Shown: positions 1-64,000 of the stretch, piece by piece
How positions within the stretch are numbered: position 1 is the stretch's first letter
Layout of the letters: each line of letters begins with the position of its first letter
Source: Guillardia theta CCMP2712
Taxonomy: Eukaryota; Protista; Cryptophyta
Reading direction: 5' to 3'
Length of the DNA: 64,000 nucleotides
Assembly (NCBI RefSeq): GCF_000315625.1
Contig: NW_005434635.1
Coordinates: 531,617-595,616, forward strand
Program-made: the position numbers and the translations under genes
Notes under the pieces: generated by a model
Told to the model about the DNA's origin: nothing
What the model saw: only the letters and a program-made list of their open reading frames with translations
Databases searched by the model: none

Positions 1-917
1 CGTGCACAAGTGATCTCCTCCGCCGCCGCCGCCTCCTCCTCCTCCTCCGCCGCCGCCGCCTCCTCCTCCTCACTTCTCCTCCTCCTCCTCCTCACTTGTC
101 CTCATCACGTCTCCTCCTCCTCCTCCTCACGTCTCCTCCTCGTCCTCCTCACGTCTCCTCGTCCTCCTCCTCCTTGTTTCCTCTCCTCTCCTCATCTTCC
201 AACCTCATCCTCCGTCCTCCTCGACCGTGATGCTCACCCTCCTCCTCCTGTCAACTCCGTTGATCTCTCTCCTCTCCTCTGATCCATCAACAGGAAGCTC
301 ACCCCGGGCGTTCCTTTCCTTCACTTCCACGTGAGGATCGAGACGGCCGATCATCAGACGTGGAGCAAGGGCGTCGACCATGCGGGGCAGAAGTTTCCTT
401 GGCCGGTCCGCTGCCCTTCCCAGCTGCCTTCCAGCTGACCTGCTTCAGGTGGCGGAGGGTACGGATGAAGTGACCACGCGGCTATTGCACGCACTGCACG
501 ATGCGTACGAAGCGGTGAGAGGAGGGAGGCAGTGGAAGAGGGAGGGAGGGAAGGGAATGAGGGAAGGGGAGGGAGCAGGGGAGGAGGGGGAGCAGGGGGA
601 GGAGGAAGGGGAATGAGGGGGGGGGGAAGGGGAAGGGAAGGAGGGGTTGACAGGAGGAGACATGTTATGACATTCGGGCGCAACAGCTTGGGGAGACGAA
701 GAGGATGAAGGAGAACAAGTGGGACAACTACTTCAGCGAGTGGGCGAATCCTTCCAACGAGGTCGAACGAAGGCGTCTCCTCTCCCTCCACTCCGTCTCC
801 TCCTCCCTTCCCTCCAACTTCACTATTCTTTGAGTGTTCGTGCCCAAGGTGTAAACTTGATGTGCATTTATTCCCTCCTCCACCAGCTGCACTAGTTAGC
901 TGAGGAGCAGCTCGGGT

Positions 918-2149
918 TCAGCCGGAGCTGCCGATCTTGAAGCGACCTGACTTATCCTCGATCGGCTCCCCTTCCGCATTCAGCGCGAGAGGAGCGATCC
1001 TCAGGTTGATAGTCTTGTCCTGCTTCCCCATGCCCTCCACTCTTCCTCCTCTCTTCCCGTCCTTCTCCTCCACCTCGGATGAAGCAGCTTGAGAGAAGAT
1101 TTCGCCCTGTAGGAGCATCAGGGGCATGCCGCTCCCTCCCACCCTCCTCCTCCTCCTCCTCCTCCTCCTCCTACCGTCACAAAAGCGTTTGCATGCTCAA
1201 GGTCCATAATGTCCTCGTACAAGACTGTTTCAGCTGAGGCCTGCGGGTCCCATCAGCTCTTCCTCCTCCTCCTCCTCCTCCTCACCAGCTGGTATTGCTC
1301 CGGTGACGTCTGCCCCTTCCCCTTGGCGAAGATTCCGTTCCTATCCTGCTCGCTCACCGTCATCTCCATCACCTCCTAGCAGCGGGTGGGGACCAGGACG
1401 GAGACGGTGCCGTTCAAGTAGTGGATCCTCCACCTGACGTGCTTGAGCCACATGCTTTCCTCCTGCCCGTTGTTGATCTGAACATCCAGGCAGAAGCGAA
1501 ACATTTTCCTCTTCCCCACGTCCAGGGCCATCTGAACTCAGGCGAGTGAGGGAGGGAGAGAGAGGAAACGATCGGGGTTACTTCTTCGAGGAAGTAGCTC
1601 GTCACCCCAACGATGACCTGCGGGAAACTATCATCCCCCTTCTCCTCCATTCTCCTCCTCCACCACCATCCTCCTCTTCCTTACCCCCCGACTCTCTCGT
1701 TCCTTCCTCCCCCCCCCCCCTCCCCTCTTCCTTCCTCCTCAATCCTCCCCTTCCCCCCTCGCAACCTTGTCTGTAATCCACACGCTCGTCAAGGGAACCA
1801 TGTTACCGCCAGCAATCTTTCCGCAGGGCACCTGCAGGCGGGAGAGAAAATGAGGAGAGCACGGGAGGAGAGAAAGACAAGAAGCCCAGGCGGACAACAT
1901 GAAGAATGTTGAGGAGAAAGGAGATAGAGGAAAAGGCAAGGAGGAAACAATGAGCAAATAATGTCATTCAACTACCTTGACAATCTCGTTTTCCTGGGAT
2001 AATGCAAGTCTGCCGACAAATGCATTGAACATGATGGGATTACTCTGGAACAATCGCATCAAACGGAGAAAACATCACCATCACCAACACCAACACCAAC
2101 ACCATATGACAATTATCGTCTTGTCATCGTCGTCGTCGTCGTCGTCGTC

Positions 2150-2208
<59 letters not shown>

Positions 2209-3530
2209 GTTCTTCATTATGCAATCATTACAGGTTCAACGCCAGTCTCATGCCGAATGACTTGAAACCTGAGAAATCGTCACTCTCTGACTTCTTCACT
2301 ACGGAACTTCGTCAGCAGACTCACTGGAACGATCCGTACATCGAGCCTTGTCTTGTCTGTTGGGTCATAAGAGATTTGCCGTCAGTCCACAGCAAACTCC
2401 TTGTCGTCAATTACGAGGATCGGAGTTCGGCTCTCGTACTTGAAAACTTTCCCCGGTGACAACTTGGGTGTCAGACCGCGCGCCCCTATCAAGGGCGTCA
2501 AGTACAAGGAGGAGGAGGAGGAGGAGGAGGAGGAGGAGGAGGAGGAGGAGGAGGAGGAGGAGGAGGAGGAGGAGGAGGAGGAGGAGGAGGAGGAGCTGGT
2601 GGTTGATCTACAGGAGCAGCAAAAAGGAAAATGTTCAGGAGGGACGGGAGCAGGAGCAGGAGGGAGGAGGGAGGCGAGGAGCAGGAGGGAGGAGGGAGGC
2701 GAGGAGCAGGAGGGAGGAGGGAGGCGAGGAGCAGGAGGGAGGAGGGAGGCGAGGAGCAGGAGGGAGGAGGGAGAGAGGAAAGAGGACCTGGCCCTTTGAC
2801 TTCTGTTGTCTTGCCATTCGAATCAACAAACACCCAATGCCTGCAGATCACATCAGCCCAAGCTTCTCCTCTTCACTGCAAGTTCCTCGACAGAAGCTGA
2901 ACCCTCTGGCTTCCCACGTTCTTGAACTCGATGCTGCGAGTCGGGTCAGGAGCAGTGGGAGGGGAGCAGGAGGAGGGACCGATAGATCCACCAGTGCTCG
3001 TCGTCGAAGAAACCATGATAGAAGCTCTCTGCAAAGATTCGGATGCCGTTGGTTGTGACGGAGCTGTACGCCTACGAGCGAGTGAGAGGAGCGAGGAAGA
3101 CGCGGCAGGCTCACTGGAATCTCGTCCTCGCACTTGAGCACCTTCTCCTCCATCCCGTCGAACTCGCTCGCCTGTCTCACTTCGTCCGGCTGTGTCTGCC
3201 TGCTCCGGTCCGAGACAACCACCACCGACGCTGAGGCTGAGCAAGGTAGATGAGCAGCAGTAAGCAGGAAGAGGTAAGTCAATTGAGCAGGAGGAGGCAG
3301 GAAGAGGTAGACCAACTGAGCAGCAGCAGGCAGGCACAGCGGTCTTACAAGGAACCATCATACGCATCAACAGCCTCCTGCAGAGCCCCAGCACGTCGCT
3401 CCCCTTGTCCGTTGACCTTGCCATGCGTCAAACCTTCGTCTCCCTTCCCCTTCCCTCACTTCATGATGTGGGTCGTCACAGCAAATAACGCGACCAGAAC
3501 CGCCAGCTGCAGTGCGTCCTTCATCGCCAT
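918..3530 (-). CDS. Multi-exon protein with two ApaG (DUF525)-like domains and a probable N-terminal signal peptide
   Basis: Spliced minus-strand reading gives SSVTTNGIRIFAESFY..HWWIYR/IEFKNVGSQRVQLLSRNL, LTPKLSPGKVFKYESRTP and QGSMYGSFQ. A second unit reads VIVGVTSYFLEE..FRFCLDVQINNG..VRWRIHYLNG..INLRIAPLAL. Hydrophobic N-terminus MAMKDALQLAVLVALFAV. Boundaries approximate. Confidence 0.6.
2124..2208. repeat. (TCG)n/(TCA)n microsatellite (probably intronic)
   Basis: Directly visible trinucleotide run. Confidence 0.95.
2507..2595. repeat. (GAG)n microsatellite (probably intronic)
   Basis: About 29 perfect GAG units. Confidence 0.95.
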
Positions 3531-3807
3531 GCTGCTCCTCTCAGTCCGGTCCTCGCACGGACAAGCCTCCTCGTCGTTTTTCTTGGTCGACGTCTCTTCC
3601 TGCTCGTTCCGGGTCGCCAGGGATCTTCTTGCCGCGTGGGTCTCGCTGGTTCGTTTCCTGCGCTTCTTCCTCTTCCTCAACTTCTCCTCCCTAGTCGCTC
3701 GACCTCTAACACTTCTCGTGCTCTTTCAAGTGCTGCATCCCTGGCCTCCCCTTCTAAATCCCTCATCTCATCGCGTCCTCGTTCCCTGCTCGTGTCATCC
3801 CGTCTCG

Positions 3808-3873
3808 TCTCCTCTCCTCTCCTCTCCTCTCCTCTCCTCTCCTCTCCTCTCCTCTCCTCTCCTCTCTTCTCCT
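3808..3873. repeat. (CTCCT)n pentanucleotide repeat
   Basis: Directly visible. Confidence 0.9.
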
Positions 3874-4066
3874 CACCTTCTCACGCTCCTCTACTCTCCT
3901 CGCTCCTCGCTCCTCGGTCACCTCGTATTTCAGCTCCCCCCTGCCATGCTTGTATCTGGCATTTTTCCTGCCTCGATTCGGGGTAAGAGTCTTGTCCTAA
4001 TTACACGCCTTCTGCCCCCCTGAGCTGTTACCCAGCGCAATGTCCGATGCCGACGACCTGCAGCGA

Positions 4067-4166
4067 NNNNNNNNNNNNNNNNNNNNNNNNNNNNNNNNNN
4101 NNNNNNNNNNNNNNNNNNNNNNNNNNNNNNNNNNNNNNNNNNNNNNNNNNNNNNNNNNNNNNNNNN
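4067..4166. other. Assembly gap (100 N)
   Basis: N run. Confidence 1.
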
Positions 4167-4430
4167 TTCAGTAGCTTTGATCCCATTCTTCATCGCTTGT
4201 AATCATCGGGTATTCCCTCCTCTATTGATATCATAACAATAATAAGCCGCCTCCACTCGATGTCAGAATTTCTTTCACTTCCTAGGGCCCCCCCCCGATT
4301 GAACTAGTACTAGCTCTCAATCTGCCTCAGCCCCGTCGGAACGCTACGAGGCCGGAAGACCACCCCCGCAGGGACCACGAGATAAGAAGATGGAGGAGGA
4401 GGAGGAGGAGGAGGAGGAGGAGGTGGAGAT

Positions 4431-5372
4431 GTGATGAAGGCGAGGCTCAGTGACAACGTCTTCGTCCTCGCGGTGATCAAAGAGGGTTATCCTCAAGGAG
4501 GAGGGCAGTACGTTCATGGGTCCACGAACTACGAGGGAGAACTGGTGCGAGGGAGAATGCATGGGAAGGGAGTGCTGACGATGGAGGGGATGAAGCAAGA
4601 TGGTCACTTCGCTGAAGGAAACTTTGAGGAGGGAACTTGTGCCATGCAGCAGGGCTGGACTTACATCGGAAAGACGTTGGACAGCCGTTGGGATGGGGAA
4701 GGGCTGCAGATGAAGCATCAGGACGGAGAGGAGTACGAGGGAGATGTAAAGGGAGGAGCCTTCCATGGTGTTGGGCTGTTGACTTGCGGAGACGGGAGGA
4801 AGTTCAGAGGCGTGTTTGACAGGGGGTCCAAGAGTGGACCAGGGCGAATGGTCCTTGCAACGGGGGAGAACGTGCAGGCGAACTTCGACAAGGAGAGGAT
4901 GACGGGGGATCGCACCATCAGCTTTCTCAACGGAAGCACCATGAGGTTCTCGGAGAGCTACCAGGACGACAAGTCGGACGTGCTTTACGCCTTCGCCAAC
5001 GGGCTGGTCGTGCAAGGGTTTTCAGAGTCTGGCCGCCTCAATGGTACCTGCAGCGTGAACAGGGAGAGCGAAGCGACAGGACCCGAGCTCCCGTCCTTCG
5101 AGTTCCGCGGGGAGATGAAGGCTGGAGCTGTGCACGGGCCGGGCATGCTGAGCTTCGGGAAGCTGAGGTATGAGGGGAAGTGGGCTGGAGGGACCGCGCA
5201 TGGTGAGGGAACCTTGTTCGAGGTGGGGGCTCACAGCAAGACGGCGATCCCTCTGCGAGTGACCTCGTACACGTTCGGAGCGCGAAATGATGCTCATGTG
5301 CCGCCCGCTGACCCTCATGGCGGTGATGCGAGTGAGGATGAAATGATCCCCTTTGAGGACCGAACGTCATAG
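4431..5372 (+). CDS. MORN-repeat protein
   Basis: [50 protein letters not shown] and [16 protein letters not shown] match the MORN consensus; true start uncertain. Confidence 0.85.
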
Positions 5373-5474
5373 TGTAAAATACAACATTATCATTACAAGC
5401 TCTCGCTACACACATTATCATTACAAGCTCCCGCTCACACAAGTTGATTCGACTTCTTCAGTGAGCACCTGGCT

Positions 5475-7779
5475 TCAGTGGTCGTCGAACCTGCTCTTCA
5501 AGATGTCCATGAATGACAAGTTTTCTTTCTCGCGGGTAAAGGAGTTGTCCCGCGACTTGCGGCGGGTCGGGATCGAAGAATCTCTCACGAGCTTTCGGTG
5601 CTTCACTGCTTCTTCAGGGATCAGATCGGACGAGGAGGATTCTTCCAAGCTGCAAAACTCTCACGAAGAGAAGGAGCGAGAGGGCCAACAAGCAAGAGCG
5701 AGCGAGGAAAGAGGGAGGGATGGAAGGAGGGAGGGAGGGAGGGAGGGATGGATGGATGGATGGATGGATGGATGGATGGATGGATGGATGGAGGGAGGGA
5801 GGGAGGGAGGGAGGGAGGGAGGGAGGGCACTGGAATTACCTCGAGGACAACAGACTGTCAATGGTCTGTAGAGCTTCCGACGGAGATCGTTTGACAGTGC
5901 TGACATACTGATTGGCCCGTTGCTGCAATGAGTCATAAGTCAAATAATCCCTTGCAGTCTGTTCAGATGAATGCAGATCAGCAGGTTGCTTGTTCACATT
6001 GTCTTTGGAAGGCTTCAGGTTGTTTTCAGCCCATTCTTCTATTCTGCTTTTCTTGGTTTTCTTCTCATTGTTCCTGAAACTTTTGTTCTCCTCACTCGCC
6101 ATCGTTCTCATCTGGTGCTGTGGCCTCATCATTTGCGGTTCAAGCAAGTGATCCTTTGGCCGAGGGACCTCCATGGACTTGCGCTTCTTGGTGCTCCTCT
6201 TCTCCTCATCGTTCTTGACGCCTGTCCGATTGCCTCCATCACCTCCTGATATTCTTGCGCCGTGTGCGTCAGCCCCAGCACCTTTCTCGTCCACCCTCCG
6301 ATCTGCCTTCGGCTCTGTCGTGCAAGTCGGAGATTGTATGGATACATGTCGTGTCATGGTTGCCAGCTCAAGGAATTTTTGATCCTGCTCCATGTCAATG
6401 GGCTCGAACTCGTCTTCGTCAAAACCAGACGCTGTGATACTCAATCGCTTTCTGTTCTGCTTCTCCTCGCTGATGAAGGTCTTGAGGACTGGCTCTATGG
6501 CTTCTTGCTGTTTGTTCTGGAGGACTCGCTCTGTGGCTTCTTGCTGTTTGTTCTTGATAGTTATCGATCCCTCGAGCAAGCGAGCAAGCAGACAATTCTG
6601 TAGCTTGCCGATGCTGATACAGTTAGAAAGCTCATTCGTGGGAGCTTCCAGCCTCTGGGTGCCTCCAACTGAACTATCTGCATCCTTCTTCTCTTTGCTC
6701 GCTGCGGCATTCTGTGACTTCACCTCAATCGAAAAAGTTTTGCGAGAGGATGAGCTTGCTTTGGCTGGTGGGAGGCGATCTCTGCAGACGCGGACGAGGA
6801 GAGGGATTGTGCTTCTGTGCTTGCTCAGGACTGAGAGGTGCACTAACGTCCCTGTCGGCCCGCGCAACTTTGCTAGAACCGCATCCAAGGACAGGCTGTC
6901 CGTCAGCTCCCCGTCCACCGCAAGAATCACGTCGCCTGGTCGTAGAGTCTTCTGGGCTGGCCCTCCATGCGCGACTTCAACCACTACCGTGGCTCCTCGC
7001 ACTCGCTGCAGACGCACTCCTATCCCCGCCTCGTGTCGCATTGCCTTTCTCTCCTCCTTGCTGGACCCTGACGGCCTTTTGTGCCGCTGCGCTTGCTTGG
7101 GCTTGGGAGGAGGGGGAGTTCCAGCATCTGCATGCTGGATTGTCGTTTCTGCCGGTTCCGACATGGTCTGCGGGGCCTTGTCGACATTTGGTTTCCAGTT
7201 CAGCTCGACTTCCTGTGAGGGGAAGGCTTGAGCTGCAGATTGTGACTGACGTTGCTGAGGTAATTCGCGTCGCTCTTTGTGAACGTCAGAAGCATCCACT
7301 TGCTCATTCTCCTTCTCTTCAAATGATTTCTCAGTGTCAGTCTCAGCTTCTTGCTCGTTCTTGTCTTCATGTGAAGCTTGTCCATTCCCTCTCTCATTTT
7401 GATTGTGCACCTGCTGAGAACATTCTGACTGATCACAAGGAATCTTCTCGTCAGCTTTATCTGAACCTGTCTTGCTGCTTTCTTCAAGAGAAGTAGACAG
7501 TCCAGATGAAACCGAATCGATCAATGTCTGAATGAAGTTCTGTCCTCCATTGCTGTGATCTAGTGTGCTAGTTTCATACAGAGCTTCTGTCTTCCGTCTT
7601 TCTTGCTGCTTCTTCACAAATTCTTCCCAGAAAGCAATTCCTTGTTCCACCATGAGATTGTGGGTGGAAGAGAAGATTAGGCCAGCAACAGGGGAGTGCA
7701 TCTCCTGATAAGGCTTGTTCTCAACAACACAAGACGAGAATGAAGTCTCCTGACTCGGCTCGGCTTCTATACTGGACAT
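5475..7779 (-). CDS. PDZ-domain protein, largely low-complexity; last intron contains (GGAT)n/(GGGA)n
   Basis: [50 protein letters not shown] is a PDZ domain; large exon 5836-7779 plus a probable terminal exon ending at 5475. Confidence 0.75.
5714..5827. repeat. (GGGA)n/(GGAT)n tetranucleotide repeats
   Basis: Directly visible. Confidence 0.9.
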
Positions 7780-8464
7780 CTTAACTTCAACGACAAGAGC
7801 GTGGAGGACTGTCCTATCTGCTAACAACAAACAGTCAGTCAGTCAAGGAATGTTTCTTGTGCCCTCTCGTTGTATGTCTCATGTCTGTCTTCCTCAATCC
7901 ATCCTTCCTCCTCTTGCTTCTTCCTTCCTCAGCTATCGTACTACGGTCGCTCGCTCTCCTTGTCTCCTTCAAGTGACTCAGTCCTTGCCTCGCCCGGCTC
8001 CGCCATACCAATAAAAGCTCAACGGTAGAAACTTGTCGGGGAATCTTTACTCAAAGTCGGGGAAGTTGTACTCAAACTCAGAAGTAAACATTTGGATCCG
8101 GATCGGACTCGGACTCCGGGACTCGGCCCGCCCGGTGTCCGGAGGACCGGGCGGGCCGGGTCCGATCCGAGTCACTGAGTGGCAGCGTGCCGCTGTGCAT
8201 CACGACTGAGTTGTCCTCAGTCTATTCAAAGTTTCGGCTCACAATTCAAATTTGAAGATAGACTATCGAAATTATGGAACAAATCCCTGAACGTGCAGGG
8301 CAAGTGGGGTGACAGACGTGATGCGGACGGGAGAGCAAGGGAGGAGGAAACAAACTGAACCTGAAGCTTCATCCTTGTTCATGGCCGTTGAATGATTCCA
8401 TAAGTTGCTTCCACGAAAGATAACAGAAGGCTACGGCGGAATACGGGGAGGAGACGAAGATCCC

Positions 8465-9199
8465 ATGGAGGACCACGAACTTCAGGTCGTGGAAGTTGGT
8501 TCTGGAGCGGCAATGGATGCTCAAGAAGCACTAGACATCACGTTTCACAAGAAGAAGATGCACATCTCGCTTCTTCTCACAGAGAATGGACTGGCACCCT
8601 TGTTTGATGGAGCAGCCTGGGCAGGAACTAGATTGTGGGAAGCCGCCATCGCGGCGATTAAATTCATGTCATCCAAATATGCACAACAATTGGGCAGTGG
8701 GGCGAAGTTGTTGGAGCTGGGATGCGGTACTGGGGTGCCTGGCATGTGCTGCAGGATTCTGGGAGGAGAAGTACTGCTCACCGAACAACCTCAGCTGATA
8801 CCTCTTTTGGATGAAAACCTGCAGAGGAACTTCTCGGGTGATGCTCATATCCGCGCAGAACCATTCTCTTGGGGAGAAGAGTGCGCGAAAAGTATTCGGG
8901 CAGAGCATGGAAGCTTTCGTTTTGTCTTGGCGTGCGACTGCATCTTTGCGCCATTGTACGGAGATTCTTGGAGGTTGCTGGCCGATTCGCTTCATGTTCT
9001 CCTCCAAGCAGAGGAAGCGAGGCCTGAGGGAGGGCTGGAGCCTCCGATAGGAATTCTTGCGATGCAGCGACGAAATGGCGACCAGGTTGACACGTTCTTC
9101 GAGTACTTGAGGAGCCTCAACGACCAATGGGTTGTGAATCTTGTGTATGAGAACAAGCCCATCGAAATCTACGAAGTTTTTCTGGCGAGCAACGACTAG
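8465..9199 (+). CDS. METTL21-like (Methyltransf_16) seven-beta-strand protein-lysine methyltransferase
   Basis: WAGTRLWEAA, LLELGCGTGVPG (motif I), VLLTE, FSWGE, ACDCIF (DxxY-like). Confidence 0.9.
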   Translation: MEDHELQVVEVGSGAAMDAQEALDITFHKKKMHISLLLTENGLAPLFDGAAWAGTRLWEAAIAAIKFMSSKYAQQLGSGAKLLELGCGTGVPGMCCRILGGEVLLTEQPQLIPLLDENLQRNFSGDAHIRAEPFSWGEECAKSIRAEHGSFRFVLACDCIFAPLYGDSWRLLADSLHVLLQAEEARPEGGLEPPIGILAMQRRNGDQVDTFFEYLRSLNDQWVVNLVYENKPIEIYEVFLASND

Positions 9200-9420
9200 G
9201 GATCAAGGGTACAAAGTAGCGAGCAAGGAGAGCATGACAAGAGGGTTATTGCTGTAAAAGTAAACTTTGAGTTGCTGTGAGCAGAAGGAACCTGCTTGCA
9301 AGTTCTGCCATTGATCTGATTTCATCGTTCAACAAGCTAGCCTCAGAGCGAGAGAATATGGGAGCACAAAGACAGCAAGACAGCTCCTTCGTGGCCCTGT
9401 GCCTGCTCCCTCCCCTCAAC

Positions 9421-9520
9421 NNNNNNNNNNNNNNNNNNNNNNNNNNNNNNNNNNNNNNNNNNNNNNNNNNNNNNNNNNNNNNNNNNNNNNNNNNNNNNNN
9501 NNNNNNNNNNNNNNNNNNNN
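9421..9520. other. Assembly gap (100 N)
   Basis: N run. Confidence 1.
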
Positions 9521-9622
9521 TCTCTCTCCTCTTCCTTCCTCTCTCTCCTCCACTACCCCCCCCCCCCCCCCCCGTCTCTCTCCCTCCCTCCGGCCCCCTC
9601 TATGTAGATTCGTACAGCATCG

Positions 9623-12600
9623 ATGAGGCATTCACCGCTCGTTGCTTGCTACCTAGCATGGCTCAGCTACTGGTTTTGTCATGCGGAGCCTCTCAGGTTA
9701 GGAGGAGGAATCACTCTTGAGCTTCAGGAGGGCTGCGAAAGCGGCTGGGCTTGTCTTGTGCGGCGAGGACGGCAGGAGGTGAAAGTTGATGTGCTTGCGG
9801 CATATAACGACTGGGTCATGGAGATCGCGATGCCCAAGGAGATCCACATGGTCGGCTTACGGATGAGTGTCGTGGGAGATAAGAAAGGCTTCATGCGGTA
9901 CCGTAGAAACTCTGAGATCCATGCTGCTGCAAGACAGACAGAAGGACGCGAGTCATGGTTCACGTTCGTTCTGCCTGGACCTCCAGCTGATGATTATCGC
10001 CTGACCGTTGAGATCGACATCAGCAGGCAGCACCATGCCATTGAAACTACCTTGTACACTCACTCCATCAGATTCGTTGATCTTGACCACCGCAAACTGA
10101 AAGTCGGAGAAATCTTCGACAGTCTTACCATCATTCCAGATGAGAATGCTACAAGTCACGGCAACGAAATCCAATGTAAACTTCTCAGTGCCGATGAGAA
10201 AGAATTGATTCTCATCTTTTCTCTTCCACAAGCTGAGCAACAAGTAAATCAGCTTTACTCGTTTTCCTCAGACGTTTTCCATGGGCACAAACTTGTTCTG
10301 TCAGTTCAAGTGAGCTCTATTTTGACGTTACAGGACGATTCACATTGCTTTATGAGCTTAAATATAGGCAGACTGACTGGAGGAACTTACAAGCTGAATT
10401 CAAGTTTGAGTCAAGAAAAGTTTCGAGCTTTTGCAAGTAATTCCTTTTCGGTACCGATTGAAAGTTTGCGAGTCGAAGATGATCAGAAGAACGCATTGCT
10501 TGCATCGGATCGAAGACGTTCTGGCAGTACGCACAAACCTCTATCAGGACAAGATGAGAAAATATTTCTCATCAACGCCAATGCGCGAGGCTTGATAGAC
10601 ATCTTCAGAAATCTTGACTCACGAAAGAGTTCTCTCCTTCTACAAAATGAAAGGATACTAGCATTTCATGTTAGCCAAAACATGTCATCAGAACTTTTTG
10701 CATTCCAAGAATTTCATTCTGTTGGCGGTCTTCCGTGGCTCATGCTGAAATTTCAAGTTCATCAAGTATGCAAGAATCGATCCCAGGAGTTGCTGCAAAG
10801 TCTTTGTTCAGCATGTTCTGTTCACTATCGCATGGGTGATGGTGATGTATTGGAGAGATCTGTTCTCGAAAAGAAGCTGGATGTAGTCTCGTCCATTTTC
10901 GACAATGGTACATGTGGGCTGGAGTTGAAGGGTCTAATCGAATCAAACACTCGGTGGTCATTCGGGGTACGTTGTCGACCGTCAAGTGTCATTTCTGTTC
11001 GGCACTTTGAGTGGAAAGTGGTGGATGTGCAAAGTCTGGATATTCACATGCAAGGCTATAAAAGGCATGAAGAGGGCGACAACTTCAAGGAAGAGATGGA
11101 AGGACTGATGCCTGGGAAGTATGCCTTGCGGGTTGACGTCAGAGCTGTCCTTGCGTTGACGCCAGATGAGTCCATTGATCTCAATGTTACCTTGCAAGAT
11201 CAGCTCACGGCCTACAGATCGGACAACTGCGTCAACATACCTCTCACTTCAGATGGCCTGATATTGGGAGAAGAAGTTTGTAAGACGATTCGAACGCAAG
11301 ATTCGACGAGGAATGAATGCGAGAATGTCACGTTTGTCACTTCCGCAACGATCGATAGATTGCCAACTCTCCTGAACCTCCTGGCCCACTGGTCGCGTCC
11401 AGTCTCAGTTGCAATCTATGCGCGTACCCACGAAGAGGAGAGGCAAATCAGCCTATTTGTAAGGAAATATGTGCTCCCCTGGTGCTCCAAGAAGCATCAA
11501 AGCATCTCAATCTGCATGCTCACCGCTTGCATCGATGAGAGTAGACCTCCTTTCATCCTTCCGTTTCCTGTCAACAGACTCCGACGTCTCGCCACCTCCA
11601 TAGCCAAGACGGACCTTGTCATCTACGCCGACATTGACTTGCTCCCATCGGCAGACCTTGGAAGCATCATCATGGAGAAGTTCCTTTCGAGGCAGGTGCA
11701 AGGATGGAAAGACGTGCTGGTGATCCCATCCTTTCGAAGCAGCGACGAGTCATGGCCCTCTCCTGCAAGCATACTAGGGAGTGACAACGACGTCTGGATA
11801 GAAGCCGAACCGATCAAGACTGATTCTTTGCTGGAGAGGTTTCTCAACGAGACCGTTACGATCCCAGGACTGAAGGAGCTTGAGTTGCCAAGAGGCGACT
11901 TGTGGTTTCATTCGTCGGTGTTTCATGCTCCGACAGACTATGCCCGATGGTTCAACGCGAAAAGTCTTTACGAGGTCGACTACGTATTAGGGTACGAGCC
12001 TTACGTTGTGCTCAACCGAAGCGACTGGCACGGACAGCATGGCTGGGGGCTGTGGGACGAAGCCTTTGACACATGGGGATGGGACAAGGCTTCCTTCACG
12101 TTCGAGGTGGCACATCTCGGGTACAGCTTCCTCGTCAGCAATCGCGGGGCCTTGCTTCACGCCTCCTTGTCGCAGTATGACTTCCCTGACCTCCCGCACT
12201 TCTCCTCCACAAGCCGCAGGACGCGAGCGGATGGTTGGGGCCCTCCCGACACTGTAGGTCGACGACGCTTCTTGGAGCTCGTGCAGAGGGAGCAATCTCG
12301 GCGCTTGTCCTGGATGATCAAGTCTTGCCTGGTGTCATCGTTCCTGGTCGACTGCGACAAGTCTGACCTGTCAAACCGCGTCGAAGTTCGTGTGCTCAGC
12401 AAGCACAGGAACGGCAGCCTTGGTTTCATCAAGAGCTGGAGCCTCGCCGGACTCACCCACCATGTTGGGTATCTCTTCCAGCTAGAAATCCTGGAGGCGG
12501 AAGAGGAGCAAGAGTTTTTGATTCAGCGACAGTTTGTGTGGGATGCATGGAGCAGGCAGCAAAAGGTCCTTGAGATCCACGTGGAGGAAGACAGACAGAA

Positions 12601-12700
12601 CGCTACTGCCATCAGAGCTGTCCTCAAAGACCTGCACGCCTCCCAGCTGCTCGGCTATCACTCCATTTTGTACTCGTTCGAACATGTCATGGTTCCCTGA
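9623..12700 (+). CDS. Secreted/membrane glycosyltransferase, GT49 (LARGE glucuronyltransferase-like) domain in the C-terminal half
   Basis: Signal peptide; VTFVTSATIDRL, WSRPVSVAIY, FPVNRLR, YADID (DxD), YEPYVV and WGWDK motifs of the LARGE/B4GAT1 family. Confidence 0.8.
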   Translation: MRHSPLVACYLAWLSYWFCHAEPLRLGGGITLELQEGCESGWACLVRRGRQEVKVDVLAAYNDWVMEIAMPKEIHMVGLRMSVVGDKKGFMRYRRNSEIHAAARQTEGRESWFTFVLPGPPADDYRLTVEIDISRQHHAIETTLYTHSIRFVDLDHRKLKVGEIFDSLTIIPDENATSHGNEIQCKLLSADEKELILIFSLPQAEQQVNQLYSFSSDVFHGHKLVLSVQVSSILTLQDDSHCFMSLNIGRLTGGTYKLNSSLSQEKFRAFASNSFSVPIESLRVEDDQKNALLASDRRRSGSTHKPLSGQDEKIFLINANARGLIDIFRNLDSRKSSLLLQNERILAFHVSQNMSSELFAFQEFHSVGGLPWLMLKFQVHQVCKNRSQELLQSLCSACSVHYRMGDGDVLERSVLEKKLDVVSSIFDNGTCGLELKGLIESNTRWSFGVRCRPSSVISVRHFEWKVVDVQSLDIHMQGYKRHEEGDNFKEEMEGLMPGKYALRVDVRAVLALTPDESIDLNVTLQDQLTAYRSDNCVNIPLTSDGLILGEEVCKTIRTQDSTRNECENVTFVTSATIDRLPTLLNLLAHWSRPVSVAIYARTHEEERQISLFVRKYVLPWCSKKHQSISICMLTACIDESRPPFILPFPVNRLRRLATSIAKTDLVIYADIDLLPSADLGSIIMEKFLSRQVQGWKDVLVIPSFRSSDESWPSPASILGSDNDVWIEAEPIKTDSLLERFLNETVTIPGLKELELPRGDLWFHSSVFHAPTDYARWFNAKSLYEVDYVLGYEPYVVLNRSDWHGQHGWGLWDEAFDTWGWDKASFTFEVAHLGYSFLVSNRGALLHASLSQYDFPDLPHFSSTSRRTRADGWGPPDTVGRRRFLELVQREQSRRLSWMIKSCLVSSFLVDCDKSDLSNRVEVRVLSKHRNGSLGFIKSWSLAGLTHHVGYLFQLEILEAEEEQEFLIQRQFVWDAWSRQQKVLEIHVEEDRQNATAIRAVLKDLHASQLLGYHSILYSFEHVMVP

Positions 12701-13098
12701 GAGTTTGGCAGGCGACACCCAAGTTGTTTCTTTCCGCTCTTTATGGCACAACATCTTCATTAGGATCCTTTATTGTTTGCAGACATCCTGTACACTTCTT
12801 TCAACTACATAGATTTACTCACACAAAGCTGTAACTAGTTCACACAAAACCTGATGTTAAATACACAGCACGAAAGTATGAATAAAACGATGAAACTTTG
12901 ATAAGATGAATGAAAATGATTACAGGCTTACTTAGCGACACATCAGGCTCATCAGCGATAGATATGCAACTTCTTTCAGTGATTCAAAATGATAGTTGTG
13001 TATCCTCAACTCCCCCGCGCTGGATGCTATTCACTCTACCGAGACTTCCCTGGTCTCAAAATCGATGAACTTTCAATCCTCTGACCTCGTCAACATGT

Positions 13099-13198
13099 NN
13101 NNNNNNNNNNNNNNNNNNNNNNNNNNNNNNNNNNNNNNNNNNNNNNNNNNNNNNNNNNNNNNNNNNNNNNNNNNNNNNNNNNNNNNNNNNNNNNNNNN
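13099..13198. other. Assembly gap (100 N)
   Basis: N run. Confidence 1.
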
Positions 13199-13200
13199 AC

Positions 13201-13460
13201 GCTCCAGCCAGCTCCAGCCAGCTCCAGCCAGCTCAGCCAGCTCCAGCCAGCTCCAGCCAGCTCCAGCCAGCTCCAGCCAGCTCAGCCAGCTCCAGCCAGC
13301 TCCAGCCAGCTCCAGCCAGCTCAGCCAGCTCCAGCCAGCTCAGCCAGCTCAGCCAGCTCCAGCCAGCTCCAGCCAGCTCCAGCCAGCTCCAGCCAGCTCC
13401 AGCCAGCTCCAGCCAGCTCCAGCCAGCTCCAGCCAGCTCCAGCCAGCTCCAGCCAGCTCC
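13201..13460. repeat. 10-bp minisatellite (GCTCCAGCCA)n with 9-bp variants
   Basis: About 26 units directly visible, adjacent to the gap. Confidence 0.95.
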
Positions 13461-14355
13461 TTCCTCGCTCGCATTAAGCGGGAGGCACTGCATGCAAGAT
13501 GGACGGTGAACGCATGCCCGCAGCTGTCAACTCGTTTCTGACATGCAACAGAAGCTAAATCCGATCTCCTCCAAGTCCTGTCGAGACTCGAAGCGCACTG
13601 GGTGGTGCTGGAAGCAGGTTTTCTCGAGCACTCAGCATCTGCTTCTCATGCCATGTTGTAGAACTGGTCGAAATCAACAAAGACATTTTGTTTTGTGAGC
13701 AATGCTTGCAAAAGTATGGGTGAGAGTCAAACAGCAAAGTATGTAGCGTTGTGAATGATTTCTGTCCTTCCTCCAGAGAGCATTTCTCTTTCCCATTGCA
13801 TCATCTGAAGGTGCTTTTTTTGTTTGTTGTGATGGTGGTGAGCTTGGATGGCATTGAATTGAGGTTGGCAGGAATTGAAAAAAAGTAAGAAGCACAAGAT
13901 GAAAGAAATCATTCGCACGATGGAAGCATTCAATTCAAATTTGGTCGGAGGAAGGAGACTCGTCAAACTACTCGAAAGAGAGATGGCAAGCTCTTTTATT
14001 CAGACACTCTCATTCTAATCTTCAATTTTTTTCTTTTTAGCCAATTGCGGGCACAGGAACTTCATTCCGGAATGCCCCAAGCTGATTGGAGGCAAGAACC
14101 TCCATCTATCTGCCGGATCATCAAAAATTCTTGTCAAAAAACTGTTGTGTGTGTTTGTGTTGTTGCTGTTGAATTGAATTAAAGTGTAGTCATTCTCATG
14201 CACGCGTCATGTGAAGATTCGAAGCAAGTGAAGGAGTCTTGTTACATGAGGTCTTAACGTTCTGAAAGCTTTGAAGCTGGCAACAAATATGAAGATTAGA
14301 GGCTTCACGTTGTAAATCTAATGGTGTATTGATGTGAACAAGATCATTCATGTAG

Positions 14356-15161
14356 TTATGCTTCAACAAGTTGCCCAGCTACTGATTGCAGACTGCGGTC
14401 GATGTTAGCACTTTCGAAGTAGGCAGCACAAGCTCACCAAACTGCCTCATAAAATCTTGAAGCTCAGGGACAGCCTTAGCAGATAGAACCTGGCATATCA
14501 TTTTAACTTCATTTCACGTGTATCATGGAACAAATCTAAGAATGCGGCAAACAAGGTTTCCTACATACCGGGAACTTGTAGGTGATGATTGCATAGATCC
14601 ACTCTCCTGTTGTTCCACGTTTGGCCTGAATGTCCAGTGATGAGCATGTCGAAGGTACGTCATGCTGCAGATTACCCTAGCAAAGCAGAAGCCCTCTCCA
14701 TCCCGAGGATCAACCGAGTGGGTACGGCCATAGATCAGCCCGTCATCTTCGTAGAATCTGCAGTAACATGATTCAGAGAATGCATATGGAGACTGTATAT
14801 TATATCTCGTTACCGATGAACTTCGTAATTCTTCCCATCGATGTTGAATCCATTGCCAAACGTGGTGTCTTTGTCATTGAAGGCAGTCAAATAACCCTGC
14901 CACCGCATCATTTATGAATCGACTTGTTCAGAGTTGAAGTTCACCTTCAAATCCTGAATCGAGATAGATCCTTCCATTGAGAGAACCTTTCCGTTCGAGT
15001 CAAAGACCGCCTGAAAACAAAGTCTTAGTTTCTGGGTGGTTGCTGAGTGAAAAGAAAATGCGACAATGAAGCACAAGAAGAAATGATAGAACGACAGAAT
15101 AGTCAAGAACTAAGTGCACAAGATAGTGAAGGAGGAGGATGTTTCTTCCAGCATTGGCATA
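14356..15161 (-). CDS. Small multi-exon profilin-like protein
   Basis: Spliced exons give AVFDSNGKVL..GYLTAFNDKDTTFGNGFNIDGKNYEVHR FYEDDGLIYGR..GEGFCFAR..WIYAIITYKFP..SAKAVPELQDF, which is profilin-fold-like. Start uncertain. Confidence 0.45.
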
Positions 15162-15539
15162 CCCGGCGCGTCCATTCTGTCTTCTCCTTCAGCGCACGCT
15201 CCATGCTTCCCTCGCAGCCCTGTGTGGCTTGCAGCCTGCTTGACCTGTGCTGTACTCACAAAACCTGTCCCTCATCCCCGCGCATGTCGGGACTCGGAGT
15301 CGGCGGCCGGGCCACTCGCGCGCGCGGCGCCGGGCCCGGGCCCTGACGGTACGGTCGCCACCACTCAGAACTTGACCGGTGACCGGCGGGCAGCAGGTCT
15401 GCCGCCGTCAGGCCGCTGACTCCCGAGCGTGGCGGCAAGTCAGCGGCAGGGGCTCTCGCCGGACGGGATGAGAAGTAACGGTCGGACAGACTGCATAAGA
15501 CCTTTACAATGATTAAACGTTTATACTTTTGGCGCTTGC

Positions 15540-16845
15540 TCACTTCCTCTCAGCTTGGAAGTTGACATTCAACAACAGAAGTTTCATGGCTTTTGCGATG
15601 TTGATAGAAGGAGAAACCAACTGCGATGAATGTGACTTTGAGGAGTTGTAGCCTGACAAAGAAGAGGTTCGCACCAACAAGTATATCAGTGATGGATCAG
15701 CGTATACCGCCACGTCAGAGATCCTGAAATCTTATCAATCTAAAAGGAACCTTCCATTCTTCCATACCTTCCCAACCAAAAGGGAAATTGAATGCCAGAA
15801 ATCCGCCCGATTACTCTGAACATCGTTGCGAGGAGAGCGATTCCAACAGCGCTCAGCACCTGATACTTGATTCAAAATCCAAAATAAAGCAATCAAGCAA
15901 AAATATCTCGGTTCACCTCGTTCAACACGACAGATTGCGGATTCATGATGAAAGTGAACATGTCGTCAATAGAAACAAGGAGTGACACAAGACCAATCAA
16001 GATGTTCCTGTACAAAAAGGATAATGTCAGGAAATGATACACTATACATGCAAATGTATGCTTCTTAGCTGGTTGCTCATTTTTGCTTACATCTGGAATA
16101 GGTATGGCAGCAGAAGAATCTTGGGCGAAAGGAGACATTTGCATGCGAATATGAAAGTCCCAACGAATGAATGCAGGTTTAACAAAGTTGTCTTCTCAGT
16201 GGTCTGAACACTTGAATCACCAGAAACAACAGGACACGTAATTAAGATCTTCTAACCAGGAACGAGAAGAAATGGTTTCGAAAGGCAAAACTTGCAAGTA
16301 CTGTCGATCGTGGACATAGGATCATGCCCAACTCTGTCCACAAGGATTCGAAGTAATGATCCTGCCTCCACGTCCACCACTGATAGACAATCATTGCACA
16401 GCTTAAACTTAGTCTTTAAACACACCTGTATCAATTTGCTTTGCGGCGCTTGACGGTCCTCCACGTTTGCGATGTTCCCCGGAAGCGATGAAATCGCAGT
16501 TTGGTTCTCAAAGTTCAATCTTGAAGAGACGTCATCCAGGTTTGGTTCGGAAGATGTCAAGTTTGCGCTGGAGGAATTATCGCGGCCACCTCTCAATCGA
16601 TGCATGGAAAGCCAACTGCAATGAGAGGACATCTGGGTTGTTGAAGACGCACCAGGCCTTCCCGACAAGCCCACACCACAAGAAATGAGTAGCTTACAAC
16701 TTGTCGATCTGACAGCTGTTGCTGGTCTCACGTGAATGGCGATGGTAAAGGGGATCTCAGTACACCATGCTAGCATGAAGCAAACCACTCCCAGCTCTCC
16801 CATCCCTCGACCCAAGGCAAGGTGCACCATAGATCGCACCATAGA
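15540..16845 (-). CDS. Hypothetical multi-exon protein with signal peptide + RLRGG leader
   Basis: ORF 16252-16920 has a hydrophobic N-terminus followed by HRLRGG; downstream exons not resolved. Confidence 0.35.
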
Positions 16846-17386
16846 GCTCGAATTATTGCATCCAAGGCCAGCAGACCGGGCCCGGCCCCGGCGGCCGCGG
16901 GCCCGGTCTGATCCCAGCATCCCGGAGAGTACTGAGCTCTCGGAGTAGTAGCTGCTGGGCTAGAACTTTCTGAGAATTTCCTGGAACCGTCTCCACCTAC
17001 AGCAGCAGAATTTTAGAACTTTCTGAGTTGGATCTGCAAGAACTCATACCGATTTCTACGAACTTTTGGGGCTGATCCAGAGCTTCTTATAGAACTTTTG
17101 GTCAATTAATGCGAACTTTAGATGTAACTCGAGAACTTCTCTCAGAACTTTGGGGGATTTTTAGAATCGGGGAAGGAGCGGGAGAGTGATGGAAAACGAA
17201 GTCATGCTAGACCTGACAGTAGTATTGACAAGAGAGATCCAGTAGTGAGGAGAAAGCACAGAGCTACGAAAGCGTCGGAGATCTTTGTTAAAGTAACTAG
17301 AAAGATAGGGCCTGCAATGAAGAAGAAGCGCTTATTGCAAGAAGGAAAATGAAGTCATTGGAGTCTAACCTCTTCTTTAATAGACA

Positions 17387-19691
17387 ATGCCTGCAGACAT
17401 GTCCGATGATGAGATTCCATCTGACGGATCCTCTTCTCCGATGCCCATCTCACCTCGTGAAGCTAAGGTGACAAGTCATAGATGGTTTGCGGAGTGATGC
17501 TGACTTGGCGACAGGGAATGGAAAAGACTATCATTACTGAGGGGAGTGGCTGGGAAAAGCCTAAAGATGGCTATGAAGTTTTCGTGAGCATGAAGGGAAA
17601 GTTTAGTCGGGTGTTGGAAGATGGTTCAGAAGAGGACGAGGTTTTGTTCGATCAGACGGAAGGCGATGAAACAAGAAAGTACGTCCTTGGTTCCAACGTT
17701 CCTTGCAAAGGGCTTGAGGCGGCAATGTTGCAAATGAAGAAGGGAGAAAAGGTCATTCCAGGTCTGTTCCAAGTTCAGGATCGCTCACATTTTCTCCTCA
17801 GGCACTTGTTAAGTTGCAACCAGAAGCTGCATTTGGAGACGAAGGTCTTCCTGACAAGAGTGTTCCTCCGAAAGCTCGTGTCACGTATGAGGTCGAACTC
17901 AAAAGTTGGCACAAGGTCGAAGAAGTGAAGAAGACACATGGAGCTGTCAAGGTCTTGTACCTCGAGGAAGGGCAAGGGTACGAAAGGCCCAAGGCGCATG
18001 ACATCGTCTTCATCAAATATAAAGCCAGGCTTGAGGATGGATACGAAATCGGAACTCAGGCTATGGACACGGAAGAGTCGACACGTATCTGTGTAGAGGA
18101 CTTGCAGCCTGCAGGGCTCCGGCTTGCCGTCCAGGAATTGAAGAGAGGAAGCAAGGCAGTTGTCACCGCCAAGCCATCATATGCGTGGGGTTCGGAGGGA
18201 AGGTGAAAAGGAATGGAGCGGGAAGTAGTGAATTTGACAACTTTATGCAGCAAAGATCCTGCAGTTCCACCCGACGCAACGATTTTGTTTGATGTCGAGC
18301 TGAGCGATTTCCACACGGTGGAAGATGTCTGCAAGGACGGAGGAATCCAGGTGGAACTGTTCAACAAGCCCAGCTCGGTAAAGTGATTCGAACTGCCTGT
18401 ACACATTCTCATGCAACAGTCAGGCATGGAAGAAACCGAAGATCGGTTCGACTTGTGTGATCTCCTTCTCCGCAGCCGTTGAAGGAGGAGACGCTTGGGA
18501 CTCTCGTGAGTTCGCCTCGGGTCAGGGTCTCAAGGTCAACCTTGGAGAGCTGAATTCCGAGCACGAATGTAAGAAGTGGTTGCACGACTAGTCAAGTGAT
18601 TTGACACCATGTCACAAGGGCTCACCGATGGCTTTGAAAGAGCTCTCGAGCATCTGGTTGCAGGTCAAGAGGCATTTGTGAAGATCAAGGTTCAAGATTC
18701 TCTCTCAAAAAGATCGTATTTTTTGACTATCTGTTGTCTACTCCAGGCCAAATACGCCTTTGGTGACCAAGGCTATGGCGACAAGGTGAAGGCTGGCAGC
18801 ACGATCGAGTGTGTCAATATGTTTTCGTCTCTGCTTGTTACTGAATACTTCAAATTGTAGATACAAAGTGACGTTGGACGAGCTCATTGAAGGAAAGAGC
18901 ACATATTCGATGTCTTCATTGGAAAAACACGAGTTCGTGAACAAGTATAAAGAAGTTGGCAACCATTACTTCAAGCAAAATCAGGTTCTTCCAGCTTATT
19001 GTAACGAGGGTCTCCTGTCTTGTGACATGCTGTCGTAGAATACACGAGCTCTCCGCTTGTACAAGGCTGCAATGGAACCTGTGGAGTATCCTGATTCCGG
19101 TCAAGATGACGAGGAAAAGAAGGTGAGAAGTTGTGAAGGCACATGGCTGTGACAAGTTCCATGAGATTGTAAACCGCTTTTTCAGGCCGCCAAACAGCTC
19201 AAATCTGCATGTTTGCTCAACATGGCAGCCTGTAATGATAAACTAGAGGCGTGGTCTGAAGTAGTGTCTACCTGTAACAAAGTGAGCTCCTTTCTGCTGT
19301 TTTTCACCATCATGTGATGGTCGTTTTCCAGGTTCTCGAGATGGCAGACAATCCCAAAGCCAGATTCCGTCGTGCAAAAGCTTACATGCATCTGGGAAGA
19401 TTGGAGGTGAGATAGAGAAATGCGCCAACGCTTCGTTGCTGAAGATAATTCTCAGGAGGCGAAAGATGAATTCGTCAAACTGTCAGAGCAGAACCCCGAA
19501 GACAAGGTATGCCAGTTGCACGTGTCGTCCTGCTCTGATAGATGTCCGCAGGCTGTTCAGCAGCTCCTTGCCACCACCAGAAAGAGACAGAAGGAGCAAG
19601 ATGCCAAGGTAACCATCTTGCTTCTTCACTTTCTCTTGACTAATTCGCCTGATGAAAGGCAAAGTCGGTCTTCACCAAGATGTTTGGGTGA
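17387..19691 (+). CDS. Multi-FKBP-domain + TPR peptidyl-prolyl isomerase (FKBP62/ROF1-like), multi-exon
   Basis: KTIITEGSGWEKPKDGYEV, MKKGEK, VPPKARVTYEVEL, PPDATILFDVEL, KEVGNHYFKQ, LLNMAAC, KARFRRAKA, C-terminal FTKMFG*. Confidence 0.9.
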
Positions 19692-19786
19692 TCCGTCAAG
19701 AATTCATGTTGGGGCAGTCAGAACCCTTTCTTTTTGTAAATTGATATGAGTAAAACAAATATCGAATGATGAAAGTCTTCGAGTCG

Positions 19787-21229
19787 TTAGTCAGTCCACC
19801 CCGCTGAAGCTTTGCCAGCCTTCCCAACAATCACAACTTTGTCGATCCAAAATTCACCAATAACCCGACACTGAGAAGGATGATCTGAGGTCAACGAATT
19901 CAAATCTTTCAATATTGGTGTTTCAATTTTCGGCTCAATCGGCGGGAAAACTTCAGCTTCTTCAATTGTCCGTCTGAAAACTAACACGGAAGTAGTTGTG
20001 CTGTTTGCCTGGATCGCATTTGCTCGGTTGGCATTGTAGTCATATGATTCGATTTTGGTTTTCGAGATGAAGTTTGATGAGTTGCACGACTTGCCATTGT
20101 CTATCCTTTTTATCAATTTGTATGGATACAAATCCATAACTTCGTTTATCCATGTTTCAAGAACCTGCAACAAGTTACTTGACTTCTGAAAGACTTCAAT
20201 TCTAAAGGGACCTTATCCGTCCATTCAACGTGGTTTATGCTCAATTCTTCACTGTTCGGTAGCTCGGGAGATACACATATCATACAAATGACCTAGATAA
20301 TGAAGTATTACATCATTATTTTAGGGAAAAGCAAATACATGTGGCGGTTTAATTTCACCGAAAACAGAACGAGAAAGCTGAGGAATAGATTCGGGACTTG
20401 TTTCTTCCAACACATTCAATATTGTTGCAACTTGATATCCCCTTAATACGTGTTCAGCTTGTCTCACGTCCCCAAGACAAAGGAGAACCTTCATCGGGTC
20501 AACTGCAATAGATGTAGTCAGAAGCTTGATCAGAGATGGAATGATCTCACTTCTTGGTGAGATCACAGCTTTGAAAGGCACCGCACGATGAAAGCAATCA
20601 TAAACTGCATCAAGAGCATCTTTGCGGCGATCGACACACATGAATCTGTTGATTTGAGGTGATTTGCTATTTGCTCGCATTATGAACCTTCCAGAGCCAC
20701 AACCCACATCCAATACACTGTGAGCGTCCAGGTCATTCAACTGCTCACATACAGCGTTGTATGAAAACGTGATTAACTTGAGCAATTCTTTCCTATCATT
20801 GAAAGCTATATCTTCATCAAAAGCGTCTCGCTCCCAGAATGGCTTTCTTTCTTCCATCAAAGCAGCATTTCGGGCTCTCTCTTTGAAATCTGCGAAGGTA
20901 TCCACACATTTTTGTGCGACCATGTCACTGTTCTCCTTCTTCACTTTAGTTTTCATGTTACTCTGACTCTTGTCAAGCAAATTGAAATCTTGCCCAAAGT
21001 TCTCTCCTCCTGTAAAATGGGCCCATGTCTGGATGTTCGATTTCTTTTTCTTTGGTTTTGCAGGTTTGAGTCTTTCTCCTTTTCCTCCTCGCAGTCTTAT
21101 AGTAAGCCAGGGATAGAAGGCGCGAATCTCTAATTGTGTGGATGACAGTGAGAAGCCGCGGATGTTTGTTGTTGCTTCTGTCATGGCCCATGCCATGCAC
21201 ACAATCACAAGCACGTTGGTCGGACTCAT
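19787..21229 (-). CDS. HEN1-like RNA 2'-O-methyltransferase homologue with signal peptide + RLRGG leader
   Basis: VLDVGCGSG, ATILNVLEE (aligns with HEN1 EVIEH), VFGEIKP..PNSE..NHVEWT (HEN1 PNxE, HxFEW), ETWINEV, SVLVFRR. Confidence 0.55.
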
Positions 21230-22217
21230 AGCAGAGGTTATGAAGTTGGTAGAGAGACAGGAAGAGAGAGGAGGAGGCTGTGAAGTCCTCTCCTATCCAT
21301 GCGAATCAACATGGCGGCACGAGCATGACAGCATCGAGATGCTAGGGGAATCAGGCAAATCCGACAAGCCGTCACGATGCGACCATCCCTCACTGCATGG
21401 CGTCTTCAGCGGGCCCTCCTCAGGTATGAGTGGTCACATATCTAAAATTCACAACGGAAATGTAACGGACCCGTTTTGGCTCTTATCCTGCCTAATAGAA
21501 CCAAGGACCCCCTACCTCCCTTTTGTACCTACCACCCCGTAGTTTGACCACCGCAAGGCGCAGTGACCAGGCAGAACCCTCTTAAACAATACATTTGTAC
21601 CTTTTATAAGTACCGGTCTGTGTCAAATAATGTACCCCCACCCCTATTTTTTACTACCCTAACGGGCTACACCCTCACTTTGTCTGCCCCTTTTGCTCTC
21701 ATCCTGTCTTTCCCCTCCTCCCCCTCCTTCCCTGCTCCTTACCAGCTTCAGCTTCTCTGCCGCTCTCCTTCCTGTCTGCTGATCCCGCTTCCTTGTGCTC
21801 ATGTCGCACAAAACTCTTCACAGAAACTCAACCCGTCATTCTCCTTCATGTCTTCTTTCTAGCCATGCCATTATTGCATTCTCTGTCCTTCTTTACTGGA
21901 AAATTCACAGCCTTGTTGTTCTGAACCACTGAAGTTCTGTACCTTGATCAGCGTTGTTTTCCCACTCTCAGTCATCTTTTGTAAAGCATATAAACTTTTC
22001 TATCTCACCAGATTTTCTCTTAGTTTTCTGACTCGTTATGACCAGGGAGGGCAACTCTGCGGTTTGTCCACGTGGGTCCCAGCTCTGGAGAAACTACTTG
22101 TAATACACTTTGTGATCGTCGGAATATCTTGCAGCTCTGTTGACCTCGAGCAGACAGCATGATTTGCGGGTTCAATTCGACCTTGTGCGTTGGCGAACAA
22201 AACACGTCGTGAACTCA

Positions 22218-23895
22218 TGAAATCAGAGCCCGAAGGGCATTCCGTTCAGCGTTGGTTGACATATTCGCCAACCTTGTTTTTGATCGAGAGGAATGTTAGG
22301 TCGTAGTGAAAGTGGTACCACGATGTCAGTAGAATTCCTTCCTCTTTGCTCCCTCTGACCTGTTTGGCAGCTCGAATGCATCGGAAGCTGCAGCTAGTGT
22401 GAAGAAGGAAATCACTCACCCGAATGATGACAGTGAAGAAGAACTTGAAATTCAAAGCAATTACAGTCCATTCGAGTACGAGGATGATGGAGAAGAAACA
22501 GATGTGAGCGATGTGTCTGCTGGCCCATCGCGATCATATACCAAGAGCTGCTCACGGATCAATGACTGCATTCGTGAAGTTCGTGGATGTCTGTCCCTCA
22601 AAGACAGCCATCAAGGGGTGCAGGAGCAGTTAGAGCACGTGCACTTGCAGAATCAAGAGCGATCAAAGCAGCAGAGCCTGCATTGTGCGATGCAGCAACG
22701 GGAGATCAAGCAGGAGCAGGAGCAACGACATTCCCCCCAGGCAATAATTGATCAGCCTGCTCGAGCCTCGACTCAAGCTCAAGCTCAAGCTCAAGCTCAA
22801 GCCCAATTCATTGCAGCACAAGTGATGGATCCCCAGGCTCACATGCTAGTACACCAGGTGGTGGATACTCCAGCTCACATCATAAGGCCGCAGCCAGTGG
22901 ATGCTCGCGCTCATATCATAAGGCCACAGCCAGTAGATGCTCGCGCGCATTTGATTCGACCGCAACCCTTAGATGCTCGAACAAACATAATCCGACCGCA
23001 GCCTGTCGGTCCGCGTTCTCAATTTGTCCGACCTGTAATGGTAGACGCACTTCATCTAGGTACGGAGGGTCGAATCCAAACTTTGGACGCTTTGAATCTC
23101 GGCATAGATGCCCCTTTTGTTGTGGATGGATTGAATTACGCTTTGTTACGAAGGGAGATGGAAAATCGGTTCGGTGGTTTTGAAGGACACGAACATGCCT
23201 TCAGCTTGTTGGCAGTCAAGAAGGAAGAGAATGCTGACCAAGACGAAGACGACATGAAGGAAGACAATAATGAGGACGGTTCTTTAGGGGGAAAGCGTAT
23301 TCTCAATGCTGATCAAGAGGTTTCTGTCAAAAGAGCAAGAAACGCACAACAATTATGGATGAATTTGTCTGAAATTGTTTATCCTATCCTCAAGGTATGC
23401 TGTACGTGATCGTTTTGTTGCCTTTATTCTGTTTCAGGAGAAATCGAGAGGACATCCGCTTGAAGCTGTCATCAGCAAGGAAATGGAGAAGCTAAAAAAT
23501 GCCAAGAATCTGAAGCGGGTTCTTTTCGCATTCCTATACATCTGCTTGATAGAAGAAATGGTAATGATCGAATATGAAGAAGACAGTCAGGTATAGTCTC
23601 GGGCTTTCTGCATTTCGTTGACGTGAAATTGTTGCAGGCTTTCGCTGGAATCAAAGTGCTACAAGTCGTACCGGTTCACAGTGACAAGTTTTACAGGAGA
23701 TTGGTGATGTTGAAGTTTGGCATCTGGGTGGAGAATCCTGAGCAATCCATTGGCATCTTGCCGCTGACACCGGGACAAAAGAATGCTCTTCACAGCATCT
23801 TTCGGACGGTCAACTTAATACCCAATGTGACTGGAGCGTGGGATCAATGTTTCCGAGGGGACGGATACTTCATGCATTTCGCCGCAAAGACTTGA
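22218..23895 (+). CDS. Hypothetical multi-exon protein with 12-aa repeats (IIRPQPVDARAH)
   Basis: 336-aa ORF plus two downstream exons with GT-AG boundaries; 36-bp tandem repeat ~22855-23040. Confidence 0.55.
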
Positions 23896-24404
23896 ACGAG
23901 TTTTTTGGGCTTCTGATCGGGATGATGTATCAAAGGAGTTGTGTAAGATTCGTGTAGGCATTTTCAGTATAGCTAAGATGTTGATAAGTTAGTGAACATG
24001 CTGTAACCGTGCTTCTGATTTGTTGATGTCCGAGGCCGGTGACACGTGAATAGCACTCTGGGACTTGACTTGCCGCGGCCATAAAATGGCCGGTCGAATG
24101 CCCGGGGGCTTGACAAGCTCGCCTCAAGGTTTTCACACATGATCATACCGAGGCAGCATACTTTGCTATTGATTCTATGCATCAAAGACAAAAAGGCAGA
24201 AGAAAAGTTTGTCTTGTCCCCGAGGCATGTCCCCGCTATCGTCCCCGCTCTCTTTGTTTCGCCCCTCCTTGCTCGTCCCCTATTAAGCTCAGCCTCTCGT
24301 ATCCACAACTCTTATCTCCTCTCCCCCTCTCCTCCTCCCCTTCTCCTTCTCCCCTGATCTTCCCGTGTCGTCGTCTGGCCTTGTCTTTCTCTTTGTAGCG
24401 GACT

Positions 24405-27157
24405 ATGAAGATCACGATCTTCTCCATGAAGACATGTCCCCACTGTGCTCGCGCAAAGCAAGCGCTGCAGGAAAGCTTTCCGCCTGGTCGATCTCCTGGC
24501 TTGACTCGATTGATCTGAAACAGGCACATGGATATGAATACCACGACATCTCACTCTCGGACTACCCGGAGAAGCGTACAGGTACACCGACACAATGGTT
24601 CTATGCCATCCTTCCTTGATCCTCGCCGCAGATATGCTGTCGCTTGCTGACCGACTCACGGTCCCTCAGATATTCGTCAACACAGTGCATGTGATAGCTG
24701 ACTTGAGCATGCAAGAAACTTGACGTACATGGGGCAGATCGGAGGTGCGTCTGAGTTGATCGAGCTGCTTGAGAAAGGCAAATTCGAGAAGATCGTCAAG
24801 GTTGTCTCACTAGCCCAGGGGCCTGCCACTTACACTTATTTTGTCTTGCTACAAGGACGTCGAGCATGAAGAGGACCCCATTGATCCTAGGCAAGACCTT
24901 CAAGTCGGCAACAACCTTGCTTACTTCCATGCAAAAGGTTGCACAGCCCGGACTATCCACCAAAGCCAGAAGAGAAGGTTTTCAATCTCCTGAAGTCTCT
25001 GTGCGCATGAACGACTGATCATGGCGTACAGCCTGCTGAGCTTGAGGAGGAGCTTTTATGCGCAGGCAGCGAGTGCCTCAAGTATGAGGATGTCGTGGTC
25101 GAACTGAGGAAGTGAGTCGTTTGCCGATGTCAATGCCCTTTCTCCCCTTGCTGAACTTGCCATGTAGCGGCCTTCGCATATCCGATCGGACTTATCACGG
25201 ATTTGTACTGATATTCTCAATCACATTGCAGCATCTGATGATTTCGAAGGTGTACAAGAAATGCTTCCTTGGAAGCGAGGCAGTATCTTTCCTGCAAACA
25301 AGGTTTTCGCTCAAATCAAGAGATGAGGCCTTGCAAGTCTGCAATACTTGAGAAACGGGTGTGGTCTCAAATGTGCTTGATAGGTTGGCAACAGCTTTCT
25401 GGACAGCAATGTTTTCCATCACGTGTGCAGAGATCATCCATTGAAAGATGAAGGTTTGTATTATCGGCTTCAGGTCTACCGATTTCAGAGCTCTTTCTCA
25501 ACTGAATTTCAGTTTCAAGGCTGACTGTGCACCTGAAATTCTCAATAATATTCGTGTTTGGAACAATCGTGTTGATGATCCTTTCATAACAATTAGAGAA
25601 TGCAAGAAGAAAGTGAATGATTATGATTTTGTCGCGAATTGGTTGACAATGCTTGTAGTTCTCTGCTCTCCAGTCCAAGTATACCAACTCGGAGGGACTT
25701 ATCGATTATGCAGCTATTTCCAAGGACTCTGAATTCTGGGTATTGGCGATCCAATTCCATAGTGGAAGGTGTAATAGATGAACAGAAATTCGCTGAGTCG
25801 ACATGCGAGTTTCAAAAGTTGGACATCACCTCTATGAATACTTCTCAAAGTATTATTGTTGCATCTTTTATTTCAAATTCTTTCCCTGTGGTGAAGTGAT
25901 TTTCGATGAAGAAAAGGCCTTTTTCATCAATCTCTATAACCTCATGGTGCTCCACGCGTTTGCTCAGGTATTGAACCATAATGGCGTGCAAAATGCGTGA
26001 CTATGCTTTCAAGGTCGGTATACCCCAGACATCGTTTAGGAGAATGTCATTCTTTGATACCGTCGGTAAGCTAACTAATGATGATCACTTCCTTCGATCA
26101 TTCAAGACATGAGGAAGTTTGCAGGTTATTCGATTGGAGGTCATTTCTTCAGTCTCAAGTTCCAATCCCTTTGAAGCTTTGTTAGTATTCTCATCTTAGA
26201 CCTCAGTGACATCGAGAACGGCATTCTTCGCGGCAACAAGAAAGCTCCTTTTCACCTGTGAAGTTAGCTAGATCTATGCACGACGTCCTAATTTGAAGTT
26301 CAGCTCTAAACCATTTGCCAAAAGTGATCCAAGATTCAACTTTGCACTTTCGGTGAGAGTCTAGAGCTCCAAAATTGGAAGAATGTTTGAGACGCGAATC
26401 AAGTCTTGCGAGAAGAGGATCCATTTTGCGCTCAATTGTGGTGCAAAATCTTGTCCACCGATCAAGGTAGTTTGTGCTTGACGTATGAGACTTATTCATT
26501 CTTTTGCTTTAGAACTTTTCAAGTGAATCAGTGGAGGAAGAGCTGAGTAAAATTTTCCGATGTCATGAAGGCATTCTGATACGAAAATGCAGGAGTTGTT
26601 GCCATGGCCTTCCTGGAAATGGAGGAAAATCTGAAAGTAGACAAAGACTCGGTAGTGAAAATCTGATTTGAATTTTGTTTATTTACGAGTCTCATGTCAG
26701 AAAACCGTGTATCTGACCAAGATTCTATCCTGGTAGGGAGATTCCTGCCTTGCGAGTCTTGCTTATGTGTCATCCATAGGTACAGGACTGACTTTGGCAG
26801 CTCGGATAAGGAGGTGTTAAGGTCTATCTTACCATGGGTTCGAGGTGATCATCATTTCGATCCATGAAACTCTCTTTCCCATTAACTATCAAGGGTTTAT
26901 CTGACAGGCTCAACCAAAGAGGATTTGCAGACCCTAATGGATACCACAAATTTCAAGATCAAATACTTCACGTGATGTTGATTTGTCCATGATCATTGTT
27001 GCATGACGTCGTACTCCAGATATGATTGGAATACTAATGCGAGCAACTTCGTCGCGTACAATCCTCAAGAATTGAAGGTTACTTGTGATGTTAGATCGTT
27101 GCATGTCGCTAATGCAAAAGATAACAGGACAAAGTTTCGGAATGCACCATTGCTTGA
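24405..27157 (+). CDS. Glutaredoxin-DEP-DUF547 protein, many short exons, C-terminal CaaX (CTIA)
   Basis: MKITIFSMKTCPHCARAK, TVPQIFVN..IGG (Grx); DRTYH..KCFLGSEAVSFL..FHHV (DEP); EKAFFINLYNLMVLHA, IHFALNCGAKSCPPI, TDFG (DUF547); last exon DKVSECTIA*. Confidence 0.85.
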
Positions 27158-27721
27158 GACAGGGTGAAATTCGCTCGGTCGATTATAGTATGATTCTGGC
27201 AATGAAAGCTTCAAGTGTCATGGCATAAGGGGCACGCTTGCTCTTTGCTTTCTTGACGGGATCACTTCGTGTGTCAACACTGGATCGAAAGATACTTGTA
27301 GGAAGTTTTCCTAACATTTTGTTATAGAGTATATTAATCACTGGGTACTACCGTTCACTTCTCGAGTCAGATCTACCAACCAACCTATCCCTTATTCCCT
27401 CTTTACTGGTGCCCTACCCTTCTTCCCTACCCCCTTCCGCTACCCTCACACAACCCCACCTCTTCCCTTCGTCCTCGTTCCACCACACACCACCCTGCAC
27501 TGCAAACTAGGAGCTGTCACATCCCTGCGCGTTGCCTCCCTCACATCAAGGGCTATCACAACATGGATGCGCTCTAGAAGAGCCTTCTTCTCCTCTCCGT
27601 CTCCTCTATTGCTGCCATCCATCTCACTCCTCTAGCTCTAGCTCCCCCGTCCTATTTCACGACTTAAAATCAAGCACAGCTGTGCCAGGATAGGACCCAA
27701 TCGCTCTTCCGGCCCTTGATC

Positions 27722-29772
27722 ATGGATTTGTTATCGGACTTCTTCCCTATCATGCATAAGGAAAGTGGCTATTTCCTTGCGATAGACAACGTGTCTACAA
27801 GAATTGGAGGGGAAATGCCACTATGTCTTAGTCCGACAACACGATCTTGGAGATCCTTTGAAGCTAAGAGCGAAAAAGGAATCATGTGGAAGTTTGTCGC
27901 AAACAAATTTGTTCCATCCAATTGCGAATCTCTTGTTTTAACCGCAAAGTATATCAAAGATCCGAAAGATACTTTAAGCGTGAGTTCAATGCGCTTGCAA
28001 CACTCGATGTCATTTTCTCTTCAGGTGGGGAAAAAAGTTTGGGATCTGAGTGTCTGTGGCTTTGGGGGCTCAGTTCATGATGATGTGGAGCAGAGATGGA
28101 TCGTCAGGGCTGATGGGACAATCAGAATGTTTGGAAACGACAAGTTGTGCTTAGGCAAAGGAGGTAGTCTGCCAAACGGCAGCACAGGATGCCTCGTCAA
28201 CGTTCTGGAGTACGACAAGGCGCAACATTCAGAGCTCATTTGGATGATTGGATTTTCCAACGATATTTCTGTCTCGATGGAAGATCGATATCTGGGCTGC
28301 CTGCTGGGTTTAACAGTGGGAGATGCGCTTGGCTTCGCGCATGAAGGGTGGACATCGAATGAGATTGAATTAGTGTAATGTTGCTTCCCTTCTGCTTGAT
28401 TGAACGTGACTGATCGTATCTATTGCCACTTGATCAGGTATCCCTCTGGTGTAAGAGATCTTTATGGTCGAAAGAATATCAAGAATGAAGAACATGAGAT
28501 GGAACCTGGCAGTTACACGAATAGGTCTACATTCGCTTTGGCAGTTGCCACAAGTCTCATCGTAATTGATGATGCTCATGCATCAATTTGATGCTCTCTG
28601 AATTCTCTGGACAGGAAATGAGAGATAGTGTACCTGGGCATATCAGTCAAAGATGTGCCGAATTTTATGCGGTTTGCATAGCGCATAAACTTCATATGGA
28701 TTGAAAATCAACCAGGTGAAGGTGATTCAGGGACATGGCCGCCTCTTTGGTACAGACGGGGAAAGTTTGACCCAATACATTCGAGACAGATCTGGACGGT
28801 CTGCGAATATTGTGCTGGCATTCTACGATGACAAGCTTTGAATGCAAAAGATGTCAAGTTGCCGAGAGCGATGAGTTTGACCCTAGAAGAGTGACCACAG
28901 ATGGATCAAGTTCAGTATATCGGTGAGAGACTTATAGAGAAAGAGAAACAAGGACGAAAGTCACTTTGAATTTCAGAGTTCCGTCTGTCGGATTGGCGTG
29001 GAGAAGTCTTTCGGACAGTGAATTGAGGTAATGAATCAAATTTCGATGAGAACTACCATGCTTGATTTAGACTGGACAGGGATAAGGTTCTGAAAAGCGT
29101 GATCTCCTCAGATGGAGACTATGATGTAAGCTTAAAGATCTGATTTCTTGCAGCCTGTTGACCATTCAAAAGGCAGCTTTCATGGTTGCAAAAGCCATTG
29201 CCCTCATAGCAGACGGTCCAGGACCATCCCAGTTCGATATCAGGAAGTTTTTGTCGCAATTGGCTAGAAGCATGCAAAACGTCGTCAAAAAGCCATTTTC
29301 TCGATCAAGAAAGCTTTCTTCGAATGTCCACTCTGGATTTCAAACCGTTGAGGAAGCAGAAAACCGTATCTCGGATGCTCCAACTACCTGGTATGTAGAT
29401 TGCATTTACAAGATACTGCACCTCTTGGATCTGGCGGAGGATATGTCGTACACAGAGCTGAGGGAGAAGGAAGAATCTGCTGGATTAAGACACTCTTCGG
29501 CAATCCCTTTTGCTTGCAGAGCGATCGACACAGTTCCAACGGCTCTGTGGAATTTTGCGATTCGATGGGGAACTCCACGCGAATGCCTGATATGGGCAAC
29601 GCATGCTGGTGGAGACACCACAACATCCGTCAGCATCTTGGGAGCTTTTCTTGGCGCCCTGCATGGACCCTCTTGGATAAGTAAGTCTTGGTTTGAGACG
29701 CTGAACAACGGCATACATGGCAGAGACTACATTATTGAAACTGCGTTGCAGTTGTTCACAGTTTATCATTAG
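27722..29772 (+). CDS. Ricin-B-like lectin domain fused to an ADP-ribosylglycohydrolase (ARH/DraG) domain, multi-exon
   Basis: EQRWIVRADGTIR..LCL (QxW lectin-like); EDRYLGCLLGLTVGDALG; AIDTVPTALW; AGGDTTTSVSILGAFLGALHG. Confidence 0.75.
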
Positions 29773-29849
29773 TTTTTTGTACATGCTTTCACTCAAAAAG
29801 ATACTTAAAAATGAGAGAAATCGATTGTTTGTTTTGGATGGAAAGGAAA

Positions 29850-31103
29850 CGGAAAGGATTAACTTTCATGAAGACAAATTAGCTAACATCGGGAAGAACC
29901 TACATTGCAAAAGAAAGAAAACAAAAAGAATGTACACATCCAGGTCTGCTATTGCTTGCGCGAGAAGCCGAGATACCTGAAAAAGGAAATTAGGAAAAAT
30001 TGAGTTAATACATTGAATTCTAATCAGATTTATATTTCCCTCAGATACATCTTATCATCACAACAATCAGTAGAACGAAAGTTAGATTATTGATTAAGAT
30101 TCTCATCAGAGGGGAAGATGAAGCAGATCGCTTAGAATACAACAAGGATACATACAATACCTGATAAATGAAGATTCACCTATACTGTACAAATATTCCA
30201 ACAAGACAATCTGGATTAAAATCCGGTATCCAGTGTCTCAACTCCTTTTGTACAATTGCACTTGATCCAACCGTCACAGCAAGAATCTCTTGCAAGCAAA
30301 CATTACACGAAACTCGCTGATGAATGATACATGATTGAATAGTCAACGATCTGAGTTGGACAAGGGCCAAGCGGTCAGATTTTTCGAGCGCTTGACGAAG
30401 GGACAAATGATCTTTGCTTGCCGGAATTTTGCTCTCAACCAGCATTACAACTGGACGAAGGATAGGAAAGATGTACTTGTTGTAGTAAGACAAGGGTATC
30501 ACATCCACGCATGTTAAGTCTTTGGGAAAGAAAGCAGCAGGACCTGAGCTGCATGCTTGAAAGACAGACAACTCGCAATGCCCAATTTCAGCGAGGCTTG
30601 GCAATTTGATTTGTGCATCTAAATTGATCGAGAGCTTGCAGTGTGCTATGCATCGGCTGGCATCACTAGTTTGACCACAATTTGGGTGCTTGGATTGCCT
30701 TTCAAAGAGTGCTTTGCAGCGGCTGTCTTCTTCAAAAAAATCGCTCCGCCTTGACGTATAAACATCCACTTCCAAGGCTGGCACAGCACACGGAAAGCTT
30801 GTGTAATCTCGCTGCTTTCTTTTTAACTTGACACTTTTGCACTTGCTATGCAATCAATTTCAGCACAGAAAGTAAAGAAATGTATCTTCGTTACCTTTCT
30901 TTATCTTGCGGCGAGCTTGCAGCGCTACCATGATCCGGGAGGGGAGGCGAGGAAGCGCAATTTCTTGACATGCAAAGAAGAAGTTCAAATAAGAAGGAAG
31001 GGGGCAGTCCAAATGAAGTACTCCTCCCTGATTGTTATTCATCATCGTCTTCTCTCATTGTCTTCTCTCATGATCTTGTCTTTGTCTACCTGCTGACTGC
31101 CAT
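29850..31103 (-). CDS. Hypothetical multi-exon protein
   Basis: 225-aa ORF 30176-30853 with flanking splice signals; no recognisable domain; ends approximate. Confidence 0.35.
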
Positions 31104-32629
31104 CTTTTATTCGCACGTGTCCTTGAGCTTCCTCTGCTAGAATTCAAATAAGCTAAAGATCTCTCAGAAATGAAATAAGCTAAAGAGTTTAGAGACTCAA
31201 GCTGGGTTTGACTTTTTTTTGTTTCTTTTTGGACTTGAAAAATCCCAGTACAACATTATCTTTGCTATATTTTTTTCCATTTTCCATCAGCCCTGGGTCC
31301 ATAAACTATATCATTACCATTCGGCCAGACATAGAGAGTTCATGGCCCTGCAAGCACAAACCACCGAAGTCAACAATATGCATTAGGTAGGGTAATTCAA
31401 ACTTGACGTCAGATATGGAGAAACGTGGGGTAGTCCCAGGGCACAACCAGGGTGGGTGGAGGGTATGACATTAGCAAGGGTAGGGTCCTCATTGTATTTT
31501 AATGACGGATGTTGCTCTGAAGCGAAAAGGAATGACGACTCGTTTGCGTTGAATCGGACAAGGGAGTGAAAAGATGACTCGGATGATAAACAGAACTGCA
31601 GAATATTTTCCGAATTGTGAAATTACATGATATTGCCTGAATTGCTGATACTGAACGTGGCAGGAAGAAAGCAGATTGTAGCACAGCAACGACCTAAATG
31701 AGCATGAAGAAAGATCCTTCATCAGTTTTTGATAGCCTACTGGATCTTGCGTCAAAGTCAACGTTGGTGACTGCAGATCAAAACGGAAAAATCTACTTGG
31801 GAACGTCTGAAAATCACCTTGAAAGCAAAGCACTTGTACACGTGAATGGATATAATACAAGACCAAGGAAGATCCATTCAAAAAGGATACCGGAAAATCA
31901 AACTTCACCTGTTCCTGAAGGTAAAGTTGCTGAATGATCTATGTATGAATATTTTTTTGTAAAATTTTCTTTTTCAAGTTTCTGAGAATGTTCCGAGGAA
32001 TTCGGATCAAGAGGTTTTCTGTCACTTTATGTTGGTATTCTATATACCTGATTAAGCTGTGTAAAAGGGGTATATGAAGAACGGATCCTCTCAAGAGAGA
32101 AAGAACAAAATAGGTATATTGTCTAATTGTTCGTGTCAAAGTTGTGACATGCGGTGGTAGCGGTCAAAACCTCTGGTTGCCAGCCATTTTTCGATTGGGG
32201 TGATGAAAATGACGCCGATCGAAAACCTGGCTCTGCGGTGCTGCTTGTTCCCACTCTACCGGTCTTCGAGGTAGGAAGCACTGATCAATTTGTAACTGAA
32301 AGTAAGGACAAGCCGTCATCTGTTCTTGTCCTCTGACTCGCACGGCTTTTCAGACTTGCAGTCAGACGAGGTCGTCACTCTTTGACATCGATCCAATTTT
32401 CCCGGCATTTCCGGGTGTATTTTTCTAGGTCTGTCAGATTTATGCTGTACTAAATCACGAACAGTAAAGCATGAGATCATATTTGCAACAATTGACATTG
32501 ACATTTGCTAGATACATTTATTTTCATTTGAAATTGAACAATTTTTCACATTCCTCACTATTCATGTCCTCGAAGGCTGCATTGATTTTTTGGGGTTAAA
32601 CAATCACTAATAGAATGGATTTCTCATAT

Positions 32630-34603
32630 TGCTCACCTTTCTTTTTGGCCTCCTCCAACTCGCGAGAGAACATTTCCTAAGTCGTCTATCATCAGGAGCT
32701 TCGAATTAAAACAGAAACATACTTTCACTCGTTGCTCTCCAACTTCTTGGAATGGCATATCGGAACTCTTTTCTTTGCAACTTGAGCTGTCCTTGCTGGC
32801 TTTTGAACTCAATTCCTGATCTTCATCACGATCGTTGATTTTCTCCCTTGCCATCGAATAACTTCACAACTAGTAAGTATCTTGGCTAAAATTGCCAACT
32901 TACTTTCGCTTGCGAGATCCCGCTTGAATTTGCCCATGTCTATCCGAGAGAGGCTGGTAAGGATCACTTCCATTGAACGATAAATCGAACGGCGGATTGC
33001 TTGCCGACCTCAATCCCATATCAGAGATTACGTCAAACTGTAAATTTCAATTTAGTGCTAATGTAAACGGATTTGAACATGTGGACGCGCAAAGAGTCGG
33101 GGAGGCGACAGAAGTTTTCAATTCACCTGAGAAGATTGGTCTGAATCGTTGTCACTATCACTGAGATCATCATAGCGATATGCGAACTGGTCATATATAT
33201 TCCTAGACTGTCGCAAAATCAACGCAGAACTACAATCGATGTCAAACCTTTGGAATGTCTCTCAGTGAGGCTGGAGGCAACGAGTCAAGACACAATGCTT
33301 CCATTAGAAAGTCGCAAACGTTCGTCCTTGTGAAACATCAATCATGATATGAAGAAGTTCTCCTCTGTTGAAGTGTGCAAACCAGTTTCGATCTCTTGCG
33401 AGGTGGAGGGGTGTCGCCCGATTCTAACGAATCGAAAATTACTCCAGTTCTAGAACAATCCACCCGAAACGTCAGACCGGTCCCTCCGATGAAAGACTCG
33501 CATTCACGGAGTGGAGCCACTTCAATACATCCAGCTGATTGAAAGTGAACCTTAATGAATTTCATTCTCTTTCCACAGCAGACCTGCCCATCATCCGCCG
33601 CATAGTGAACAGCCCTTCCCCCAAATGCATCGCAGGTTTCAAGTAGCTATCAGCGGCAAAAAACCTTATCAGCTTCTCTTCTCAAGTCAATTCCAACTTG
33701 TATTCTTACATTTGGGTCAAAGTTGAACAAAATCCTGCAAATTGGAGTAAAACCTGATGAAGCTGCATTGAGAAAACATTAGATTGCTTTGATCATTTCA
33801 AATAAAGAATTCCTGCTATGTGAAAGGCATTCATATCACCAGGCCCTGTTTGGCTTGCATTTGATCCATGGTCTGAACTTATCGTTAAAGGGAAATACTT
33901 TTGAATGCATTGTTCACAATTCGCTGACCTAGCAAGACACGGACGCTCACAGACTTTCCACTCTTTGCTGCGAACTATCAAATAATGTAAATACTTCCTG
34001 CTACACGCAAACGGCTTGCATACCATTAGTGGAGTTATAGGCCTTAGCTTAGTCAATACGTGAGGAAGATGCTCCCGGTAATTTCGTAGGGAGCTAAGTC
34101 ACGTAGTTGGCACGCTCACTGTGTTTCCCCAAATTGACTGACCTTCGTAGTCGTGGAATATCTTCATCTATGGAATGCTGCACCACTTCTCGAAACCTTT
34201 TTCAAAGGTGTGAATCTCATCTTGTTCTCTTCTATAACGCTCACATCTCGTCGGAAGGCGTCGTAGCTAGATCATTTTCATCCTCTTCCTCATCGTTTTC
34301 AACTTGTTGATACATATTCAAGAGGTCATCATCCTCGATTTCATCTGAATTGCATTCCTGTAGCATTTCTTTCCAATGCTCTTCTTTTAATTGATTCATG
34401 GATAATTTTGTTCTTGCCTCTCTTTCACTTTTCTCGTAAAGATTATCCCCCCCCCCGCGCAATTCCAAGCAAAGACCTGAAACCCTTGGGGAAGTATTGG
34501 GGAGAGGAGGCGAGGAGGAGCTCATCAGGAGAGCCGGGGAGTTTGCTTGAGATCGTCCGGCTGCTCGCAACACAAGAAGGAGCAGTAGCAACTTTATCGC
34601 CAT
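32630..34603 (-). CDS. Ankyrin-repeat protein with signal peptide + LRGG leader, multi-exon
   Basis: MAIKLLLLLLVL..LELRGG; internal exons give DMNAFHIA, GGRAVHYAADDG and ATPLHLA (ankyrin motifs); 3' end approximate. Confidence 0.5.
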
Positions 34604-34706
34604 TGCGCCCGGTCAATCCTCCATGGTGGGATACAAGATTCAGGGTGGGTCCACTGTGGGGATTTGGGAGGGTAGGGGTGACATAGCAGGAAGTAGGGTC
34701 CATGCC

Positions 34707-36104
34707 ATGTCGGGCACAAAGCGAGCGACGATTAAGGATCTCATGGCACAAGGCGCGAGGAGAACGGGAGAGGAACGGGGGAGGACGGCAGAGGATGGGC
34801 AAGTGAGGATGGCAGAGACTGCCGGACATGAGCTGGCAGGGAGCGGTGAAGCTCAGGACAAGACAAGGGATGGCAACACAGCAGTCAGGATGGCAAAGGA
34901 GAAGGTTACGATGCTCTGCCCGGAAGAAATTCCTGCCAACACTCGTTATTCGGTACACCGCTGCTGATATTTGAATGCTGAATGAGTCTATACCCAGGTT
35001 GCTTTAAAGCACCTCGCACAATCCGATGGTTTTGCAAGATCTACCATCCCTTGCTCTAATTCTGCCTGCAGACAGTGTGGCTAAGTTATCGTTTCAAGAA
35101 CTTGGCGATGAAGGATGCAGACATTTCTACAAAATTTTATCTGCATCCCAACGGTATTCTTGCAAGCATATACCTAGGGTATTTGTGACATAGTTTCACG
35201 AAGCGTTTGGGAATTTGTGGACATTAGCTGCAACAACATTGGGACGTTCGGTACCAGATGGATTTCTCGAAGGTTCCAAACATTTGGATGGCAGCCGGCT
35301 GAATCATTTTGCAACAGCCTAGCATCGGGAAGCATTCGAAACCTTGACATCAGTGCGAATGCTGTGGGGCTTCCTCTCACAGTGAAGGTGATCTAATTGA
35401 CTTTTCCCACCAGATCGGAGATGAAGGATGTAAGATACTTGCCGAGGCTTTGGTAGGAAACAGAACATTGCGCAATCTTGATCTTCACGGTACCCTGCCG
35501 TTTGATTGAGTGGCGGCTGCGAGTGTGACATGACAATTGAAAAGCCTGTAACATTAGGAGCCCGGGTGCTATTAGCCTTGCTCAAGGTGAGATATTCGTC
35601 TCACTGCAAAGTCCTTAATTGACAATGTCGCCACATTGCAGCACTTTTTCAGAATGAAATGCTTCAATACTTGAATCTTCGGTATGATGACCTACTTCAA
35701 AGAAAGACGAGCAAAGATGATTCCTTTTTGAAGAGCGAACTATGTCTGCGATGAAGGGGCATCTGTGTTAGCCAGACTTGTCAGAGCGAATACTTCGTTA
35801 CGGTGATTCATAATTCGTGTTTGTACAGAGATGCAGATGTTTCTGATTTATCAGTGTGCAGAGTTGTTGTATGGGCTGGCAATGACATTACACGAAAGGG
35901 CCAAGTGATTTGAATTTTGATGCAACGACATGAATTGTAACCAATGAATAGGCCGAGCTAGAAGAAGCACGAGCGTCCAACGGAAGGTGAATGTTACAGA
36001 GTCTCTCCGCTTGCGGTGTAACACTCAATCACAGAATATCCTTTGAACCATCACACCCTCAAAGCGACAAGACCTTGGAGGATGTAGGGTGCAGGGTTTG
36101 TTGA
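34707..36104 (+). CDS. RNI-like leucine-rich-repeat protein, multi-exon
   Basis: LGDEGC, IRNLDISANAVG, IGDEGCKILAEALVGNRTLRNLDL, GAISLAQALFQNEMLQYLNL, VCDEGASVLARLVRANTSL; ends GCRVC*. Confidence 0.75.
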
Positions 36105-36112
36105 ACTCGCAA

Positions 36113-37936
36113 CTACCAGCCTCTGCACGGCTTGTAGATATCAATCACCTGTCCCAACAGCAATAAGAGAACCTTCTATAAACCGTCTACAAGTGGCACA
36201 GGCTCACCATGTCGTTCTCTACAATGTAATAAAGCGGATGGCACGCAGCTGTGAGACCTGTTTGATTCGTGAGGCGCGTTGAGGGGAAAGAAATTTTACA
36301 GGAATGGTTGGGAACAATCTTGAGCAAAGAACCTCTTGGGTAATCATCCATGTTGTAAGGTGCTCGCTTCCCTGTGGAAGTCTTCTTGGTCTGGGTTTAA
36401 ACATAAATCAGCCGCTTCTCGAAGATTATCGGCTTGTACCATGACTTTCCCGCATTCCTGCGATAAGCTTTGAAGGACAAGATCGCAGCCTTCAACAAAT
36501 CCGAAGTGATCGTCTTGCGGAGCCAGATCTTTCGACATGGCGAGAGATCTATAAAATATCTATTTTCAATCCCATGTGTTAAGACAAAAGTAATTTACCC
36601 CGCGTCACAAAGCATGTGACCCGAACTTTCGTAATGCCCGATAACGCGTGTCAAGACTCGAACCTTCCAACCAGACCTCAGCTTGCAATGAATAGAAAGT
36701 TAAGAGGAGCACCGCAACGTCTGCCTCCTTGCAAGCTCCGGCTTGCACCTGTTGGCGATCAAAGAACACCTTAGCAAAAAGTCAAAAATCCTGCTGGAAA
36801 GCATCGAATTTAACACATAGTTTCCGGGATGGATTTCTGTGACACCAGGGAATTGATTTGAACTTCCACAAGAAGGGGTGCTACCTTCATGAAGAGCATT
36901 TTCAGCACGCACATAACTTAAAAGAGCTGCTATACCAATAGAAACTATTTGGCAATCGAGGCCTTTCTCAATCAAGAAATCAGCAAAAGACCTCGCCATC
37001 TTGCATTCTTCTAAACAAATGTTCTGTGCCTCTGCTCTGTACACAAGGTTACTTTTTGAGTAAACCAAGATTCATCGCACGTGTCTTGAGCCTGATAGCC
37101 ATGACCAGAGTGACTGTAGATACCTCGAAAAGTTATGTTTTTCTCTCCTGATATCTTTTGCGCGAGCTCCTATGAAAAGTCAGCGATTCTAGACTGAATG
37201 AAAAGGTCACGCACCAAACCAGTTGCCCTGTTCAACCTGATGTCAACCCCAGCTCTATGATATCCGGTGTCGATCTTCAAGAAGCATCCAAAATGCGCAT
37301 TTTCTTGATCCTCTATAAAGTTTTTGAGCTCATCAACCTGAACCTCAGAGTCTACGATTAAAGAGATCTTGCATCCAGTACTTTGGGAAATCTAAGAGCT
37401 TGAATTCAAAAGGCAGACTAAACGAACAAAACTAGCCTGGTACAATGGAAAGAGCTTGATGGAGGTGATCTGAGGCAAAATGTCAATCATGTTACAACTC
37501 ACCGGCATGCAAAAGACCGGAATTCCGTAGGTGATATCACTAAACCCGTTGGAAGCAAAGAAACTGACTTCTGCCAATGTTGAGCAAACGATTCCATTTG
37601 ACAAATCTCCATCAACTTGCAGTTTTGCGATTTCCATTGTCTTATGAGTTTTTACATTTGGCCGAAGCTTTACACTTCAATTGAAAAGTGTCAGGAATGG
37701 TCGAGCTCAACGTTATATGAAGATATCTTGGTATACTTACTTGCCTGCTTTGGCTTTAGCAATCATGTTTTCACAATTTCTCTTGACGACATCAATGTCG
37801 ACAATGAAAGCAGGTGTGACGAGATCTGACAGCTTGCAAGGTAATTTTGTTCTCATCGCATTCCAAGTCAAGTATGGTTCCATATCTGCAAATTAGAATC
37901 AATGTGCTTCGGCGATCTTGGTCTGATGCTAGCATA
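36113..37936 (-). CDS. PLP-dependent D-serine dehydratase / D-threonine aldolase-like (fold type III), multi-exon
   Basis: TPAFIVD, LRPNVKTHK (PLP Lys), CSTLAE, KIDTGYHRAG, YSHSGHGY, TEIHPGNY, DAG..MSKD, SQECG, PNHSC (Zn ligands), KPCRGW*; start approximate. Confidence 0.85.
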
Positions 37937-38054
37937 GAGGTGGAAGCCACATTATTGCTGCCTCCTGCTTTCCTGGCTCCTGGCAACTCTCGTGCTCGTG
38001 CTCGTGCTCGTGCTTCTGAACATGCTGCTCAGTGCTGCAGATGCACCTCGTACA

Positions 38055-38129
38055 TCTCCTGTTCCTGTTCCTGTTCCTGCTCCTGTTCCTGTTCCTGTTC
38101 CTGTTCCTGTCCCTGCTCCTGCTCCTGTC

Positions 38130-38182
<53 letters not shown>
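38055..38182. repeat. (CCTGTT)n/(CCTGCT)n hexamer repeat
   Basis: Directly visible. Confidence 0.95.
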
Positions 38183-38183
<1 letters not shown>

Positions 38184-38531
38184 TCTCACAAGTTCCTTTG
38201 TCGGGATCCGTCATTGCGTCCTCAAACTGTGACCCCACCCCAAGGCATTTCTCTAATAAAAAGAAGGGATTCCGGGGGTAGAGGGGTTATATGTGTAGAT
38301 AGGACGATCGTTGAGTTTTTCAGGCAATGAGATGCCCGGGAGTAGGTCAAGCAGTCGATTGCGAGCTCATGGAGAGATGAAGCAGCTGGTTTCTTGTTGA
38401 AATGACTGCACATAACATGCTGGGCTCATGTCATTGTTCGCTTGTCCCCGCACATCTTGAACTTCGCGACTAGCATGTCTGATAGTTGTTGCTTGTTCTG
38501 GGTGCAGACCATCGAACGAGAGTGAGGCTAC

Positions 38532-41500
38532 ATGCAACCATTCTCTTCATGTTGTCTTCTCGTTATTCATATCAGCATTGTCAGTGGCTTCATCTACCCT
38601 CTTCATCCTCATGCAACAGATCAAAATCTCTGGCGAAAAGATAATTACTATCCTATCACTGAAGTCATCAAGCAGAAGTATTTGGATGTCGAGCGAAGAT
38701 GGTCTTCCTCGGTACCCACTGTTGATGACACAGTCTCGTCGCCTCCTGTTAGCACTCCCTTCGATCGAGGACCCTACGCTGAACGACGTGACTATGCACT
38801 GAATCTGCAGCCTGGCGCTCCTTTGTTCCATCCTCCAGATTCTCCTCCTGGCTCAATACCTGCCGACGGCCTGCGCGGGGGGAATTTTTGCGATGAAGGA
38901 GCTCTTGATAGTGAGTGTGTGATATCCAGACCTTTGAGCTTTCCGGGGAATTACACGATAAGTGGGATGGGAGTGACGCCATTTGTAAGGACAACCACGA
39001 CTCACTGTGATTCATTGGACTGCTCATGTGCCATAGACCTGGTCGAATTCCTTCCTTCAAAATCTGATCTCATATGGGCATCGATTACCGTGGAGATGGA
39101 GGAAGGATCAGCCTTCGTGACCAGCAAGCTCAAGTCAACGAAGATCGATGGTCATCTGCTCCAGGGCGAGTGTGAGACTCGAGTTTTATGTAAAGGTCAG
39201 GAGAGAACCAACATTTCAGACAAGAGCGCCTGCTTTCCCGGTTGTGGAACCTTCTACGAATGTCTTCATCAAGTGGACATTACGAATTTTGCGAAGGATG
39301 GGAGAATACATCTAGACTTCACTTCCAATGAGCATGAATTCTTTGGGCATCGATGTGGTGGACATATTCTGAATGTAAGGGTTACGGTTACTGGAGAGTA
39401 CCAGTCAATGGGAAGTTTGCGCCTCGCTCGTGGAGGAGGATTGTTTTGTGAAACGAAGAATTGTTCGTTATCTTTCCACAGTCTCCGCAAGCTTACCCTG
39501 GACGATGGATCAAGGATCTTCTCAGATAAGCTAAACTTCACTGTTAATTCAATGGAAATTGCAGGGCATGTAGCAGCAAACAGCTTAGAAATTACTTCTG
39601 GGGCTTTGGAATTGTCTCTTTCTGGTAGACTCTCTCACGTGGAGCCCAACCTTTTCTCCTCATGTCAGATTGACATACATCCGAAATTTGTCGAAACAAA
39701 ATATTCGTCAGAACTTCCTGTGGGATGCAACATAAGTTGTTTTCCTTGTTCATGTTTGGAGATTTACGGTTATTTACATTTCTCTTTCATCTTCGTAAGA
39801 GGCATCTCCCTCTTTATCGGGGCAGAGGGTCATATCTCTGCGGATGCTCTCGGTCATTTTGGAGGTGAAGGTCAGGGAGCGGGGTCCAGTTCTGACAGCG
39901 GTGGTGGCGGAGGAGGTTTTGGAGGCCGCGGGAGTGGAGGATGTGCCCTTGGGTCTGGGGATGGAGGCAGTGGATATGGCGAAGCCGTAGCTCCGAATAT
40001 GCTGGGAGTCTGTATCACTCTCGAAGACTGCCAGGCAGATTTTGGCTCACAAATAGGTAGCGGAGGCGGACATGGGATGGTGGAAGGCGGGCGAGGCGGT
40101 GGTGCGATAAGAATCTTGACTAGCACTGAGGTTCGCATCATTGGACGTTTGAGTGCAAACGGGGAAGATAGTGCTTGCTATCTCAAAGAGGTGACCAGGG
40201 GTATCTTCTTGTCCCAAGCCGGTGGAGGAGCAGGGAGTGGAGGATCGATTTGGATCTCCTCTGCCCGCTTGCTTGGGTCTGGTGTAGTCAGCACAAATGG
40301 CGGTTCTGCAAATCGTTCATGCGACACTGTGAAGGTGGTGACGTCAGGAGGAGGTGGAGGAGGTGGAAGGATTGCGATCGATTATGTCACGTTAGACATG
40401 GACCTCTTGCTTCATGCGCATGGAGGGACTTCCTTATGTGCAAGTGGAGGTGCAGGAACTGTGTTTGACTCCAATAGGATGGTTTATTTTCTTGACAACG
40501 GTGAAATATATAAGGTATCGTCAAATTTGGCATCTTCGTTTGCGTTCCTTCAGGATCAACCGACAACTCAAGTAGCTTTGACTCCGTGGCCTCAATGGGA
40601 GGAGAGAGGTACTAATCATTTGAATATTGCTATATCCTTTTGATTTGTTGTATGCAGCAAACGTCTATCGTCAAATTGTGTGTTGCTTGAACTCTACAAG
40701 AGTTCATTATCCGGTCAATGGATGCAATCCTGCTGTTGTGGAGCAGGTTTACGTTCAGAATAGTGCTTTTGCTGAATTTCCCAAAAGCAGCTTATCTGTT
40801 CTTGTTGTCCAAAATAGTGCTTCAGTCGTTGCTACTAACTCCTCTGCAATGCTCACAGTCTCTTCTAAGATTGTACTGAGAAATGGACTGATCGGTTGTC
40901 TTGGTTGCTCCACAAGTTCGCTCGATGTTTTAAGGAATTCATGTGATGAAATTTGTCCGAATTGGAAGATTGTGTGCGATGGACATATTGTGATGGATGG
41001 CTACAGCAAGATGATTGGAAACAATATTAGCATTCTTGTGCAACAAAACATGTTTATACTGCAAGGAGCTATGCTATATCCCAGCTCTTGGAATATTTTC
41101 TCGTCGATTGAAATTGATTGCTCCAGTTTAGTACTCAATGGTACAATACACTTTTCCATCATTCAATTGAACGTTACCAATATCAGCATCCTCGAAGCTG
41201 GGTTGATCTCTGCTGATGGGAGTGGAGCGATGGCAGGTACCGGACTTGGAGATGGTCTTTCGAATCGCCTTGGGGGGGAGGAGGGGGTCATGGAGGACGA
41301 GGAGCTCAAGCATGCTCCTCGAATATGACGGGAGGAGCTGCATATGATCAGCTCATTCCAACAGAATTTGGAAGTGCTGGCGGCTATGGCAACCTGAACT
41401 TGACGTCAGGAGAGCTAGAGGAAGAGGTCAAGTTGTCAAGGAATGGCTCTTGGAACCTCGTAACTTTATCTTCTGTGGGGTTTGCCGTCCGTCAAGTACA

Positions 41501-44500
41501 ACGTACGAGAGAATCCGCTTCCTTGACCAGTGGTTTCTGCCAGTTGAGGGGAATGCGCTTATTTCCTGGTATGTTGCCCCAGTACGTCACCCCTGCAGAG
41601 AAGCTTCCTCGCTTTAAGACTGATTGTCCAGTCGGTATGCGAGGAAGCAGCATGCGAGACTGGTGTTGCTCGGGCTTGAATTGTGACTGTATTCTCGTCA
41701 GGAACAATTCTGTTCCAGGGGGAAGGGGTGGAGGGATTATCAAATTGTTTGCGTCCAAACAGGTACAGTTGAATGGTTCAATTAGCGCCAATGGCGAGAG
41801 TTATGTGTGCAACCGTGGATACCCTACGTTCTCAACAGGAGGAGGAGGTGCAGGAGGATCTATTTCTATTAGTGCCCAGCAGTTCCTTGGAGCTGGAAAC
41901 ATTTGCTCCTCCGGAGGATCGGTACAAGTCGCGTGTTCCTCAACTATCAGTGGAGGCGGCGGAGCTGGCGGGCGGATCTTCCTAAGAAACCATGACAGCG
42001 ACGTGATCGATCTCATCTCGCTCGAGCTCAATATCTCTGCGTTTGGAGGATCGAGCGATGGATGTGGAGCAGGTGGAGCAGGAACGATCTTCATTGAGTT
42101 CAATCAGACTCTAATCGTCGACAATGGCTTTGCTTCTTTCTGGTCTGCCATAACTCCTTTTCCTTACCAAGACTCTTCGCATGCGAATCTGACCGATATT
42201 ATCGTCAGACGAAGAGCCTCATTTCTATTCCCTGTGGCGGACGCAATTTCTTCTGCACTGTCTGTATGGGTGAGAGACAAGGGATTCTTGGCTGCTGGCG
42301 AGAGAAGCGCAGCTCTGCAAGTGAAAACGCTAATAGTGCTAAACGAGGGCCTTGTGGGTTGTCTCATGTGTTGGAGCAGCACTGATTCTATGAATAATCT
42401 TCCTGGCTGTTCAGACGAGCAAACCCTCTGCCCTGCAATGAGGTGAGTTCTGGATGCGTGTAAATGCATGTTCTGATGATGTGCACGCAGCATCGCGACG
42501 AAAACCTGATTGTTCAGCAAGGATCAAAGCTTCATTTCCTGACTTTGAATATCTCCGTCACTGATATGTTTGTGTTGGATGAGACAAGTGAGATCTCTGC
42601 AGCAGACCTGCTCACTTTCTCTGAGCTCAACATCAACTCGACTTATCTCAGATGCGATGGTCTGGTTCGATCATCTTCCCTCGACATTTCTGGCATCTCC
42701 GCCTTCCTCTCTAAGACCTGTAGAATCATGTCCAAGGCACTTGGTCACCCTGCAGGAAGCGGGCCCTCTCCTGGTGCCTCAGGAGTGACCGGAGGGGGAG
42801 GAGGCGGCAATGGGGGTAACGGAGCGCAGCCTTGTTCCTTTGATGTCGGGGGAGGTATTGTGAATGTGACTTCGGGTCTACGATGGATCTACGGAAGTGG
42901 AGGAGGAAACAGTGAAAGTATGCAAACTTTTCGTGGTGGAAGGGGAGGAGGTAGGGTAAGAGTGACCATGCAGGAGAACATTACAATGCAAGGTATAATC
43001 AACGTGGACGGGGCTGATACCTATTGCTCCAAGAGCGATCAGGAGTTTTCTCACCTCATACAAGGTCTTGGAAGTTCGAGCTTGTTCTCTGGTGGAGGTG
43101 GAGCAGGGGGTTCAATATGGATCGATTCTCATTGGATCTTTGGCTCCGGACTCCTTTCTGCAAGAGGAGGAAACACGTTTGATGGATGTGGTTCCGGTCT
43201 TCCAGGCGGGGGCGGGGGCGGAGGAGGAATACAAATACGAACTCCGAGCAACAAGAGCTTGAACTTGAGGTTAACTGCTGTAGGAGGATACAGCGGAATC
43301 TCCTATCAAACACAAAGAGGTTTTCCAGGAATTTGCTCAGCCGGGGGGGCAGGTTTGTTGTACCTCATTTTTGACAACTCTTCTTTGCTTATGATCGACA
43401 ATGGGCGATCTGATTACGCATCTGCGCTGACCCCTTTTCCTTCTCTTTTTTCTTGCCCTTCACGTATCGTCGTTCGAAACGGAGCCCAGCTGGAATTTCC
43501 TCATCCACAAGACTCGGAGTGCGTTACAAGCTTTCTGGTCACCAACAAGTCATCCCTCTTGGCCTCCCACCGGCGACTTTTAAGTGCTTCTGTCTTACAT
43601 GTCTATGACGGGATATTGGGTGGCGTCACATGTGGAATGAGCATGGCAACACAAAATCTGATGCCGGGATGTTCGTCAGACTGTGACAAGATTTACATCT
43701 CTGCACAAACTCTGCAAGTCGAAGGAGGAGCGCAAGTAATGGGATGCAACCTCTGGATCAATTCCTCTCGAGTTGTTATAAGTCAGTCTTCTGGATTACT
43801 GGCAAGTGACTCGCAGCGAAACTCCACACTGAGTCTTCTTTGTCAAGATTTGATGATTGCTGGAATCGTTCGCTTTGCCACAATTGAGATTAATAGCTCC
43901 AACAGCTTAGGAGTGACGGAGAGCGGCGTTGTTTCTGCTGCTGCTCTTGGCTATGCGGCAGAATCTGGTTCTGGTCCTGGAGGAAGCTCGATGGGAGGAG
44001 GTGGTGGAGGTGCTAATATAGGAGACGGGGATTTCGCTTGCAAGAAGTCAATCACAGGACTTTTTTTGGGTGCAAAAGGTCTGCATGTTGGAAATAGCAA
44101 TGAAAGCTTGTGGGATTTTGGAAGTGGAGGAGGGAATGGATTGACTGAAGTCAATTATAATATCACAACCAACTATCAAATAATGGTGAACAAAAATGGG
44201 GTTTCTGTAGGTCCTATACAATCCTTGCCTCCCGGAGATGAATTGTTGTCAAATGTTTATAGGATAGAGAAAGGACTTCTGAGTATTGGCGACGGAAAGA
44301 TTGTAAACTCTAATTGGCAGGGCAACGTAATGGATCTGACGGGAAAAGCCAGCGGGTCTTGGGTTCGAAAAGACTACTTGCAATGTCTGAAGCGAGGGAC
44401 GAATTTGACTGATGATGGTTTGGTTGTAAACCTCAGAAATCGTTTTTCTTGTGCTGATGGCTATGCCGAGTCATCACTGACGGAGTACTGCTGTCCAGTG

Positions 44501-47500
44501 GACACCTCGAGCTCAATGGGATGGCAGGATCTACTGAGATTAGGTTGTGATTGCTTGTCAGAACCTAAAGTCAGCAATCCTGGAGGACGGGGAGGAGGAA
44601 GGATCAGACTTCTTGCATTGAACACAATAGATATGAATGGAACAATTTCAGCAGACGGAGAAACAACGCTGGTTCTTCAGACGAGTTCTACAGTTCTGAA
44701 TTGGTCTGTCAGCGGTGGAGGAGGAGCAGGGGGATCTGTTTCAATGATTGCTCCAATCATATCCGGAAATGGACTTGTTTCTGCGTCTGGTGGAGGCAGG
44801 TAAGATAAAGTCTTTTCATGTTGATATCTGCTGACACACGCATAGTTTTTCCACGGAACCGAATGTATTACCAGGAGGAGGAGGTGGAGGAGGGCAGATT
44901 GAAATCTTCTCGATGTTGGTCACGTCCGAGATGCACTTCAAGGTAGAACCAGGAAGAAGTAATTGCCACGACAGTCGGATCGGGCGATACTGTGATCCTG
45001 TCTATCAGGGTCTCTGCAGCTACAAGGAGCTGAACGAGAGTTTCGATGAATTTTCAATCACCAATCCCTGGCTGATGTGGATCAATGAGCCTCTTGGATC
45101 TTGCTTAGATGGGAAAACTGAGTTTTCTTTGAAGGAGCGCGAAAGACTCACACATTACAATCCTGTGCAAGGGAAGTGCTGGGATGTGAGTTTGTCAAAG
45201 TCAGGTTGGTTGCGAATCTTTCCAAGACATTACAGGCAGTTTTTCGTGAATGATACAGCACACAGACTTGCATATCATCTTCCGGGGAATTCCTCTTTTG
45301 ACGTTGAGACCCGGATGGTGTTGATGAATAATGACTCTTCCTGTGTCATTGGTGGGCTGTACGTACTTGGAGTGGTTCATGGAGTTTCAAACCGTTCGCC
45401 ATGGCACTTCGTATCATCCGACGGAGTCACCATGGAATGGGTCAAGGTCGGGGTGTTGGACACGGGGGACACGGGTAGACTGCAGGTGAGCGTTTTGTCT
45501 AGATTCGCATTTTGTCAACTCACCTCTTTGACCAGTGGACTACATACGGAACCGTCCTGGAGGAAGTCTTCGGTGTGCGTGACAGATTTCATTCGACGCA
45601 CGTTCATCTTCGCCTCCAAAAGGGCACCAACCAAACACTTACTGCCTTCTGGCGGCAGGATGCAGAAACCGAGTGGACTGCGATGAATCCTCAGCTGAAT
45701 TTTGCGTGGGAGTCCATTGAAGTAGGACTCTATGCCGCGCAATGCGAAGAATACGGCAACGCAAGCGTAGACTTTGATTACATAATCGACAGATCGAAAA
45801 TTTCGCATGATGAAGTGTTCGGGGGATCAGCAGAGCCGGGACTTCTTAGCCATGCCAGTTGTGTTGGCAGAGGAATAGGGGACACAACAACAAGTGATCC
45901 AAGTGTTTCTGATGCGCTCCAGAAGTCTGTGGATGTGAAAGGATTTTCTCAAGAGATGAAAGAAGTTCATCTTGTTGATGGCGATTACAGTACTGGAAGT
46001 GGCGGGTTGGAGATGAATGATGTCAAGACGATTGTTCTGCGAGGAAGCGTCACTTCACAAGACTTTGTATACGCATGGAATTCTACAAGTTCCGGTCATT
46101 TTGTCAAGACTCCACGCTACGATGAATCATTAGGCGGCTTTTACGACAATTTTGCTTGGAACGGAACGGGTTGGACACCTCTGGTGGTACGATACACTGT
46201 TTCTTTCAGACCGAGTCTTGTTGAGTCGAAGATGGTTTTTTTTATTGACGGAGTGGAAAGACCGACACTCATCGTTACCAGACCGTCTGAATACAAGCAG
46301 CCAAGAATCTATATCTTTACGATAGCAGAACAGAATTCCAATCACTCAGTGGAAGGGTTTGTCTTAACAACGCAGAAAGGAGTAGGTTTCGACCATGCAT
46401 ACACCACAGGGACGCGAAACAATGGAGCAGATGCAGGAGAAGTTGAACTACATGTTTGGGCCAGTGCCCCTGACACTCTGTACTATCAGGGAACCAAGAC
46501 AACCGATGTGGGAGGTATGATCGAGGTCAGAGACTCGCTGCTCGCTCCGTCCAAGCTTGTCCGCACAAGACGTCTAATGGAGGAGAGGCCGATGAATCAA
46601 GTAGATGAATCCAAAGATTCTTTCCGAGAAAGTCTGAGGACATACTACATGAAGCATAATAGAGCAAAGCTGACGGATCTCGAGGACATGGTGAATGAGT
46701 GGTTTCTCAAACAAGAAGAACTTGATCAACTCCTTTCTTTGAAGTATGGCGAAGCTTTGTCATTGCATCGATCTGCATCGACCTCTGAATCCTCCATGGC
46801 CCAATTGATGCCCAAATCACCAATCTTGCTACATCCACATACTACTCCGACTCCGCCATTGCCTTCATCACCTAAAGAACTCCTGGGACAAGACGCACGC
46901 GTCGACACGGAAGCTCAGAGCAGTCCTAATCCAAAAGAGCAAGTCAAGGCTTCAATCAAGAGTCACAAGTTTCAGCTCAGGCTGAATGAAGAATCTGCTC
47001 TTCTTGAAGCGAAATCAAGAAATATTCCATTTCTGAGGAGAAATCTAAGCCTGGAGGAAACTGTTGTAGGGCCAGCGAAAGTTGTAATCTCATGTGGAGG
47101 AGGATATTTTTTTTCACCTCTTATGAAAACATCGCCTATGCTGGTTGTCGTTGACCTCAATGTTGAATTCGTTGATTGCAATTTTGTATTCTCCGATAGT
47201 CTTGTCTTGTCCTCTTCGGTCTCGATCTTGCTTCAAAGGAGCATCGTGCGCTTTTCGAGATGTGCGTTCTCGAAAGGAAGGAGCGGACTGGAGATTGACT
47301 CTTCCATGGTAGACTTTCGCGACTGTAGATTTAGTGATGTTGAATATCAACATGATGGCTCATCGCTTTCTCTGGGCTACCGGAAGATAATCGCAGGAGG
47401 AGGTTTGCAGCAAGCAGCATCGTTGGATCAAATGTTTGCCATGTCTCCTCAAGTCTACATGGCAGATGTGAAGTTTGAGAACAACTCGGCAAGCATGGGA

Positions 47501-49108
47501 GGAGCTCTGCGTGTTTCGAGAGGAAGCTTTTATTGCCAACGCTGCGAGTTCAGCAGGAACTCGGCGAGGAGAGACGGAGGAGCTATCGTGCTGGAGGGAT
47601 CTGCAGCAGTGATCATTACGAACTCGCTCTTTGAAAGAAATGTCGCTACAGGAGGAGGGTCGCTCGCGCTTCTCAGTGGAAGTGCTATCTTTGCCCAAGT
47701 TGATTTCAACTTCAATTTTGCCCGCCTGTATGGAGGAGCGATACTTTATAACATGTCTGCCGTACCATACAAGCTCGCTCGAGAGTGCGATTGCAAAATT
47801 TCCTACAGAGTTTTGCCTTGTTTGACAGCTTTTTTACGATGCAACTTTCTCAATAACTCAGTCATCGGCTCCACCAAGGTATGTATGATTTGTTACTGTC
47901 GGGACAAATGCTCAATTGTTTCAACTACAGGAAGTAGGAAATGGAGGAGCAATTTTCTTTCTCGGTTCTGGATCAGCTTCGATTGAGGGGAGCTCGTTCA
48001 TACAGAATTTTGTTGGTGGACCCAACGGCATGGGTGGATGTTTCGGAATGAAGGATGGAGGTTCTTTATATGTCAGAGACACACTGGTGAATCTTCTTGA
48101 TCGTTTTTGTGAATGAGCTCAAGGTACCCTGCCAGATTTCAAATAATTCTGCGGGTTATGGCGCAGTTTTGCGAGTTGAAGAAAACGTGTTTTCGGTTCT
48201 GACAGATCGCCATGCTTGTGATCGTTTTTTTAGGTAATTCGCAGTATTTCAGTACTATTTGACAACACAACCATCTTTCAAAACACTGCGAGCAGATTTG
48301 GTGGAAATGCGTGCATGCTTGTTGCAAGTTTAATTGTAGTGCAGGAGGGATTTTGTCTGCATTTGTCAGCACTAAAGTCGCGCGGATTCCCTTCCTCTAC
48401 GCCGCAGGAAGGTTTTACTACAAGCTTGGACTCAGCGACTACCGCGAGTTTCCTCTTTTACGCTTTGGTTTCAACGGGAATCCGTACCTCGATCCCCACA
48501 GTGCAACCCTGCTGCCAAATGGCCTTGGTGAGAACCATGAGGGAGAAAAGGGGTCAAGGAGCGGGATGGAGCTGACTGAGGGACAGGTCTTACTGCAAGC
48601 AATCCATACGAGCCCGCGTGGTTCACAAAAGAGCTTCCTGCTGACCCAAGATTGACCGATCAGTGGCCCTTTTATGCTACAGGGGAGCGATTCACAGGTT
48701 GGAGGGAGGCGAGTAGACAGCAAAAGATGGGGAGGGACGGGGGTTTGTGGGGGTTTGGAAGCGGAGGACGGGCTTGATGTTTCGATAGGGTATTTCAGTC
48801 CTTTAGCGCAGCCTGGCCAAAAGGTTGCATCTGGAGGGCTCTCGTTCGTCCTCTATGATGGTGCTCCAGTTTTGGATGGATGGTAAGGAAGCGAATAGTG
48901 GAGACCAATGCTGAGAGATGGTGGACCAGGGAGCAGGTTGTAGGACAAGTCATCTTCAAAGACTGCAACATCTACGAGAACATGCCGGCAGGGCTTTCGG
49001 CATGCTACATGGACGTCGAAACTCACAAGTAGAGCGATGAATCTTTGTGCGGAGAAACTGACAAATTTGACAGGCAAACGTGTTTGGGTGACAAGCAGCT
49101 CTTGTAAC
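38532..49108 (+). CDS. Giant secreted Gly-rich repeat protein (GGGAGGSI / GGRGGGRI / GGAGT modules) followed by a lectin-like region and GGA(I/L)-FxxN polymorphic-membrane-protein-like beta-helix repeats; multi-exon
   Basis: Signal peptide; four recurrences of the module ISAxG..GGGAGGSI..GGGGGGRI..GGAGT; later FENNSASMGGAL, FSRNSARRDGGAI, FNFARLYGGAI; ORFs linked by short introns; 3' end uncertain. Confidence 0.7.
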
Positions 49109-49203
49109 TCCTAATTTCTCTTTTACTTTGCTGTTCGTATTTGTATTTTTTCATTCTGCTTTGTCTGTGTACCATGTTATCTGTCTCCATGTTAATGTAA
49201 AAA

Positions 49204-52200
49204 TCAGCTTATATTGCATGCTTTGCTCTTTTTGTTGCCCGATTCAAGCTGCTTCATCTTCTCCGACGCATCCTTTTGCTCTTCTCGAACTTTTCCTGTC
49301 AAACATCAGGTGTGAGAGACTGTCATGATCAAGAGGAGGCGCACGGAGCTCTTCCTCCATGCGAGCTTTTTCCTCAAGAATCTTATTTATTTCATCATCT
49401 GCTCGACTCTCGTCAGTTCCATACTTTTAAGCAATGAACAAACCTGAGCGGGCAGGTGCAGTCTTGGGTTCCTGTTGCAGGGTCTTTTCGTTTAAAAGTC
49501 GATCACGCTCTTCCTGCAGCTTCTTTGCCTCCTCCTCCATCTGCTTCTGCAATTTCTGTCTTTCTAGTTGGAGTCTATTTTGGATCTCCTTTTCGATGTC
49601 TTCCTTAATGTTTTGCGAGCTACTGCCATCCTTCATTGTCTTCAACTCTCTTTCAAGCCGTTCTTTCTCTTGTTTCAGTTTGTTTGCCTCGTCTTGCAGA
49701 CGCTTGGCCTCTATCTTGCGCTCTTCTTCGATTCTTTGCTTCTCCAGTCGAGCAGCTTCTAGTTCCTGCCTGAATTTCTCCGCTTCTGCCAACTTTTCAG
49801 CTGTCTCGGGCTTCGTGTTCGAGGCAGTGCCCGCTTCATATTGGCGCATATTCAGATCGTCATCGTCCTCTTCCTCGATTATGAGAATATCGGAGCTCCA
49901 TCCCTCCTTCTTGATTTCCGAAGATGCAGATGCAGAGGTAATTGGTCGGAGAAGATTCTCCTCCAGCTCTTTCAATCGAGCTTCCTTCTCCTCGAGCTCT
50001 CGTTGCTTCTTTTCATTCTTCTGATTCATCTCGGCAATCTCTGCATGGGACGCACGAAAGTTTCCCTTCCGGGTGGCGTGATTGGGATTGAAAGACTCTA
50101 CTCCTTGGATCTGGAACGAGATGGCCTCTGCTAACAGGGTCTGTTCGAATTCCTCGTTGAGGACGACTGGAAATCTTCTCTTGTGATTAAATATTGGCTG
50201 AGACGTTCTCTCGTTGCATCTCTCTGTGTAGTGCTCTTGCTCATTGAAGTCAATGTAGACGACCAAGTAGTTGTGAAGATGATCGGGAAGACCTCGAGCA
50301 GACAAAATCTCAACTTGCAGAACTGCATTTGACATCCAAATGTCCCGGATGTTTTCTGCTGGCACTCCATCCTCCACCTCAAAGGTCTTGCCCTGCTCGT
50401 TGAGCACTTCAATCTTGACGCTGATCTCGCCCTCCGACTTTCCCTTGTAGTCGATGATTGGCGTCGTCAGTTCAATTGGAATTAGCCAGTAAAGACTGAC
50501 AAAGAACATTTCAGTGAGGGAAAAGGGGGACAGGGTGAGAAAGAATTCATGTATCGCATGCAAAGAAAACATCTGAAGGAACAGAGGTGAAGCAAAAGAA
50601 TGCAAATTACAGAGTTAATGCTCCTTGACACTGAAGAGCAAAGAAGAAAAGAGAGACGTCAACAAAGAGAAGGAATGAAGCAGCAAGCTGCAAAAGAGAA
50701 GGTGAATGAAAACAACTTTACCTCTCAAGGTAGACGTGAGCATGACCCAACACAACATCGTCGTCGACATCTCTGAATGGATCTTCTTTTTTCGAATCTT
50801 CTTCTTCGCTGTCCAGCAGGTGGATTTCCCTATGATAGTAATCTCGCATGCTGTAAATGCGATCCATAAACTTTTCCCGCGACCACAGTCGATTCTTCTC
50901 TGTCAATGTATCTACTACTCTGACAGCAATCGTGTTCTCATTCTGCAAGGAGCCTATTGAGTTTCTCCTCATCCTCTGTCTAGTCTCCATGACATTTCTC
51001 TGCACAATCTTGAGCTCAAACTTACATCCCTTGTCAAGCTCCTCACTGATCATGTTTGCTTCGTGGATTAGCGGAAGCATGGATACGATCCTGTCATGCA
51101 GTAATTCATTTTCTCTCCTCTTCTTGCTCTGCTGTGCTCGAAGCTGCTCAGCCTCTTCCTCCCTGTGCCGCAGTTGTTCCTCCAACTGCTTTTGACGCTC
51201 AAGTAGTGCGCGCTCTTCTGCTTCGAATTTCTTCTGCGCTTCCTCCTTCTCCTTTCCAACCAGGCTTTTCATCTCTTCATCCTTTTTCTGAATTATGAGC
51301 TGCTGCTCTTCGAGTTTCTTTTGCACTTCTTCGCGTTCCTGCTGCAATCTTGTCTCTGCTTCTTCAATTTTCTTCTTCATTTCCTCTGCCATCTTCAATT
51401 CTTGCTCGCTCTCCACCAACACATCTGAATGTCCAGCAGCAATTGCAAGTTCGTGCTGAGCGAATTCCCAGTCGATGACTGGGGCTTCTGGAGGGGTTTC
51501 TCCCCTGGATATTGCCTGCTGACGAAGCCTTTCATGTTCGGCTGCTTCCAGGGGATTGTTAAAGCGGAAGAGATGGTTGTTGCCGAAGCGGATCCTGTCG
51601 TTTTGTTTCAAAAGCTGCGGGCTATCGGAGTCAAGCATAATGCCGTTGATCCAGGTGCGAGAGTTGCCAACTTTAACAATGCTGACTGCTCCACCATCGT
51701 TGATGATGCGACAGTGCTCCTTCGACATGTTGAGCCCCACGAATTTGATAGTTTGCGGCACGTCTGCATCTGGTCTGCCTACAGTTGTAGTCCCGCCGCG
51801 CAGGGCGTAGATGACAGCTCCAGACTTCATCGGATCTTCGTTTATGTTGACCAACTGTGGCATCGAGAGTTCATCCTCCGATACAGCGATTCCCATCTCT
51901 TCCATGATTCGCTTCCTATCTGACTCCATCGCCTCAGCATCTTTGATTTTTTCATCCCATGATTTGTTGAGCTCTTCCAGGAGCTTCTTGCTTTCCGCCA
52001 GCTCCTCTTCGAGCTTGGACTTCTCCCTAGCTGCTTCCTCAGCCTCCTTCCTTGCTGCTGCTGTCAAAGATTCAAGCTCAACCTCGCTCGGAGTGGATTT
52101 TTCTGCAAGCTTTCTCAGCCGTTCTACCTCTTCCTGCAACTCTCTGATCAGCTTTTGGTTGGGTCTTCATTGACGATGGCGGTGTTCTTGATTTGCTTAG

Positions 52201-53595
52201 CCCGATCTGCATACCGCAAGGTGCTAAGAGTTTCCTGCACATGGAATCAGACAAGATTGGAGTGGAAGCGGAGCTGTACCTCATAATTGATGTCGGCGGG
52301 GGATAAAGCAGCAATCATGATTGTCCTTGAGTTTCCTCCCAGAGATTCTTTGAGCAACCAAGTCAAGATGGAGTCTCGGTAAGGAACAAAAACTTGTTTT
52401 CCTTTCTTCTCGCTTGCATCTGCCAAAGCTGAGATAACATTGCCAAGAGCGGACAAAGATTTGTTGATTGCTGCTCCTTCTTTTAAGCGATCTCCCGTTG
52501 CTCCAGTGCTTGCTGCACGTTCACTTCCAGCGAGATCCACGAGATTTATTTTGCTAACCTTGTCCATTACCTTCATTGTCGTCATGTTTGTTGTCGTTTG
52601 CGTCAGAATGATGGTGAAGATTGTGTGTGCACGGGAGCTTGTTGCGTTCATCTGCGTTGAAGCAACAGTACGAGCTCGAGTTCCTTCATCCATCAATTGC
52701 TCGATGTAAGCTAAATCCTTGACGGGTAAGAGCGCAAGACCGTCGACGTAAGGGCCCTGTTTTCAGTTCAGGTTCTGGAAGACTTCAGGGATCAAGTACC
52801 GTCTTTGAATTATCTCGTACTTTCAACCCACTCTCATTGCTTTTGTTTGTGGGGTTAAACAGGTCTCTGACTTTTTCGTTGTATATTTCCATCATGCTTG
52901 CTTCAACCTTTGAAAATACTTTTCATGCTTTGTCATATTCTTGACGTGAGTTAGAGTACCTTAAATGTAACTGTACTATCCGGGTTCTCTGAGATTCTTC
53001 TAAACAATTCTGACAATCGATGTTATGGCAGGTCATTTCGATACGACATCACCTTGACAGGCACAAGGGATGATGCCTTTATCCACGCCATAACCAACCA
53101 TGGAGTAAGACTTTCCCGAACCTGAGTGAGTGTCAACTTAGCCGATGAATTTCCAACGTGATACCTGTTTGCCCATATGCAAACAGGCTGACATTGTAAC
53201 CCTACAGATCATCAGCAATATTTTTGTTGAAATACGATGCGATCTAAACCTTCCAAGCATTCTCTAGCACTCCGATACCAAGATCGTTAAAGACGATCTG
53301 AACATGCTTGAGATAATTTTGTTTGTTGATGAGAGATCATACCGCTTGTGTTGCGAAGTTTGGGTCGGAAGGGTTGTGACTCCAATAAGAATAATCGAAG
53401 GCGAAACTTTTCTCTTCGTTACTTTCAGGATTTCTGATTGTCGTTGTTCTGTACAGAAGGGTAACTAATTAGGATCAAAAGGTAAGATAAAATGTTTCAC
53501 TTCTCATGCATGGATATGATGCATACGCTATTTTTCTCTTTCTCCCTGTTGTTAAAGGGACGAACACGAACAGCAACTTTGACATTATCCGACAT
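49204..53595 (-). CDS. Kinesin-3 family motor (motor-FHA-coiled coil-C2-coiled coil) ending in CaaX (KKSKACNIS*)
   Basis: [48 protein letters not shown]; FHA (TTVGR..SKEH..NG..DRIRFG); C2 ([15 protein letters not shown]). Confidence 0.92.
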
Positions 53596-53760
53596 CTTAT
53601 AGTTGCAAACAACTAGGCAAACAAGTTGATTAGAGACCTTCAAGAGAAGCAATAAAGAAAACAGGAAGAAACAGCGTCAAACTTACATCTCTAGTCGAGC
53701 TAAGCTTGCTCAGGCATTATGTTCCTATTCACCGGCTCCTATTGCTCAACTGATCAGGTC

Positions 53761-53877
53761 ATTTAGGTTTAGCTGGGTTTAGGGTTAAAGTGAGGGTTTA
53801 GGGTTAAGAGTTTAGCCCAAAATGAGGCCAAGCAGGGTTTAGGGTTTAGGGTTTAGGGTTTAGGGTTTAGGGTTTAG
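53761..53877 (+). repeat. Telomeric (TTTAGGG)n tract: degenerate at 53761-53815, perfect at 53834-53877
   Basis: Five perfect TTTAGGG units plus partial units; G-rich strand points to the window end. Confidence 0.95.
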
Positions 53878-54217
53878 AGGCGCCGTTATTTTCGGCAGGG
53901 CGCCGTTATTTTCGGCAGGGCGCCGTTATTTTCGGCAGGGCGCCGTTATTTTCGGCAGGGCGCCGTTATTTTCGGCAGGCGCCGTTATTTTCGGCAGGGC
54001 GCCGTTATTTTCGGCAGGGCGCCGTTATTTTCGGCAGGGCGCCGTTAATTTCGGCAGGGCGCCGTTATTTTCGGCAGGGCGCCGTTATTTTCGGCAGGGC
54101 GCCGTTATTTTCGGCAGGGCGCCGTTATTTTCGGCAGGGCGCCGTTATTTTCGGCAGGGCGCCGTTATTTTCGGCAGGGCGCCGTTATTTTCGGCAGGGC
54201 GCCGTTATTTTCGGCAG
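53878..54217 (+). repeat. 20-bp tandem repeat (AGGGCGCCGTTATTTTCGGC) x17
   Basis: Near-perfect units (two 1-nt deletions, one substitution); internal GCCG/CGGC inverted repeat. Confidence 0.95.
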
Positions 54218-54307
54218 CATGGCTCCTCGTCAGGTGTAGGGGAAGCCGCCAGGGCGCCAAGGAAGCTGCAAGCGAGAGGTTTGTATACTTCAAATAGCTT
54301 TCTAAGT

Positions 54308-56416
54308 ATGGTTCTTCAGTATGATGAAAATGTTCGCAACCTGCTGTATCGGAGATCATGCCAATACACGCAGAGCGGACTTGTGGATGCCTCTGTCCTC
54401 GAAGCTGATCTCGTCGAGAGGGTGAAGAGCTTCGCGAAGCGTTATCCGAACAGCAGGACAGCCCAGGCTTGCAAGGCTGTGGAGGGATGCACCCCCGACG
54501 CTATCGCAGAAGCCATCCGCTCGACATGTCAGCACTGGCAGGCACGACGTGAGTTTCTGCAAGAAGCGATGACTGGATGGAGTGAGCAGATTGAAGAAGC
54601 CAAGAAGGAGAAGGTCGAGACATACACCGCCTCAGCAGGCACTGCGGCGAGGTGACTTCCTTCATCTCCATGACTCTCCTGGGCATCTCCTCGGTGTATG
54701 TCAACCATGAAGAAAAGCTGAAGAAGAAATTTGAAGAGATCGGACTGATCGTAGACTCAGTGCAAGAGAGTAAAGCAATCATGTGGAAGGCTCCGTATAG
54801 ACCCGAGATAGCGAGTGCTGAGGAGATCCCGGTGACTGTTTCCTTCCTCCGCAATGCACAAGCGGAGAAGCTCTGGCAGGGAAGAGAGGACTTCGCGATC
54901 GATGGTCGCAAGTTCACAGCTGTACATGTGAGCATCGTGCACGATCGATCTTTCAAGATTCGAGCCAAGAGAGGACCCTGGGGCAAAGGGGGCAGCTTGG
55001 CAGAGCTGACTCACCTGCTAACCTTGGGCGGCATGACAACGGCTGAGATAGCTGCCGTCTATCGCTATCAGCTGCTGCGCCAGTCCCTTGCAGCGGTCCA
55101 ACTCCAGCCGCTGGCAGGCATGCTGGTCGCTGGGGCGCCAGGACAGCAAGTTCATCGCTGTAGGGGCCAACGTCATCTGGAGACAGAGGGAGGTGGAGTG
55201 GATCGTCTCCTCGAGCTGCCCAGAGGCGAATGATACAGCATTTCGAGCTTTCCGAGAGAGCGAAGCGATGGAGGGAGTACACCTGACTCTGTTCAGCGAG
55301 GACCCGAAGATCAGAGAGGCGCTCGCAGTCGAGTTGACAGCTGATCGCTTTGTGTCCAGAAATAAGTTGAAGAAGGCATCAAGACTGCAGAAGAAGGCAG
55401 GCGGCAAGGACGGCAAGGAGATCAAGATCATCATCAAGTCGACGGCGGCATCTGGTCGCTTCACGAGGAAGGAGATGGAGGGGCTGTGCAACGGCGGCAA
55501 CACGTCTATCGCAAGAGTCAAGAGAGTCTTGTTGGAGATCGCTAACAGGCTCGAGATCAACGTTGAAGGCATCGACATGGAGGAGGATTTGAACACCAAG
55601 TCCTGGAACGGGTCCAAGCTATGCATCCTCCTCGGCTCCACGGAGGATGCTCGACGCATGATGAAGGAGCTGCCCTTCTATCTCGAAGGCGCAGCAACCA
55701 AGCTCGAAGCAGTCGGCTTCGACAAGGAGCCTGACTCTGAGGCGGCTGGTCAGCGGGGCACCAGCGACGCAGCGCAGCGACAGGAGGAGAGCGAGGGAGA
55801 GTGGCTGGAGTTTACAGACCTGGAGAGGATCACAATGGAGGCAGCATCTCCGTCAAGCCAAGAGGACATGCAGCTCGTCAGCGAGCTGTCAGCAGTCATC
55901 GAAGATGCAGCTTCTTTGAACGAGGCGGGGACGAGCGAGCCGATCAAGCTGGTCCTGGACAAGGCCGTTGGCAACCTCCACGACACGTTCTACTCTCCGG
56001 GGAGCCTGGAGTTCATGTCGCTGGGAGAGTGGGCGAAGATGCCAGAGGAGCAGGGAGTTGGGCGCAACGTTCTCAAGGAGAAGCTGGGGAAGTGGCTGCA
56101 GAGCAAGCGCTGGACTCGCGTGCAAGGAGAGAGCAAGAAGGCAAGGAGGGGCAGCGCGTTCTCGCCACGGGCAACGGCAGCTGCTGAGCTTGAGCAGGAG
56201 GCGGAGAGCGACGACATAGAGCGTCGATCTCTTAGCTTCCTGTTCATAGCACTGAGTAAATTCGCAGAGATGCATGTGCTGGCCTGCTCGCTGAAGGTGG
56301 ACAAGAAGGACCGACTGCGGGTGGAGATGAGGGAAGATGGCGAAGAAGAGGAAGACATGGAGGAAGAGCAAGGCGAGGGCGAGGAAGAAGACGGGGCGAG
56401 CCCGTACCGAGCTTGA
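54308..56416 (+). pseudogene. Frameshifted paralogue of the E2 716-aa ORF1-like protein
   Basis: ORFs 54281-54655, 54652-55233 and 55088-56416 match consecutive parts of the E2 protein; frameshifts near 54645 and 55130. Confidence 0.8.
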
Positions 56417-56446
56417 GCTGAGCTCAAGGTAATGAGAGAAGGTGGA

Positions 56447-56654
56447 GGCGACCGAAGGCCAAGGTGAGGAGAGGCAACTCTCCTGACTGAGGCTGAGGAA
56501 GCTGAATGGAGGAGGAGTAGGTGGCGACCGAAGGCCAAGGTGAGGAGAGGCAACTCTTCTGACTGAGGCTGAGGAAGCTGAATGGAGGTAGAGTAGGTGG
56601 CGACCGAAGGCCAAGGTGAGGAGAGGCAACTCTTTTGACTGAGGCTGAGGAAGC
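56447..56654 (+). repeat. 76-bp tandem repeat (~2.7 copies) in the E1 3' UTR
   Basis: GGCGACCGAAGGCC recurs at 56447, 56523 and 56599. Confidence 0.9.
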
Positions 56655-56837
56655 CAAGAGAAGACAGCAAAAGTAGAAAGTAGAAAGACGCCTCAGAAGC
56701 AGGGTTCGCATTGTAGGCCGTGTACTCCCAGTGCTCGAGCGCCTCTTTAGACTAGGATCAAATTGCATAAGCCCACAACGAGGCCGAGCAACATTCTAGC
56801 ATTCTAATAAACTCACATAATAATAATAATAATAATA

Positions 56838-56854
56838 GGGTTTAGGGTTTAGGG
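56838..56854 (+). repeat. Telomeric spacer GGG(TTTAGGG)2
   Basis: Directly visible between the E1 tail and the start of E2. Confidence 0.95.
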
Positions 56855-59706
56855 CCGCCCCTTCCCGAGGCATGCACATCCGCGGCGCGTAGGGAGAGCG
56901 CAAGGGGACCGGAGGAAGCTGCGAGCAAGTTCTTGGTATAGTTCAAACAGCTTTCTAAGCATGGTACTACAGTATGATGAGAGCGTTCGCAGCCTGCTGT
57001 ATCGGAGATCATGCCAATACACGCAGGGCGAGCGCTCTGGAGGCCACGTCGAGGAGGCCGCCGACCTCGTCGAGAGGGTGAAGAGCTTCGCGAAGCGGTA
57101 TCCTGGTAGTAGGACAGCTCAGGCTTGCAGAGCTGAGGGGGGATGCACTCCCGACGCTATCGCTGAAGCCATCCGCTCGACATGTCGGCAGGCGAGACGC
57201 GACCTGTTTGAAGACTCTCTGAGTGAATGGAGCTCAGAGTCGAGAGCATGGTTTATTCAACAGATGGAGGAGGCCAAGAAACAGAATGTCGAGACATACA
57301 TCGGCACCGAAGGCACCGAGGGGACCTCCTTCATCTCCATGACTCTCCTAGGGATTTCCTCGATGTATGTTCGACAAGAAGAAAAGTTGAAATCGAAGCT
57401 TATGGAGCTAGGTCTCATGGTAGACTCAGTCGATGGAGTCGACAAGGCCATCATGTGGAAAGCACCTTACAGACCTGAGATAGCACGAGCAGACGACATC
57501 TCAGTCACCGTCTCCTTCCTTCGGAATGAAGCAGCCATGGAGCTATGGGAAGGCAGGAAAGAATACTGCATAGAAGGGAGAGCCTTCCGAGCCACAGAGG
57601 TGAGCATTGCACACGACCGGTCGTTCAAGCTTCGAGCCAAGCGAGGACCTTGGGGCAAGGGAGGGAGCCTTGCCGAGCTATCGCAGCTCTTAGCTCTCGG
57701 AGGAATGTCGACGGCTGAGATCGCTCAGATTTATCGATTTCAGCTGCTCTCGCAATCTCTTGCAGCCGCAGAGGTACAACCACTTGCAGGCATGCTCTTG
57801 CAGGGTCCTGGGCAGAGAGGTCGCAAGGGGCCGAGCCCGAAGACGTATGTCGCTGTTGGGGCAAGTACGGGCACTCTCCAGCAAAAAGAGCTAGAGTGGG
57901 TGCTCAGCTCGCCTTCGACGGCAAGCTGCGAGCAGACCTTGGCCTCGTTCAGAGAGAGCGAGGCGATGGAGGGGGTGCATCTCACTCTCATCAGCGACGA
58001 CGCCAAGCTCAGAGAGACGTTTGCAGTCGAGCTCACAGCCGACACCTTCGTGCCGAGGGGAAAGATTGCCAAGCAGAGGAAGGCACTTCGCGAGAGAGAT
58101 CATGCGGGGCGCAGCAGCTTCAGAGTACAGATCAAGTCGAGGTCAAGCATGAGCACAGGCCGCTTCTCGAGGAAGGAGATGGAAGCGCTGTGCGGAGGAG
58201 GTAACACATCGATCACGAGAGTCAAGCGAGCCATGTTGGAGTTAGCAAGAAGAATGAACCTCAAGCTGGTCAGCGTCGAGGTCGAGGAGGATCGTGACAC
58301 GCTCAGCTGGGATGGGAGCCTGATAGCTCTCTCCCTGGCGACCAAGGCAGAGGCTCGACGCTTGATGGAAGACATGCCCTTCTACTTGGAAGGGATCCTG
58401 GAAGTCAAGCTGGAAGCTATGGGTTTTAAGCTCAACCCTCAGCATGAGGAGGAGAGGAGCCCGAGCAGCGAGGAGCAAGCCCAAGAGCCCCAAGGGCAGC
58501 AGCAAGGCGCTGGATGGCTGGAGCTCAGCGACATCGACAGGATTACTATGGAAGCAGCGTCGCCGTCAGGGCCAGTCGACCAACAGGTCTTGCTCGACCT
58601 CTCGACGATGCTCTTGGAGACATCAGAGGAGGAGCTGCTAGCTGGCAAGCCGATCTCGCTGGAGCTAGACAAGAGTGTTGGCAAGCTGCATGACACCTTC
58701 TGCTCGCCGGGCAACGTGGAGTTCATGACGCTCGGAGCTTGGGCAGCCACGCCGACGCTGGGATCGAAGCGAAACATGATGAAAGAAAAGCTCAGAGCGT
58801 ACCTCGGCGAGCAGCGCTGGACACGGGTGCAAGGGAACAAGGCAGCGAGGAGGGGCAGCGCCTTCTCTCCAAGGGCAGCAGCGACTGATGCGCTCGAGCA
58901 GGAGGCTGAGAGCGATGACATCGAGAGTCGATCTGTAAGCCTCTTGTTTCTTGCGATCAGTAAATTTGCTGAGCACCATGGGTTGAGCTGCACGGGCAAG
59001 GTCGACAAGCAAGACCGACTGCGGCTGATGATGAGGGAGGAAGTCGACATGGAGGCGGAGGAGGGCGAGGGCGTGGAGGAGGAGGCCGGTGCAGGCCCCT
59101 CGCGCGCTTGAGGCTCGAGTCAAGTCTTAGAGGTGGACAAGAGGCGGAGCGGAGCTGTGGGCCCCATGGGGGGAAGGAGGAAGAAATAAATGAGGTGGAC
59201 ATGGGGCAAGCAACGAAGGTAAGGGCAGGTAAGCCGGTGGGGGAGGGGGGAGGGGGGCCGGGAGGAGGAGGCCGGGCGGAGGCCGGCCGGGCTCTAGGGC
59301 CCGGTCCGGACCGAGGCCCGGGGGAAGGGACGTGAGTCCCAGGGACCCATACGCATTCCACCTACCACCTTATCTCCTGATTGTCCTTATCCCTCATTCA
59401 CTCACTGGCCGAAGGCCGGCCGAGACCGCCAAGGTGTGTCGGAGCCGAGGAAGCAACACAAGTTGAAAGCACGGACGACCCAGGCCAAGGCCGGCGGAGG
59501 AAACTCCACTGGCTGAGGCCGGGGAAGACCACTGAAGTATATCAGAGGAGGGAGCAGAGCAGAAGCACGGCTGCCATAAGGGCCAGCCAAGTCGGGCCGA
59601 ACTGCCAGGTCACGAGATCCCTGTTAGACTAGAATAGAGCAAGGTGATAACAAGCCATGCAACCTACCTAGCATTCTAATAAACTCAACTACTACAACTA
59701 CTACTA
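56855..59706 (+). mobile_element. E2: non-autonomous telomere-inserted retroelement with an intact ORF1-like gene and no RT
   Basis: Telomeric repeats on both sides; shared 3' motif; (CTA)n tail; single intronless ORF. Confidence 0.82.
56961..59111 (+). CDS. 716-aa ORF1/Gag-like protein with two putative RRM-like segments and an acidic tail
   Basis: Intronless ORF with no RT motifs. ISMTLLGI..KLKSKLMELG..VTVSF..AAMELW..IEGRAFRA and VQIK..LVSVEV..IALSLATKAEARRLM..LEG show RRM-like beta/alpha patterning (inference). Confidence 0.7.
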   Translation: MVLQYDESVRSLLYRRSCQYTQGERSGGHVEEAADLVERVKSFAKRYPGSRTAQACRAEGGCTPDAIAEAIRSTCRQARRDLFEDSLSEWSSESRAWFIQQMEEAKKQNVETYIGTEGTEGTSFISMTLLGISSMYVRQEEKLKSKLMELGLMVDSVDGVDKAIMWKAPYRPEIARADDISVTVSFLRNEAAMELWEGRKEYCIEGRAFRATEVSIAHDRSFKLRAKRGPWGKGGSLAELSQLLALGGMSTAEIAQIYRFQLLSQSLAAAEVQPLAGMLLQGPGQRGRKGPSPKTYVAVGASTGTLQQKELEWVLSSPSTASCEQTLASFRESEAMEGVHLTLISDDAKLRETFAVELTADTFVPRGKIAKQRKALRERDHAGRSSFRVQIKSRSSMSTGRFSRKEMEALCGGGNTSITRVKRAMLELARRMNLKLVSVEVEEDRDTLSWDGSLIALSLATKAEARRLMEDMPFYLEGILEVKLEAMGFKLNPQHEEERSPSSEEQAQEPQGQQQGAGWLELSDIDRITMEAASPSGPVDQQVLLDLSTMLLETSEEELLAGKPISLELDKSVGKLHDTFCSPGNVEFMTLGAWAATPTLGSKRNMMKEKLRAYLGEQRWTRVQGNKAARRGSAFSPRAAATDALEQEAESDDIESRSVSLLFLAISKFAEHHGLSCTGKVDKQDRLRLMMREEVDMEAEEGEGVEEEAGAGPSRA

Positions 59707-59729
59707 GGGTTTAGGGTTTAGGGTTTAGG
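59707..59729 (+). repeat. Telomeric spacer GGG(TTTAGGG)2TTTAGG
   Basis: Directly visible between the E2 tail and E3. Confidence 0.95.
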
Positions 59730-62700
59730 TGATAGCCTGCAACAGTGGAGTCGAGCTGCAAATACAAACAAACGAGTTCAACACAGGGAAAATACCTCTA
59801 ATGATCGGGCTGCCTCAAGGTGGAGCAAGTAGCCCACAACTGGCCAACTTGGTGCTATGCATCCTCTCTAGGCAATTGGACAAGTGCAGCACAGGAACAA
59901 CAAACAACCTGTCCTTCGCCGATGACATGGTACTCATCGCACACACGATGAAAGAAATGCGAGAATTGGTAGCAGTGGTGGATTCCTTCTGCAAATGGTC
60001 AGGACTGCAAATCAACAATAAGAAATCAGAGATAACCAGCTTCGACTATGCTCGCAAGGGAGAGGTTCCTGGTGCGAACAAAATAACGGTCATGGGGGAA
60101 CCTGTCGAAGCCCTACCGGCTACTAAACCGTTCAAATATCTCGGCTATCGCATCTCTCTGTGGAAGGAAGAAAGACGAAGAATAAAGGGCTGCCCTTTCA
60201 CTTGGGGAGAACGAGCATACGTCTTTGAAAAAACCAAAGAACTGATCAAAAACATCAGCTCGTCGAGTTATACTCCTGCGCAAAAATTCTACCTGGTGAA
60301 AGTTGGAATTCTCAACGTCTTTCGCTACTCCGCAGTCATGACTGGATGGACTTGGCGAGATCTACAAGAATTAGATCAACTGTGGATACGAGCTTTTAAA
60401 CAAGCGTTAGGACTGAGCAAAAGTACAGGGAATGGTATATTCTACCTGCCAACAGAGAATGGAGGGCTGCAGGTCCCTCATCCTGCCCCAATCCTAGGGC
60501 GAGCAGCGCTACGATACATCGAACGAGAAGTGAATAGTAAGCAAGGTGGAGACATCCAAGATAGACTGATATCTAAACTCAGAAACTGGTTTGCGGAATG
60601 GGGATGCCAAACAATCCTCGAGCTCCAAAGAGAAATGAATTTTCGAACTATGGAGCGTGATGTGGTGCGGGGACCCGAAGCTTTAGCAGTCTGGCTGGCG
60701 GAAAAACTAAACACGAGGATCAGCTGGGCCCACATAGAAGCAGGTCACCTACCTGGAAGCATCTCCCTCCTTCATAGGATGGAGGATATGGTGGCAAACT
60801 TGAACGACAGCGACAGACCACAAGGCTGGACGACCTTCCAAGCCTTATGGAGGCAACTCCCGAAACTCCAATTCTCCTTGCTACGCAATATACGACCTAT
60901 CGCTGACGAAGAACTGCATTTGCCAAGGAAGCTCTGGCCTTTCCCAAGGCAACGCGAGGAGGCGGAGGGGATCGTAATGCAATTGCTACAAGAAAATGTC
61001 ATCTGGGTAAGCAGCGTCAACAGAGCATCAGGAACAAAGAGGAAAAGACGAGAGGTTGCCTCGCAGGATAGTGCTACAACCCGAAAACGAAAGTCACACC
61101 CGCAATCAGAGGAGGACCGGGAGGAGACATCCAAAAAGCATCGGGAAGCAGCAGAAGAGAGAAGGCCACACCCAGCTCATGCAAACACAAGATCCCTCAT
61201 GGCTAAACTACTAGGCAATCTGGATCAACAGGAACACCTAATCCTAAAAGGTAAGGAAAGTTTCAAAATCAAGGGCGACATAGCAATCATGGACCGGCCC
61301 AGAAGTCACACGGGCCAAGAACAAGACATCAAAGAAGCTGAACCTTCCCTTCGCTCGGCGCCATTTGCGAGGAAAGAAGATGACGATGGAGCCAAGAACC
61401 CAGAGAAGACAGAGATCCTACTGCAAATTGCTAAGTATATCAGCAAAACACATAACAGCTCACTCAACTCGCAAGCTTGGTGGGAACATCTAACCACCGC
61501 CATGGCTGAAATTCGAGATAGACAACAAGGCCTTCCGCTGTCGTACGAATTTCTAGAACACTTGGGGATGCTCGCTGAAACAAAACAGTTCAGCAACTGG
61601 CCCACCCTCTATCACCCGACAATCCAGGCCGCAACCGATAGCTTGCAGGAAGACGAGGTTCGACGTGAAATAATATGGATCGACCAACAGGAACAATACC
61701 TCAGCTACGCCGCATGCGAGTCTGGAACAATCTTGATCGGATGGAACCAAACTTGCTTCAGGAAAGAAATCCCTGACGGCTTCATGCTAGTCGGTAAGGT
61801 ACCTAAAGGATCAGAAATATGCTACGCTGCAAATTTCTGGAGGACGGGCGATCGGAGCCTCAGGAAGTCACAAGACGACCTGATTGTCTACTGCAAAGAG
61901 TCGGAACAAGAGAGAATAATTGTCCAACTCACAGTACACCTGATCCCTGAACAGGAGGAGCTACAAGAATACCGAAGGAAGCAAAACGAAAACTATCAAG
62001 CCTCGGCCAAACAGGAGAAGAACAGGAACCAAGTGTGGTCCGCAATCCACGGCGACATATCACGAAACAGGAAGGGTCGATCAATGTCGATAGGATACAG
62101 CACGCAAGACAAGGAAGGAGAGCAGGAACGCGGAGCGATCAAGATACACGGAAAATGCAGCGTCATCAGAGCACATACCATCGCACTCTGCATACTCCTA
62201 CAAGCGATTTGGGAACAAAGAGGCAAACAGAAAACAATCAGGAAAATCTTCGTCCTCTTTAAATCAACCCGAATGCATCGCTTTCTTACGGACACCCTCA
62301 GATGGTCTACCATGCAGTATGAAGACGAGCTCGTATACGACTTGGCAGGAAGACTGCAGGAATGCCTGAGCAAATTTCAGCGGGAAGGCATTGAGATCAA
62401 CCTCTCTATGATCGCAGACCACACCGTAGTGCAAGAAGCTGCAGAAGAAGCCCGCAAGGGAAAATCCTCCTTCTCCTCCACGTGGGAACGGGCCCTCATC
62501 GACAGCGACTTGGGATTCTGCATTGCAGACGAAGAGAACTTCAAGCCGGGGATGGATCGATTGAAAATATGGGATAAGATAATCAGAGAAGAACAACTGG
62601 AACTGAGGAGGAAAGAAGCCCCCCTCACCTTGACGGAAACCTTTCTCCTGGAACCACAAGCGGGCAGAAGGATCCTAGGTCGAGCCTTACAGAGGTGTCG

Positions 62701-63403
62701 CGGATCAGTACTTCGGACAGCTATCCAAGCCATTACCTGGTCAGCACCAACGAGGAAAAAGCTGTTCCAGTGGAAGAAGACGACATCCCCCTGTTGCCCA
62801 TGGTGCGAAGGCAGGGAAGAAAGCTGGGTGCATGTTCAGCTAGCCTGCAAAGAATTTGAGCTCATGATCGCGTTGGCACACAACAGAGTAATGGAGACAA
62901 TCAAGGGATGCCTGACAGAAAGCTGGAAGAAGAAAAGTGTTGAACAGGAGAGTTGGTGGCAAACGCCAATCAACTCTATGACAGGGCTAGGACTGACTGC
63001 ACCAGAGCACGGCAATCTCATACCAGATGGGCTCTGCTACTTCAGAGGGAGCAATCGCATTGTGCTGGTGGAGATAGCGAGAACTTCAGAGTTCACGGGC
63101 GAGGGAAGCAGTCTGGCAAACCTGAAAGCAAAGTTTCAGGAGAAAGAACAGAAATATGCAGCACTGCGGGCAGAGATGACAAGCAGGAGCGACAACACAG
63201 AGGTCTTACAAGCCACGTTCATTGCAGGAGTGAGAGGCAGTATTATGGAGCGGGAATGGACCACAAATTTCCAGAACTTGCTCATGGACGAGGATATGAT
63301 TGACAGAGCCATGACCAAGATAGTCATCCAGCTGCTCGAAGTGCAACACATGCTGTGGACCTCAAGGAGACGAGGAGACACGACTAACAGAGAACAAGCA
63401 TGA
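59729..63403 (+). CDS. Truncated Pol: RT C-terminal part + degenerate RNase H + CCHC knuckle + PD-(D/E)xK endonuclease
   Basis: GLPQGGASSP, FADD, INNKKS, FKYLG, GGLQV (RT and thumb); CPWC..ESWVHVQLAC, AHNRV, IPDGL..VLVEIART..KEQKY (RLE); uninterrupted for 1224 codons. Confidence 0.92.
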   Translation: MIACNSGVELQIQTNEFNTGKIPLMIGLPQGGASSPQLANLVLCILSRQLDKCSTGTTNNLSFADDMVLIAHTMKEMRELVAVVDSFCKWSGLQINNKKSEITSFDYARKGEVPGANKITVMGEPVEALPATKPFKYLGYRISLWKEERRRIKGCPFTWGERAYVFEKTKELIKNISSSSYTPAQKFYLVKVGILNVFRYSAVMTGWTWRDLQELDQLWIRAFKQALGLSKSTGNGIFYLPTENGGLQVPHPAPILGRAALRYIEREVNSKQGGDIQDRLISKLRNWFAEWGCQTILELQREMNFRTMERDVVRGPEALAVWLAEKLNTRISWAHIEAGHLPGSISLLHRMEDMVANLNDSDRPQGWTTFQALWRQLPKLQFSLLRNIRPIADEELHLPRKLWPFPRQREEAEGIVMQLLQENVIWVSSVNRASGTKRKRREVASQDSATTRKRKSHPQSEEDREETSKKHREAAEERRPHPAHANTRSLMAKLLGNLDQQEHLILKGKESFKIKGDIAIMDRPRSHTGQEQDIKEAEPSLRSAPFARKEDDDGAKNPEKTEILLQIAKYISKTHNSSLNSQAWWEHLTTAMAEIRDRQQGLPLSYEFLEHLGMLAETKQFSNWPTLYHPTIQAATDSLQEDEVRREIIWIDQQEQYLSYAACESGTILIGWNQTCFRKEIPDGFMLVGKVPKGSEICYAANFWRTGDRSLRKSQDDLIVYCKESEQERIIVQLTVHLIPEQEELQEYRRKQNENYQASAKQEKNRNQVWSAIHGDISRNRKGRSMSIGYSTQDKEGEQERGAIKIHGKCSVIRAHTIALCILLQAIWEQRGKQKTIRKIFVLFKSTRMHRFLTDTLRWSTMQYEDELVYDLAGRLQECLSKFQREGIEINLSMIADHTVVQEAAEEARKGKSSFSSTWERALIDSDLGFCIADEENFKPGMDRLKIWDKIIREEQLELRRKEAPLTLTETFLLEPQAGRRILGRALQRCRGSVLRTAIQAITWSAPTRKKLFQWKKTTSPCCPWCEGREESWVHVQLACKEFELMIALAHNRVMETIKGCLTESWKKKSVEQESWWQTPINSMTGLGLTAPEHGNLIPDGLCYFRGSNRIVLVEIARTSEFTGEGSSLANLKAKFQEKEQKYAALRAEMTSRSDNTEVLQATFIAGVRGSIMEREWTTNFQNLLMDEDMIDRAMTKIVIQLLEVQHMLWTSRRRGDTTNREQA

Positions 63404-63976
63404 AGGATATAAGATGGTTGGAAGATGACTGGGTAAAGATCAACGAGGAAGGATCAAAAGGGAAGCCTCAAAAGCAAGCAACCAGGATCAGCATGGCAGG
63501 GAAGGGGCAAGGACACAGAAGACAGATGGAAGACGAAAGGGCAACGGTCAACGAGGAGAGACCGAAGGGGAAGCCTCACAGGCAAAAAACAACCAACATG
63601 GCAAGGAAGGGGCAAGGACACAGGAGACAGATGGATGACGACAGGGGAAAGGGCAACGAGGACAGACCGATGGGGAAGCTTCACAAGCGGCAGGCAGGGA
63701 AGGGACATGGACTTAGCGCAAAAAATAGAAAGGTGGACGGTTACACTGAAACCGTCAACCCGGGCCCGGAGGAGATACGGCACCGGCGGCTCGGAACGGA
63801 GGACTATGGAAACAACAGAAAAAGCGGAACAGCGATAGAACTCTGGATGCCACAACGGGCCATCCAAGAAGGGCCGCTCTGCCAAGCGTGAGAACCCATT
63901 TAGACTAGACTAGACCGGGAAGGTACCCGATGCGACTATTCTAGCATTCTAATAAAATCGACTACTACTACTACTA
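59730..63976 (+). mobile_element. E3: 5'-truncated non-LTR retrotransposon with a restriction-like endonuclease (Dualen/RandI-like architecture), inserted in telomeric repeats
   Basis: ORF begins inside the RT directly at the telomeric junction; shared 3' motif; (CTA)5 tail followed by GGTTTAGGG. Confidence 0.9.
63400..63891 (+). CDS. Possible 163-aa downstream ORF built from ~105-108-bp imperfect repeats; overlaps the Pol stop (ATGA)
   Basis: ATG at 63400 overlaps TGA at 63401; CAACGAGG recurs at 63441, 63549 and 63654. Confidence 0.35.
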   Translation: MKDIRWLEDDWVKINEEGSKGKPQKQATRISMAGKGQGHRRQMEDERATVNEERPKGKPHRQKTTNMARKGQGHRRQMDDDRGKGNEDRPMGKLHKRQAGKGHGLSAKNRKVDGYTETVNPGPEEIRHRRLGTEDYGNNRKSGTAIELWMPQRAIQEGPLCQA

Positions 63977-64000
63977 GGTTTAGGGTTTTTTGGTTTAGGG
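63977..64000 (+). repeat. Telomeric repeats (TTTAGGG, one degenerate unit) to the window end
   Basis: Directly visible. Confidence 0.9.

Follow-up and report, generated by a model that had tools for sequence, protein, structure and literature searches.

A Shared 3′-Terminal Module with a Predicted Stem-Loop in Telomere-Repeat LINEs of Guillardia theta and in Elements Lacking Reverse Transcriptase

Introduction

In LINEs of the stringent type, the ORF2 protein (ORF2p) binds a stem-loop at the 3′ end of the element RNA (PMC4176376). The pairs UnaL2/UnaSINE1 and ZfL2-1/ZfL2-2 illustrate the arrangement: a conserved 3′ stem-loop is followed by a short tandem-repeat tail of variable repeat number, and this 3′ end is common to an autonomous element and its partners lacking reverse transcriptase (RT) (PMC4176376). 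Telomere-specific retrotransposons have been described from a handful of lineages, in insects, Giardia, Chlorella, Magnaporthe, and an anole lizard (PMC10088271). MoTeR1 and MoTeR2 of Magnaporthe oryzae share a 3′ terminus of 77 bp (PMC7367193), and in SART1 and TRAS1 of Bombyx mori the 3′ UTR and tail matter for a precise start of reverse transcription (PMC7265360).

At Drosophila chromosome ends the labor is divided between Gag/ORF1-only elements and elements that encode RT (HeT-A, TART, and TAHRE), arranged in head-to-tail arrays. To our knowledge, Drosophila is essentially the only known case in which a Gag/ORF1-only element partners one that bears an RT. Here we describe elements of this kind in the cryptophyte Guillardia theta, starting from a 64,000-nt stretch of contig NW_005434635.1 (the window) that carries three of them; all are on the + strand, and positions are those of the window.

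Results

The array lies just distal to the last host genes (upstream of it is a gene for a kinesin-associated/FHA protein, 50718-52136) and starts with a (TTTAGGG)6 tract (53838-53879). E1 (53880-56837), an ORF1-only element of family A, begins with an array of 20-nt tandem repeats (53880-54218); its ORF1 is interrupted, with a longest open stretch of 442 aa against 715 aa in an intact family A copy (L046:5132-7276). Telomere repeats (56838-56854) separate it from E2 (56855-59706), an ORF1-only element of family B whose intact ORF1 (56961-59111; 716 aa) matches no Pfam family. Further repeats (59707-59729) precede E3 (59730-63976), a 5′-truncated copy of autonomous family C with a 3′ UTR of about 500 nt; its ORF2 remnant (59729-63403) comprises the C-terminal 1224 aa, with the end of the RT, a linker, a CCHC zinc finger, and a restriction-like endonuclease (RLE). 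Slightly degenerate telomere repeats (63977-64000) close the window, the end of which is also the contig end (595616).

Each element carries TTAGACTAG (at 56747, 59624, and 63900) and, downstream, CTAGCATTCTAATAAA (at 56796, 59668, and 63941). The first-pass annotation had placed the two motifs 40-50 nt apart in all three elements, and the positions are exact, with spacings of 49 nt in E1, 44 nt in E2, and 41 nt in E3. The window holds three occurrences of the first motif against 0.26 expected and, with up to two mismatches tolerated, three of the second against 0.04 expected.

RNAfold predicts one architecture for the three 3′ ends (z-scores -1.7 for E1, -2.7 for E2, and -2.0 for E3): a 5-bp UUAGA/UCUAA helix (P1), a 3-nt CAU bulge on the 3′ side, a CUAG/CUAG helix (P2), family-specific extensions, and an inner hairpin. 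The pairing of TTAGA with TCTAA and of CTAG with CTAG that had been read from the letters is thereby predicted in every element, and the folds recover the differing interiors said to extend the stem (UAG/CUA in E2 and E3, CGGG/CCCG in the inner hairpin of E3). In E1 the stem-loop spans 56747-56807 (P1 56747-56751/56803-56807; bulge 56800-56802; P2 CUAGGAU/AUUCUAG), in E2 59624-59679 (P1 59624-59628/59675-59679; bulge 59672-59674; P2 CUAG/CUAG plus UAG/CUA), and in E3 63900-63952 (P1 63900-63904/63948-63952; bulge 63945-63947; P2 CUAGA/UCUAG). The P1 sequence TTAG/CTAA is the core of the telomeric duplex. Tentative mini-hairpins lie upstream: GUAC [UCCCA] GUGC in E1 (56722-56734), CGCU [CUGCCA] AGCG in E3 (63875-63888), and, as a weak candidate with three of four pairs, GAAC [UGCCA] GGUC in E2 (59599-59611).

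The 3′ terminus of E1 (56806-56837) consists of AAUAAA (56806-56811), the linker CTCACA, and a (TAA)6TA tail joining GGGTTTAGGG; that of E2 (59678-59706) has AAUAAA, the linker CTCAAC, and a (TAC)n tail; and that of E3 (63951-63976) has AAUAAA, the linker ATCGAC, and a (TAC)4TA tail.

Across the genome, a 16-mer from the 3′ arm gave 166 matches with at most one mismatch (90 on the plus strand, 76 on the minus strand), against none for the reversed control. Plus-strand matches are found near contig ends, and 37 of the 42 minus-strand matches listed are no more than 32 kb from a contig start. Nearly every copy sits at the end of a contig, facing outward, and runs into a (TAA)n or (TAC)n tail and then TTTAGGG repeats. 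The possibility, raised with the original observation, that the motif is common at the 3′ ends of ordinary genes does not agree with this clustering, and both a chance motif and an ordinary gene 3′ motif are ruled out by the window counts and the genome control.

The copies fall into families A (103), B (about 33), C (about 13-17), and D (about 24). C, which includes E3, and D are the autonomous lineages; A (E1) and B (E2) are ORF1-only elements 2.9 kb long with an ORF1 of 715-716 aa. Every non-random sequence among the 132 listed from gapped pattern searches belongs to A, B, C, or D, and no SINE-like passenger was seen among these 132. An Infernal model (R1) returned at least 148 genome matches and recovered A and B copies; scoring covered 150 of 21,106 first-look candidates, so that further passengers are possible. 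A and B were also considered as SINE partners (short, non-coding, with a Pol III head), an assignment rejected on their 2.9-kb length and their homologous ORF1. The earlier view of them as partner elements stands in that they are RT-less and share their 3′ end with an RT-bearing family; they are ORF1-only kin of that family rather than SINE-like passengers.

Sequence sharing between the lineages is uneven. Between A and C, DNA similarity is confined to the 20-nt 3′ arm (100% conserved), and between A and D to 23 nt, so that in these two comparisons autonomous and non-autonomous elements otherwise unrelated in DNA have one 3′ end in common. B and C are similar over the final 140 nt or so (75% identity for E2 and E3). 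The claim that E3 shares nothing else with E1 and E2 consequently applies to E1, and not to E2. At the protein level, full-length autonomous copies carry an ORF1 homologous to that of A and B (E 5e-74); the A and B proteins are 59% identical and the C and D proteins 35%, and comparisons of A/B with C/D give about 30%. Mixed 3′ ends also occur: copy L079 combines a D-type stem-loop with a C-type linker, and in family A the P2 and bulge resemble those of C and the linker and tail those of D.

Outside the genome, protein searches found one close lineage with usable 3′ ends (L051 and L052); L094, which ends before the 3′ end, and L053, a different element, were set aside from this comparison. A pattern scan of metagenome contigs added only two further A-type ends, from the same sample series. 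In the environmental contigs L052, L095, and L096 the A-type arms are identical and the loop between them has diverged.

A hairpin closed by UUAGA/UCUAA is predicted for every lineage. All 11 representatives folded have negative z-scores (-1.2 to -3.9); when only the interior was shuffled, all 17 representatives were more stable than their shuffles (mean z -2.24). Pair probabilities for P1 range from 0.3 to 0.99 in sequence contexts as long as 400 nt, and 97.9% of cells are paired, against 25-47% with the partners slid. The CAU bulge is not invariant, as had been supposed: CAG, UAU, and AUU occur in its place, and lineage D lacks both it and the CUAG/CUAG helix and has a bulge of its own on the opposite strand. 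Because D lacks P2 and the CAU bulge, the conserved feature may be only P1 and the hairpin as a whole.

Covariation, which the first-pass annotation had named as a check of the pairing, does not prove it. The nine P1 and P2 pairs are invariant across 37 distinct A, B, and C sequences, so that covariation is silent on these helices. Three compensatory changes were found, all within inner helices: a C-G to U-A change between A1 and A2; GC, GU, and AU at one pair in D; and, by eye in minimum free energy folds of A2 copies, GCCG/CGGC in L074 and GCUG/CAGC in L075. The compensatory counts (one pair in A and one in D) were matched by shuffles in 309 of 500 and 263 of 500 trials, with only about six to eight independent lineages; these controls not being significant, covariation was dropped as proof of P1 and P2. 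The hexamer AAUAAA is invariant in 55 of 55 distinct copies. Its last four bases (UAAA) are unpaired and yet as invariant as the paired ones, and the hexamer is kept in L052 despite an inserted A (1 nt); these two features of the alignment point to a role in primary sequence.

Where copies meet the telomere repeats, the 3′ junction, TA(A/C) followed directly by TAGGGTTTAG, is identical in 21 of 21 copies, and the 5′ junction mostly falls after TTTAGG. Copies thus have telomere repeats on both flanks, a single orientation, and a junction fixed within the repeat unit. Tails, (TAA)n or (TAC)n, have 3-16 units. After telomere tracts, family A units start at element positions 1189, 1911, 1934, 2493, 2581, 2685, and 2780, and family B units at 865 and 2681; start points are scattered in C and D too, with one C fragment of only 45 nt (L034:8885-8940). 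Short array units of 441-443 nt occur on contigs C29 and C82. Truncated units are healed with telomere repeats, which indicates that telomerase is clearly active in G. theta.

The ORF2 of the autonomous elements encodes, in order, a Ulp1-like domain, an APE endonuclease, the RT, a CCHC finger, and the RLE. The APE domain (Exo_endo_phos, residues 450-633; 33.2 bits against a cut-off of 24.5) lies N-terminal to the RT (RVT_1, residues 1168-1421; E 4e-35). In 11 sequences the C-terminal CCHC and PD-(D/E)xK RLE region keeps the residues C, C, H, C, PD, E, R, K, and Y unchanged, and a profile of this region matches the CCHC and RLE C-termini of R2 proteins (E 6e-18). The RT itself resembles R2 (E 1e-22) and L1 ORF2p (E 2e-18) about equally. 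For RNase H, a Pfam search of C residues 1430-2170 and D residues 1450-2250 gave no match even with a threshold as loose as E 10; a diverged domain is possible there. The genome contains at least 11 C-type and 12 D-type stop-free RT regions. Judged by its insertion sites and these predicted domains, the system is a telomere-repeat-specific, dual-endonuclease (APE, RT, and RLE), Dualen-like LINE.

In lineage D, ORF1 and ORF2 are coupled by UAAUG, the same coupling as in SART1. Searches for a function of ORF1 found no Pfam family and no Atlas neighbor. Its AlphaFold model is poor (mean pLDDT 47.7); two beta-alpha-beta-beta-alpha-beta stretches in it could be RRM-like. In one stranded raw-read run, sense RNA reads cover both 3′ UTRs at a depth of 1-4, among which there were no informative loose RNA ends. 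Antisense RNA is abundant and spliced, and the sole poly(A) site in the RNA data (62244) belongs to it, with an A/U-rich hexamer about 20 nt upstream.

Discussion

The motif pair is probably the core of a 3′-terminal cis-acting module of about 100-140 nt common to C, D, A, and B. The shared module most likely lets the RT-less A and B elements borrow the C or D enzyme. Copies that lack RT are truncated at varying 5′ positions, have tails of varying length, and keep to one fixed 3′ junction, all of which strongly supports their trans-mobilization by target-primed reverse transcription. The earlier proposal that the shared stem-loop serves this trans-mobilization is accordingly supported in part, by the common module, its predicted folding, the truncations, and the junction; covariation is silent on the two helices named, and the bulge is not invariant.

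In the mechanism that we propose, the element RNA would form a long irregular hairpin closed by UUAGA/UCUAA; beyond it, AAUAAA would be unpaired and lead through 6 nt of linker into a tail of (UAA)n or (UAC)n. The hairpin would be bound by the ORF2p of C or D, both on the RNA that encodes this protein and, in trans, on the RNAs of A and B, whose own contribution would be limited to their ORF1 protein (ORF1p). One of the two endonucleases would nick the C-strand, presumably at CCCTA^AA, and the exposed ...CCCTA-3′ end could anneal to a UA of the tail, or to UAGGG read through from it, and prime reverse transcription. Such a reaction would be expected to yield an invariant (TAA/TAC)n-TAGGG junction, with the sense strand as the G-strand, 3′ ends toward the chromosome end, and frequent 5′ truncation. 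Drosophila-style priming from the G-overhang is rejected: with a sense strand equal to the G-strand, only a nick in the C-strand can supply the primer.

The conserved hexamer might instead mark a primary-sequence 3′-end signal, in which AAUAAA and its context direct cleavage and polyadenylation inside the tail and the complementarity of the arms is incidental or secondary. Its invariance in the 55 copies although mostly unpaired, its preservation in L052, and the A/U-rich hexamer upstream of the antisense poly(A) site fit this reading; however, it does not account for a conserved 5′ arm lying 40-65 nt upstream or for an interior that always extends the helix, and the copies have (TAA)n or (TAC)n tails without poly(A). 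We regard it as unlikely on its own, and a 3′-end signal is in any case compatible with a role of the hairpin. That the module serves ORF1p rather than ORF2p, as a site for packaging or binding, is decidedly unlikely. Every module-bearing family encodes an ORF1p, and the poor ORF1 model contains the two candidate RRM-like stretches; but ORF1 proteins are down to 30% identity while the RNA arms are identical, which fits one shared protein, ORF2p, better, and in the stringent LINEs studied the binder is ORF2p (PMC4176376).

The identity of the 3′ ends could also reflect recent exchange, by template switching or recombination between array neighbors, rather than long-term selection. The hybrid L079, the composite end of family A, and the adjacency of elements in arrays all suit such exchange. 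It accounts for sharing, but not for the survival of module-bearing ends alone in four lineages, and a second organism keeps the arms fixed while the loop diverges; moreover, repeated capture of the same end would imply that this end is required. As a substitute for selection we hold it to be very improbable. Action of the module as DNA, as a landmark for the next insertion or a subtelomeric protein-binding site, is hardly credible. The distance from tail to next element has a mode of just two telomere repeats (16 of 38), and P1 matches the telomeric core; but survivorship also predicts short interstitial tracts, long internal telomere tracts are fragile in MoTeR arrays (PMC7367193), and long tracts do follow terminal copies.

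The proposed reading of the module by ORF2p can be taken further, to a picture that we offer only tentatively and consider rather doubtful: an interdependent, Drosophila-like consortium of ORF1-only and ORF1-plus-ORF2 elements at chromosome ends that also have a working telomerase, with the module as sole address label and P1 (UUAG/CUAA) mimicking the telomeric duplex at the presumed nick, so that one protein surface might read both the RNA and the target DNA. At about 60-140 nt the module is small, with sharp limits, and it occurs in four lineages; it makes template choice by a LINE RT directly testable in a site-specific system, and it could guide the design of tools for insertion targeted to telomere repeats.

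The G. theta elements resemble UnaL2/UnaSINE1 and ZfL2-1/ZfL2-2 in the conserved 3′ stem-loop, the short repeat tail, and the 3′ end held in common with RT-less partners. Unlike UnaSINE1, these partners are 2.9-kb ORF1-coding elements and not tRNA-derived SINEs; unlike UnaL2 and ZfL2, the LINE is dual-endonuclease, telomere-specific, and outside the L2 clade, and binding by its ORF2p is proposed by analogy. The MoTeRs are similar: an RLE-bearing telomere-repeat LINE has an RT-less companion with the same 3′ terminus, arrays form with short telomere tracts between elements, and terminal truncation occurs together with de novo telomere addition (PMC7367193). They differ in being CRE/SLACS-like, in lacking APE, and in having their 5′ ends nearest the chromosome end, and MoTeR2 has 860 bp of 5′ sequence in common with MoTeR1 and no ORF1 (PMC7367193). 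SART1 and TRAS1 are likewise specific for one position of the telomere repeat, and as in them the 3′ UTR and tail appear to matter (PMC7265360); they differ in belonging to the R1 clade, with APE only, poly(A) tails, and no ORF1-only partner families.

In domain order the closest match is Dualen/RandI, with APE before and RLE after the RT in one ORF2 (Kojima and Fujiwara 2005, as relayed in PMC4640811 and PMC9977147). As far as these later accounts describe them, Dualens are dispersed rather than telomere-specific (PMC4640811; PMC9977147). An RNase H is reported for Dualen, whereas Pfam detected none in the G. theta ORF2 residues searched. Other cryptophytes have expanded sets of Dualen LINEs (PMC12747079). 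No ORF1-only partners of Dualens are reported in the literature. With HeT-A, TART, and TAHRE the G. theta elements share the division of labor and the head-to-tail arrays. TART also produces spliced antisense RNA, as the G. theta elements do in abundance. The Drosophila elements, however, are Jockey-clade members with oligo(A) tails; their 3′ ends face the centromere, and they attach directly to the chromosome end and take the place of telomerase. Those of G. theta lie inserted within TTTAGGG repeats, 3′ ends outward, while telomerase is active. The literature searched, with Repbase reports and subscription journals outside its scope, contained no account of the G. theta system. Set against these known systems, it is new in its cryptophyte host, in bringing a dual-endonuclease Dualen architecture to telomeres, and as a second, independent division of labor at chromosome ends, here beside an active telomerase.

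A Telomeric Retrotransposon Array

The distal end of the window carries a head-to-tail array on the forward strand. It runs from (TTTAGGG)6 at position 53838 through E1, E2, and E3 (a 5'-truncated copy from an RT-encoding family) to terminal repeats, with two repeats separating E1 from E2 and three separating E2 from E3; the window's last base coincides with the end of contig C39, and ordinary host genes lie upstream of the array. Several GUITHDRAFT hypothetical proteins match the E2 protein at 96%–99% identity. At their 5' ends the elements carry one to about 29 tandem copies of a 20-nt repeat (window 53880–54218; L050:119–720), which comes in six or more sequence types, each of the form AGG...GGC; these may be promoter or 5'-junction modules.

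Two motifs recur near the 3' ends: TTAGACTAG at 56747, 59624, and 63900 (three matches in the whole 64-kb window, 0.26 expected) and CTAGCATTCTAATAAA at 56796, 59668, and 63941 (three matches with two mismatches permitted, 0.04 expected). The first-pass annotation, which read them as arms of a bulged stem-loop, a candidate RT recognition signal and evidence for trans-mobilization, had located both exactly, and neither occurs again in the window. Across the Guillardia theta CCMP2712 genome, a search for the 16-nt 3' arm with at most one mismatch finds 166 matches, and its reversed control finds none. Minus-strand matches cluster at contig starts (37 of the 42 listed within 32 kb) and plus-strand matches are located at contig ends, so that the 3' ends face chromosome ends, with the G-strand as sense strand. 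From this distribution, the motif is not a feature of ordinary gene 3' ends, the occurrence that would have spoken against a recognition signal.

Sequence flanking the 3' arm delimits four families: A, represented by E1 (tail (TAA)n, 103 copies); B, represented by E2 ((TAC)n, about 33 copies); C, represented by E3 ((TAC)n, 13 copies, plus variants); and D, absent from the window ((TAA)n, about 24 copies). A-type 3' ends are spaced just 441–443 nt apart at G000:C29:716596–717039 and G000:C82:389395–389836, which may reflect either a short derivative that recurs or subtelomere duplication.

Coding Content

A full-length C copy on contig C15 (about 10.8 kb) begins at its 5' end with about 29 tandem 20-nt repeats, followed by ORF1 (about 700 aa), ORF2 (2503 aa), and some 500 nt of 3' UTR. 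C-type ORF2 carries an APE endonuclease and RVT_1. A Ulp1/C48-like cysteine protease domain at the ORF2 N-terminus (L032:1330–1670, residues 147–260; residues 158–274 of the D-type protein P0001) is weak in C-type ORF2; in the D-type relative it passes the Pfam cut-off and is significant. The C-terminus has a predicted CCHC finger and restriction-like endonuclease; this assignment is in little doubt, because the C, C, H, C, PD, E, R, K, and Y residues are invariant and a profile of the region matches R2 proteins (E 6e-18). The RT is about equally similar to R2 and to L1 ORF2p, and no RNase H domain was detected in ORF2. The predicted domain order is the Dualen architecture (PMC4640811; PMC9977147). 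Near contig ends, C has at least 11 stop-free RT regions and D at least 12. In D, the stop of ORF1 overlaps the start of ORF2 in the sequence UAAUG (L051:2251–2255, L052:2441–2445); in C, the two ORFs are in frame with TAA plus 9 nt between them (C15 copy; L050:2886–2900). Both configurations suggest termination-reinitiation.

E1 and E2 encode ORF1 alone, 30% identical to that of C (E 5e-74). ORF1 identities are 59% between A and B, 35% between C and D, and about 30% between the two pairs. These identities indicate that A and B are neither SINEs nor recent deletion derivatives but an old ORF1-only sister lineage. Since A and B have no RT, the enzyme must, on predicted coding content, be supplied by C or D.

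Conservation and Structure of the 3' End

By blastn, the similarity between A and C is confined to the 20 nt of the 3' arm and that between A and D to 23 nt; B and C are alike over their last 140 nt (75% identity) and A and B over the ORF (68% identity). TTTAGAC and TCTAATAAACTCA are the sole sequence D has in common with the other families. The earlier statement that E3 is otherwise unlike E1 and E2 thus stands for E1 and fails for E2. Between lineages with protein identity down to 30%, the arms are 100% identical. In environmental contigs of a close relative (L052, L095, and L096), A-type arms are unchanged and the enclosed loop has diverged, the strongest argument that the arms are under constraint.

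RNAfold reproduces the proposed architecture for the ends of E1–E3: a UUAGA/UCUAA closing helix (P1), a CAU bulge, a CUAG/CUAG helix (P2), family-specific extensions, and an inner hairpin. A P1-closed hairpin is predicted in every lineage and sublineage. Folding z-scores are –1.2 to –3.9 against dinucleotide shuffles (11 representatives); with interior-only shuffling, all 17 representatives exceed the shuffles in stability (mean z –2.24). P1 pair probability is 0.3–0.99 with up to 400 nt of added context. On balance, the 3' ends probably form a hairpin closed by UUAGA/UCUAA. Covariation in P1 and P2 is silent, as the nine pairs are invariant in 37 distinct A, B, and C sequences. The A-only alignment has one compensatory pair (C-G to U-A), as does the D-only alignment (GC/GU/AU), counts that shuffles equal in 309 of 500 and 263 of 500 trials, respectively; a third change was seen by eye in MFE folds of two A2 copies (L074 GCCG/CGGC, L075 GCUG/CAGC).

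The finer anatomy first described holds for A–C and not for D, which lacks the CAU bulge, has a bulge on the 5' strand, and forms its second helix from other sequence; the helix is therefore kept where the letters are not. Nor is the bulge invariant, as had been supposed, since CAG, UAU, and AUU variants occur. An unpaired UAAA varies no more than the paired bases do, and AAUAAA is kept in L052 despite a 1-nt insertion, which argues that part of the constraint acts on primary sequence.

The TTAG/CTAA inside the closing helix (56747–56751 with 56803–56807; also in E2 and E3) is also the telomeric duplex core at the putative nick site; by this post hoc observation, the RNA helix could mimic the DNA target. 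About 15 nt upstream of the main stem-loop is another small hairpin (56722–56734, 59599–59611, and 63875–63888; family D in L054 and L051), with a conserved U(C/G)CCA(A) loop and family-specific stems (GUAC/GUGC, CGCU/AGCG, CCAACC/GGUUGG; weak in B). It may be a better case for covariation than the main stem.

Insertion and Array Dynamics

All 21 intact ends examined have an identical 3' junction, TA(A/C) followed by TAGGGTTTAG; tails are 3 to 16 units long, and units following telomere tracts start at scattered positions (A, 1189 to 2780; B, 865 and 2681; scattered also in C and D); one C copy is just 45 nt long. Fixed junctions, variable tails, and scattered 5' starts are marks of independent target-primed reverse transcription and support trans-mobilization of A and B. 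The upstream tract ends mostly at TTTAGG, as would be expected if the C-strand were nicked at CCCTA^AA and the top strand cut four bases beyond, leaving a 4-bp target duplication. By linker and tail type, A goes with D and B with C; by P2 and bulge type, A and B both go with C; and one 3' end (L079; G000:C8:1176600–1176678, minus strand) is a hybrid of a D-type stem-loop and the C-type linker ATCGAC; these conflicts indicate that 3' ends have been exchanged between lineages.

Many units break off on their 3' side, within ORF1 or the 3' UTR, where TTTAGGG repeats of variable phase cap them (among others, L046:4679, L035:4315–4663, L038:6362, and L002:1854–1985), which indicates terminal erosion, telomerase healing, and then new insertion. 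The modal inter-unit tract is two repeats; this may result from the fragility and loss of long internal tracts, as in MoTeR arrays (PMC7367193).

Low-depth sense reads cover the E2 and E3 3' UTRs in the RNA data, which comprise a stranded raw-read run and three contig sets. Antisense RNA across ORF2 (59860–63030) is far more abundant; it is polyadenylated (poly-T loose end before 62244) and multiply spliced, its CT..AC joints on the plus strand (e.g., 60241–60293, 60706–60753, 62364–62424, and 62560–62629) corresponding to minus-strand GT..AG introns of 41–68 nt.

Comparison with Known Systems

A stringent 3' stem-loop common to a LINE and its RT-less partners is a known concept (PMC4176376), and telomere-repeat LINEs include SART/TRAS, GilM/GilT, Zepp, MoTeR, and Tx1-1_ACar (PMC10088271). 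In Drosophila, priming is from the G-overhang; for the G. theta elements this is excluded because the sense strand is the G-strand. As far as literature searches show, a cryptophyte host for a telomere-repeat LINE, a dual-endonuclease LINE clade at telomere repeats, and ORF1-only partners outside Drosophila are all new.
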